Shown here: positions 1 to 64,000 of the stretch, one piece after another
Layout: each line of letters starts with the position of its first letter
Numbering within the stretch: position 1 is the stretch's first letter
Source: Mobula hypostoma
Lineage: Eukaryota
Direction of reading: 5' to 3'
DNA: 64,000 nucleotides
Assembly: GCF_963921235.1 (NCBI RefSeq)
Contig: NC_086108.1
Location: forward strand, 79,920,001-79,984,000
Translations under genes and position numbers: made by a program
Notes under the pieces: generated by a model
Seen by the model: the letters and a program-made list of their open reading frames with translations, nothing else
The model's database searches: none
What the model was told of the DNA's origin: nothing

Positions 1-847
1 TAAAACTGTAGTTAATTTTCATTGTCATCTTTGTGTTGAAGAAGTAGGAATCATTGTGTCAGCAGAGTGAGATACCCTTAGATCCTTCGGGACTCTCTCT
101 CTACTGGAAATGCACTGTGTGAAATAGAACTTTTACATTTCTCAGTTACAACTTCTATGTGGCTCAGTTTTATACAGTCACACACTGAGCATGAGCATAG
201 TGTCCAATGAAAGTCTTCAGAATGGTCAAAACACCATCCGTTAGTGGCTCCAAAATGGATGCCTGAACAATCTAAGAAGGACCTGGGCAATCCCACTTTC
301 ACTTGGAATTTAAGTGCAATCCTTTACGTAAATGGAAATATTCTTCATATCTAAAACACTGCTCATGAAGTGATGAAAGAACTATGAAAATTATAACACT
401 TCTTTTGGTTAACATGGAGAGGGATATGGTGTTCTTACACTATGTTCCTCTGTTCACGTACTTCAATTTTTAAGAACATTGTGTGTATTTTTTTGAGACT
501 GTCAACCTTCTGAGCATTCCCAGTGTCTTGGGTGAGGGGTACAGAGAACAGCCATTAGGCTGTCGGCAGAAAGACTATATAATTAATCAAAGAAACAAGC
601 AGCTAACAATCAGAGGCTAAAAATTTTAAATGTTTCTCTATGACCCCGATCCTGTTTCAGATAACATAGGCCCTTGCTTCTCAATCTCTCCTCTAATGAC
701 AATCCTAGTATTCAACCTAGAGAATTTTCATTGATCCCTTTTAAAGTAAGCATATCCTTCCTTCAGCATGGCGCCAAAACTGTCCACAAAACTCTGTGTG
801 TGCAGTTACCAAAGCTATACAATTGCAAGCAGGCTTCTTACTTCTTA

Positions 848-1076
848 CAACACACAAAAAATGCTGGTGGAACGCAGCAGGCCAGGCAGCATCTATAGGA
901 AGAAGTACAGTCGACGTTTCGGGCCCAGACCCTTTCCTCAAGACCTGACAAAGGGTCTCGGCCCGAAATGTCGACTGTACTTCTTCCTATGGATGCTGCC
1001 TGGCCTGCTGCGTTCCACCAGCATTTTGTGTGTGTTGCTTGAATTTCCAGCATCCGTAGATTTCCTCGTGTTTGCG
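848..1076. mobile_element. Fold-back Penelope-terminus-derived insertion
   Basis: ~90-bp inverted arms; TSD ttcttact(t/g)ctta at 835-847 and 1077-1089; same sequence as the PLE 3' end at 2236-2369. Confidence 0.85.
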
Positions 1077-1195
1077 TTCTTACTGCTTAGTTGCAGTAGA
1101 GACCAAAATACCAATTGCTTGGTGTGTTAGCAGTTCAAATAATTATTTTCCTGACTTATATGTTCAAAGTTGAAAGTAAATTTATTATCAAAGTA

Positions 1196-2369
1196 CTGAA
1201 TGGGAGTGATGAGGGAGGTGTAGGGGCAGGTGTGGCACTTGTTCCACTTGCAAGATTAAGAACCAGGAGGGAGATCAGTGGGGAGGGACGAATGGGCTAG
1301 GGAGTTGCGTAGGGAGGGAAAGATGTGATTGGGTGTGGGATCCAGATCAGCATTTAAGTTTCTCGATTCGGACCCTCTAAGGAACGCAGGTACTCACATT
1401 CAATTGACTGCTTCTCCTGTCGAGTGACCATCCCCACCAACAAGCACATCCTTCCCTACCCCTCCCAACTTTCTGCTTTCTGCAGGGATTGCTCCCTACG
1501 CAACACCCTTGTCCATTCATCCCTCCCCACTGATCTCCCTCCTTGCAATTGGAACAAATGCCACAGCTTCCCCAACACTTTCTCCCTCACTACCCTTGAG
1601 GGCCCCAAACAGTCCTTCCAGGTGAAGCAACACTTCACCTATGAGTCTGTTGGTGTCATCTACTGTATCCAGTGCTCCTGATGTGCTCTCCTGTATATTG
1701 ATGAGACCTGACATAGATTAGGAGACAGCGTGGCGAGCACCTATGCTCTGTCTGCCAGAAAAAACAGAATCTCCTGACGGCCACCTATTTCAATTCTACT
1801 TCCCATTCCCATTCCAACGCGTCAGTTCATGGCCTCCTCTACAGCTGCGATGAGGCCACACTCAGGTTGGAGGACAAAAAAAACTTATATTCCATTTGGG
1901 TAGCTTCCAACCTGATGGCATGAACATTGATTTCTCAAACTTCCATTAATTGCTCCCCCCTTCACTATTCCCCATTCCCATTCCCTTCTCTCACCCTATC
2001 TGCTTACCTGCCCATCACCTCCCTCCGGTATTCCTCCCCGTTCCCTTTCTTCCTTGTCCTTCTGTTCTCTCCTATCGGATACCCCCTCTCCAGCCCTTTA
2101 TCTCTTTCACCAGTCGACTTCCCAGCTCCTTACTTCACCCCTTCCCCTCTCCCGGCTTCTCCTATCGCCTACTGCTGTGTACTTCTTCCTCCCCTCCTCC
2201 CACCTTCTTACCCTGACTTTTTAATCTCTTTTTTCCCGTGCTGATGAAGGGTCCTGGCCCAAAACGTCGACTGTTTACTCTTTTCCACAGATGCTGCCTG
2301 GCCTGCTGAGTTCATCCAGAATTTTGTGCGTGTTACCTTGATTTCCAGCATCTGCAGATTTTCTCTTGT
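1196..2369 (+). mobile_element. Decayed Penelope-like element (GIY-YIG remnant, 3' terminal repeat, inverted 5' piece)
   Basis: GPKQSFQVKQHFTYESVGVIYCIQCS*CALLYIDET matches the PLE GIY-YIG pattern; ~1196-1345 is an inverted partial copy of ~1430-1600; pyrimidine-rich tract then terminal repeat. Confidence 0.8.
2236..2273 (+). ncRNA. Degenerate minimal hammerhead ribozyme motif at PLE terminus
   Basis: CTGATGA-A-GGGTCCTGGCCC-aAAACGTC-GACTG; G of GAAA changed to A at a CpG. Confidence 0.6.
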
Positions 2370-2804
2370 ATGACACTGAGTAATTTAACATTGCTGACCC
2401 TCTCCACCTCTGATCCTCGAATGACGATGGGCTCACGGACCTCTGGTTTTCTCCTCCTGAAGTCAATAATGAGCTCCTTGCTCTGGCTGACTTTGGGTTA
2501 AAGGTCATGGCACTGCTCAGCTAGATTTTCAATCTTACTCCTATATGCTGATTCATCACCACCTTGAATTCGGCCCACAATAGTGGTGTCATCAGTAAAC
2601 TTGACTAAAACATAGGAGCTGTGCTTAGCCACACTGTCGTAAGTGCAAAGCAAGTGGAGCAGGGGTCTAAGCACACAGCCTTGTGGTGCACCTGTGCTGA
2701 TGGAGATTGTGGAGGAGATGTTGTTGCCATTCTGAATTGACTGGGGTGTGCAATTAGGAAATCGAGGTTTCAGTTGCACAGGGAGGTATTGAGACCTAGG
2801 TATT

Positions 2805-3026
2805 CGTAAACACAAAATAATCTGCAGATGCTGGGGTCAAAGCAACACTCACAACATGCTGGAGGAACTCAGCAGGTCGGGCAGCATCCGTGGAAAAGAT
2901 TGGTCGATGTTTCGGGCCGGAACCCTTCGTCAGGGTTGTCCTAATGAAGGGTTCCAGCCCGAAACATTGACCGATCTTTTCCATGGATGCTGCCCAACCT
3001 ACTGAGTTCCTCCAGCATGTTGTGAG
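2805..3026. mobile_element. Fold-back Penelope-terminus-derived insertion nested in a LINE
   Basis: Inverted arms; perfect 15-bp TSD tgagacctaggtatt at 2790-2804 and 3027-3041. Confidence 0.85.
2901..2938 (-). ncRNA. Minimal hammerhead ribozyme motif, core boxes intact
   Basis: Minus strand CTGACGA-A-GGGTTCCGGCCC-GAAACATC-GACC; stem I 5' strand disrupted and GTC changed to ATC. Confidence 0.6.
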
Positions 3027-3125
3027 TGAGACCTAGGTATTGAAGTTTATTGATTAGATTTGAGGGGATGATGGTATTAAATGCCGAGCTGTAGAGCTAA
3101 AAACCATCCTGTTGTATGTACCTTT

Positions 3126-4425
3126 GAAACTCTTTGAGGAAATAATAGGCAGGATAGACAACGGAGAGACAGTGGATGCTGTTTACTTAGATTTTCAGAA
3201 GGCTTTTAACAAGTTACCGCACATGAGGCTGCTTAACAAGATAAGAGCCCATGGTGTTACAGGAAAGATATTGGCATGGTTAGAAGATTGACTGACTGGC
3301 AAGTGGCAAGGAGTTGGAATAAAGGGGGCCTATTTTGGCTGGACGTCAGTGACTAGTGGTGTTCTGCAGGGGTTGGTATTGCAACTGCTCCTTTCACATT
3401 ACAGGTCAATAATCTGGATGATGGATGTCGGAATTGATGGCTTTGTAGCAAAGTCTGCAGATGATACAAAAATAGGTGGAGGGGTTGTAGTGTTGAGGAA
3501 GCAGGAAGTCTGCAGAAGGACTTGGATAGTTAGGGAAAATGGCAAAGAAGTGGCAGATGGAATATAGTGTAGGGAATTGCATGGTCATGCACTTTGGTAG
3601 ATGCAATAAAAGCATTGACTCTTTTCTAAGTGTGGAGAAAATTCAAAAATCAGAGGTGCAAAGGGACTTGGGAGTTCTTGTGCAGAGAAAGGTTCCAGCC
3701 CAAAACGTTGACTGATCGTTTCCACGGATGCTGCCCGACCTGCTGAGTTCCTCCAGCGTGTTGTGAGTGTTCCCTAATGATTAATTTGCTGGTTGAGTCG
3801 GTGGTGAGGAAGGCAAATGTAACATTAGCATTCATTTCGAGAGGACTAGAATATAAATGCAAAGATGCGATGCTGATGTTTTATAAGGCACTGGTCAGAC
3901 CACACTTTGTGCTTTATGAGCATTTTTGGACCCCTCATCTAAGAAAAGATCTTTTGGCATTGGAGAAGGTCTAGAAGAAGTTCAGGAGAATGATTCCAGG
4001 AATGAGAGGGTTAACACATGAGGTGTGTTTGATGGTCCTCGGCCTATACTGGAATTTAGAAGAATGAAGCCGAGATCTCATTGAAACCTCTTTAATATTG
4101 AAAGGTCTAGATAGAGTGGATGTGGAAAAGATGTTTCTTATGGTGGGTGTGAGTCTAGGACTAGAGGGCACAGCCTCAGAATAGAGGAATGTCTATTTAG
4201 AACAAAGGTGAGAAGTAATTTCTTTAGCCAGATGGTAGTGAAACTGTGGAATTCATTGCCACGGATGGCAGTGGATGCCAAGTCATTGAATATAACTAAC
4301 GCAGAGGTTGTTAGATTCTTGGTTAATGAGAGAAGGCAGGAGAATGGCACTGAGAGGGATAATGGAATGGCAGAGAAAACTCGATGGGCTGAGTGCCCTC
4401 ATTCTGCTCCTATGTCTTATGATCA
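3126..4425 (+). mobile_element. Decayed CR1 LINE (RT to 3' end) with a PLE-terminus fragment at ~3685-3771
   Basis: YLDFQKAF.K, TSGVLQG, KSADDTKIGG, YKALVRPH and NFFSQ.VV.LWNSLP motifs; frameshifts. Confidence 0.85.
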
Positions 4426-5880
4426 TATTCTACAAACCAAGCATCCATTTTGGATGATTTCAATTTCCCCATTTCACCAGGCACACACAAACAGCAAAAT
4501 AGGAAGGAGCCTTAAGCAGAAAGGATATTTCCCCGAGCACCTGAAGCCTAAGGAAGCTCAGTACTTTTAAGTGTAAAGCAGTCAGTCAATGAGAGAAGTC
4601 TTCCTCGTGTTTTGAAGTTCCTTTTAAAACAAATGTTAAGTGTGACAATTCTTACAGAGTAAAAGTTAATATCGCCTTGTCTGATAAAGCAGTGATTTGT
4701 AAGTCACGTAAATTCACAAAGAGAACCTGTCAGCCGGTGACAGGTTGGCCAGGTGATGCGTTCTAGTCTCTGTTCGACCATGTGGGCCTCTGGCTGTTCT
4801 ATTGCCGTGCATAAATGTTAATCATTATTTACGAAAATCCACCCTGGATGGCAGGGCGAGCAAGTGTGTCAAACCCTCCCTTTGTCACGTATCACAATAA
4901 GAGCAGAAACAAAGCTGGAAGGAAATGAGGAGCAAAATGAAAGAGTGAAAAAAATAATTACCCAGAGGGAAAATCAGCTAGTTGTCTGAAATCAGGCGCC
5001 ATTCTTCACAGCATAATAATAGTCACTCAGCCTGGCCACCCAAGTAGTAATGATTGGAGATCAAGTGTCAGTCTTTTTGTCGTCTCTCCCCTGCTTTTGT
5101 TTGGAAGCAAATGTTTGAGACTGCAAGCTGGCTCCTTAAAAAAGATTGCAGCACCTAGATTAAACCATCTGCTTTGAAAGAATGTCAAAGCATGTCACTC
5201 ACAGATCTGTTTGTTGGGTTAAATTATGTGGCAAACTGCATTTGCTTGCCTTGGAAGTTAGAGAGTCACTTCACTGTGTCTGGATGTGTGTGGGAAGGCG
5301 GACAAAGTATCCATTTTAAAAAGGTGGATGTCATTGCCATTGCGGGCACGAGGAAACGTGTTCTGCTGCGCAGAATGAGTGTTCGGAGTGATGTTTTCAC
5401 TGTAATCGGTGAAGCTTGATTCCTAGGGCAGGCATTCTAAGCACTTCGCCAGATTCTGCTGCTTGCTTGGACAAGGGAAACCAATGCTGTAGGAAATGTC
5501 AGTCCTGTTCATGCCATACTTTCTCCTCGAACTTTCTGGTCATTCTTTAAAACAAAGAGCTTTCCCATAGATTCCTCAATGTCTCTTGACCATCTCATGC
5601 TCATGGTATGAATTAATGCATTATGGAGGGACTTGGAGAGTATCCACTCTGGGCCAAGGAACTTACATCTACCTTTGAAAGTCAGTTCTAATAGTGAAGA
5701 TATGTTGCGAACAGCACTCAATTTCCTGGGTCAGACTTTTGTATAATTATTCACAGATCCAAAACCAAATTTAGCTAAGTACACTTTGTATTTGATCGGA
5801 AAATTCTCTGTGAGTAAAATTCATAGGGAAGATGCAGTTAAGAGGGAAGTGTTCCAATATAGGTGACAGATATTCCTAAA

Positions 5881-6009
5881 TACAAGAGATTCTGTAAATG
5901 CTGGAAATCCTGAGTTCCTCCAGTAAAATGCTGGAGGAACTCAGCTTGTCAGGTATCATCTATGGAGTGGAACAAGAAGTTGATGTTTTGGGCAAAGCCT
6001 CTTCATCAG
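5881..6009 (-). mobile_element. Short PLE-terminus insertion
   Basis: TSD gacag(a/t)tattcctaaa at 5865-5880 and 6010-6025; internal perfect 14-bp hairpin 5910-5944; degenerate hammerhead motif. Confidence 0.75.
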
Positions 6010-6061
6010 GACAGTTATTCCTAAAGTTTTAGGCAAGTTTCAACAAAGATTCTCCATGAAG

Positions 6062-6807
6062 ACAGAACATTAGTATTAATGGTAAGACTCTTGGCGGTGT
6101 GGAGGATCAGAGAGATCTTATGGTCCAAGTCAAAACTGCTACACAGGTTGACAGTGCTGCTAAGAAGGCGCACGGTGTGTTGGCATTCATCAACCATGGG
6201 ATTGAGTTCAAGAACCATGAGGTAATGTTACAGTTGTATAAGACCTTAGTCAGACGCCACTTGGGGTACAGTGTTCAGTTCTGGTCACCTCACTACAGGA
6301 AGGATGTGGATACTATAGAAAGAGCGCAGAGGAGATTTACAAGGATGCTGCCTGGATTGGAGAACTTGCCTCATGAGAATAGGCTGAGTGAACTCGGCCT
6401 TTTCTCCTTGGAGCGACGGAGTATGAGAGGTGACCTGATAGAGGTGTGCAAGATAATGAGAGGCATTGATCGTGTGGATAGTCAGAGGCTTTTCCCCAGG
6501 GCTGAAATGGTTAGCATGAGAGGGCATAGTTTTAAGGTGCTTGGAAGTAGGTACAGAGGAGATGTCAGGGGTAAGTCTTTCACACAGAGAGTGGTGGGTG
6601 CGAGGAATGCACTGCCGGTGATCATGGTGGAGGCAGATACAATAGGGTCTTTTAAGAGACTCTTAAATAGGTACTGGAGCTTAGAAAAATGGACAGCTAT
6701 GCAGTAGGGTAATTCTAGGCAGTTTCTAGAGTAGGTTACATGGTCAGCACAACATTGTGGGCTGAAGGGCCTGTAATGTGCTGTAGATTTCTATGTTCTA
6801 TGTTCTA
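6062..6807 (+). mobile_element. 5'-truncated CR1 LINE
   Basis: ORF 6099-6707 LQLYKTLVRRHLGYSVQFWSPHYRKD... is the CR1 ORF2 C-terminus; (ttctatg)n tail. Confidence 0.9.
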
Positions 6808-7787
6808 ACTGATAATCTGCTTTACTTAATAGAACATGTTCACCTACTAGTTAGTATTTAGTGCATGGGCATTTGCATCAAGGTGGCCAATGGTCAAATG
6901 GAAAAGGTACAAGAGCTGGGATTGGTCTACTGAGAAGAAGAAAATTGTTTCCTTAGTGTGTCCAAAGAACTTCTTTGCATTGTTCCCACTTGTCACTGAG
7001 AGTTCAGCCTAGAATGATTCCAAGCTTCTATGGCTGTGCTTTGTACATTATTCTTGTTCTACAGAGATTATGTTATGTACTTCTTAACTCTGAAATTTCT
7101 TAAGGTGAAACAGAGACAGGCATCTGAAAACACTGAAAGATTGAGAGATTAAAAAGAATGACAGACGAGCACGAAGGGAAAGGAAGTTCCTTGAGAGGGC
7201 ATAAATCATCAGTAACTCATGGAGTCGCTAAGCGCGTGAATTCCTGTTTGCTGAATGTTGCAGGGTGGAACAAGTCATATGCAGTGGTTGTAAAAGGTCA
7301 CTCCACAAATTTTGTAGCATGCCTAGGGATAGGTGTCGTAGTGGTGCAGGTGTCCTCATGGTGAATGTTGCATCTGTGCGTGTGCATCTGGCCTTCCACT
7401 GACCTGGGTCCTCTGACAGCTCTCCTCCGGACAGCTGGGACAGTGCCCACAAATGCAGTTAATGGCAGGTGTGGCCTGTTAAGCTGCACCAGTTGCTGAT
7501 TACTCAGGGATGTCTTCTTTCATGTGGTACCAACATAAAAACATGGCATGCTGTGAGGGTGTGCTTTTGAGCAGCCATCCTGTATTTCCGAGGCGGAAGA
7601 TTGACAGCGTTGACAAAAGTCGTTTACCAGCAGGCTGTGGTGCAAAAGTTCATGTGGAGGCTCAGGAACACTGAGATTCTGTCTGCGGTCTTGTTCACTT
7701 ATCAGCCAACCAATCAGGGGAGGGCAGGCATTTCAATTGACCTTCAGGCCAGGAGCACTTTCTGAAAATAAGCATTCACATTGAATA

Positions 7788-9601
7788 CATAGAAACATAG
7801 AAAACATAGAAAACCTACAGCACAATACAGGCCCTTCAGCCCACAAAGCTGTGCTGAGCATGTCCCTACCTTAGAACTACCTAGGCTTTATGCTTAGCTC
7901 TCTATTTTTCTAAGCTCCATGTACCCAGGAGTCTCTTAAAAGACCCTAGCATTTCCAACTCCACCACCGCCGCCGGCAGCCCATTCCACGCACTCAGCAA
8001 CCTCTGAGTGAAAAACTTACCCCTGACATCTCCTCTGTACCTGCTTCCAAGCACCTTAAAACTATGCCCTCTCGTTCTAGGCATTTCAGCCTCTATCAGG
8101 TCAACTCTCATCCTCCATCGCTCCAAGGAGAAAAGGCCGAGTTCACTCAACCTATTCTCGTAGGGCATGCTCCCCAATCCAGGCAGCATCCTTGAAAATC
8201 TCCTCTGCACCCTTTCTATGGTTTTCACATCCTTCCTGTAGTGAGGCAACCAGAACTGAACACAACACTCCAAGTGGGGTCTGACCAGGGTCCTATATAG
8301 CTGTATCATTACCTCGCGGCTCTTAAACTCAATCCCACAATTGATGAAGGACAAAGCACCGTACGCCTTCTAAACTGCAGAGACAACCTGCGCAGCTGCT
8401 TTGAGTGTCCTATGGACTCCCTCTGATCCTCTATGCTGCCAAGAGTCTTACCATTAATGCTATATTCTTCCATCATATTTGACCTACCAAAATGAACCAC
8501 CTCACACTTATCTGGGTTGAACTCCATCTGCCACTTCTCAGCCCAGTTTTGCATCCTATCAATGTCCCTCTGTAACCTCTGACAACCCTCCACACTATCC
8601 ACAACACCCCCAACCTTTGTGTCATCAGCAAATTTACTAACCCATCCCTCCACTTCCCCATCCAAATCATTTATAAAAATCACAAAGAGTAGGGGTCCCA
8701 GAACAGATCCCTGAGGCAGACCACTGGTCACCAAACAGCATGCAGAATATGACCCACCTACAACCACTCTTTGCCTTCTGTGGGCAAGCCAGTTCTTTAT
8801 CCGCAAAGCAATTTCCTCTTGGATCCCATGCCTCCTTACTTTCTCAATAAGCCATGCATAGGGTACCTTATCAAATGCCTTGCTGAAATCCTTATACACT
8901 ACATCTACGGCTCTACCTTCATCAATGTGTTTAGTCACCTCCTCAAAAAATTCAGTCAGGCTCGTAAGGCATGACCTGCCTTTGACAAAGCCATGCTGAC
9001 TATTCCTAATCATATTATACTTCTCCAAATGTTCATAACTCCTGCCTCTCAGGATCTTCTCCATCAACTTACTAACCACTGAAGTAAGACTCACTGGCCT
9101 ATAATTTCCTGGGCTATCCTGTCATACTTGACTGGTCCTATTCTCTCACGTCTTATCCTCTTGCTCTTCACATAGTTGTAGAATGCCTTGGGGTTTCCCT
9201 TAATCCTGTCTGCCAAGGCCTTCTCATGGTCCATTCTGGCTCTCCTAATTTCATTCTTAAGCTCCTTCCTGCTAGTCTTATAATCTTCAAGACTCCTATC
9301 ATTACCTAGTTTTTGAACCTTTCGTAAACTCTTCTTTTCTTCTTGACTAGATTTACAATAGCCTTTGTACACCATGGATCTTGTACCCTACCATCCTTTC
9401 CATGTCTCATTGGAACGTACCTACTCAGAACCCCACGCAAATACCGTCTGAATATTTGCCACATTTCTTCTGTACGTTTCCCTGAGAACATTTGTTTCCA
9501 ATTTATGCTTCCAAGTTCCTGCCTGATAGCCTCATATTTCCCCTTATTCCGATCAAACGTTTCCCTAACTTGTCTGTCCTATCCTTCTCCAATGCTACGG
9601 T
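7788..9601 (-). mobile_element. 5'-truncated CR1 LINE with internal deletions
   Basis: RT motifs QHGFVKGRSCLT, DFSKAFDKV, GLPQGSVLGP, KFADDTK; (catagaaa)n tail on plus; possible TSD aatacat at 7784-7790 and 9602-9608. Confidence 0.92.
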
Positions 9602-12189
9602 AATACATGCATACTGTTGGGTGTAATGGGAAGACATGCTTTGAAAGGCCCAAATCACTTTACCAGCCAAAGATGCACTTACTGTATATGCATAAAAACC
9701 ATCAACCTATTTGCCACCGAGTCTCTGTTGAAAGCCGGGACCGAAGCATCCAATTGCCAATTTGTTGACAGCAAATAGCTATGTGATAATGATCAGATGA
9801 TCTATTTCTAGTGATCTTTGCTAAATGTTAAACATCGGCCAACAGCTCCCCTGCATATTGAAACAGTTGCCATTGAACCTTGTATCTCTCCTGAGCCTTT
9901 GTTTTCAGACTTCTTGGAAGGACAGTATTTCTATCTGTGTACATCCCCCCCCCCCCCTTTTGCTGCACAGTACAGTGTTCAGTTTCCTAGCTTGAAACTT
10001 GAACCTTCAACTATCTGACTCAGGTGAATGCCATAGGCAGTATACAACTGCGAACAGAGGAGAGATGGAATTAACACAGAAACTGCTGGGAAAATCTTAT
10101 CAGCTTCTGTGGAAATATTTCAGCTCCAGGACCCTTCAGTGGGGTTGAGTGGAAGTGCAACCACCCTATTAATAACCTCTGTCCTTCCTTTCCCTTCCCA
10201 GTTTCCCTGGACCTTACAATATGTGATATTTGTGCCTCCCAATTCTAATGAAGGGTTATTGTCCTCCAGAGTCACCTTTGGAGTACTTCGAGAATTTATT
10301 TGACTTTCAAAATTTCAGCATCTGCAGTCTTGCAACCAACGTTAAAGTAAATTTATTGTCAAAGTATGTAAATGTCACCCTGAGATTCATTTTCTTCCAG
10401 GCATTCACAGTAGAACAAAGAAACACAAAGATTGTCAAATGACCAATGTGTCAAAGAAGGCTAACTGTGCAAATACAAAACAAAATGATGAATAAATACA
10501 AACATAGATACATACTACTGAGAACATAAGTTGTAGAGTCCCTGAAAGTGAGTCGATAGTTTGTGGAATCAGTTCAGTGATGGGCTGAGTGAAGTTATCC
10601 ACTCCGGTTCAGGAGACTGATGGTTCCTGAACCACGATGAATGATTAATAGTAATACCTCATACTGCTGCTTAAGAACTTCAACTGTTGCAGGTGCATGC
10701 ACACACATATGTGCACACAATCACACACACACACACTCTCTCTCTAAAGGTCACTAAGAGCTACGCACAAGTGTGACTAACTGAATGTTAATCATGTCAA
10801 TTTATTTTCAGTATATTTTTCCTTCTGCACTGAAGTACCATTGATGTTCTAAGGGTGATGTGTTTGTAGGCTGCATGTCAGCTGTGGGGGGAATGCCAGG
10901 AATGACAGCTAATCCTGCAGTACACACTCGACAACTAATAGAATGCTTCCCAGTAATTATCCACTGCAGCTGTGGAGCAGTTCTGGACAACTGGATGGCA
11001 TGTAGAGGGTATGCGTTGAAAAGGTCACAGGATACCAGATGCAATAACAAAATGCCTGGCAGTGTGCTACAAGCCAATAATCCAATCAGCCAGCAGTGCT
11101 ATAAACCATTATATTGAAGCTTAAGCAGCTTTGGAATGTCAGCTGGGTCTCAGTATTCTACACTGTATTAAGCTGAACTTAGTAAATACTATTATTAAAT
11201 ACTGTTCATTGTGTTTTGTTAGGCCATGTATATGCATCAGAGGAAACAAACTATCTTGGAACCTTGATGGCCAACTATGTACAGTTATCCATGAAAGTTA
11301 TTTTAAAAAAATGTCTGTGGCTGTCTGAATGAGTCCTTTAGCAGGATATCTGAAAATTCAAGTATAGGTAGCTCCAGGTGTACTGTTTCTGGCAGTAGAT
11401 CCATCAAAGACCAGCGCAGGTGCACCTAAAAAACAGTAGGTGATGAAGTGTGGTGATGTCAGAGGTGCTGTCTTTCAGCTGAGGCCTTAAACTGGGGGGC
11501 CTCACCTGCCTCTCAGATTGGTCACAGAGGATCCAAGGACAATACCTTAAGAAATGGTGCTCTGCTCCTCACTGAACCTTCAAACGACTTCACAAATTCA
11601 AACATTTCATACCTATTTACTGTCAAATTGGTTTCTGGATTTCCTAACTTTACAGCAGTCATCGAACTCAAAAAGTATTTTGAGGGTAGTGTGTTGGTTT
11701 GGGATGATTTGAGGACATTAATCATGGTAAATTATTATTATTTTATAGTACATGGCAAATGGATGACTTCCAAACAAACAATTTCACCTGTTTCTCCAGA
11801 ACATATCGTGAATTGGAGAGATGATATCACTTTTGCCAGGCAGCTCATCAAGTATAAAGCTATTTGTTCCTGGGCTCTGGGCGACAATCCATCAAAGAAA
11901 GCACCACTCATGAAGGAGCTCACTGATCAATCAGCTTCTGGTTAAATTTGAAAAACAGATGTTCCATATGTTCTCCCAACATTTCATCCAATCTCACAAA
12001 TGGAATATGGAAGAGATCACTGACTTTGAGAAGTTAGCACTAATAGAGATTGTCCACATTTCACTCCCAGGTATTGCGTTTTCATTCTGGATTCTGAACC
12101 TGAGCTTCACTTTGCCTTCACCCATAACCAACAAAGATCGTCGATGAGACTGCACAGTACAGATCAACTTACAGTGAAGTGCAAGGGAA

Positions 12190-12475
12190 ACGAGACTATA
12201 GCTAGAGATCATGGGTTAAGAGTGAAAAGTAAAATGTATAAGGGAAACTTCTTTGCTCAGAGGGTGGTGAGAGTGTGTAATGAACTGCCAGGAGAAGTGG
12301 TTGATGCGGGTTCAATTCAACATTTAAATCATATTTGTAAAGGTACATGGATGGGAGAGGTATGGAGGGCTATGGGACGGGTGCAGATCAATGGGACTCG
12401 GCCTAATAATAGCTCAGCATGGGCTGGATGAGTTGAATGGCTTGTTTCTGTGCAGTAATATTCTATGATTCTACA
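12190..12475 (+). mobile_element. CR1 3' fragment
   Basis: GNFFAQRVVRVCNELP; ttctatgattcta tail. Confidence 0.75.
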
Positions 12476-12597
12476 TAGAGTAATGTATATCTTTGAAGTA
12501 ATGTGAATGATAGCTTATGACTTGCGAGGTTACAATCAGCATGTGAATTTGGAGATTTCTCCACAGGGCTAGTATAGGCTTAATATGGGTGAAGAAG

Positions 12598-12843
12598 AGC
12601 GCCACCATAGTGTAATGGTTAGCGTGACACTACTATGGCTCAGGAGGTCAGGGTTCAGAGTTCAATTCTGGCATTGTCTGTAAAGAGTTTGTACGTTCTC
12701 CCCACGAACTGCATGGGTTTTCTTCCACGGTCCAAAGGTGTATTGGTTAGTAGGTTAATTGATCATTGTAAATTGTCCTGTGATTAGGCTGGTGTTAAAT
12801 AGTGGGTTGCTGTGCTTGTTTGATGCAGTATCTCTAAATAAAT
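12598..12843 (+). mobile_element. tRNA-derived V-SINE-like element
   Basis: A box tagtgtaatgg, B box gagttcaattc, V-domain-like gagtttgtacgttctcccc...tgggtttt...gtccaaag, taaataaat tail. Confidence 0.7.
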
Positions 12844-13050
12844 CTCTGAAAATGAATCTTCAAGTGTTCAGAGAATTAAACAATCATGCATGGTTTTCCT
12901 TGCTTAGTGGCTGTACCTGAGAAAAGGAGCAGAAGTTTCTCATTCTGATTTGTTATAGAACGTGCAGGAAAATAATTAGAAAATGCCACATGATGTTTAG
13001 AAAAATGCTGAATGACCTGTTTTGAAATCTGATGATTCCCCGAACAGTGT

Positions 13051-13103
13051 AATAAAGCACAAAGGACAACCGCTCGATTAAATGGTTCATGTTTATTTTT
13101 ATT
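13051..13103 (-). terminator. Candidate polyadenylation signal
   Basis: Two AATAAA on the minus strand (13098-13103, 13092-13097), then about 20 nt downstream cggttgtcctttgtgctttatt. Confidence 0.5.
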
Positions 13104-16100
13104 TTGTTAGTTAATCTCCTATTGTGCTGGAGACTAAACATGGCAGTATTACAGTCACAAGGAGCAGGCTTATTGGTCACAGTGTCCAGATTTCCAATTC
13201 ATCACCTCATTTAACAGGAATGGGAAGGGTGTGAGGAGCAGTAACAAGATGACAACACAGACAGTAACAGTTTAGTACACATCCTTCACTCTGCAGATGT
13301 ATACAAGAGGCGTGCCACCAGACCTTAGTAATGAACCCAATTAACAATATATAATATAATAATATATATTTACTCTTTAAAAATATACTTCAGTCAGATG
13401 GCTACTTCTGTACAACTACAAAAATAAAAATTTATATAAATAACTTATATGGCATACAATAGTTTAACTGATTACATATACCCAACAACCAAAAAAAGCC
13501 CCCATGAACAGATTAGATTTTTTTCATGTGGTGGGTATATTTTTCTTTTCTACTACAGTAACTACCATTTACAAGATTTTATTTCACAGAAAGAAACAAG
13601 ACATTTTTATTCTACTGGATCCTACAATTAAAAGTTTTTTTTTTCTTCAACCACCCCCTCACGCTTTAGACAGATACAGCATTTATCCACTGACAATTTT
13701 TCCCCCCAATTTGAAGCAGCCCCTTTTGCTTCAACACATTTGTAAAAAAAATTCAAGAGAGAAAACAAAAACAAAATTCCCTGCATTTGTTGGAATGGCA
13801 GTGATTAGACCAATCACAGTGCTGAATCCTTAAAACTCTGGATCGGCAATTGGATAAAGGATGTAAACACTGAGCTAGCACCAGCAGGCACAGATGAGTA
13901 TTTCCGTGCTGCAGTTCCTTTAGTAATTGGCAGGATGAAATATTACAGTTAACAAGACTTCTCAGTGCTCCCTCACTCCTATACTTAAATGGAACACAAA
14001 TTGTTGCTCTCCAGCCACTTGGGAGAAGAGAGTTTGGAATGTTTTCTTACATCATTACTGTAACTGATGATTGAAATTGTACTTGCAGCTCCTTCCCAGT
14101 GGTCCTGGTGGCCCTCCACATGATTAGCGAGATACCAGAGCTAGAACATAAGTTTCTCAAACTGGGATCCTTATAATTTGGGGGGTTTTAGGGGCTGTAA
14201 ACTCACGAATTTGCCATCTCTGCTTCTGGATACACAATGTATCTTCTGTTCCATTCATGCTGAAATTGCCTTTCAGAAGTGGGATGGAAGATTTTGCATT
14301 TTCAGGGGACCTTACATGAAGGAACATTTTAAAACCAGATGACTGGAGGAACAGCATAGAAACAGATTTAATATTAATTAATTGAGGACATTGTAAAAAT
14401 ATTTACTATTCTAGAGTTCTAACATAATTAGTTCTTGTGTCTTATTGCAAGAAATATTAAAACTAAGCGAAAGACAATAAATTATTGTTTTGTAAATTCC
14501 ACCAATCTTTTAAAGTAAATTGAAAACAAGGATGCATTTAAGTGGATAATTTCAGATGGCGAACAAAAAGAAAAGTAGCTATCTGATGGATCAAGTCTAT
14601 AAGGGGTTTTAATTTTAAAAGTTCATCCAAGTGATAGGGCTGTTGATAAATCGGTAGTTAATAGGTCCAAGTTACCCAACCTGAGGAAAATTATGAAGGT
14701 GTGAAACAAAACATGAAAAAAGGATCAATTTAGCAAAATTAACAGAACTGGTCGTGGAAAAAATGTGGGAAACGGAAGCACTCAATTTCATTTAAACTAT
14801 TAAATAGTCTGCAGTAAAAAAAAAGTGTGAAATTGCTTGGATTTCTTGAATGGAGATAATTAGACAGCCATCTGTAAGCCCATCATTTATTTCAGCAGAA
14901 CTCAGACCAGTCAGCACAAGTGATCTGTACTTGGAGTTATGGCACAAATTGCAAAATCAATATACTGTGACATCCTACAGATTTCAAATCACGTGAGTCA
15001 ATGCACGATCCAGAGCAATATGGTTAAATACCTCTGTGACAAACACTGTTTTCTTTTCCATATTGTACAAAAATATAAATATAACACCACCAATAACAAC
15101 AATCAACACTATTAATTTAAAACACTTCCATTCATTCATTTTACTGGCAATGAATATCCACTCTCTTCAGTCTGGTTAGAAAAAAGAACACTTGGCACTT
15201 AAAATGGTTGCAATGAAAATAATGGCTGCATGTTCTGTGAAAATACGCACTGGGGCAAAAATGACAAATGAAAATAATACGAACATTTAGCATCTCATTC
15301 TGTTGAAAGACAAAAATGGGCTCCCTTTGAATTACTCAGTCCACCACACACATTATTCCAATACATCACTGCCTTAGGTGGGAGCAATATCATACAAACT
15401 GTTGGAATAATCGATTATTACTATTTTTTAAAGCAAACAAGGTTTGGAAGCTTGCATTTTGAACCTTTTTTTTGAACAGGAGAGGAAATTCAGAACAGGT
15501 TAAGTCTGACCTGGGAGAGGAGACTATTGTGCACATCTTAGTAACGGGCCTCATTGCAGCATCAAGAGTTGCCTAGAAGGGCTGCAAACTAGATGCACAA
15601 TTATTTGCACCAGCCTGTGACTGATAAGTTCTTTGAGAAAATGTGAAGCCAAATGTGAAAAGTAACAGAATGGAAATGGAGTGTTGGTGGAAAATTAGTC
15701 CCTTTAAGTGTGCTATATTGCAAACATCTCACACTGATGTTGCAAAAACAGAGAAACTGTTTAGATTAAAAATACTCGAATATCTACTAAGATGGGAGTA
15801 AGTATGCAGTTTCTCACAGTATAAGAGGAAAGAGAAGATGTTGTTGGGCTATCCAGTGTCACTAGAATGGAAATAAGTGTCCTCTCCGTCTGAGAAGGGA
15901 GTCAAAATGCTTACAAATAGTCCAGTTACACAGAATGAAGTGCACAATGCAACGAAATCTCAAACCCGTTGTGATCAATCATAGTTACCATCATGCATGG
16001 CTTACTGGTCATAAACTTATAGCACTTCTAGTAATGGCAAAAGCAATGTTAAATATCCTGAAATCACTCACATTCCACTGAATAATGCTGACAGAACAGC

Positions 16101-19100
16101 CCAAACTCCTGATCCGGAGCAAGAGGAAAAGTGATGGTGCATGGCATTTAAAGCATTTGGAAAAAAAGGTTGAAGTTGTCCTAATTGCTCAAGTAATTAA
16201 GGCACTAACTTGCTGAGCTCTTTAGATCATGAGCTGATCGCTAACCATGCTAAATTAGCTGAGACCATGCTGAGACTGTTAAAATGTAACACAGCTCCCC
16301 TCGGCTAGCTGAGGGAATTACATGGAATTCACTGCACAGGAACAGGTCACATGGATGAATGTATTTTGCCAGTAGTGACACTCCACAGAAGCTTTGTCCC
16401 ACTGCATTTCACCTCTCCTATCAAAATATATATATATATTTCCTTTCTCTCACAGGCCAATCATGATGTCCCTTTTAAACTTGTTATTTCTCTTTTTTTA
16501 CAGTCTTTATTTACTTTGGTAATTTATAATAATTTTATATCTTGCACTCTACTGCTGCCACAAAACAAATTTCATGCCATATAAATCAGTGATAATAAAT
16601 CTGATTCTGTTAGATATACAGCATATTGTTTCCCTTTATTTATCCAATATGATCACGTTCCATATTTGTATCATTCTCTGGGTTAAAATAATCAAACCCT
16701 AATACTGAATTTATTAGTGACTCTCTTGTCTTCATGGTCTCTCATTTTTGACCCTGTCAGAATTGGTAATATTGGTGTGCCTACCCGGATAAACTCTTCC
16801 TGTAATTTTATAGGCCTCCATCACTCAGTCTTCCCTTTTCCAGGGAAAAGCCTGTTCAGTGCAAAAATTCTCAAGGGTTTCGTCATCAGATCATTTTTCA
16901 GCAATTTTTGTATGTGCATGTCAGATGAAGAAAGACTTAAGTTTAACTGGGATCTCCACATCTAATAGCTTACTGACACTCTTCTGTCACCAGTCATACA
17001 TGGAAGAATGCCACGTGGAGGGATGTTGAAGGGGACTCGTGGAACTCTAGCTCAGCAAACTGAAGGACAAAGATAACTTAATAATTCTATGTAGAATTGA
17101 TGCCTATAGAAAGAATCTAATGATATATGATTTAGATCATGAGTTGATCACTAACCATGCTAAATTAGCTGAGACCATGCTAACTTCTAAAACCCTTACT
17201 TTTTAAAACATTATGCAGGGTGCCCATTTTGAATTTTAGTCACATCAATGCTTGACATATATTTTTGGGAATTATGTGCACCTATTCTGAGCTGGAGCTG
17301 AGAACATTTTAAATATATAGGGAAAAAAATCAATTTTCAGATGAGGTATTTTATTGATTTCCTGCCCTGTCAACCCCTATACTTTTCCCTGCTTGTGCCC
17401 TTGTACAATTTTTTTGTATTAATCATTTTGTCAGGTATGAGCTTCGATGCATTGAATCAAATGCCCATGAATTTGCTTTAGGTACAACAGCTCACCATGA
17501 CTTCCTCTGAGTAGCTTACATATAGTTTCTCACACCGTTAAAAAGCAATGTCAGTTTCTTTGTCTTTCTTTCCTTCCTGAAGTTTTGCCTGCTGTGCTCT
17601 TGTTCCATGCAAGTCAACTACCTTTTACCAACTTGTTCATTGGTTTAACATTGGGCTTGGACAAGTTGTTTGCCACGTTGTGCATCATTGCTGAGCTGAA
17701 TCCTATCTTCTCCTGCTAGGATCCCCAGATAAAAATGAGTACCAAGGACACCAAGTGCTCAGAGAGCTTAGATACTGTTTCTGTTGTACTATCACCAGCC
17801 TTGGTTTACATCAACTAACTTAGCAAATGCCAGGGTTGGGTTTGAGACTGTTCTGAACTGTAGGAGGACGGTCACTAAGCCCATCAAGGAAGCCCAGATT
17901 CAAATTTCAGCAGGATCAGCCTTAGTGAGCAACCAAAAGAGCCAACAATTAGTAGCAGCCATTTTGTAATGCAAAATAATGGCTGCCTTCAGCATCACAT
18001 TGCCATTCTTGCTGCCAACATTCTAGTTCTTAGATTATGATTTTGCTCAAATGCCTGTGACACCATCCACTGGAGAAACTAATTCAATGGAAGAAGGGTA
18101 AACAAGCATTCTGCATTACGGCAGAAAGGCTGCCTGTAAATATGGTTATTGTTTAATTATTTTACATGAAATTATAGTCGATCCCAAGCATCTGCACGCA
18201 CAGGCCTGTGAGAAAGACAAGTCACTTCTGTAAACACCACAATCTGCCTGAACTGAAAACAAAATGTCTTTCATGGTGACTAGGTACTTGCATAGAAAGA
18301 AAATCCTGAAAGAATAGGGATTCTAATCTATATAAACTTTTAAGTTTTAAAAAGCATAGCAGCAAAATAATCAAGCAATTATCATTTATCTGTACCCAAA
18401 GTTACAAAAATTCTCTTCATTGTACACAGTCTACACATCTTACCATTCATTAGAACTCTGACTCTGAATTTTCCGGTGCTTTACACAGTATATAATACAG
18501 AAGTATACAGTACATCATTAAATAGGTTTGTTTCATTTTGATTTTTTTTAGTATTAAAATATATTTAAACACCAACTTAATATTTTAATATAAATCTTCC
18601 TGTCTCCATCATGAGGTTTATGTACATAGGCAGTTTTACACATTTCTTGAGCCCAGAGGATGTTGGGATATGGGATGGGATGGGATGGGATGGGATGGGA
18701 TGATGATAAGGAATACAAGCATTCTTTGGTTGCCACATTCATTTGAGGCGACCTGCAGAAAAAAAATAAATTGAATGCTAAGTATATCAGTGATACAAAG
18801 TCGAGCAGTAAAGTTATAACGGATACCATTGCTAATACAGTCCTCATTCTACTTAAGTTGTGTCTCTATTATAGTAAAAATAACAAGTACCAGTGAACTC
18901 ATAGAATGCCATTAAAAACAAAATTCAAAATTTTTGCTCTCGTTTCTCTTGAATTTGGGCAGAATTCTATTTTGGAATCAGGACTTGACATCTAGTTATT
19001 CTATACTGTTGAGATTGATGCATAATCATTTTAAATGACTGAACACTTCTGTGCCACCATGGAAAAAGCTGCAATTCAAGACTTTCCTGAGCATCTCCCC

Positions 19101-19965
19101 CAAGTAGTACTATGAGGACAAGCAGAGTTATCTACCGATGGGCAAACGTAAAAATAAAATACTCACTGGCAAAATCTACATTAGTGAATAAAATTGGTTA
19201 GCACTCATATCAATAAATGTGTGCTCCTTGTGGCATAAACTACCTAAATGGTTCAATGAATTTTATAAGTTTGGAATTGAACCATCCTGTGAACAGTCTG
19301 AACTGAAAGCAGGTGGGTGCTTATCAGCAAGGCCATTACAAACTGAATTGGAAAGAAGAGAATCTTCTGTAGTTGTTGTTCCTGAATGCAACAGTCTTGA
19401 AATAGAGGAAGATTGCATTGAGTTTGAGGATAGAACAGGACTGCCTTTTATTCACAGGAGTTCAGAAGAATAAGAGGGAACCTCTTTGGCACACACACAA
19501 GATTCTATGAGGGACTGACAAGGAAGATGATATTGGTTTTCACAATATTGACCAATATTTAATCCCTTTCTGTAATAGTGGCACAGAAGGGAAATTCTGA
19601 GTAGTGCCCAGTATACTTTGGACTTGCAGAAAATCTGGAATGTTGGCATCGCCAACACTAAGAAATGTGGTCATATATTGTTTTACATGGGATGATTCTA
19701 GTCCCTGTCTCTGAGGCCAATGGAAATGTAGTGTTTGAGTACATGAAGATGGAACAAAAAAAAAATGAGTGGGTGGGAAGCCTGGGAATTTAAAACAAAG
19801 CTGGCGCAGAATTTCAAAAATAAACTAACATTGCAGCTTTGAACCTGGGACACTAAAACCTATTTCTCTTTTAGTCATAATTGATATTGATCAATTTTGT
19901 TTCAAAATAGGAAATTTTGAGTTCACTTTGTTTACCTTTAAGTTAAAAAACATTTTAAAAATTAC
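13075..19965 (-). other. ptch2: Putative long 3' UTR of ptch2 (extent uncertain)
   Basis: AT-rich and nearly repeat-free compared with its flanks; ends at tandem AATAAA followed by a GU-rich tract. Other AATAAA sites occur inside. Confidence 0.45.
18671..18700. repeat. (TGGGA)6 microsatellite
   Basis: Direct reading. Confidence 0.95.
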
Positions 19966-20520
19966 CTAATGCCTTCTTGGGGCTTGCATGCTCTTCACTT
20001 CACATTCAGCATCCTGAAGTTCAAAATTCTCCTGTTTGGAGTCTATTGTTTCCTCATGATTCACATATGAGGAAGGTATGTGCAATTCCTCTAAACAGTC
20101 TGGCTCGCTGTCCTCAAACCCTTCATGTGTGTATCCTTGAAATGTCTGTGATACACTCGGGTGCAGAGAGAGTGTCACTGATGCTGTGGCAGTCACTGTA
20201 GTGAAAGGGTTATTGGATCCAGGCATACCAGTGGAGTATGCTGGAAGTGTAGTCCTAGGCTGGTGAGTCCTACTGTTGCGAGACCTATATTGACTCCTAC
20301 AAGAACTGGCAGGTTGGATAGGTTGAGCATCACTTCTGCTGTGCAGTCCATTGTTAGAGAAATGTTGCCTCCCTTCTCCTGTGATTTTATTTAAGTCTTG
20401 AGGTTCTTGCCAGGCTAGCTGAGAACTAACAGAACCAACAGTAGATCGATGTGGTACTTTTGAGTTTAAATTGTTCTTCTTGTATGTCGAATCCTTAACA
20501 TCTTTGTATGGCTTCACAAC
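19966..20520 (-). CDS. ptch2: Patched last coding exon (exon 23 equivalent), 184 aa plus TAG
   Basis: VVKPYKD...PFTTVTATASVTLSLHP...GFED...DSKQENFELQDAECE...*; the TTVTA(S/T)ASVT and ELQDxECE motifs match the Patched C-tail; acceptor cgacag. Confidence 0.9.
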   Translation of the reverse strand, partial: VVKPYKDVKDSTYKKNNLNSKVPHRSTVGSVSSQLAWQEPQDLNKITGEGRQHFSNNGLHSRSDAQPIQPASSCRSQYRSRNSRTHQPRTTLPAYSTGMPGSNNPFTTVTATASVTLSLHPSVSQTFQGYTHEGFEDSEPDCLEELHIPSSYVNHEETIDSKQENFELQDAECEVKSMQAPRRH

Positions 20521-21319
20521 CTGTCGAAGAACATTTTAAAAACATTACTTACGCATATTTTTTCTAAGCAAAGTTTTTTTAAAAAATATATTTATTAGAC
20601 AGATTTGTGAACTAAAAATGATGTAAAAGGTTTATTAGTCTTTAAGAAATTTGTGTTTGCTTAAGTTTAGTCAACAGTTGTAGTGAAGGTAACTAATTTC
20701 CAAAACAGCCTTTCAGTGCAGTGTCTATAGGCTGAATTATCATTTTCTAATAATATGAAGGTTAAAGAAATATAATTATTAGTTCAATGGAATTTTTTCT
20801 GTTAATTACCAATGAGGAAATTCTAGCCAAAGTCACTCTATCTTTCCTCAGCCTTCAGAAAAAAAAATGGAAGTTAAAGTGTAACTTGCCATTCACTCAT
20901 TTAGCAATCGAAGATGATGGCTAGATTGGGGAAATTCTCTGTGGACACCAGCAATGCTTTGACCTGCTTTTTCCTCTGGAGGGCAAATATTCCTTCTCTG
21001 TTCTCACTTCCCTCCCATAAGACAGGTGTGTCTGATTTTCCATGAGCAATTTAGTGGAGTAGAGTCTTTCGACAGAATGGAGTAATTAATAAATGCAGTA
21101 CATTTAAATATTTGAATGCAATTGAAGCATACAGTTTTCATATTGGCAATGTTTCAGTTTCTTTCATTCCCAGGTGGGAAGTGTTGAAATGGACTTCTAA
21201 TAATGTATGTGTTCAGCTCATTATAAAGCCCAGTCCACTTTTATAGCCCATCACTTTTGACTCCTACCAAAAAGCTGGGGAAAACAGAAGATTATTTGAA
21301 TCACAGAGAAATTACTTAC

Positions 21320-21595
21320 TGTAACTCGCGGGAAGTTAGGGTTATTTCCAGACTCCACCAGTATCTGTGAGCGAGTTGGTGGGATGATGTATGCACTCTG
21401 GTCGAAGTGCGGCAGGTCCTCCTCGCTGATCCCAGACACCGTGGTTTCTGAGTAATATTCGGAGTCGGAAGACTCAGGAAACGTGCTCTGCTGCCAAGGA
21501 AATGAATGGACATAGAAGCCATGATGGTTCATGGGTGGAGGAATAGGCTCAGGGGAAGGGGTTGGCAATTGACTGCCTCTATCTGCCGGAGTGAC
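21320..21595 (-). CDS. ptch2: Patched exon (exon 22 equivalent), 276 nt, C-terminal tail
   Basis: VTPADRGSQLPTPSPEP...SSDSEYYSETTVSGISEE...ILVESGNNPNFPRVT; ctttag / gtaagt. Confidence 0.92.
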
Positions 21596-24083
21596 CTAAA
21601 GGCAAAAACAAAATCAAAGACTCATTGAATAAAAGTGAGTTAACCTCATAAATTAGGCATTCTTATCAACCTTAAGGCAGATCATGGTTTGGGCACTGCC
21701 AAGGCCTGGTTTTACCCACACCTATTCCTCCAGTACATTTCCCAGATATATTTTTGCTAACTTTTTCTCTCTGTTATAGTCTTCTTCAGATTCTGGGCAA
21801 AGTCTCTGCTCATCCTTGTAATAAAAAAAAATGCCCTGAGAATTTCTAAAACATGGCTACACCCCGAATGCAGTGAAAAGATCTAGTAGGCAGCCTAACT
21901 TCCAAGTGTCCACTGTGGGTATGTGGAAATTCTCCAGGCACGACGTTACCCAATGACTGAATTTAGAAAAAAGCAGTATTGAGATTTGCAACCTTACCCT
22001 AGCAGTCCATCAAAATCCAAGTGTTCAGTCTCTCTTGGGATATTGGTTTTGTTGTAGACTCCCTGACCACACTAGCCAGGCCACTACCCAGTGACAAAGT
22101 CAACCTGACATGGTACATTCATAACAATTTCTGCGGCATTCTGTTACATTCAGAACAATCTGTATTCTGAAATGATTAGAGCAGTAACTACACCATTGGC
22201 TTCGTATGGCCTGCGTACACAACAATGGCTAACTAGGAATAACTAACTTAATTGTGAGCGGTTCAGATAAGGTCACAAATGTAGGAGAGTTTGCAGAACC
22301 CCAAGACGTGATTTCAGTCTAGTTACTCAGCTGCTCTGCTCGTTCTGCAGACTCACAACAAACATGGATTTGTAACTCATAAAAATGGTCTGCTTCCAAT
22401 TATATTAATTAGCTTTTCTGGTTGAAGCCCTTGTTACATGAAATTCAGTTTTCAATCCAAAGAATCCAAATCTTGTTAATCAAACATAAACATGCTTCTA
22501 AAATTAGTTTGAATTTGTTACCTGGGAAATTCTCAGATGAATTCTGAATAGAACTTACACTTCGAGAGGAAGTACCGGGAATTAAAGGTGGCATTCAGGA
22601 GCTAGTCAGGAACACTGTGTTGTGGGAAGTCTACTTCATCTCCGCTTCTTGTTACACTGTGGCCAGTAGCAGGTTTATCAGACTGCAGGAGCTGCTGCAG
22701 TGAGGCTTTGTGTATTTGAGAAAAAGGTTTGATGAGGGAATGAGGTAAAGCAAGTTTGTTATAGTAAATGAGGAACTGAAATATTTCTGCGGCTTCTCAA
22801 TTATTGAAGTAACAACATAAATTAGGACAAGGTATTTTAAATATTAGAGTATCATTGTAAGTATGAATGTGGTGATAAGAGACTAATTCCAGATGGTATA
22901 ACATACCAGACATCTGCATCAGGTGTAATGCAGAGGAAGAGTGACCGTGGATGCAAATAAAAAAACATAAACCATTCCGTCTGATGTAAACCTGGTAACT
23001 GCTCTAAAGGGAGACGTGGGTCACAGTAAAAGTGAGCTTGCATCAAAAGAAGCTCATTTTGTATATGAATTCTCTGTTAGAGAAGGGCTATGTCATCAGA
23101 GGGTGCTGTGTGTCAGAAAGCAGTTTAGGACCTGTGCCCTATATCAAAAACTACGTTATATCAGGTGGTGTCATTGTGAGGGAGGCATGCATTCTCTAAC
23201 TGAGAGATAGCTTTTCAGGCACAAACTAATTCTGGGAGTGTGTGCCTCAATCATTAGGAAGTCAAGCTTCCTGCATTTAACTCTCCATGCACCCAGCCAA
23301 ATGAAACCTGCTATTACTGATTAGGATAAAGCTTGAGCTGATGCAGAGCAGATGGGAGACATCCAGACCCCTAAGGAAAATGAGCCTTGCATGTTTAATT
23401 TGTAGCATTGGTCAGGTCCAACCACCGATCTTCCACATTTGCTCCGTTCTACAACCACTGCAGCTTCGAACAAGAAAATGTGGAATGGAAATGAGCAAAA
23501 GGACAAACTAAATGGGGGCGTGGACTATAAGCAAAGTTAAATACTGACACTAAGAGCTACTTAGTACCAATAATGCAGTTGGAATAGAAGTCTGAATATG
23601 TACACTGCGGTGGAATTCAGATAGCCTGACCTCACCCACTGCAGGATGGGCTACACCTTACAGAAAGGAAGGATGGGTAAATACGTATGGACCCTGGGAG
23701 GCTTGTAGCTTCTGAATCCTGGAGTGAGATAGTTTGACGGCCTCTCTCCACCACCACAGTGCGTGAAACTTAACTAAACCGCCTTCTCTGTTCTGCTGGG
23801 GTTCCTCTTCACAAACAAAAGCCAACCTACTCATTAGGCTCAAGTTAAGCCTGTAGTTGAAACCCAATGTTATCATCAACCTGGAAGCACTTGATGTTTA
23901 CCTGAGAAGGCTTACCAGAAATGCTGGTTTAAAAAGAACCTGAAATGAAGGAATCTACACAAGATACCAAATCTATGACGTCCTCCTCGGAATACGGAAC
24001 TTAATGTATGCATTTACATGGAGAATGATTCGTTCTATTCCTGGATCAGAGTCGGATCAATTACCCATGGCAAATGAGCTTAC

Positions 24084-24183
24084 CTCGGCTGGGGGTCCAA
24101 TAACTGACAGCAAAACAGGAAGGAGAACCAGTCCATTAAGGATACCCAATATTGTTAAGATGGTCAAAACAGCAAAGAAATAC
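24084..24183 (-). CDS. ptch2: Patched exon (exon 21 equivalent), 100 nt, TM12
   Basis: Manual translation [33 protein letters not shown]; ttgcag / gtaagc. Confidence 0.95.
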
Positions 24184-25674
24184 CTGCAAACAAAGAAGAA
24201 TGTACAGTGTGAGAAGATCATCCTTGTGGTTTCATTGTATTATTGCAGTTCCATTTTTCCCCAAAGACAAGAGCAAACCATGGATGAATAAAAATGAAGG
24301 GCTATGTGGGAGAGAAGGGTTGAATTGATCTTAGAGTATGTTAGAAGATCACTGTGGTCCAAAGGGCTTATACTATGTTCTATACCATCAAATCAAAACC
24401 AGTCGATTAATCATTCAAAACGGCAAGTATTGTATATCAAACAGCAAGGTCAAGAATGGAAAGGATGTAGGTGGGAAACTTCAGAGAGTGTAATGGTAGT
24501 TTGACCAAGATCATATAATAGTTTTGAGAAGGAAGTAAATCAGAGGACATCAAACCACCGAGAAGCAGCAGGGGAAATTACAAGGGATTTTACAAAGTGG
24601 GGTTAAACATATTACTTGCTGGTTGCCCTAATGAGATGAGCTTGGAGGATTTGACAGAAATTAAAGAGACGGAATTTCAAAATAAGGGAAGTGGAGGTGC
24701 TGGGGGTATTTCTGGGTTGGTGGAGCTTACGGAATAGGAACTGTTGGTGTGAATGCACTTGCTGACTGTAGTGTGGGTGGCAGTAGTGACATGGGGAGAG
24801 GAGAAACGTAACTCTGCTGTGTCTACGGTGATTAAACAGAGGGCTAGTTAAAATATAAATGTTGCTCCAGGAAGCTGTTGGCACTGCTAACAACTCCCTT
24901 GATCATACTCCAAGCCCACATCTCCACATTGTGCAATGAGATGGCATATTCCAAGATCAGCAGCAAGCTACATCTCCTGCACTGGAAGTAAATTGGGAAA
25001 GGTTGTGAATAATTATGGCCAATTTCCCGTTTCAGGCCTGCTGGTCTGGAGGCATTAATTACAGAGCAAAGGGCCTCCACAAAAACTCCTCACTGTACTT
25101 AGAAGGATTAAGACATTTGGCTCAATTTCAAGTGAAATTCCTGAGCAGGAGGCTTAGTCCTATTCCCAATGGCAGACTCATCCATCATTACAGTCGTGGT
25201 ACTTCCTGCACTGTGAGTATATGCATGTGTGTGAGAAAGCAAGAGGGAGGGAGACTCAGTACTACGCTTCAGAAAATTCCAGTCTCTTCCTTTTACTAAT
25301 ATCCCAGAAAGGGGAATCCAATTGTCACGATTACTCCTTCCCAGTGATGCTCAATTAAAACTACTGTAAACAATGCAGGAAGGAACTAGAACCTTGCTCT
25401 GGGAATTCAGATAAACCCTCTGTAAGTGCAGTGGGATGGTGTGCTGTGTTCAACATATCACAGCTAAATATGTATTCAGAAGCCACACGAGAAAACTTGG
25501 AGCAAACTTTGAGGCAATCAATGGCAAATTGTCTATTTAAACCACGCCTTAATAGAGCAAGATTAAAAACATCCTTTATTTCCAAATTACTGCAGTAAAA
25601 AAGAAAAGTAAATCATTCAATTTCTTCTTCCTTTTAAGCAGCAATAACATCCAGAATAATCTGCTTTTTAGCAA

Positions 25675-25810
25675 TGAGGTTGAGGAATAAACATTGGCCA
25701 GGATACTGGAGAGCCGCTGCTTTTCTTCAGAAATGTACCATAGGATCTTTAACATCCACCTGTGAGGCAGGCCAGGGCCATGGTTCAAATTTCATCTGAT
25801 AGATGAGACC
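25675..25810 (-). mobile_element. DeuSINE (SacSINE1/AmnSINE1-like) core fragment
   Basis: ataaacattggccaggatac...ggatctttaacatccacctg... resembles the Deu domain (recognised from memory); related remnants at ~9760-10020, 11455-11600 and 35730-36070. Confidence 0.5.
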
Positions 25811-27654
25811 AATGGATACCGTCTGGTGGAATTTTATTTCCCTTTTGTTGTTGGTTTAATATATCTAGTGTCTTGGCAATCATTTAAACTGTGCAGCAAT
25901 ATTTTTTTCCTCTAAAACACAGGGACTGCTGCAGAAAAGAGAGAACTCGGGCACAGCTGTGGAACAGCAGTAACCTTTCTGCTAGTCCTTACTGACTTTC
26001 CAGCTTTAAAGCCTTTGAGCCCCATGTGTGCCGAGGAAGGCCAAGTGTTTATCTAACAACATAGTAAGATAAGCAACAATATACATTACTTGGAATTCAC
26101 AGGAATGGCACGCAACTCCAATGAAGGCCCAGGATCTGTCTCCCCGCCTCATTGAAAACAATTTTTTTTTGGTTTACGAGTTTCCACTGTGGCTTGGTTA
26201 TGTCTACGTATGTTCTGGAGAGGAAGGTGGGGGTTGGTTTGTATGTTAAAGGGGCCATGGCATCTATTTTGTGGGGAAGAGTCCAGTTGTAACCGCACTT
26301 TGAAGCGATTTGGAAGGAAATATGCTGACGGGGTTTCGACAAGTTTGTAAAATTAATTTCACGAGTAACATTTTGTTACAGTCCTCTGAACCCAATCCAC
26401 AGCCCATTCTTTGTGCCAATCTTCTTCTTACCCTGTTAAAAAATAGTTGTGGTCCTGGCTTGTAAAACTGCTGATGAATCATTTAGCAAGGGATTCTTGC
26501 AATGATATTGCTGAAAAGTCAAACTTCAGCCATGCTTTTTTTGGTCCAAACATAACTAACTCTCAATTTGCTGCTCCATCACTGCCAGAAAATTCACTGG
26601 GCTGAATATTCTGCATTACTGTCTTGTTTCTTTATCATTGACTTTCTAATAACACTCTCTAAGCAGACTGAGGAAAATGCCTTGCCCTGGCCCGTTTGAC
26701 CCCTCCACAATTAGCTAATATCACTGTGGGAGGATTGAGGGTGGGGGTGCAGGATCTGCACCTATGATAATGAGGTTCAGTCTGTCAAATTAGCCCCAAC
26801 ACCAAGGCTGCCTTTTGCTGCAAATCATCAGGCAAAGATGCTTCTACTTCCTGGTGACTGCAATTACCAAAATTCAATTTGGTATTTTACAGTAATGAAT
26901 GAACATGTTGGTTAATCTCCCCCACCAAAAAAAAACTTAATTGCTCTCCCCCCCCACCCCCATGCCCTCCTAGTACAACAATCAGACGAGCAAGCATTTT
27001 CTGTTTATTTTACTGAAGCCAACAGTCTGAAAATCAATTGGTTGGCATGTTTTTGCCAGACCTCCAGGTAGGTAGCATGTCAGAATCCCGTTGTTTATGC
27101 CTTATGTAATCTTTTCCATTCTGGCGAAAGCTTGTTGAAAAATGCAGAGTTTGTTCAGCTGTTTATGGTGCATGCACCAAAGAAGAAATATTTACAACAA
27201 TTTCCTTACACTAACCCACGCTATCTGACTGGCTCTCTAAATAAGACCTCCCTGCCTGAAAGTCTACCTTGTGGTTCATTTAGCTCAATGTTTAAAATAA
27301 AAAGTCAGCTGGGGCTTTCAAAATAGTATCTCTGTTTCCCATCAGTTTTAAATGATGCAGAGTAGAAATTCCTCCCGTGCATCCACCCTTCTGCCATTTC
27401 TCCGTTTTTTCAATTCTTTTCCTTTATACAAGGGTACAAACACAGAAGCAAGAGCCCATTTCAAGTCTGCTTCACCATTCAATATGATTATAGAAGATCT
27501 GACAATAGGCTCCACCTTCCTGCTTGATCCCTAAAACATTGGACTCCCCTGTAGACAAAATCATGGCCATCTTAAAGGGTCTGTTCTAATCACCTAAATG
27601 GATAGAAAATCTATCCCTTATCCTCTGTGGCTGCTGTAGACTGGAATTGCACCC

Positions 27655-28265
27655 AGCCTCACAAGTTGATAGGGTAGTTAAGAAGGCTTATGGTGTGTTG
27701 GCCCTTATTAGCCAGGGGATTGACGTCAGGAGCTGCAAGGTTATCTTGTAGCTCTATAAAACTCTGGTTAGACTACACTTGGAGTATTGTGTTCAGTTCT
27801 GGTCGACTCGTTATAGGAAGGATGTGGAGATTTTGGAGAAGGTGCAGAGGAGGTTTACCAGGACACTGCCCAGATTAGCGAGTGTGTCTTATGAGGAATA
27901 GTTGAGTGAGCTAGGGTTTTCTCTTTCGAGTGAAGGAATATGAGAGGCACAGATGGAGTGGACAGCTATTGCCCTTTTCCCCAGGGAGGCAATGTCAATA
28001 CCAGACGCCATCTTTGCAAGGTGAGTGGAGGAAAGTTAATGGGAGATGTCACAGGTAGGGATGTTTTATACACGGAGGGTGGTGGGTGCACTGCCGGGAT
28101 GATGGTCGATACAGAGCGACAGTTGAGAGACTCGTAGTCACATGAATGGAGGGTTATGGGTTGTGTAGGAGAAAAGGATTAGATTAATTGTGAAGTAGGG
28201 TGAGATAGGTCAGCACGATATCGTAGGCTGAATGGCCGTCCTGTGCTTACGCTTCTATGTGATGT
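27655..28265 (+). mobile_element. Decayed CR1 3' fragment (intronic, antisense to ptch2)
   Basis: ctctataaaactctggttagactacacttggagtattgtgttcagttctgg, homologous to the copy at 6062-6807. Confidence 0.85.
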
Positions 28266-28874
28266 GTTATCAACCTTTGCCCAACATCATGCAATTTAGA
28301 AATCATATTGTAAGAGTATGAAACACCTTAGCTTCAAACTTCTTCTCCCCTCCTCATAGATAGCCAACACAGCCCGAGGATTTTAATTGCTTATTAGTAT
28401 GTATTACATAACTGACCAGCTATTTTACTTGAATGGAACCAATTTGAATTCACAGAATGCAGGGTCTACATAAATGATAACTGATGTGTTATTGAATTTT
28501 TTGCTGATTCTAAAAGTACAATAGTAACCACAATTCAAAAGTACTCCATTGTCTGTGGAACATTTTGGGATCTCCTTTCTTTCATGACATATGGATCCCC
28601 ACAGTGGTGGCCATATGCCAGTGATAGCATGTTCTTATTTATTCGTAAATCAGAAGGTTGTGGAAGTGTGCCCACACTATGGGACTGTACTGAGAAAGTG
28701 CTGAGCTGTTGAAGGTGGTAGCATTCAGAGGAGACAGTGCTTTTTTTCTTAAATGGCCGGACAGAAAAAGGAAGCTCGAGGCCATGCTTTGAAAAAGAAA
28801 TGCTGCAGTGGTGGTGGTGGGGAAGAGGTTGTTCTCCCTGTTTTTCTGGCCTCAAACAACATCCCATCAAATAA

Positions 28875-29010
28875 AAAGCAAAAACCTGCAGATGCTGCCA
28901 GTCTGAAACAAAAAAGAAACAAAAAGTGCTGAAAACACTCAGCAGCTAGACAGTATCCATGAACGGAGAAACAGTCAGCATTTCATGTCTGAGATCCTCC
29001 GTCAGAACAC
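28875..29010 (-). mobile_element. Older PLE-terminus fragment
   Basis: ctgcagatgctg...acactcagcag; minus strand CTGACGG...GAAATGCTGACTG degenerate hammerhead motif. Confidence 0.55.
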
Positions 29011-29595
29011 TAAAACAGATTGTATCACTTCTGTGTGTAGTGGTTTGCTATGCACAAATTAAGCTGAAATGTTTCAGGCGTAGCCACTGTCTGCAGAACA
29101 AATGAAAATCACAGTCTTCAATGGCTGACATTATGAAAGTTGTGCATAAAGGGAAAAATTCTTTTGCTACATGTGCTGTGAATCATAGAAAAGGCAGCTT
29201 AAAATGGATGGAGAAGATGACAATTACATTTTCTTTTTATTTGGCATTGGTACTGCTTTATATCTTAAAATCTTAATTGGCATCTCTATTTGGCAAGGCA
29301 TCTGGAATAGTTTCAACCACTGAAGTGGATATCTGTGACAGTTTCTAGTTTAGACTTGGCTTTAAGGTGCAAAAAATTTTAGCTGCATTCAGATCTCTGC
29401 CTTCTCTGTGAACTGCTTCAAAAAGGTAGCTGGATTCTGTCTGAATGACATGGCTTAAGAAAACATTGTCCTGGTAGCAAATAGTAGACGGTAGGAATTG
29501 CACTTCAGAAACTCTGGGTGCCCATCATTTCCAGTGGGTTCTGCCAGAGTTCCAGGAATGCCTCAAGGAATTTTGACTCCTGCAAGTCAAACCAC

Positions 29596-29604
29596 TGGGT
29601 GGTC
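29596..29604 (-). promoter_or_regulatory. Consensus GLI binding site (intron 20 equivalent)
   Basis: TGGGTGGTC on plus = GACCACCCA on minus. Confidence 0.6.
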
Positions 29605-31040
29605 TGGAAATCCATCAAGCAAATATCTACAAAGCAGCATTCTTAGGTTGCCAACTTTTCCTTCCTTTCTAGCTGGTATATCGTTCAAGGAAGAATGGAA
29701 ACACGTGCAGAAATAAAACAAAAAAATAGCTTACCATTCACAATTATACTTTTAATGTTACAGTATGTTTTAATCTCCGCTCAGGGCAATGGTTTGAGAT
29801 TCCAAACACTTGTCACAACCCATTCTGGAAGGCAATGTGTTCGAGTCTTATTTTTGCCTGGGAACACTTTTTGACTGGATATCTACTCAGTGTCATAGGT
29901 TACATCAAAGAAGTGGGATTGACAGCTGAGTATCACCCTTGCAGAGAGCATTGAAAGGCACTTATATCTCTATCACATATGCACATCCAATCCACATCAG
30001 ACACTGGACCTCAGTGAGTCTACTGAAAGTATTCTGTACAGTCTTTTGCATCATTAAAGTAACGCAGTTTTATTGAAGTTGACACTCAAAGAATATTTAC
30101 TCTTGAAATTTTAAGTGAAGTGCTGTAGTAGTTTGAATTCTAACATTAGTTTAATTTGTGGCAAATACAGCATCAGTTTCACACACAGGGAGACCATCCA
30201 GTCCATCGAGTTAATGTTTGATAACAATCCATTTAGTCCCAGGCCTTCAGTTCTTCCAACAGTTCTTCAGACTTGTTTACTTTCAAATATTTATCAAAAT
30301 GCTGTATCCAAATGCTTAACCAATTGAAAAGTTGTATTATTACCCTTAGTGTTAGGTTGTAACAGTCTAAGGATAAAGGTTAGTTCAGTGAACAGATCCC
30401 TTTAAATTAAGGAACACTTCTTTCTTTGTTCAGAAACTATCTCCAAAGGCACAAATCTCCTCCAGATTAGATTGGCTCCAGGTGACCTACATCACTTTCC
30501 AAAAGAGAAAAGCAATGACTGTGTAGATTTGGTAGTAAATTACTGAGAACCAATCTCAACTGGGAAATACTCGTGGCTTTGATGATGGGAGCTAAACATA
30601 GAACAGGAGACAGCTGTTTACTTAAAGGAATGACACAATCTCTGGAAAATTTGTCCTTAAATTGTTACAGCACCTCAAACTGATAGAGTATCATAATTTA
30701 ATAATTATTTTGAAGATTTGAAATTATGATGGGGGCAAGATTTAGTAGAGGCATACTAAAATATGATTGGTTTAGATAGGGTAACTGGGTGAAACCATTG
30801 TCAAGCACAGGGGTGAAGGACAAGACATGACAGGCTCCTTCCAATCCTTTCCAACGTTGGTCACCTTACTTCACTGTAGGAAATGATTCTCATTTCTCCC
30901 TTTATAAATTTATCAAAAGACATGATTTGAAGTTTGGAGTAATGTTGGGGAAATTCGGAGAAGAGAAAAATAAAGGACAATCACTCATTTTAATACTAGA
31001 TTTTTACCTTCTGCTGATTAATTTACTAATCTCCCAGATC

Positions 31041-31215
31041 AAGACCATAAGACCATAAGACATAGGAGCAGAAGTAGGCCATTTGACCCATTGAGTCTAC
31101 TCCGCCATTCATTCATGGCAGATCCTTTTATCCCCTCCTCAACCCCATTCCCCGATAAGACCATAAGAGTTAGGAGCAGAATTAGGCCATTTGTCCCAAA
31201 CAAAATTAGGCCATA
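31041..31215 (-). mobile_element. Stacked CR1-type 3' tails
   Basis: (agaccata)n followed by taggagcagaa.taggccattt, present twice. Confidence 0.65.
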
Positions 31216-31685
31216 AGGCCCTCAAGAGCCCCCATTTTCAGCAATATCATTAAAGGGGGCAAAGGATATGACTGATGAAGGCTTATCACTCTGGAAAGTC
31301 GCGTTTTGTTTTAGATGAGGTGAGAGAAATTGAATGTATATAAAATGTTTTTCTTTCTTCCCCCATCATAAGAGTAATTATCTAACGTCCTGAATATTGC
31401 CACTCAAGAAACATTCTTGCTCTCAGGGAATATCAATGTACATTGGGTGTAACAGCATAAGAAGCAGGATCTTATGTGTAAGGAAGGGTATACAGAATTA
31501 GCTAAGTTAGACGGCTGCTGATTCCCTTAACTCACTCTTTTGTTTGGGGCATTGCAGTTAACAACATAAGGTGCAAGGAACAACAGCTTGGAAAGACTGA
31601 AAAATAATCTTTAATTTTTCATTCTTTTTCATGCTGAATAATTACAAAGTAAATTCTTGCAGTAAAGTTTGTCCCCAAAACCTAC

Positions 31686-31828
31686 CTAATGATGAAGTCA
31701 AATTCAGAACCAGCCAACATCAGGACCCCCAGTAGTGTAGAGATTGCTCCATCGATCACTGGTGCAAACATATGTTCCAGAGCTGCAGCAGAGCGCATAT
31801 TCTTGTTCCCAATGGCAGTCAGGAAACC
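31686..31828 (-). CDS. ptch2: Patched exon (exon 20 equivalent), 143 nt
   Basis: Manual translation [47 protein letters not shown](R); catcag / gtaggt. Confidence 0.95.
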
Positions 31829-32701
31829 CTGATGGGTATAAACATTGCATATTTATATCACTGACCAAAATGTAAAGGTATTAAATATCAACTTAAACTC
31901 ACCTTTAACGTAATTGAACAATTAACAGGATTTACTATCAAGATGTTATGTTGTCTCTCAGAAAGAAATCACTTATTTTCACTTATTTTATTTCCAATGG
32001 CCATCAATATTTTGTTTCAGTCAGGGCTAAAGTATTCAATTTTAAATATGCACAGCCAGTACCAGTTCACATTGACTTGGACAGAAATGTCCCAAGGCAC
32101 TTCAGAGAACCATTTCCAATAAAAGTCATTTAAAATCAACTCTGAACCAAGGACAAATTTATCAGAAGACATGATTTGAAGTTTGGTCAATGATATTGGT
32201 TTGAAGCATGGCCCCTATGGAGGAGGAGGAGATTTTTCAAAAAGGCTAAGAAGTTTAGGGAGGGGTCTATGATCTAGACAGTCGGCAGGAGAAGCTTTGG
32301 TTATCAATGATAAGCTTGGGTAGAAAGAAAGAGAGAGACTTGGATTCATCTACAAAATCTGACTATTGAAAAAGTTCTGAGTCTAGCATTGATATGAACT
32401 GGTTAGTAGAAGAATCAGAGGAGAGTGGAGGATAATGTCTTTCACCTGAATGGTGATAGGATCTGATCCACTCCCTGAAAGAGTATTGAGGCAGAAACAT
32501 CATTGAGTGCCCCAGATGTTCCATTGAAGAACCGAAACCTGGGAAGTGGGTTAAAGATTGGGAGCTCTTTTTCTAATAGAACAAACACAATGGGCTGAAT
32601 GGTTCCTTCAGTATTGCTTTTTTTAAAAAATGATTTTCTACGAGGACTGGCTGCAGATGTTCTGTTGGCAGGCAAGCACAGGACTGCAGTGATCGACTTA
32701 C

Positions 32702-32839
32702 CAGAGCTACATGAACAGTGAATTCCACTCCAATTCCAACGGAAGCAATCAGGATCACTACAGGGATTGCACTCAGTTTGATTCCCATTAGTCCCATGAT
32801 TCCAAACAGCTCGACCGTCATCATAGCCAAAATAAACAC
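32702..32839 (-). CDS. ptch2: Patched exon (exon 19 equivalent), 138 nt, TM9-10
   Basis: [46 protein letters not shown]; ctgtag / gtaagt. Confidence 0.95.
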
Positions 32840-35800
32840 CTACAGATAAGTAAGAGAAGTGAAGGTGTCAGACTTGAATGGGCTTACCTCACTAGAAATG
32901 CCTTTGCATTAGTATAACCACCAGGCCGGAGTACCTTATTAGCTAGTTACCACATACAGAAAGGGTTGATGAGTGATTTATTGAGGAGTCAATACATGTA
33001 GTCATAACTTCCACAAAAAAAAGTTCAAAGTACAATTACAAAAGGGAAGAAATACTAATAGGTTGTACTAGCACAGGCACAAGAAAACAAATGGAAACAT
33101 ATTGTACTGCAATATTGAATCTGGAGGCAAAAGTACTGAAAATCCCACTGTTCAAAAAAATGTCACCTCAGATCAGATCCTTGGCCAGCAGGTATTGAAT
33201 TTGCTGAAGTTTGGACTTTGCACCATTGATAACCCCTGCCTGACCGCTGCTATTACAATGCAATCCTTTGAAGCCATAAAGAAAATCGACTGCAAAAAGA
33301 AGCCACAAGTGTGGACTTTCCCCAAGGTGAGCTGCATATAACTCAAGCAGGAACAAAGTCAGAATCCACTCCCAACTTTAATTGTTCTTCTTTGAGGTAG
33401 TAGTTACGTGGCTAGAAGCCAGACCGGGTAAGATGGCAAACCTTATTGAAAAAGATAGGCTTTTATGACAATAGTTTAATTGTTTGTACTTTCTACATAA
33501 TTATGTGTGCGACAGAATAAATAGATGCCAGCTCATTGCTCCCCCTGCTTTTCAATTGGCTGACACACAGATGATGTCACAGGTGGACGGTAGCAGCTTC
33601 CCTGTATTACCTTTTCAACCAATGGCATCACCCAGTGGGACAGACCACAGAGAAAGGTGGCTAGGTAGGTGGGAGGGATAGAAAAAATAATTATGGTATT
33701 AACATCTAAATTACATAAAGGCTCTTTGAGTGTTTGAAACGACAAATAGACCCACTTGTTGGCAAGATCGGAAATGTTTCTTGTAAACTTAAGGATTACT
33801 TTAAAGGTTAACTTCAAAAAGTGGGAGGAGAAAGGTAGAAAGGTGTTCCTCCTTGGTAAGAAGATGCTGGAGCAAGGGTTTTGTTTATAGTCTGCGCTTT
33901 TATCTTCCGCTGTGAGCTATTTAAATGTAAATTCCTGCAGCACCTCCAGCCCAGACCTGGAGAAGATGAGGACAGCAGCAAGCAAGTATTCACTCTGAAC
34001 CTTGCTGCCAGCATCATCTGTTAGGCATCGGGTTACAGGGGCCTCCTGTGATTCAGTGTTTACAAGGAAAGTCTACCATCTTTAAACCAAGGACAAATGA
34101 AGCTTTTCATTCCCTCCACCGCCCCCCCCCCCCACAGAAACATTCCTCCTAACTCTTTGCTCAGTTAGTTTCAGCATTACACATTTGGCTGCCTGAACTT
34201 TAGTGAACAGTCAAAACTGTGTGCCTGCAAGATAACTGGTACTCTCTTTTCTTGGCTTTCCTATGCCTAGGGAACGATAAGATTCTTGCTTTGATGTCAG
34301 CATGAGGCAGGTTCTGTCACGCATACCCTGTTGTTTGACTAGGGCAGAAGGAATCACTGATAACTCTAAATTCCTTCCAAACTGAATAGGGTTATTATAC
34401 AGGGATGAGTTTTCACCATGTTACTGTTATAAAGCATATTGCCACTATAGAAACTCAAAATTAATGGGTTATTTAACATATTTTCGAAGGTACGTATTAG
34501 CTGGTGCAAAATGTACTGTCAGAAAATAGGAGGGAAAATATCACAAGCAAGATATACGGGTCTCTCTTTCCCAAAGGTATATATCAACTTCAGCTGTGGC
34601 AAATTATAGGCTGTTCTCTGTTCCTCGAGGGAAGGATGAAGAGTGAAGGGCAGCACATCCTTCAGCCCTGATGCTAGAACATGCCGACTGCCAGTGACCA
34701 ACTGAACAAATAAAAGCTTTAGAATTCCACATATGTTGAAGCCTATCAGCACATGAAGTTGAGGAAGTCTTGGGGGTGGGGAGTGGTGAGTGGTGGAGGG
34801 GAGAGGAAAGCAGCAGACTCCTGGGTGGTGGCCACTGTGCTAGGACTGAAATGGAGGGTTGGGCTACTGAAATGGCAAATTAATCACAAGTTAATACAAC
34901 AAAACAAACATTTTTTGAACATTCAAAATCCCTCAATTCGGTAACATTCCTTCTAAGACAACTCCAGCTACTTATTCTCATCCATTTACTGAATACAGCA
35001 ATAACCATGGGTACTTTCCATAATAGTTTCTGTTGCAATGTCTTTACCTATTTTTGCATTTGTTACTTTACAAAAAGAACTGCATATAATTTGTTTCATT
35101 GGTGGTAAAGATTTAGATATTCTGGAAAATATGTGGAAGGTACTATACATTGTTTTAATGTGTACACAGAACAAGAAGAGGTTGACTGATGTGACTTGGG
35201 AACTGCAATGTCTTCCATTTACTCGACTGTTTATATTCCCAAAGTAATTTCAAAGATGAGCCAATGTGCAGTAATATTAAGGATTTGTGAAATGCCATTA
35301 CAGAAGGCCAAAGCACTTCAAATAACTTAAAGTAAAACCAAATACATTTTGCTGAGTAGAGGATTTACAAACATGGTAAGAGGGTGGATAGATGAAGCCA
35401 ATGTATCAAAACAGGACAAGGCTATTTAATTTCACAGCTGTTTCCTCCTTCTAGATCTTCTAATGCCCTTTCTAATTCTTTGTGAGTCTCTGTTTCATAA
35501 CATTTTGATATTGTAGACCAGAGTTACAAAGGAACCAACTGGATAACCAAAGGATTTTGGAGGGAAATAGCGATTACTTTTTAATGGCACTATACTTAAC
35601 CCAAGATCAAGTAAATCTCTTGACTGTGCTTGATTACACTTGAGAAATACCTTTTGTGTATTTTTTCTTTTGTATAGATTATATGCTACAAGGATAGTCA
35701 ATGTTACTTATTAAGGAAAAAAATTAATTTATATAGTAGTACCTTTCACAACCTCAGGGAACTTATCTAACACTTTAAGTGCAGTACCTTTAATAAAGTG

Positions 35801-36703
35801 GGCCTGTAGCTGTCAGTTTGGAACATTGTCCCACAAACTGCACCAGCCAGATTATCTGTTGCCTTTAAAGACTTTTTAAGGGATTAATATTTAGATAGGG
35901 CAATGGTTAAAAACTCCATTTTCCTCTTTGAAATTTCCACTCAAGGGTCCAGATGGGGCATCAGTTAAAGTCTCGTCCTCAGTCCTGCATTGAAGGAGGC
36001 TAGATTTTGAGTTCAGGTCTCTGGCAGGGCTCTTCAGCTTCCTTCTGATTCAGTGCTACCACACAATTGACACATTTGGCTTTGCAAAGTGTTATGCGTT
36101 CTACATTTCTTAGAGTAAACTATGCCTGTCGCTTCCTTTTCCAAGTGAATCTTTTTTTTGGCAATTCCCTCCTAAAGCTCGGCTTACTTTTCATGGTACT
36201 ATTGACTGAGCCTTGGAATAAAGCCTTGTGGTGACCCCCTCCCGCCAAAAGGCCTCCCACCTCTGCTGCCATAGTCTGTCAGCCGTTGATGGATTGATTT
36301 ATCACATGAAGGTCAAGCCAAGGACTGCTTTTTTCCCCTGAATTCAACAGAAAGGGATGTGAAAGTCCCCTGAGCACTAACTATTTTATCACTGTTTTCT
36401 TAAAAAATTACTTCCCACTGTACTCTATAAACCTCAAACAATATCCCCTACAATTTAATTTATTGGCAACTGTCAGCGATTCTTTGGAGACTAGAAAGGT
36501 TATGAAAATTAAAGTATCGTGCTGTATTTCTTTAGAATTCATGTTGTCTACTTCTATTCCTTTTTAGAGCATCAGTTGATTTTTTTTAATAAAGCAAAAG
36601 AACAAGATACAGCACATGAATAAATTACATAACTTTTCGTCTGGCAACTTGAGATATTCAAATATTAGATGTTGGGTAGATAAAATGTCGGATCATTGTG
36701 ATT

Positions 36704-36705
<2 letters not shown>

Positions 36706-36738
<33 letters not shown>
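36706..36738. repeat. (TG)n microsatellite followed by a GA-rich tract to ~36890
   Basis: Direct reading. Confidence 0.95.
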
Positions 36739-36743
<5 letters not shown>

Positions 36744-37614
36744 AAGTGCTGAGTCATTCTTTTTTATTTTGTATGTGTGAGAGACAGAGACGGAGAGGCA
36801 GATAGAGAAAGAAGGGAGACAGAAAGTAAAATTGAGAGAGACAGACAAAAAGAGAGAGGGACAGAGCAAGAAAGAGATGGAGATGTATGTATATGTAGTG
36901 TGTGTGTTGAAGCCAATTTAACTTCTCTTTAGAAAGACTTTTAGTATCCTGAAATCATTACTTAAATGTGTTGGAGGGAGGATACAAGTCCTAACTGAAT
37001 AATCTACAAACCACCGGATCGATATTGCAAATACAATATATTTAAAGTAAAATATTTGCAAAATAGCACTCAACATTACAAAAACTGTTTAAATAGAGTT
37101 CGGTATCTTGGTTTTAGCCTTAAACTCAAGGAATCCCCACTGTGTAATTCACCAATAGATTGGATGTGGTGAGTTTTACACAGTCTCCCACAGACCATAA
37201 CTCAGTTATGCTACTTCCACTTTTAAGTTATGTGGTACCAAAGAAATGGACCCAGTTTTATTCTATATTGAAAACAGTTTGTTTTGCTCACTATTTTGTC
37301 CCTTTTACATTGCTTCCCTTTCAGGTATTTTTTATTAACTTGGACATTTCAAGGCAATCGCAGTGGAAGATAATAGTGAGTACTGGGAAGCAGTTGCTTG
37401 TGCAGCTCCCTTCTGGGGAAGAGAACAAAAAAAATAACGTACACAAGAAAAAGGAAGTGCATATCCTCGGCCACAACAAACCATTGCTTTTTCATTGTTG
37501 CAGGTGCTTGAGAATGTTAGAATTTGAATATGAAAGCAAACTTGAAAAACACTTTTTTTTAGGAATTTGCAGCCCTTGTATCCATCACATTTGTTACTTA
37601 TGAGAGGCACTTAC

Positions 37615-37895
37615 AATAATGCCAGCAGTCCAGGGATTGAGCAGCAGAAGGGCACAGACCAGGAATGTGCAGGCCAACACAATGCTGATGGTGAGCAGAA
37701 ACCAGTGTCGCAGGCCAATGTACTGTTCCCAGAACAGGAAAGGGTAGCCATTGGGATAGCTGAGCACGCCCTTCTTGGAGAATTCCTCACAGATTGCCCT
37801 GATGCTCTCGATAGCTTCGATGAAATCCGAGGTCTGCTGCAGGCCAGTCAGGTAGAAAGGAAACTGGGCAAACTCGATCATCTCAGCAGCGGGAA
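37615..37895 (-). CDS. ptch2: Patched exon (exon 18 equivalent), 281 nt
   Basis: (I)[15 protein letters not shown]...[23 protein letters not shown]...[10 protein letters not shown]; cccag / gtaagt. Confidence 0.95.
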
Positions 37896-38589
37896 CTGGG
37901 TAAAAAGGCGAGGAGAGAAACTGTTTAGTAGGAGGAAAATTGATGTAGGCAGGACTCTGTAATGTAGACCAATGGACGAGGATTCCCCCTCTTCATTATA
38001 GATTACTTGTATAACCCATATTAATATTTTATTGCTTTAAAGGTGGTAACAACATCACCAAGATTCCACGCAGCACCATTTCATAGAGTCATGGAAACGT
38101 GATGAACCTGCACTAACTGGAACAGGTGGAGTGAGAGTGCTGTAAAATGGATTTGCTGTCAAAGCTTAGATGTGGCATGTCACATGGAAACAACTGAGCA
38201 CTGCGGACGTGACATGACCACTTGGTATGGTCACCGGATGCTCAGGTGACCTCCACAATGGGTCAGAGGGTGTGATTGGTTACAACAGGTGCCGGATGAA
38301 AATTAGATAAAGAGGTTTTGAAGTACTGCAGTGTGGAGAAGTCTGGCCAGAGGGGAAAATGGAGGTGACAGAATGTGTACTGAAACAGTCAGCAGAACCC
38401 TGATGAAACTGCTAGGCTCCAGCTGTGCTCAGGATCCCTTGGGCCTCTTTGTACCACCCTGCTCCATCGTCTGATGAAGTCAGCTTCAGCTTTAAACTTG
38501 GGACACAAGAATAATCTGAGGGAGTTTATTCTCCCTCAGCACCAGTTCATTAGCCTAATCACTGCCTGGAGAGTTTTAATGCAAAGGAA

Positions 38590-38902
38590 GCAGGCTTTTT
38601 CCTCTCAGGTTGGGTGAGGTTAGGACCAGAGGTCATGAGTTTAGGGTGACTGGTAAAATATTTAAGGGGTATCTGAGGAGGAACTTCTTTATTCACAGGA
38701 TGGTGAAAGTGTGGAACTAGCTGGCAGCAGAAGTGGTTAATGCAGGTTCAATTGTAACATTTAAGAGAAGCTTGAATAGGTGCATGGATGAGAGAGGTTT
38801 TGGGGGCTGTTGTCCGGGTGCAGGTAGTTGGGACCAAGCAGAACACCAGGTCAGCATGGACTTAAAGGACCTGTTTCTGTAGTGTAATACTCTATGACTC
38901 TA
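38590..38902 (+). mobile_element. CR1 3' fragment
   Basis: gaggaggaacttctttattcacaggatggtgaaagtgtggaac; ctctatgactcta tail. Confidence 0.75.
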
Positions 38903-39380
38903 AGTACAAGAAAATACAAGTTCGTAATCACATCAGGACAACACTATACCAATGTATTGCTGCCATTTCTCTAGTGGTTTGGCTTCAAAGCAACGATTGC
39001 CTGCGCCCGTGTTGAGGCATATGGAGCCTCTTCCTTCCATGGTGATATTATAGACAATGTCAGACTTACTTTAAAATGAATTCCAGCATGCTTAGCAAGA
39101 AAGGTGATGATACCGCGTGTGTGCAAAGGCTGTCATTGTTCAATGGACCAAAGACTAACTCTTATCAAAACTAGCCACTGCAACTGGGGAAACTGGAATT
39201 ACTAATAGGAATAGACACCGAACTGAGCTTGCTTTCAACTCTATTGATGAATTGTCTTTTTTTTTTCATATTCATGTTGGGAGAAGTGCATCACTACATC
39301 TCAGTGTTAAATTCTAAACTTTTGAAGCAAATTTCTTTATTCACTTACACACACATTCTGATGCCCTTCTCAGCACTTAC

Positions 39381-39561
39381 TTCTCAAATTCTCTCCAGTT
39401 GTGTCGTATCTGTCGTGAATCCACTCAGGGGGGTGAGGGTTGAAGTTAGCCTGAGATGCAGCATAGCCCAGAGGGTCATTGCTAACCCACACCGTGAGAT
39501 AGAGGTAAAAGACGTCAGGATTTATGATCCCATCCTCATCCACCAATCGTCTTGACGATAG
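39381..39561 (-). CDS. ptch2: Patched exon (exon 17 equivalent), 181 nt
   Basis: Manual translation [60 protein letters not shown]; donor gtaagt. Confidence 0.95.
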
Positions 39562-40216
39562 CTATAATAAAAATGAGGACACTGTCATTGCACCTTGCAT
39601 GGGACATGACAAACTATTGTATCAGCACAAATGAGCACTAATCAATCTAAGAATTTATGAAATGATTGAGCATGAAAATATCGAAGTCTTCATCTCCTGC
39701 ACAATTTGACATCTCTTACTTCTTATTTCCCTTCTGTCTAAACACTTAAGTGGTGTAGCAGTAATTTCTATCTTATGCTGTGGTAGAATCGGACTTGGGG
39801 AGATAACAGCAGCAGAGCATGATGGGTCCTCACCAGCCATGACAACACTGAATGTCATGAGCCCCAACAGGAGCCACACAATCTCCTCCGATAGGAATAA
39901 GACTGAAAAACAAAACAAAGCTGATCTGGGAGATGAGAGTCTGAAAAGAAATCTCTCCAACTTCCAAGAGTGTTTCCAGCAAGTTCTGGGAGCTTACCCT
40001 GAGCCAAGATTTTTGTTACTTCAGGTATCTGGAATATTACACCCTCCACTTTGTTCTGGGTGTATTCCCTTAGTAACTTCAATCCCATCTATGCCATTTC
40101 CTACTTCAGGTATCCCTGTAATATAACTGGGTGACCTGGTGACAAACTTCAGCAGCTGAAGAAAGTAATACTTCTGCCATTTAAGTTCAGCTCATGCGGA
40201 CAGACCAAAAACAAAC

Positions 40217-40359
40217 CTGGTTATAGTTGAAGGGTTCCTTCTTGTTTCCTGTCTGTATGAGTAATTTATAGGCAAGGATACCATCTTCTGAACCGTTACG
40301 ATAACTCTCCCTCGTGATTTTCCCTGTCCGCCAGTCTTCGTCGAATGCAGCCTGTAGCC
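40217..40359 (-). CDS. ptch2: Patched exon (exon 16 equivalent), 143 nt
   Basis: Manual translation (G)LQAAFDEDWRTGKITRESYRNGSEDGILAYKLLIQTGNKKEPFNYNQ; ctcag / gtttgt. Confidence 0.93.
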
Positions 40360-41019
40360 CTGAGCGAGCAAGACATTTGCTATGAGAGGGGTCCGCAATG
40401 CAGTTCTACAACTTCTTAGAAATCTTTTAATCTTTTGAAGAACTGAACATTGTGCAAGAGAAATATGGTCCATCAAACATCTCCAGATGAGCATTCTTTA
40501 CCTTATTATTGTCAAAACAATATCGATAAACCCTTCCAACTATAATGAAGCTTTTGAAATGAAATTGCCACCAGGTCAAGTATAGGGGTTTATAAAAGTT
40601 AACAGGTACAGGAGATTTTCCTCACATTGCTACCAGTACATCAGATAGCAGCAATAAATTATTGCAGGGTAGATTTCAATGATTCCTCGTCACCAGTTGT
40701 ACAGTAATCTGGCCTAATCAATCACTCATCCATTATATAATAGGCTTAATTGTAATATCACAATTTCAGGCAAGCAAAAGCTAGTCAAATTCTATAAAGG
40801 GGAGATGTGGTCCACTCCACTGGATTATGGCTCTAAAGGCAAAAGTCTATCTATAACTTTCACTTTCAATTCATCTGCACCCTTGATTTGTCTTCCTGTC
40901 CTGCACTAACTTTAATGGAAGTAACTACAAGCATAAGCTCTCACTGAGAAATCTTCCAAGGCATTGCTTAATATGATCCATGCGATTTTCTGGCACGAGT
41001 GTTAGAATGAAGATTTATA

Positions 41020-41320
41020 GAAGATTATTTTTATTTGTCGCATGTACATCGAAACATCAAAACATACAGTGAACCGCATCATTTGCATCAAATCAAAATC
41101 AGCAAGGATTGTGCTTGGGGCAGCTCACAGTGTAGGCAACTTGTCCAAAGGCAACATGGCATGCCCACAACTCACTAACCCTAACCATACAGCTTTGGAA
41201 TGTGGGAGGAAACCAGAGCACCTGGAGGAAATGAACTCAGTTATGGGGAGAATGCACAAGCTCCTTATAATGTGTCATTGCTGCCACTATAATGTGATAC
41301 ACTAACCGCTATGCCACCCC
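41020..41320 (-). mobile_element. V-SINE-like element
   Basis: Reverse V-domain tttggaatgtgggaggaaaccagagcacctggaggaa; head ctaaccgctatgccacc. Confidence 0.7.
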
Positions 41321-41449
41321 AATGACACTAATGGGTCAAATTTGAAAGAAAGTATCAAACTTAGTTACTGTGGCTCATGCAAGAACAGACTTATAATGCC
41401 GACTCACCTGTAATACACTAATTATACGACTGGGGCAATTAAAGAAATC

Positions 41450-41762
41450 TTTATATAGGCATCCGTTAAGTCTCGTGAGACCATGGATTTGCGCCTTGGA
41501 AGGTTTCCAGGGAGCAGGCCTGGGCAAGGTTGTATGGAAGACCAGCAGTTGCCCAAGCTGCAAGTCTCCCCTCTCCACGACACCGATGTTGTCCAAAGGA
41601 AGGGCATTAGGACCCATGCAGCTTGGCACCTGGTGTCGTCGCAGAGCACTGTGTGGTTAAGTGCCTTGCTCAAGGACACACACGCTACCTCAGCCAAGGC
41701 TCGAACCAGCGACCTTCAAATCACTAGACGAACGCCTTAACCACTTGGCTACGTGCCAACAC
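41450..41762 (-). mobile_element. tRNA-derived SINE with CORE-like segment
   Basis: Minus-strand A box tagccaagtgg, B box ggttcgagcc, then gtgtccttgagcaaggcacttaacc. Confidence 0.75.
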
Positions 41763-42950
41763 TAATCTATTTTACGCAAATCTGATGCTTCAGTCATCCT
41801 GCTCCCCCCACCTCACCAGCCGTTACTGATAGTGATGCTTGCTATTGAAATGGCAAAGTCATGCTCCCCCAGTCCTTGACATCCTTCGGCAAAAATCACA
41901 CTGCTGTTGGAACTGAGTAGGTCAGGCAGCATCTGTGGAGGAAGAAGGATCAGGGGGATGGTTAATGTTCAGACCGCCCATTCGTCTGCCTCCACAGATG
42001 CTGCATGACACGCTGAGTTCCTCCTGTTCTTTTTTGCTTCAGTTTACAGCATCTGCAGTCTCTTCTATCTCCTCTGACGTCCTTCACTCTGACAAGCATC
42101 AAGGTTTGCCCTATTTTTCAAAAGAATGGCTCAAAGAAAACTTCTCTGAACAATTCAATTGTTCCTGCCATTTAGTGGTTTAGAAAGAAATCCATTTCAA
42201 AACTTTGATTTACATCACTGAAAATAAACCACAATTAAGACCCGGGAATGCATGGAGTATATTAAAGGGCACAGTTTGCAAGATTTTTTAAAAAGTTTTA
42301 GAATGTTCAATGATATCCTGTGTGGTCTAACAAAAAAGGATATACGGTTTTTCAAATCGCATCAGTCTGTTCAATCTGTTATGGCTGTGACAGATGCATT
42401 TTTTTAAAACCAGTTAACTCCATCTGGTAAAGCCTTTGAACATTTCAGTATCTTTATTTCACTTTTATTTTGCATCTGGGTGTTTGTTTCCTCCTGCTAG
42501 TTCTATTGATCTGTGTCTCTAAGGCTCCTTGAGTGATAAAATCTTTACACCCACTGACTTAGAGCTTGCTGAGTCAAGGTGAATTGTTTCACCAAAACTG
42601 TAGAATTAAACGGTACCATCAGAGGCTCTGCACAATTTGGTGCTAACAGCATTGTTGAATAGTCATGCTGTATATGAGTGACACGATTACTAGAACAGAA
42701 AGAGTAGGGTGTTCAAGCTGTGTAAAAAAAATTAAATATCTTCTGTTGTCATGAGCTTATCCTACAGGTAAATCTCCAGAGATGTGGCAATCGTTCTGCT
42801 GACTGTGAAGCAAGAGGTATACTTAAACAAAAAAACTGATCTCTGCATGAAAAATGAACAGAGATGGATGTTATATTTTATTCCTTATGAAGATAGTCTT
42901 TCAGCCAAATACATTTACCTATTACGGTTAAATAATGGGCTGTATAATGT

Positions 42951-43179
42951 ATACACGAGGAAATCTGCAGATGCTGGAATTTCAAGCAACACACATACAA
43001 GTTGCTGGTGAACGCAGCAGGCCAGGCAGCATCTCTAGGAAGGGATACAGTCGACGTTTCGGGCCGAGACCCTTCGACAGGACAGACGAAGGGTCCTGGT
43101 CGGCCCGAAACGTCGACTGTACCTCTTCCTAGAGATGCTGCCTGGCCTGCCGGGTTCACCAGCAACTTTTATGTGTGTT
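42951..43179. mobile_element. Young fold-back Penelope-terminus-derived insertion (intronic)
   Basis: Near-perfect ~90-bp inverted arms with CpGs retained; TSD gctgtataatgt at 42939-42950 and 43180-43191. Confidence 0.88.
43048..43085 (-). ncRNA. Minimal hammerhead ribozyme motif, one core mismatch
   Basis: Minus strand GTC-CTGtCGA-A-GGGTCTCGGCCC-GAAACGTC-GAC. Confidence 0.6.
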
Positions 43180-43234
43180 GCTGTATAATGTGTACACACT
43201 TTGATCATAAATAGACGTTGAACTTAAATTATAT

Positions 43235-43472
43235 ATTTTTATTTAATTTGGAGATATAGCAGGGTAACGGGCCTTGCCACCAAACAAACCCACAAGGCCC
43301 AATTATACCCATGTGACCAGTTGACCTACTACTCTATACATCTTTGGAATATGGATGGAGATGGGAGAGGAAATCCATGTGGCCATGGGCAGAACATATG
43401 AACTCCTTACGGACAGCAGCAGAAGATGAAGCCCAACCACTGGCACTGTAATAGAATCATACTACCATGCCG
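43235..43472 (-). mobile_element. V-SINE-like element
   Basis: tttatttaattt tail; catctttggaat..gga...agaacatatgaactccttacggacagc. Confidence 0.6.
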
Positions 43473-44242
43473 CAAGAAAATTCAAGGAGACCCCAATGAG
43501 GATTACTTGGAAGAACTGAGAATGGGGATGGGATGATTCTAGAGACCCTCAAAGATTTGCCTTTTTTTTTGATGCAGAGCTGCACAGATTCACTTAGGAA
43601 ACATTGTCCGGTGTCTGTCAACGACATAGGTTCAAAAACCATTGTTGGTAAGACCCTTGGGAGCTTTGGGTCAAGGGTTTCAAGGACTGAAGATTTCTAG
43701 CTGCCAGAAACTTCAAATACTAAGTACACTCGGTGACTATCTGAGCTGACAGAAGCTGTACAGAATGAGCATATCTTTCTGCAAAATGGAAAAAGTGGAA
43801 TTTCCCGGTGGCTAACCATTTTAATTTCTATCCTCATTCCCACTCTGACATGTCAGTCCACGGCCTTCTCTATTGCCATGATGAGGCCACTCTAGTGGGG
43901 AGGAGCAACACTCTATATTCCATTTAGGTAGCCACCAAACTGATGGCGTGAACATCAATATCTTCTTCCACTAATTTTTTCTCTCCTCCTTTCCCTATTC
44001 TATTCCCCACTCTACCCTCTTATCTCTTCTCCTCACCTACCTATCATCTCCCCCTCATGCCCTTCCTCCTTCCCTTTCTCTCATGGCCCACTTTTCTCTC
44101 CTATCAGATTCCTACTTCTTCAGCCCTTTGCCTTTTCCATCTATCACCTCCCAGCTTCTTACTTCATCCCTCCCACCTGGATTCACCCATCGCCTTCCAG
44201 CTAACCTCCTTCTCCTCTCCCACCTTTTTATTCTCGTATTTT

Positions 44243-44565
44243 AGACCATAAAATATAGGAGCAGAATTAGGTCATTAGGCCCATCGAGTCTTCTGCACCA
44301 TTTCATCATGACTGATCCAATTTTCCTCTCCACCCCAATCTCTTGCCTTCTCCCCATATCCCTTCATGCCCTGATCAATCAAGAATCTATTATACTTAAA
44401 GATTTGGTCTCCACAGCTGCCTGCGGCAAAGAATCCCAGATTCACTACTCTCTGGCTAAAGAAATTCCTCCTCATTTCCGTTCTAAAAGGACACCCCTCT
44501 ATTCTGAAGCTGTGACCTCTAGTCTTAGATTCTCCCATCATAGGAAACATGCTCTCCATGTCCAC
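44243..44565 (-). mobile_element. CR1 3' fragment nested in PLE
   Basis: ORF 44275-44565 MFPMMGESKTRGHSFRIEGCPFRTEMRRNFFSQRVVNL. Confidence 0.82.
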
Positions 44566-44582
44566 TCTTCACTCTTCCCTCT

Positions 44583-44620
44583 CAGTCCTGATGAAGAGTC
44601 TCAACACGAAACATTGACTG
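44583..44620 (+). ncRNA. Hammerhead ribozyme motif, perfect stem I, decayed stem II
   Basis: CAGTC-CTGATGA-agagtctcaacac-GAAAC-att-GACTG. Confidence 0.6.
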
Positions 44621-45669
44621 TTTATTCATTTCCATAGGTGCTACCTGACCTACCGAACTCCTCCAGAATTTTGTATACATTGCTTCAGATTTCCAGCATC
44701 TGAAGACCTTCTCATGTTCAGGCCTAAAGTCTGTAGGCAGGTATAATGCAGAAAAGTACCTTGTAAGGAGAACATGCATATATGTTGCAGAGAGCGAGAG
44801 AGGAGAGAGAGAAAGAAGAGGGAGAAAGAGATAGATAAAAATCAGGGTTGTTGTACAGTGCCACTTGGAAAACAATACCAATTCACATGAAGGAAGCTTT
44901 GAAAAAAAGTTATTATAAAAGAATCCTAATCTTCAGCCTTGTAAAGAGATGCCAATGAGTGTCTTTAGTTACAGGGCTAAGGTAGGGTAACGCTCCGAAC
45001 TCATGCATGGTCTCGGTAGAGTGTTGGCTGTTTGGCAGAGAAACTCTGCTGAAATGTAAACACACCTTGTCATTCAATCTCACAAATGCAATCAACCCAA
45101 ACCCTCAAGGCATGAGGATGTAATACGAGTCGATTTACTCGGAAAAGAAAAAAGCGTTGTTGTATTTCCTGCTTTGCTTTCCCCTTCCCTCCCCCCCCCC
45201 ACCCACACCCCTCCAATTCAACCCTGAAGGGAATTTAAGTCTTCAGAAAACATTTGTGTACTCCATGCTCAGGAGAGCTGGGAGGCAGCTGTGTATTCAC
45301 TGATGAATGTCTCAGAACAAAGCTGTTTACTGGGAACAGAGGGCACCACCAAGTCCACACAGGGAAAGTTTCAGGACAAAGCAGGAGCTGACACATTTTT
45401 AGCAGTAGGTCACATGGAAAAATATTAAGAACACATCAAAAAGACATTAAAGAGGAAAGGGAAGGGCTGTACTAGATACGTAGCATTTAGATTTATCAAC
45501 AGTTATCAGCAAGCATATTACAGCAGTGTCGTTTGCGAGGGATTTGTTCATTCTCAGTTGTAGCAGACTTCAAACTGAGATGCAAGATTTTATCCACAGG
45601 TATTCACATCCACAGGTATTTCCAATCAACACAAGAGAACAGCATTCTTAATGCTGCAGTTTCTGTGAC

Positions 45670-45868
45670 GACACAAGAGACTGCACATGCTGGAACCAGG
45701 AGCAATAATCTGTTGGAGGAACTCAGTGGGTCTGGCATCATCTGAGGAAGAAAACGAATTGCCGATGTTTCAGATCAAACCTCTGCACCAGGATCGAGCG
45801 CAGGTCTTACAACCAGAGTCATGAACAATTCCTGAGTTCCTCCAGCAGATTGTCCAGTTGCTCCAATT
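45670..45868. mobile_element. Older fold-back PLE-terminus-type element
   Basis: aatctgttggaggaactcag ... ctgagttcctccagcagatt inverted pair. Confidence 0.55.
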
Positions 45869-48200
45869 TCTCTGTGATGCTTGCATTTAAAAGTAAGGCA
45901 TCTGCACCTATTGCTACTGAGTGCATCTCTATAGAAGCAAAGAATTTGTTTCAAAAGGCAAAATATCGTTGGATTTGAAAAATACCAGACCAGTCTCTGT
46001 GGTGACATGAGTTGTTACTTTCCTTTGCAGCACAAGGGTGTCAACAATAGGTTAAAAAATGTTCGTTCCCTTCCTCAGTAAAATTAGTATCCGTACGGTA
46101 CTTTCACAGAGTCCTACAGAACAGAAACAAGTTCCTCACCCCACTGAGACTGTACCAGCCATCAAGCTCCCAATACTCAAAACCTACACCAGTCTCATTT
46201 CACTCTATTCACAATTACATTAGCAGCATCCAGATTCTGTTAATTACCTTCGTACTTAGTCATTTTACAATGTTCAATTAACCTACCTACCTGCACATCC
46301 AGAAGAAACCAGCACATTTACAGACAGAGAGAACAGGCAAACTCTGCATAGACAGCTTTGCCCAGAACTGAATCCAGGTTTCTGGAATCAGCCGCTCTGC
46401 TGGCTGTGGCCCTGTGTCTTACCCAGCCCCTCAGATAAGCCGCTCTGCCACTCTAAAATCAACCATGAATGTTGAAGTCAAAGGTTCAAAGGCTCATTTT
46501 ATTATCAAAGTATGTATGCAGAATACAACAATGAAATTTGTCTTCTCCAGCTAGCCATGCAATACAGAAAACCATGTAAGTAGTTGAAAGAAAGACATCA
46601 ATTCCCCTTCCACACAAGAAGAAAAAAGATACAAAAACTAAAATGCTTTTGTATGGAATATTGAAAGAAAGTATTAGTAAGGGTCCTCCGCCAGATCCAC
46701 GCTTTCATCAAACGACTGTCAGTAAGGGTGCTCTCTCTGCGCTTTCTTTCAGGGAGGATGTGGACCAATTGAAAGTGCATTGAAAATGATAAAGCCAAGA
46801 TTCAGAGATTAAACTTTAGTAAAACTTTTTTAAAAATTATCACTAAATCAAATGAATACCCAAATCATAGATTTAAGGACAATATTGGAGCATGGTACTT
46901 CTAACAGAAATGGTAACTTGTTTAAATGAAATTTTAAAATTAAAATAAATTTTTCTATGATATAAATACTCAGTGATTACTTGATAGTGGTTGTGCACTC
47001 AAAGTTTGAAGTGTATTTTGGATGTTGCTTCAATTTCAAATCTTTTAAGTACATCTGAAAGTTTGGATTTAAGTCTTCCGCATTTGGTGATCAAGAAACG
47101 TATGGAATCCAGTGCAAATTTACATAGTGCATCTGACCTACTCTACAGACATTGGGCTCCTTCATCTTCATGATGTCATTACTCAATAACATACGCCAAC
47201 CACCAATTTGCTTAGATAGTGAGTCACGGCTGTTTATCATTACAATTGAAACTGAAATGAAACACTACCCACATATAGAAAACACCATTTCCTGTTAAGG
47301 TGAAAGGTGGACTTGTGCTAATTGGAAGTTCTCTCATGCTGGGGGTGCTCCTTTCTCCGGGTTTATTCTCTTTAGGTAGGTGTGCCCAAACGTTCTTTTT
47401 CTTGGAAAGTATATTCCTAAGTCCTTCCTTACGACCTGGTCCAGCACCAACTCTCTGATAACTGTTTCTCCAATTCCAACTTCTGGTGCATTCCCACACT
47501 TCCTCCTGCCCTCCAGTGGCCTCCAAATTTGAAGTCCCATAATTCCTTCCATAAATGTCTCTCTCCCTCCTCCCCCCCCCCCAACACTTTAAGAAACATA
47601 TTACCACTAGCTTGTTTTACCCAGGTTCTTTGTCTGAGCCTAACAGTGCAAAAGTTTCCTCCTGTGAATCACCTTGGTACACTTTAGTATGATAGAAATT
47701 GCAAGCTCTTGCTGTTGATCTGGGATAAACAGAAAACTTTGGGAAGCAGTAAATGCTATGTCATTACTCTATCACAGTGCCACTGGAATGGGTGTTCGTC
47801 ATAGAAAGAGCACATTTTCCCTTTCAGTCCTGCTTTCATTCAACATTTGTGCACCTTTCATCCTAAATCCTGTTTCTCGCTTAGTATGCTTGTATGTTTA
47901 CCTCATCCATATTAGGTGCTTTGACATTAAGCTTACTGACTCTCGAAGAGAAGGCCTTTTTATGTTTCTAACAAGCTACACGCTTTCTAACACTGCAGGA
48001 GATCATAGCAGGTAAATAAGTCCTTTCAGTTCACAAGGACCATGAAAGTGTAAGCCTCTGTTGCTGCCTGTAAAGGTAAGTTAGGCAATTTATCCAAGAG
48101 ACAAAGAAACAGATTCAGTTTTATAACATGGTTTTTCCACCATATTCATCCCTTTTTCACATTTATTCATCAAAAATGATCCTGCAGTCTGAGTTTGTCA

Positions 48201-48209
48201 GACCACCCA
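48201..48209 (+). promoter_or_regulatory. Consensus GLI binding site (intron 15 equivalent)
   Basis: Exact GACCACCCA in unique sequence. Confidence 0.6.
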
Positions 48210-49121
48210 TACGGCTGTGTGTTCAGTTAGTCAATCATTGTTTCAACAGCATTGCTAACATAAGCACTCAATGCTACTGCAGTACTATTTAATCATTCTA
48301 GATTTTTCATAATTAAAGGAATGTCAAAATAAAGGCCTTTTGCTTTTCATTATCTACATTCAGATTCCTATTGCAATAAAAATATTATTGGAGTCAGAAA
48401 AATCTAGAAATAGCAGCTTAGTAGCACTGAAACTCTTCAAGTTATGCACACAAATGAGTCTTGCTAATTATTACCATAACTGAAGCCTTCTTTGTGGAAT
48501 CATGATGTAATTCCCTTGTCATTTGTGCCTGCCTCAATCTTTTTAAAACAACACACATTACATGGAAAACGTACATTTCCAAAGTTTGAGACACAGCAGA
48601 TCAAGTGTAAGCCTCAGAACAAACAATATGCATTCAAATAGAAAACATTCCAGACGCTTGAAGGGGCAAGGTGGAGAAATAGAAATGATTGAGGCGAGAT
48701 GATATTATTTTTAAACTACTTGCAGGAGAACTTGGGGGGGGGGGGAGGTCAGAAATGGAACAAAAGTAATGCAGAACTGATTGACGGACAAGGTAGCATT
48801 TTGCAAGATAACTTTCTGGCATTTTTCTTATAAGGTGTTTAAGGTGTAAGCATTCAATCAGCCAACAAATGCAATAACTTCAGAGAATTAGCAATATTGG
48901 TTAGATTTTAAAGGCGATGTGTAATTGTCCCTACAGCTTTAGCTCATCCATGCAGTACGACTTAACTGGGATCTAACAGGTTGAGAGACAATAATGAGTA
49001 TTAATATGGGGCTGGGGGGGAAACCATTGCAGAGTATTGGAAAAAGCTGCGGAAATTTACAAACTCAACCAGCTCTATTATGGGCACTAGCCTCCCCAGC
49101 ATTAATGACATCTTCAAAAGG

Positions 49122-49945
49122 CAACACACACTAAATGCTGGAGGAATTCAGCAAGTCAGACTGAATCCATGGAAATGAACAGTTGGTGATTCGGGCTGAG
49201 ACCCCTCTTCATGGAGGGAACGATCGTGTGGAATGTGGAGAGGCAGAGAGAGGTAAAGAAGTGTTTGGTGGTAGGAGCCCTTCGGAGGTGGCGGAGGTTG
49301 TGGAGGACAATGTGTTGGACATGCAGGCTGATGGGATGGTGGGTGAGGATAAGAAGAAAGGTATTACTGGTGGCTGGAAAATGGGGTGATCGCAGACATG
49401 GAGGAGATGTGTGGAGGGAGGGCGAACCCCATTCTTTGAGCAAGGAGGACACCTCTAATATCTGGAAAGTATAGCTTCATTCTGATGTGGTGGAGATGAA
49501 GGAACTGAGAACAGGTGACAGGTTGGGAAGAGGTATAATCAAGATAGCTGTGGGAAAGGTAGGTTTATAAAAGATGTTGGTTGATAGTTAGTATCCAGAG
49601 ATGGAGACAGAGGTGTCAGAAATGGACCAAGTGAAGTTAAGGGCGAGTGGAAGTTGATGAAATTGACGAGCTCGGTATGAGTGCAGGAAGCAGCACCAAT
49701 GTAGCAGAGGAAGAGTTGGGAAGTGTTATTGGGGTTACTTGGGACATGGACAATTTTACATAGCCAGTGAAAAGGTAGGCATAGCTGGGGCCCATGGCTA
49801 CCTGTCAAGTCTGCAGAAAGTGGGAGTAGCTGAAGGTAAAATTGTTGGGGGGGGGGGAAACCAGTTCTTCCGGATGGAGGAGGATGATGATGGAGGGGAA
49901 CTGATTGGTTCTTTCATTGCAAAAGAAGCAGCGAGCTCTTCCTTA
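49122..49945 (-). mobile_element. Decayed Penelope-like element with RT remnant
   Basis: Minus-strand translation NNFTFSYSHFLQT*QVAMGPSYAYLFTGYV and QLFLCYIG (decayed LRYIDD); terminal repeat at 49122-49210. Confidence 0.75.
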
Positions 49946-51233
49946 AGGTTTCTTGATGAGGGATGAAAGTGTTTTGGGACCGATCCTTCTGCTGATTCTG
50001 AAAAATTTCTGAGGCATTGGTTCAAGTAAGCAAGTTAGGTGGTGATTAACCTTTCTGTTACAAGGTAATCTTTAGCAGGAAGGCTGACATCTTCTGCTTA
50101 ACGTGAATCAGAAACTGAGTGTGCGCGTGTCTCTAACTGCAATGAGAAATTGCAAGTTTAACTGCACTAGGATCACTGATGATCATCTCCTTTGACTTTA
50201 TGTGATCTTTCAACACGGTAGTGTCGAAAAAGCCCTCTGTCACAAGCAGGAAAGCTGCTGTTATTTTATCAGTTCACCAACAAGATATGGACGTATGACT
50301 GAAACCAGAGCAAATTTTTTTGACAAGAAAAATGACCAAAAATGAAATTAAATGTGTGGTTCTGAGTATTCAATATAGCTAGCTGAAATCATGAAAATAA
50401 TTAACATCCTGATTGGCAAGTTATTTCCAGATTCCTTGCATCACTAAGAGAGCATCACTAACCCTTCAGTAATATTTCTTTAATACTCATTCAAGAGATG
50501 TGGCTACACTAGCTCAGCCGGCTTTTAATTGCCCATTTCTTGTCACCCTTAAGGTGGTGGTGGGGAGCTGGCTTCATGAACTACTGTAATATACTCTGGC
50601 ATTCCTTACACAACAACCACCTACATGTAAAGTTATGATTTCCGTTCTGCCTCTGTTTCAGCTACATGAGAAAGGACAAGGCGTCAAACAATTCATATAG
50701 TCTCTAGCTTATTTGCTACGAAACTTCACAGGGTTCAAATAGTTCAGTCTAATACATACCTGATAGCTGTGGTCTGCTACAAGAAAAAGACTCGCATTTC
50801 CATGTCTCTCAGAAACATCTCAGTATACTTTACATGCTATGAATTACTTTGAAGTACAGAGACAGTCACTTTGTATATATCAGGCCCCAAAATTTACATT
50901 CCTGGGCTATTCTTCAGAACCCCAGACCCCACTTCAAGTACCCCAAGCCATGTTGAAATTAACAGATGTTGAATTCAAAAGCTCATGTCATAAAACAAAT
51001 TATGGTAGAGGATATACGAACAAGAAGATTAGGAGCAGATTATTATATTGTGGTGCAGTTTCTTTAACCCTAAACCACTAATGGAGGCCTGTTTTAAGTT
51101 TCTGAATTTCACCTTCAGATCCCCAAGCTAAGTGGTATTTTGTACTGAGATGACATTATGCATGCAAACACACTTAACTGCTCACTGTTAAATGGTGAAC
51201 AAAAAATATGAAAGAGAGGTTTTGTAATCTTAC

Positions 51234-51546
51234 CTCTTAGCCAGTCCTGAATATAATGCAACCACATTTTTGGCAACAGTTTATTCTCTTCACGAACAAT
51301 ATATTTGATACTATCGAAACTCCTGTGCAGATCATAAAGCAGCTTCTGGGATGCAGCATAATCAAACCCCCCCATGGAGACGATGTACATGTTGTAGAAG
51401 GAAAAATACTTGAATTGGGCTTCAATAAAATTGTACTCCTTGGTTTCACGAGGCACAATGTCTGTAAGGTACAGCCCATCATGAACCATGGTAGTTCCAT
51501 AAAGGCTCATCCCAAGCAAGGCCATGAAGAGGATTAACACGACAAT
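51234..51546 (-). CDS. ptch2: Patched exon (exon 15 equivalent), 313 nt
   Basis: [38 protein letters not shown]...[14 protein letters not shown]; donor gtaaga. Confidence 0.95.
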
Positions 51547-51704
51547 CTAGGTTGTAAAAGTAAAATCATAAGTGAACAAGTCTGTCGCACTTCAGATCAG
51601 AGTACAATACAAGGCATTTATCCAGAGCGATAAGGCTTTAGTGGTTTTTTTTGGGGGGGTGGAGTTTTCCTGTAAATTCTCACATTGTTGCTAGAGAATT
51701 TCAG

Positions 51705-52080
51705 CAGGGGACCTCATTGAAAGGACTAGATAGAGTGGACATGGATAGGATGTTTCCTATATTGGGGGAGTCTCGGACCAGAGGGCAGAGCCTCAACCAA
51801 TATAAAGATGTCCCTTTACAACAGAGATGAGGTGGAATTTCCTTAGTGAGAGGCTGATGAATCTGTGGAATTCCTTGCCACAGATGGTTGTGGAGGCCAA
51901 GTCATTGGTATATTTAAATCAGAGTTTGACAGGTTCTTGATTAGAAAAGGCGGCAAAGGTTACGGGGCGAAGGCAGAAGAATGGGGTTGGGAGGGATAAT
52001 AAATCCGCCATGGTGGAATGGCGGAACAGACACGATGGGCTGAATGGCCCGGTTCTGCTTGTGTGTCCTATGGGCCTATG
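51705..52080 (+). mobile_element. CR1 3' fragment
   Basis: Homologous to 4075-4420. Confidence 0.8.
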
Positions 52081-52339
52081 TTTCTTTCTACCGTCCCATT
52101 GTGAAGCAGACAAACCAGGCTACAGAGCCAAGCAAGTATGGATAGTAACCAGGATTATGATCTGAAAATCCAAGTCATAATACACTAGAATTCTTTCTTC
52201 TTTAGGAAAGCAGCAAGTCTACCATGCCCAGGAGACCTCAGGAACACAGGAAAGGAGGGAATGAGATTTACAATCAAGGATAGAAATCAAGAGGTCACGG
52301 ATAGTAGGGTATAAAAACATGTGCTGTGATCTGCCCAAG

Positions 52340-52480
52340 TGACTGATGCAGGGTTTCAACTTGAAATGCTGACAACTCCTTCTCCCCCACCCTCATCCAC
52401 AATGCTGCTCAACCTGCGGAGATCCTCCGGCAGATTATATTCTGCTTCAGATTCCACCATTCTGCACTCTTCTGCCTCCA
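52340..52480 (+). mobile_element. Older PLE-terminus fragment
   Basis: ctgatgcagggtttcaacttgaaatgctgac...atgctgctcaacctgcggagatcctcc. Confidence 0.5.
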
Positions 52481-52691
52481 TGGTTGTCCTAGAAGAGGAC
52501 TAATTTTCTCAGCACAGCGTATGATGTCAGTGCCAGTCAAGGAAGTGTGACTCATACTGGGGAAGGGTTCTGTTAATTTTCAAACAACCAGAAAACAGTT
52601 ATAAACTGTTACTCAATCTGAGTTCAAGTGATCAGAGTTCATATTTCTTGGCCATAACCTTTAAAGGACAAAATAGTTGAAAATTACTTAC

Positions 52692-53097
52692 TTTTGATTC
52701 AGTCCTCAGAAGAAGTGGAGCGTACTTGTCCCGTGCAAAATCAGTCAAATTCCATTTGACGAAGGGTATTTGAACACAGTTCCTGCAGACCTTTGCCTCA
52801 TCCACCTGGGCCAGTAGGTCCCGAGTTGAGCTGGTGGGGTCCATTCCCTGGGAGCCAATGTGCTCGGCTGGAGGTACGATGACTGAAGGAGTTGAAGAGA
52901 TCTGAGATGTTGGAGAAAGGATGGTGACAATGTGTTGGCCAGTGGGATCGCACTGGGTAAATGCCTGAACCGTGGTGGTGATCTGGGTGCTGTGGGTATA
53001 TGTTGGCCCTCCATTCAGAGAAGGGTGAAAGTTATGGATATCGTTCACATCTGCAAACTCTTGTGGTTGGACCCGTATTACTCTCGTTGAACAGAGG
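52692..53097 (-). CDS. ptch2: Patched exon (exon 14 equivalent), 406 nt, cytoplasmic middle loop
   Basis: LCSTRVIRVQPQEF...TSSTRDLLAQV...KWNLTDFARDKYAPLLLRTESK; tttcag / gtaagt; phases fit neighbours. Confidence 0.93.
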
Positions 53098-53624
53098 CTG
53101 AAAAACAAAATATACAGTGTAATCCATTCTACATTGATAGCATTATATATTGTTATGTGCATTACAATGCTGAATAGTAATAGTTAATATAGCAAAATTA
53201 ACTATCATGATGATCAACTTTTATTCCAGTTAACAAAAATTAACCACAGTAATTTTATGAAAAATTTTCATTGATCATCAAAAAATATAAGTAGTAATCA
53301 CTAATCGTTACTATCTACTGAATTAAATCCTGAAGTCAAATTATGGCCTTGAAATCACTCCCACATATCCCTTTCATGGCTGAAAGCAGCTTTGTTCCAT
53401 GTTTAACCCTTCTTGGGAAAGTAACAGATGTTATGGTGGATGCCAGTGTCTAAAACATTTCATGTGGTTGATTCATGATGGTGTCCAGACCATGGGATTA
53501 TTCAGCTACACACCATCTCCTGTTTTAAAACTCAGATATACAATGTATCCCAAGATATTTACCAATCAGATGCTATGAGAACTTTCCACATTGAATGGTC
53601 TTTCCTTCTCCAATAGTTTTTTCA

Positions 53625-54330
53625 ATGTTCAAAGATTCAAAGTGCATTTGTTATCAACAAATGTTTAAATTATACAAACCTGAGATTTGGTTGCTTAATA
53701 GGCAGTTGCAAAGCAAGGATAGAGTTAAAGACCAACCCCCAGTGTCCACAGAGAAAGAAAAAAAAACAAATCATGCAAACAAAGGAAACAAACAAACAAC
53801 AACACTCCAAACCAAACTGAATTCCCAGAGTAGCTTGAAGCAGGCCCAAAGCCTTGGTATTCAGTTTATCATATTGGCAGGGCAAGTCGCTGCATAGTTC
53901 ACAGACAAGAAGCACAGCAGCCTGGGGCATACTCTCAGCCTTAGGGTCCTGGAGAGAGGAGTCCCCAGACTATCTGGGTCAGCGCTCAAATTGTCCAAAC
54001 CTCGCACAAGGAACCAGGCCCTGAATTGGACCCCAGCCTAGATCTCACTGCCGGAGAAGCAGTTTTCAACCTCTCCAAATCAGCTCGGCACTTAGAGTGA
54101 TCCACCCTCGCACCCAGGTAAGTTGGATGGGCATTGAAAGCTTCTCCCCTCCAAATCGTTCACTCCATCCAGCAAGGCTCCAACTCCAAGTGTGTCAATT
54201 TTGCAGTGCACCAGCAGGACACATGTCTAGGTAGTGCTACCTTAAACCAGAAGTTGGTAGGATCTTACTCGGAGGTGAATCTGGTGAAAATCTGTTTCAG
54301 GGAACGGTGGCAAGTGAATTGGCAGCAGAT
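53625..54330 (-). mobile_element. Unclassified retroposon with ttcaaagattcaaag...ttatcaa tail
   Basis: Same tail type as at ~1160, ~10340 and ~46475; distal boundary approximate. Confidence 0.45.
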
Positions 54331-54515
54331 CATATATTGTATAAGTTGGGTCACAGGAAAAGAAATGGAAGAAAAGAAACAATTGGCCCACATCTAATGA
54401 TGACCTTTGACTGGTTTCACCTCTGCTTTGTATTGACAAATAATGGCAGAAATCCTCGCATTGTCCTTATCTTTGTGACCAAACCCAGGGACTCTATTAG
54501 AAGAGCAAATCTCAC

Positions 54516-54634
54516 CTGGAAAAACAGCAGAAAATATCCAGCCTTTTGTCTTCCCGTCGATGAAGATCCAAGCTTAAGATGGCAGGAAAGATGAGGAGCA
54601 CCATCGCAAAGTTAAAAACCACAACTATTGCAGC
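54516..54634 (-). CDS. ptch2: Patched exon (exon 13 equivalent), 119 nt
   Basis: Manual translation [39 protein letters not shown](S); ttgcag / gtgaga. Confidence 0.95.
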
Positions 54635-55340
54635 CTGCAAGGGGCAAGGAATAGAGAAGTTAATATTATTGTATCATTACCCAGATTTGGAAATCTACAG
54701 AATTATTACTTTTAAAAATCCACAAAGGAGAGACTAGGATGAGGGAATTGGCTTTTATTAATGATAAAGTCAACAGCCCACCATGAATACTTTTTGTTCT
54801 GCTGTAATACTTGGAGGAGAGGTACCTCTTACATAATATCTGTCATTCTTTATTGGCTTTTAACTTCCCAAATATGATTCTACATCATCAAATGCATGCG
54901 TTACTGTTTGCTTTCTGCTTTCTTCTTATGTTAATGAACTCCTGCACTGTCTTGTCAGACTGCCTACCAGTTTAGCATGCCCCTTTAAGATCTGAAAGAA
55001 ACATAGTTGAAAATCTATAGCTTCACTGTAGGCCCCAGGCCTCGGGCAAAGAACAGCAGTTTCTGATTTCTAACCAAGATATTTCCAGCTTTAAGTGAGC
55101 TGTACTACAACTCCAGTTCCAGACCTCACCAAAGCCCTGTATTTAGCCAAGGAAAATATTAAATCTCTTAAGGATTCGATGCAAGAAACCCCTCCTCCCT
55201 TAAATATGCCCCCTCTGATTCCTTTCCTCTACATTAACATTAACGTGAAAGACTCCTAAAGTCACAGTAGTCTGATGTAAGAGAATATGGAGGGGGTGAA
55301 GTTGCCCAAGGCAGCCATTATAATATATTATTATCTCCCA

Positions 55341-55349
55341 GACCACCCA
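55341..55349 (+). promoter_or_regulatory. Consensus GLI binding site (intron 12 equivalent)
   Basis: Exact GACCACCCA in unique sequence. Confidence 0.6.
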
Positions 55350-55559
55350 GTGAGTCCAAGAAGATCATATTGCTGGAACTGACATGTAGCTGATACAGCC
55401 CATCATTTATTGCCAACTACACTGGCTGTGCAAATTGAAGGCCTGCTTCCAGGCCAGTCTAGTGTTCTTCCCTGTCAGGTTTTTGGTGCTTAATGCTCTT
55501 TGTATTGCTTTCAATCAACATCTCCGGGCTTTGCCAAGTACAGTAGGCCAATGGGACCC

Positions 55560-56222
55560 TTTTCAGCAAATCAGCATTCAGCATGTTCGTTTGCTCGTTA
55601 TGTGCCATGTCGTATAACGTTGGTCTATCTATCACCATGCTGGCAAATTTTTCTACGTTAGTGGTTTGCCATTGCTTTCTTCTGGGCAGTGTCTTTACAA
55701 AACTGGTAACCCCATTAACAGTTTTTTTTTAAGTGTGTCGTACCAGACATTCAGCCATTCTTGTCTGGCACTTGGTGTCAGAATTAACCGGGTCACATTA
55801 TGAACGTTCCTGACTCGACCCTTGTATTTTTTATGAGGCCAAGTGGCTAGCTCGACACTGAACCCGGCACGGATGGAAAGTGTGATCGGGGGTGGCCCGA
55901 CCTGGATTCGAACACAGGAACCTTCGCTCCAGAGTCTGGTGCTGATCTCACTGCGCCACCAGCCGGCCAAGCCCATTACCAGTACTGTTCAGAGATTGTC
56001 TGCCTGGCATCAGTGGTCACATAACCAGGACTTGTGATCTGCACCAGCTGCTCATATGACCATCCACCACCTACTCCCATGGCTCTCGTGACCCTGACCT
56101 TGCGGGGGAGGTAGAGGAGGCGAAGCAGGTGCTACGCCTTGCCCAAGGGTGACCTGCAGGCTAATGTTGAGAAGCAGCCCCTTACACCCCCTTTGGTAGA
56201 CGTTATCTCCACCCTGCCACAC
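55560..56222 (-). mobile_element. SINE-like element hosting a nested SINE
   Basis: GC-richer repeat-like block with agtggtttgccattgc (RTE-type tail in reverse), split by a TSD-bounded insert; boundaries approximate. Confidence 0.5.
55723..55971 (-). mobile_element. tRNA-derived SINE with poly(A) tail and TSD
   Basis: A box tggcgcagtg, B box gttcgaatcc, T-run at 55722-55730, TSD cccatta(a/c)cagt at 55711-55722 and 55972-55983. Confidence 0.82.
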
Positions 56223-56934
56223 GTATTCAACATGTAAATAAGAACAATGTTTTCCGGAGGGCAAAGGAGAGAAAAACAATCGCTGCTCGGTGGAAATTAA
56301 ATGTTTTTGTAATGTTATTTTCTTTAGCTCTTACGCCCCAATAAAAATAACCATTTTATAAATGGACTGGGGCGTCCATTTACTGATCCCTCCCATCTCA
56401 TGACTGTAATCCTACTCTCTGTGCACCCCTGCTCTTAAACAGAAAAATAAATTAGTCATCATTCAATTTCAATAACAATTCTAAAAAGATGTGTTTGGGT
56501 ATGGAACAATTTATTCGAAACATGTAAGACAGGAGGAAGTATGACTTGCCATCTCTCTAAAATTGCATCTGCATTCAGATTTAAAATGCAAATTAGAAAT
56601 GTTTTGCATCTCTCTCACATCTGAACCTGTTCCCCCCACTTCAAATATAGCTCAAGTTTTTCTAAATGGTAACAGTTTCTTCCTCTGTGCTTACTGCCTG
56701 AGAGATTATAACATGATTATGACTGTCACATCAATTGTGGATGACATGTTGATACTCTGGGTAAATTTTTGTTGAGATTAATTGGAAAGGTGTCTGAGGA
56801 CAGGCAGGCCTAAATGGGAGGGGGCAATTAACGTGCAAATACTGGGGAGCTCAAGGCCACGTTTCAGGATTTGGTGGAAAGGTTTACCACTATTATCATC
56901 CCATCTTTTCTTTTGAAATGGTATCCTTTTCAAG

Positions 56935-57200
56935 CATAAAGAGAGGAGGACTTGAGGAGGAATTTCTGAAGCCAGAGGGTGGTGAATCTGTGGAACTCAT
57001 CGCCACAGATGGCTTGGAGGCCAAGTCACTGGGGATATTTAAAGCAGAGGTTAATAGGTTCTTGATTAGTAAGGCGTTAAAGGTTCAGGGAGAAGACGGG
57101 AAAATGCAGTGGAGAGGGATAATAAATCAGCATGATGGAATGGTGGAGCAGACTTGATGGGCTGAATGGCCTAAATCTGCTCCTATGTCTCATGGTCATA
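56935..57200 (+). mobile_element. CR1 3' fragment
   Basis: gaggaggaatttc..agccagagggtggtgaatctgtggaactcat...ctcctatgtctcatggtc. Confidence 0.8.
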
Positions 57201-57834
57201 TAAAGTTATATTTAAAAAAAGCACTTACACAATTTTCTACATTTGAGACCACCAGTGCAGGTCACAACTTACTAGCGGTATTAGAAAGGTGTCTACTGGA
57301 TAACAAGTAAATTATCATTCTCAGGAGTCAAATCGTATGTTTTATAAGGGGCGACAAGTTAAAAGGGGAAAAGCTGCATGCAAAATTTGGTTTCCATAAT
57401 TGCCTTTCAAGTCTATAAAATAATTCAATGTCGATGACATCCTAAGTCAAGTGGTCCTGATCCCATCCTTACAAAATTCTATTTTTTTTATTTTATTGCA
57501 AAATGTTCTGATCAGTTCATCACACTTCAGAAGCCAAACTCTACTCTGCCACACTTCTAAAGAAGAGCTACACTGTTGTTCAGCAGACTGCTAAGCCCCT
57601 CTGTGGCTGACATCTGCAGGTAGCAAGAGAGAAGGTGCAGGTAAATTCAAAGAAGCATGTAACACCTGGAGCAAAGGAATTTACAGCCCTTAATCCACCC
57701 TCATCCAGTCTGCCCGGACCCCTCCCATGCCCCTCTGCCACTTTCCAACTCAAACATTTTGCAAACTTCTTTGAGAATGTTCAACCGAGGTATTAAGCGA
57801 TGCATTCTCCAGCCACTTTACATGATTCACTTAC

Positions 57835-57960
57835 CTGTAAGGAAAATGCACGAAGTGCGGGGATGGGAATCAGAGCAGCCATCGAGAAAGCAATCATGTT
57901 ATTAATGGATGTGAGAGCAACACTGGTTCCAGTCCTTCTCAGACATTCACCTGTTCTGTC
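57835..57960 (-). CDS. ptch2: Patched exon (exon 12 equivalent), 126 nt
   Basis: [42 protein letters not shown]; donor gtaagt. Confidence 0.95.
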
Positions 57961-58596
57961 CTTTAGCACAAAACCAAACATAGTAAATGGCTATGGAAAT
58001 AATTCACATTACCAAGGTCAATTGTGGGTATAACTGAGCAAGGCAAACAAAGGTATCATTGCATACCAACTCAAACATGATTTTTATTATAACCGGTCTC
58101 AAACTTAACCAAATCATCATTAATGATAGAAGTTTATCCACCTGAATTGATAACTTTCTCTCTACCTTTGCTGTCTGTCTTGCCACTTCTAATTTATACT
58201 ATGGATTTTCCATTTCCAGAAGAAAGTCTCTGTTGGTTTTCTGTTGGCTGTGGAATCCACTACCAATCCCTGTGTGAGCTACCTTATTTCTCTATGATTA
58301 AACCGTTGGTGGGAACACACATTTTGTGTACTCAGCACATTTATATTAAAATTGCATGGAAAGGCATGCATCAAAAATTGACGGTGCTAACATTTTGCCA
58401 AAAGTAGCTTAAAAGGAGCTCTTGACTACTTGTGATGGATTGTGAGTTATCAAACTAATTCAAACTTATTGACAAAGAAGCACGTTCTATCAGGTTGGTG
58501 GAAGTTTCTTTTGTAATCTTCCCCTGATTATTTCAGTGTAGTAATTAGAAAGAAGTAGCCATTGGATTCTAGTTTTAAGTAGAAATTAGTCTTTAC

Positions 58597-58695
58597 CTTG
58601 AAAGGAATGTTCTTATTTTGACCTGTCTCAGTGAATGCATGAGCCAAGAGAAACATGTCATCAACACCAATACCCAGGGCCAGAAATGGTAGTAC
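58597..58695 (-). CDS. ptch2: Patched exon (exon 11 equivalent), 99 nt, TM4
   Basis: Manual translation [33 protein letters not shown]; donor gtaaag. Confidence 0.95.
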
Positions 58696-58751
58696 CTAGT
58701 TTCAGGAGATATAAAGAAATTATTAATATTTGAAATTTGCTATTACAGTCA

Positions 58752-59036
<285 letters not shown>

Positions 59037-59197
59037 CTAATGGGAATTAAAGAAAAAAAAATATTTATCAACATATATCAATACAGTAGAAATAGAAACA
59101 GAAAATTTCTGTTTCTTTTGTTAAGAATTTGCATTGAGAGGCAACCGAAAATGATGTTAACTCGAAACAGAAATATTGAAGATAGAAACAGACTCAC

Positions 59198-59329
59198 CAT
59201 TAGCAAGTACCCTCCAGCGACACGGAGGGCACTGACATCAGAAAAAGATTTCATGATGTCATTGAGGGTGGTGGTGGAAAAGGCATGGATATTTTGTGTG
59301 GAGTTCTGAGGCAGGGACTGGTGAGCCAC
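59198..59329 (-). CDS. ptch2: Patched exon (PTCH1 exon 9 equivalent), 132 nt
   Basis: [44 protein letters not shown]; acceptor ttgtag, donor gtgagt. Confidence 0.95.
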
Positions 59330-59774
59330 CTACAACAAGAAGAAATATAATTTTTAAAAAAACATTAACATTACTGGCTCACTGGAAATGTACATTCAAA
59401 AGTATGACGCATATATTTTCAGGTCTTCAGCATCAGAATGAGATTCAGGTATATTATCACTGACATATATTGAGAAATTTGTAGTTTTGTGGAAAAAGTA
59501 CGGGACGAAGACTAACAATTCCTGAGTTACAATGAATAAATAAACAAACAGTGCAGACTAGGGATGGTGGGGATCATTCAGAAATCCAATGGCAGAGGCG
59601 AAAAAGCTGCTCCTAAAAAGATTGAGTGTGCATCTTTAGGCTCAGTCTAGGATTCCCTAGTAAAAATATGCAACTGATCTGATGAAGCATACAGGGTTAG
59701 ATTTGGTTTCTACCCTGTGGTGAATTGTTTGACCTAAACTAAGAAAATAGTTGATATTTTACAATTGATTTCAA

Positions 59775-59980
59775 AGGACACAAACAAAATGCTGGAGGAG
59801 CTCAGCAGGCCAGGCGGTATCTATGGAAAAAAGTACAGTCGACATTTTGGGCCGAGACCCTGAGGCCTGAAACATCGACTGTACTTTTCTCCATAGATGC
59901 TATCTGCCCTGCTGAGTTCTTCAAGCATCTTGTGTGTGTTGCTTGGATTTCCAGCATCTGCAGACTTTCACTTGTTTGTG
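59775..59980. mobile_element. Fold-back Penelope-terminus-derived insertion (intronic)
   Basis: Inverted arms; TSD at(t/c)gatttcaa at 59764-59774 and 59981-59991. Confidence 0.82.
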
Positions 59981-62038
59981 ATCGATTTCAACAATCTCAG
60001 TTTGAAAAAGGGAGAACAAAAATAAATCACTATGAGTTCACGTGTCACTGTGTGGAGAATAATTGAGGACAAAGCTAACACTGTTTCCCCGAAAGGAGGA
60101 ACTGCCAATATTTTTTTACTTGGGTCCTGAAGACCCAAAGCCCATTCGTGGCATCCTTACTAATTGTCGTGACAGCTTAAACAAACCATGAATCACACTA
60201 CTCTAAATGACCCAATAACCCACTGGGCATTAAATTCACCAGTAAAATGTAACAGGAAACCATTCTTATTGGATACAAATGATAACTCCTAGGTTAAAAT
60301 GAATAAATTGTGAAAGGAGGCAGACTCTAAAACATGCCCAAACAACAATTATTTTAAAGAATTAATGTTGTTGACCTACTTGGTCACAAATATGAGCTTG
60401 AAATCACACTACTGAAGCATTTGCTACTAAACAACAGATAAGTATATTCCTATATTTTATTTGCGTAATGTTTAAAAAAATAGAATCTGATACTAGGTAA
60501 CCTTGAGGACAAATATTCATAATTCCATCATTTACAGTAAATAGCCCTAGTTAAGCGAGGCATGCTGACTCATGACATTAGACTACCACTGTAGGTTATT
60601 TGTTTATCTCCTGGGTAAAAGGTGGTCAAAACTTGACAGAAGAGGCCTTCAGAGGCCAGTCTGCATGACTCAGTTCCATTGGCCTGGTGTAAGATACTAC
60701 GGAGACTAATAATATAAGTAAACCATGCGAGAGTGTGGGGGTGTGGTAGGGAAGAGGATAATGCACCCAGGGGGTTGAATTTTTCACTAAAATTGACACA
60801 CACATTTGTAGCAGATTTAAAGGAAAACAATATGTGAAACAATTGAATAAAGTTCAGACTGCTAACTAGTTATAAAACATGTCTGCTAATTAATTATAAA
60901 ACAATGTGGAAAAAGTAACTCTTCAACAATTTAAGGCAATTTGAATATAAATCTGGAATAGTTAAATAAAAATATCAGTGTATTCTACATTCCCAAGAGA
61001 TCTGTGTTGTCACAAGGGTTGAATAAATTTGAGGTACATCTTGAAGCTATCCAATTTTTCTGATTGGGTTTATTCAAATGCAAACTCTTTGTGAGTTTTT
61101 TCATACATTTTAAACATGTACGAAATACATTATTTTTTGATCCTTGACAGCTTAGAGTAATGGCTGCAGATGCCAAAGATCACTATGGTCAAAGGTCAGG
61201 TGAGATCACATGGCCTCTGGAGCACAGCAAAGGTCCCGTCATTCACCACCTAAGCTGCCACAGCCAAAGGGACTGCAACCTTGGGAATCAGTGAAACATC
61301 TTCCACATTTGCTATTCAACCCAACACAACCCAATTCCCTTTTCAGGCAAGCTTCACATTGGCCTCAGGTCTTCTTGTAATCAGCATCTGGGTGTCAGTT
61401 ATCACCAAACAGCTTGTTCCCATAACTCTCCATCTGTCAGAAGCCCAGAATCCGTCTCCTTGTACACTACAGCTGCAGACTGATGAAAATCAGCCTGATA
61501 AGTAATTTCAGCATTTACAAGAACAATTCTCCCTCTCACATTGGAATGAATCCAATTGAAAATAAAGAGAAAAGTGTGTTTGTTTTCTTCATACAGTATA
61601 TTTTAAAAATCCTTAGTTTTTCCCACAAAACAAAACCCTGAAATTCTCTAGGAGGCACTTAAAGTACTGAACCAAACTGCTTGCAAAATCTTGTACACTC
61701 AGTAGAAACATTTATTTTCCTAAGTGTGCTGAACACAGTGCAACTAATGGTTAAGGCCAACTCCTGGTAATCTGATGTATCTCTGATAAAAATGGACATA
61801 ACTTGCAATATGCCTCATTTTATGTTGATAAAAGCCCAGGCATTAAGTATAACCTCAGAAAAATCCATATTTTGCTCAGGACCTGTTTCCTCGATGTAGT
61901 TTAAACCTCAGTCTGGCATTCATCGAACTACCGCTTACAATTTCTTCCTTTTCTCATTTTTGGGAGAACTTCCACTTAAATGCATGGACTTGTAATTGAA
62001 CATGAATCTAGTGACCATGTAATACATTACCGAGATGG

Positions 62039-62040
<2 letters not shown>

Positions 62041-62070
<30 letters not shown>
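62041..62070. repeat. (GT)15 microsatellite
   Basis: Direct reading. Confidence 0.95.
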
Positions 62071-62071
<1 letters not shown>

Positions 62072-62854
62072 CATGCATGGTGTATCATCATGTGTGTTCA
62101 TGAACATGTGTGTCTGAATGCGAATGCATATCAGTGTATATATGTTCCATGATTCTATCTTCACCTGTCTTTAACATTCATACATTTTTTCCGTAAAGAT
62201 TATTGAATAAGAATCAGGACTGTAAACTCAAGGCTTATTTCTGCACCTTGACATGCCTCTCAAACTTCAAAATCATTCTTGCTCTTTTTTTAAAAAACCA
62301 TGCTTTTGGTCACTACCTCTAACCTCTGTTTGAGTCACTGTTCAAATCTCTTTGTAAATTACCTTGCAAAATTAATTGGCACAAATGCATGTTTATTTTT
62401 GTTGTAAGGTGGTTCTAACTAGCTAAGTGTGAGCATTAAAACTCAAACCATCCTGCTTGTAAAATTTCAGACACACATCACACCTAGCCAATTAAACTAG
62501 TGTGGAGAACTTACATTTTCAGCTTAGGTCATGTCCAGCCCTTTGGACCATAGCTTCTCAACTCAGGTTTTCCAATGTGACAGAATACCCCCAATATTGA
62601 TCATGAAGAATCCAGCTGGTGATATTGAAGAGGGACCAATCATTCTTTACAATGATCTCTTTGGCTCTACTAAAAATGAAGAAGCCATGGATTTTGAATC
62701 ACAGAACTTCAAATGCTTCCTCAAATTTCTGCCATGGATGGTACTGAGGCAATCAGTCTCAGAACTCCACTACGAGTTCAATTCTGTCCTGTGGTACTGT
62801 GTGTGTGTGGAGTGTGCACAGACGCATAGATTTCCACTCACGTCACAGATACAT

Positions 62855-63068
62855 AAACACAAGAGATTCTGCAGATGCTGGAAATCCACAGCGACACACA
62901 CAAAATGCTGGAGGAACTCAGCATCTACGGAAATGAATAAACAGTCAACATTTTGGACCGAGTCCCTTCATCAGGACAGAGGGTCTCGGCTCGAAACATT
63001 GTCTGTTTATTCATTTGCAGGAATCCCTCCTGACCTGCTGAGTTCCTCCAGCATTTTGTGAGCATTGT
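62855..63068. mobile_element. Fold-back Penelope-terminus-derived insertion (intronic)
   Basis: Inverted arms; imperfect TSD tcacaga(ta/ag)cat at 62843-62854 and 63069-63080; minus-strand CTGATGA hammerhead remnant at 62942-62979. Confidence 0.78.
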
Positions 63069-64000
63069 TCACAGAAGCATGCTGGTTAGTAAGCAAATAG
63101 TTACAATAAACTGCGTCTAGTGTCAAAGGTAACGGGGAATTAAGGACGGGAATGTGATTGATGGAATTTTTCTGAGAACCAGCATTGACTCAAGGCCCTA
63201 CATCTACTCAGCAGGACTGAGGGAAAACTTTGTCCTTCTCACCCTGAACCCAGTTTAGTTTCACTGTGGATCTCTGCCGTTTAACAGATCACTCCTAAAT
63301 TCTCTCTCCATTCAACTTGCCAAGAATTTTAATATATAAAATGAATTTCTGCTCACTGTCCTTTCCCAAAATGAACCACCTCATACTTCTCTGCCCTTTC
63401 TCTTTTTGTCCTCACACAATGCCTTTATTGTTTGCCAAGTCTTCAATAAGATTCCTTTGTCTTTCTTCACTGTGAAACTATTCATTTTACTGGAAAACCA
63501 AAGTCCTTCCAGCATAGGAAACAGCATCACCTCCAGCACAGTAATCTACAGCATGCTCCTGCCACCCTGCTCCGTTCCACTGCATTTCCTGTAACTCCAC
63601 CATCTCTTCACCTCAATAGACATCTTCTTAATAGATCAATAACTTCAAGTTATTCTTTACAAATAACCCCTGATTTCCTTGCAAACTTATTGGTATACCT
63701 GAAATATTTTTGATATCTATTTAACCATTCTGAGTCAATTACATACGAAGCAATGGACAGGTGGTAAAAGAAATTTATCATCTAGTCCAGCAAACCCAAG
63801 TCCACAAGAGAAATGATTGAATATTTAATAAGTATCATATAAAATATAAGATTAGTCTATAGAATTAACGATGTATTGTACTTTGGTTCCTTATTATATC
63901 AACTGGTTTGGCCATCATCTAAGATATCTATATGACTGATCGAGCAACACATCAAAAGAGCGACTGCCATGATACACTATCAATCTGTGATCTATCGTGT

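Follow-up and report, generated by a model that had tools for sequence, protein, structure and literature searches.

The most frequently dispersed short sequence in a 64,000-nucleotide stretch of the Mobula hypostoma genome (hereafter the window) has a copy at 2236..2273 that resembles a self-cleaving RNA, which raises two questions: what is this repeat, and does it encode a ribozyme? A sequence-only reading had proposed a ribozyme family. The hammerhead part of that proposal holds, whereas the notion of an independent family does not, the repeat being the truncated 3' end of a Penelope-like element (PLE). Very probably, the repeat is the 3' pseudo-LTR (pLTR) of a high-copy Neptune-type PLE, and the pLTR of the source element opened with a minimal type-I hammerhead. 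Direct observations underlie five points: the sequence of the motif, its linkage to PLE remnants, the fold of its consensus, its conservation in a distant homologue that has compensatory pairs, and damage in every window copy.

The repeat and its PLE

The repeat unit is ~137 nt long, and the hammerhead makes up its first 38 nt only. Twenty-one copies (arms) were aligned to the 137-nt consensus, totaling 2220 bp or 3.5% of the window; arms below about 40 nt would escape detection. Self-matches number up to 10-14 for most arms and 3-5 for the oldest, against 5 or fewer for the next family, so the earlier description as the window's most abundant short repeat is borne out. That reading had placed the motif at ten coordinates. 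All ten hold it, on the strands given, but the set was incomplete: further arms lie at 3687, 28876, 41875/41991, 45673/45832, 49121, 52343, 59778/59864, and 62980. A 25-nt core pattern with up to three mismatches matched the window four times and 100 shuffles not once, and a profile built from 15 copies led to the additional arms. The features are collected in Table 1, in which positions within the 2236..2273 copy follow the hammerhead numbering.

Table 1. Coordinates of the pLTR repeat, PLE remnants, and host exon in the window
Feature	Position	Strand	Remarks
Inverted segment of this PLE's ORF, at the truncated copy's 5' end	1196..1342	-	
PLE ORF remnant (Zn-finger linker and GIY-YIG)	1433..1949	+	stops, frameshifts
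Pyrimidine-rich PLE 3' UTR	1950..2235	+	common to 43789-44195, 70% over 422 nt
3' pLTR of the PLE	2236..2372	+	optional 'tail' is the last ~37 nt (about 2335-2372); loose ends behind 2369
Minimal type-I hammerhead, damaged	2236..2273	+	changes at 2237 and 2240 (stem I 5'), G12>A at 2261
Predicted cut site of the 2236 copy	after 2268	+	hammerhead numbering
Head-to-head pLTR pair	848..1074	short (-), long (+)	13-nt target-site duplication
Head-to-head pLTR pair	2810..3028	long (-), short (+)	17-nt target-site duplication, 1 mismatch
Solo short arm	3687..3771	+	start about G8
Solo long arm	5880..6012	-	start stem I 2.3; 16-nt target-site duplication overlapping arm end
Old solo long arm	28876..29008	-	
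Old head-to-head pair	41875..42068		hammerhead part lost or decayed
Young head-to-head pair	42951..43182	long (-), short (+)	18-nt target-site duplication
Second PLE remnant (GIY-YIG end, 3' UTR, pLTR)	43778..44717	+	motif 44583-44620
Foreign repeat interrupting the UTR of the second remnant	about 44244-44568		
Old head-to-head pair	45673..45870		
Third PLE remnant (RT C-terminus, linker, pLTR)	49121..49715	-	
Host Patched gene exon	51232..51498	-	E 6.7e-38 to Patched homolog 1
Old solo arm	52343..52466	+	
Head-to-head pair joined within stem II	59778..59978		11-nt target-site duplication
Head-to-head pair	62859..63067	long (-), short (+)	7-nt flanking repeat only, chance level

The element to which the repeat belongs can be read from its neighbors. 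The remnant at 1415-1765 matches a 422-residue Mobula hypostoma protein, P0002, with 65% identity (E 7.7e-33). P0002 has a C-terminal GIY-YIG after the RT, and a C-X4-C-X2-C linker, also found in the inverted piece at 1196-1342, lies between the RT and the endonuclease region; its GIY-YIG match is weak (E 4.6e-4, 20.9 bits, below the Pfam cut-off of 22.6). The protein aligns to 1433-1949 (+), 43778-43959 (+), and 49249-49715 (-), and each alignment runs into the repeat. In all three remnants the motif thus lies within the pLTR, downstream of a PLE RT/GIY-YIG ORF. The link to Penelope-like remnants had been correctly drawn for the motifs at 2236 and 44583, and the remnant at 49249-49715 (-) had been missed. 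In this third remnant, an internal deletion joins the linker to the pLTR inside the CUGANGA box via a short shared word (49200-49250, -). A Zn-finger linker of the form CX2-5CxxC marks Neptune and Nematis PLEs (PMC8557442), and Neptune is preferred over Nematis because, among PLE clades, only Neptune and Poseidon have been found in vertebrates (bioRxiv 10.64898/2026.07.22.740005). Sequence thus identifies the repeat as a PLE's 3' pLTR, and this PLE is assigned to the Neptune type from its linker and from the vertebrate occurrence of the clade.

Other sequences lie close by. The repeats near 51232-51498 are probably intronic. A second repeat family, with up to five self-matches, is found at 4209-4424, 31047-31191, 44244-44568, 51828-52072, and 56953-57201; we take it to resemble the 3' end of a CR1-type LINE, and its copy at 44244 interrupts a PLE UTR. 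There is also a large inverted repeat at 6130-6662 / 7929-8404, with arms that are 84% complementary and a third copy at 27654-27920.

Anatomy of the insertions

The window contains five young and two old head-to-head pairs of arms. In each of the five young pairs, one arm ends at consensus 134-137 and the other at 97-102; one long and one short arm in five of five pairs has a chance of 1 in 32 at even odds per arm. Target-site duplications of 11-18 nt, with at most one mismatch, flank five of the six young inserts (1% of 2000 control pairs reach 11), and the flanking repeats of five older or uncertain inserts measure 6-9 nt, which is chance level. At the other end, the starts of 15 of the 21 arms fall in an interval that opens about 8 nt before stem I and closes with stem II; the commonest start is stem I position 2.3. 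Among the remaining arms, two keep UTR and ORF, one has an internal deletion, and three are shorter. None of the 21 arms starts at the cut site. The young pairs are joined near the 5' edge of the ribozyme, never at the cut site, and the central joints differ in all five. Arm-to-arm identity is 93-96% in three of the five pairs and 79% and 84% in two older ones, which supports one template per insertion in those three pairs only.

Two deductions follow from this anatomy. First, arms of both lengths share their stopping point on the template, which means that position and not length determines the stop. Second, joints at the 5' edge of the ribozyme, and never at the cut site, indicate that the template RNA was uncleaved, and we infer an uncleaved-template origin of the copies. 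Among the 24 rows of run contigs listed (described below; 1,607 further rows), no loose end falls at the cut site, a weak negative. In the mechanism that we propose, genomic copies would arise by target-primed reverse transcription of uncleaved RNA. Synthesis would have two alternative start sites, some 65 and 102 nt beyond the cut site, and in most cases would end at the 5' edge of the ribozyme. A frequent outcome would be head-to-head pairs of unequal arms, one long and the other short, which would then decay, much of the change occurring at CpG.

Twin priming is known from L1 elements, and priming from both nicked strands explains the head-to-head pairs. Self-priming on an antisense template, as proposed for the inverted pLTRs of Penelope (PMC3846280), or a fold-back also explains them, and the window data fit all of these models equally. 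More speculatively, and rather against our expectation, the ribozyme may have a second, non-catalytic job, in which two uncleaved pLTR RNAs paired through the palindromes of the hammerhead support dual priming and their cDNAs are joined at the start of the hammerhead. Two nicked target strands would prime simultaneously, one per start site, and both cDNAs would terminate at the start of the paired hammerheads and be joined there. If true, such paired templates would account for the common arm end, the head-to-head form, and the one-sided tail, and for the upkeep of the hammerhead though cleavage is dispensable in vitro; genomes would then be very rich in ~90-bp intronic hairpins. The five young head-to-head inserts of the window are themselves predicted to fold into hairpins of roughly 75-100 bp on either strand, at about one per 13 kb; any that are transcribed might be acted on by RNA editing or by Dicer.

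In the UTR-keeping copies (2219-2240 and 44569-44587), a pyrimidine tract is followed by CAG, the consensus letters of the 5' strand of stem I, an arrangement that resembles a 3' splice site; the Penelope element of D. virilis has an intron that ends at helix I (PMC4209133). Three arms with T at stem I position 2.4 had suggested that a spliced 5' exon is recorded in truncated arms, a suggestion that was dropped because the target-site duplication accounts for these letters in one of the three.

The shortness of the copies also invites a different origin, namely that the repeat is a non-autonomous retrozyme or SINE-like ribozyme element with masters of its own, moved by the PLE in trans. This would suit the 18 of 21 arms that have neither PLE ORF nor UTR, 15 of which start nearly alike, and animal retrozymes do derive from pLTRs and occur in one chondrichthyan genome (bioRxiv 10.64898/2026.07.22.740005). 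We nevertheless regard it as unlikely: the three ORF remnants end in the same sequence, no head-to-tail motif tandem is present among the repeat families and arms of the window, and the joint differs in each of the five young pairs, as separate insertion events predict. The truncated 3' end of a PLE remains the preferred identity of the repeat.

The hammerhead of the source element

The sequence-only reading had called every copy defective, and the strict type-I minimal descriptor agrees, with 0 matches in the window; it also finds 0 in 20 shuffled windows. Allowing one core mismatch yields two window matches against 0-2 in 20 shuffles, a result within the shuffle range, so no single copy is significant alone as a ribozyme. 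The defects comprise G12>A (5 arms), G8>A, G5>A, A6>U, a broken stem II, and truncation, many copies being cut off within the ribozyme. Core changes of the G12>A, G8>A, G5>A, and A6>U kind are known to abolish cleavage. The copy closest to an intact ribozyme (A6>U) belongs to the pair at 42951..43182. CpG decay, which had been suspected, is evident: 30 of the 62 differences from the consensus are CpG-type transitions in the 15 younger arms, a tally that omits the three oldest motif-bearing arms and leaves N7 T/C changes uncounted.

For the consensus of the source motif, contigs of four of 20 listed public runs (four organisms) were aligned to 2050-2410 at 80% likeness, yielding 49,603; 60,670; 46,387; and 6,124 aligned contigs per run. 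All of the listed runs consist of contigs, and depth was not taken as evidence; the four have 9-22% of sampled words in common with the window and may come from relatives and not from the species itself. In all four runs, position 2237 is A in 79-93% of depth and position 2240 is C in 56-79%, which reverses both stem I defects of the 2236 copy. N7 varies, with C in 15-40% of the run contigs. The loose-end consensuses (387-737 contigs; three large runs) have stem I, core, stem II, and triplet exactly as first written, and the structural reading proves right throughout: stem I of CAGUC/GACUG, the CUGANGA box, a 4-bp stem II with tetraloop, GAAA, the ACGU palindrome, and the GUC triplet. At 2261 (G12), G is the minority among the run contigs (29-38% of depth), which we attribute to reference bias (the reference has A, and contigs with G would be clipped there) together with CpG decay. 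G12 is present in 13 of 18 window arms, and the consensus G12 was set from these and from the loose-end rows. The consensus therefore contains CUGANGA, GAAA, and an NUH triplet, which no window copy has intact.

Minimal hammerheads in the pLTRs of metazoan PLEs were defined by Cervera and De la Pena in 2014 (PMC4209133). The consensus has the layout given there (helix I of 3-5 bp, helix II of at least 4 bp, type-I order), an extra nucleotide between A9 and 10.1, a G10.1-C11.1 pair, and a palindromic 15.2/16.2, and the U-rich 5' flank of the motif fits the published consensus. That paper names four class features that came out although the search had not asked for them. Three of these, namely the extra nucleotide, the G10.1-C11.1 pair, and the palindromic 15.2/16.2, are present in the consensus; the fourth is stem covariation, which the window arms do not show (below). 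By the sequence and structure of its consensus, the motif is a minimal hammerhead.

A distant homologue allows a comparison from outside. Locus L024 is a PLE 49% identical to P0002; its contig is assigned to an Endozoicomonas MAG but is presumably animal DNA, probably that of the host. The fragment at L024:43-1330 holds part of a PLE ORF with an intact minimal hammerhead. This motif is perfect, lies about 130 nt past its GIY-YIG, passes a similar descriptor, and is nearly identical to the Acropora Neptune row in Fig. S3 of PMC4209133. It agrees with the window-family consensus at every core position, and in stem I two of the three pairs differ in a compensatory way; in the shuffle test, 12 of 500 reached the score and 48 of 500 the pair count, with one outside lineage. 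The compensatory pairs are suggestive of the hammerhead structure, as the testimony of one lineage and not as statistics. Among the 18 window arms, stem covariation does not rise above shuffles (297 of 500 were as high), as expected of copies decaying after insertion.

Searches of collections returned little. For the window and two short stretches, all with damaged copies only, Rfam produced 0 matches at the gathering score, and a search relaxed to E<=10 brought up no hammerhead; its low-threshold matches were hairpin-shaped miRNA noise. In viral contigs, neither of two DNA patterns had a match, and no relative of the PLE was found. Twenty-three metagenome matches to a 21-nt pLTR pattern were attributed to chance, being alike only over the pattern and lying in contigs of 51-77% GC.

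Would the source motif have cleaved? In the predicted fold of the consensus pLTR, stems I and II form with a pair probability of 0.9-1.0, which drops to about 0.5 when 60 nt of upstream UTR are added. The consensus monomer is predicted to pair G5-G8 with ACGU/C17, giving a closed rod of -12.7 kcal/mol (-14.5 if N7 is C). For two molecules, the active double hammerhead is predicted at -19.9 kcal/mol, versus -25.4 for two closed monomers and -33.7 for a mispaired duplex formed through the GUCGAC palindrome. The predicted low stability of the active dimer fits what is described for the class, in which members cleave weakly as dimers (PMC4209133) and cleavage of the anole PLE (PAc) is assisted by PLE protein (PMC11167929). 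In a tandem PLE transcript, two motifs could pair via the ACGU palindrome, probably with the help of PLE protein, and the paired motifs would cut slowly after GUC, while a lone motif would fold into the closed rod. On these grounds, we infer that the source motif may cleave after GUC. The genomic copies present a different picture: head-to-head pairs are predicted to fold, on either strand, into hairpins of -99 to -181 kcal/mol, and such long hairpins would bury the ribozyme in most young copies.

The same folds could be taken to mean that the motif is hammerhead-shaped yet no longer a catalyst in this lineage and is kept as a structural signal (for protein binding or RNA pairing, or as a promoter or splice acceptor), given that in the predicted monomer the core is buried against the cleavage triplet, that other states are more stable than the active dimer, and that 0 arms start at the cut site. 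The anole PLE points the same way, with ribozyme mutants that still insert in vitro and no RNA-seq reads ending at the cut site (PMC11167929). We hold this to be improbable, since all catalytic positions match those of L024 whereas stem I letters differ, and class members do cleave, weakly as dimers (PMC4209133) or with PLE protein (PMC11167929). A chance likeness of a hairpin-rich repeat to the hammerhead consensus is scarcely credible, for although Rfam has no hammerhead match and the window has neither an intact copy nor covariation, the descriptor is absent from 20 shuffled windows and yet the consensus shows its every element, the motif sits downstream of GIY-YIG as the class predicts, and L024, which passes a similar descriptor, already contradicts it.

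Relation to known systems

The hammerhead class has been in print since 2014 (PMC4209133), and what the window adds is its extension, at very high copy number, to a lineage for which we did not find it in print. In a literature search that was incomplete and had repeat databases outside its scope, no published PLE hammerhead of a cartilaginous fish was found, retrozymes having been counted in one chondrichthyan. Repeat annotators gain the right label for the window's commonest short repeat, and the many short inserts bounded by target-site duplications preserve the start and stop points of PLE reverse transcription. The origin of head-to-head pLTRs and the purpose of the hammerhead become testable by counting joints in one assembly.

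The closest relatives are the minimal hammerheads of PMC4209133, with which the window motif shares the type-I layout, CUGANGA with the extra nucleotide, the G10.1-C11.1 pair, the palindromic 15.2/16.2 with no further stem III, the U-rich 5' flank, the position after GIY-YIG, and an occurrence mostly as solo truncated copies. In Fig. S3 of that paper, the Acropora Neptune and Crassostrea rows are close to it in layout; the 56 motifs from 40 species in this figure include no shark, ray, or chimaera. The window has about one arm per 3 kb, and 4,000-9,000 motifs per genome are given for coelacanth and Xenopus (PMC4209133), a comparison in which the published figures count descriptor hits and ours all arms.

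Non-LTR retrozymes (bioRxiv 10.64898/2026.07.22.740005) are likewise pLTR-derived and non-coding with a type-I hammerhead, and one chondrichthyan genome contains them. They are head-to-tail tandems with complete motifs. In the window, by contrast, the copies are defective and stand alone or head-to-head, and no head-to-tail tandem with complete hammerheads occurs.

The Anolis Poseidon element PAc (Frangieh et al. 2024, PMC11167929) also has a hammerhead in its pLTR and an uncleaved RNA template; its two reverse-transcription starts define a tail of 30-40 nt, and the arm ends in the window lie ~37 nt apart. PAc differs in clade, being of Poseidon, whereas the window-type protein has the Zn-finger linker of Neptune/Nematis (PMC11167929, PMC8557442).

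The inverted pLTRs of Penelope (Arkhipova et al. 2013, PMC3846280; Craig et al. 2021, PMC8557442) have, as in the window, a head-to-head arrangement with a one-sided tail, and in both the target-site duplication flanks the whole insert. The window inserts differ in consisting often of just two arms of ~100-137 nt. Their joint lies at the 5' edge of the hammerhead, a relation between joint and ribozyme that the passages on these inserts in the two papers do not draw, and the way in which joints gather at this edge is the part worth pursuing.
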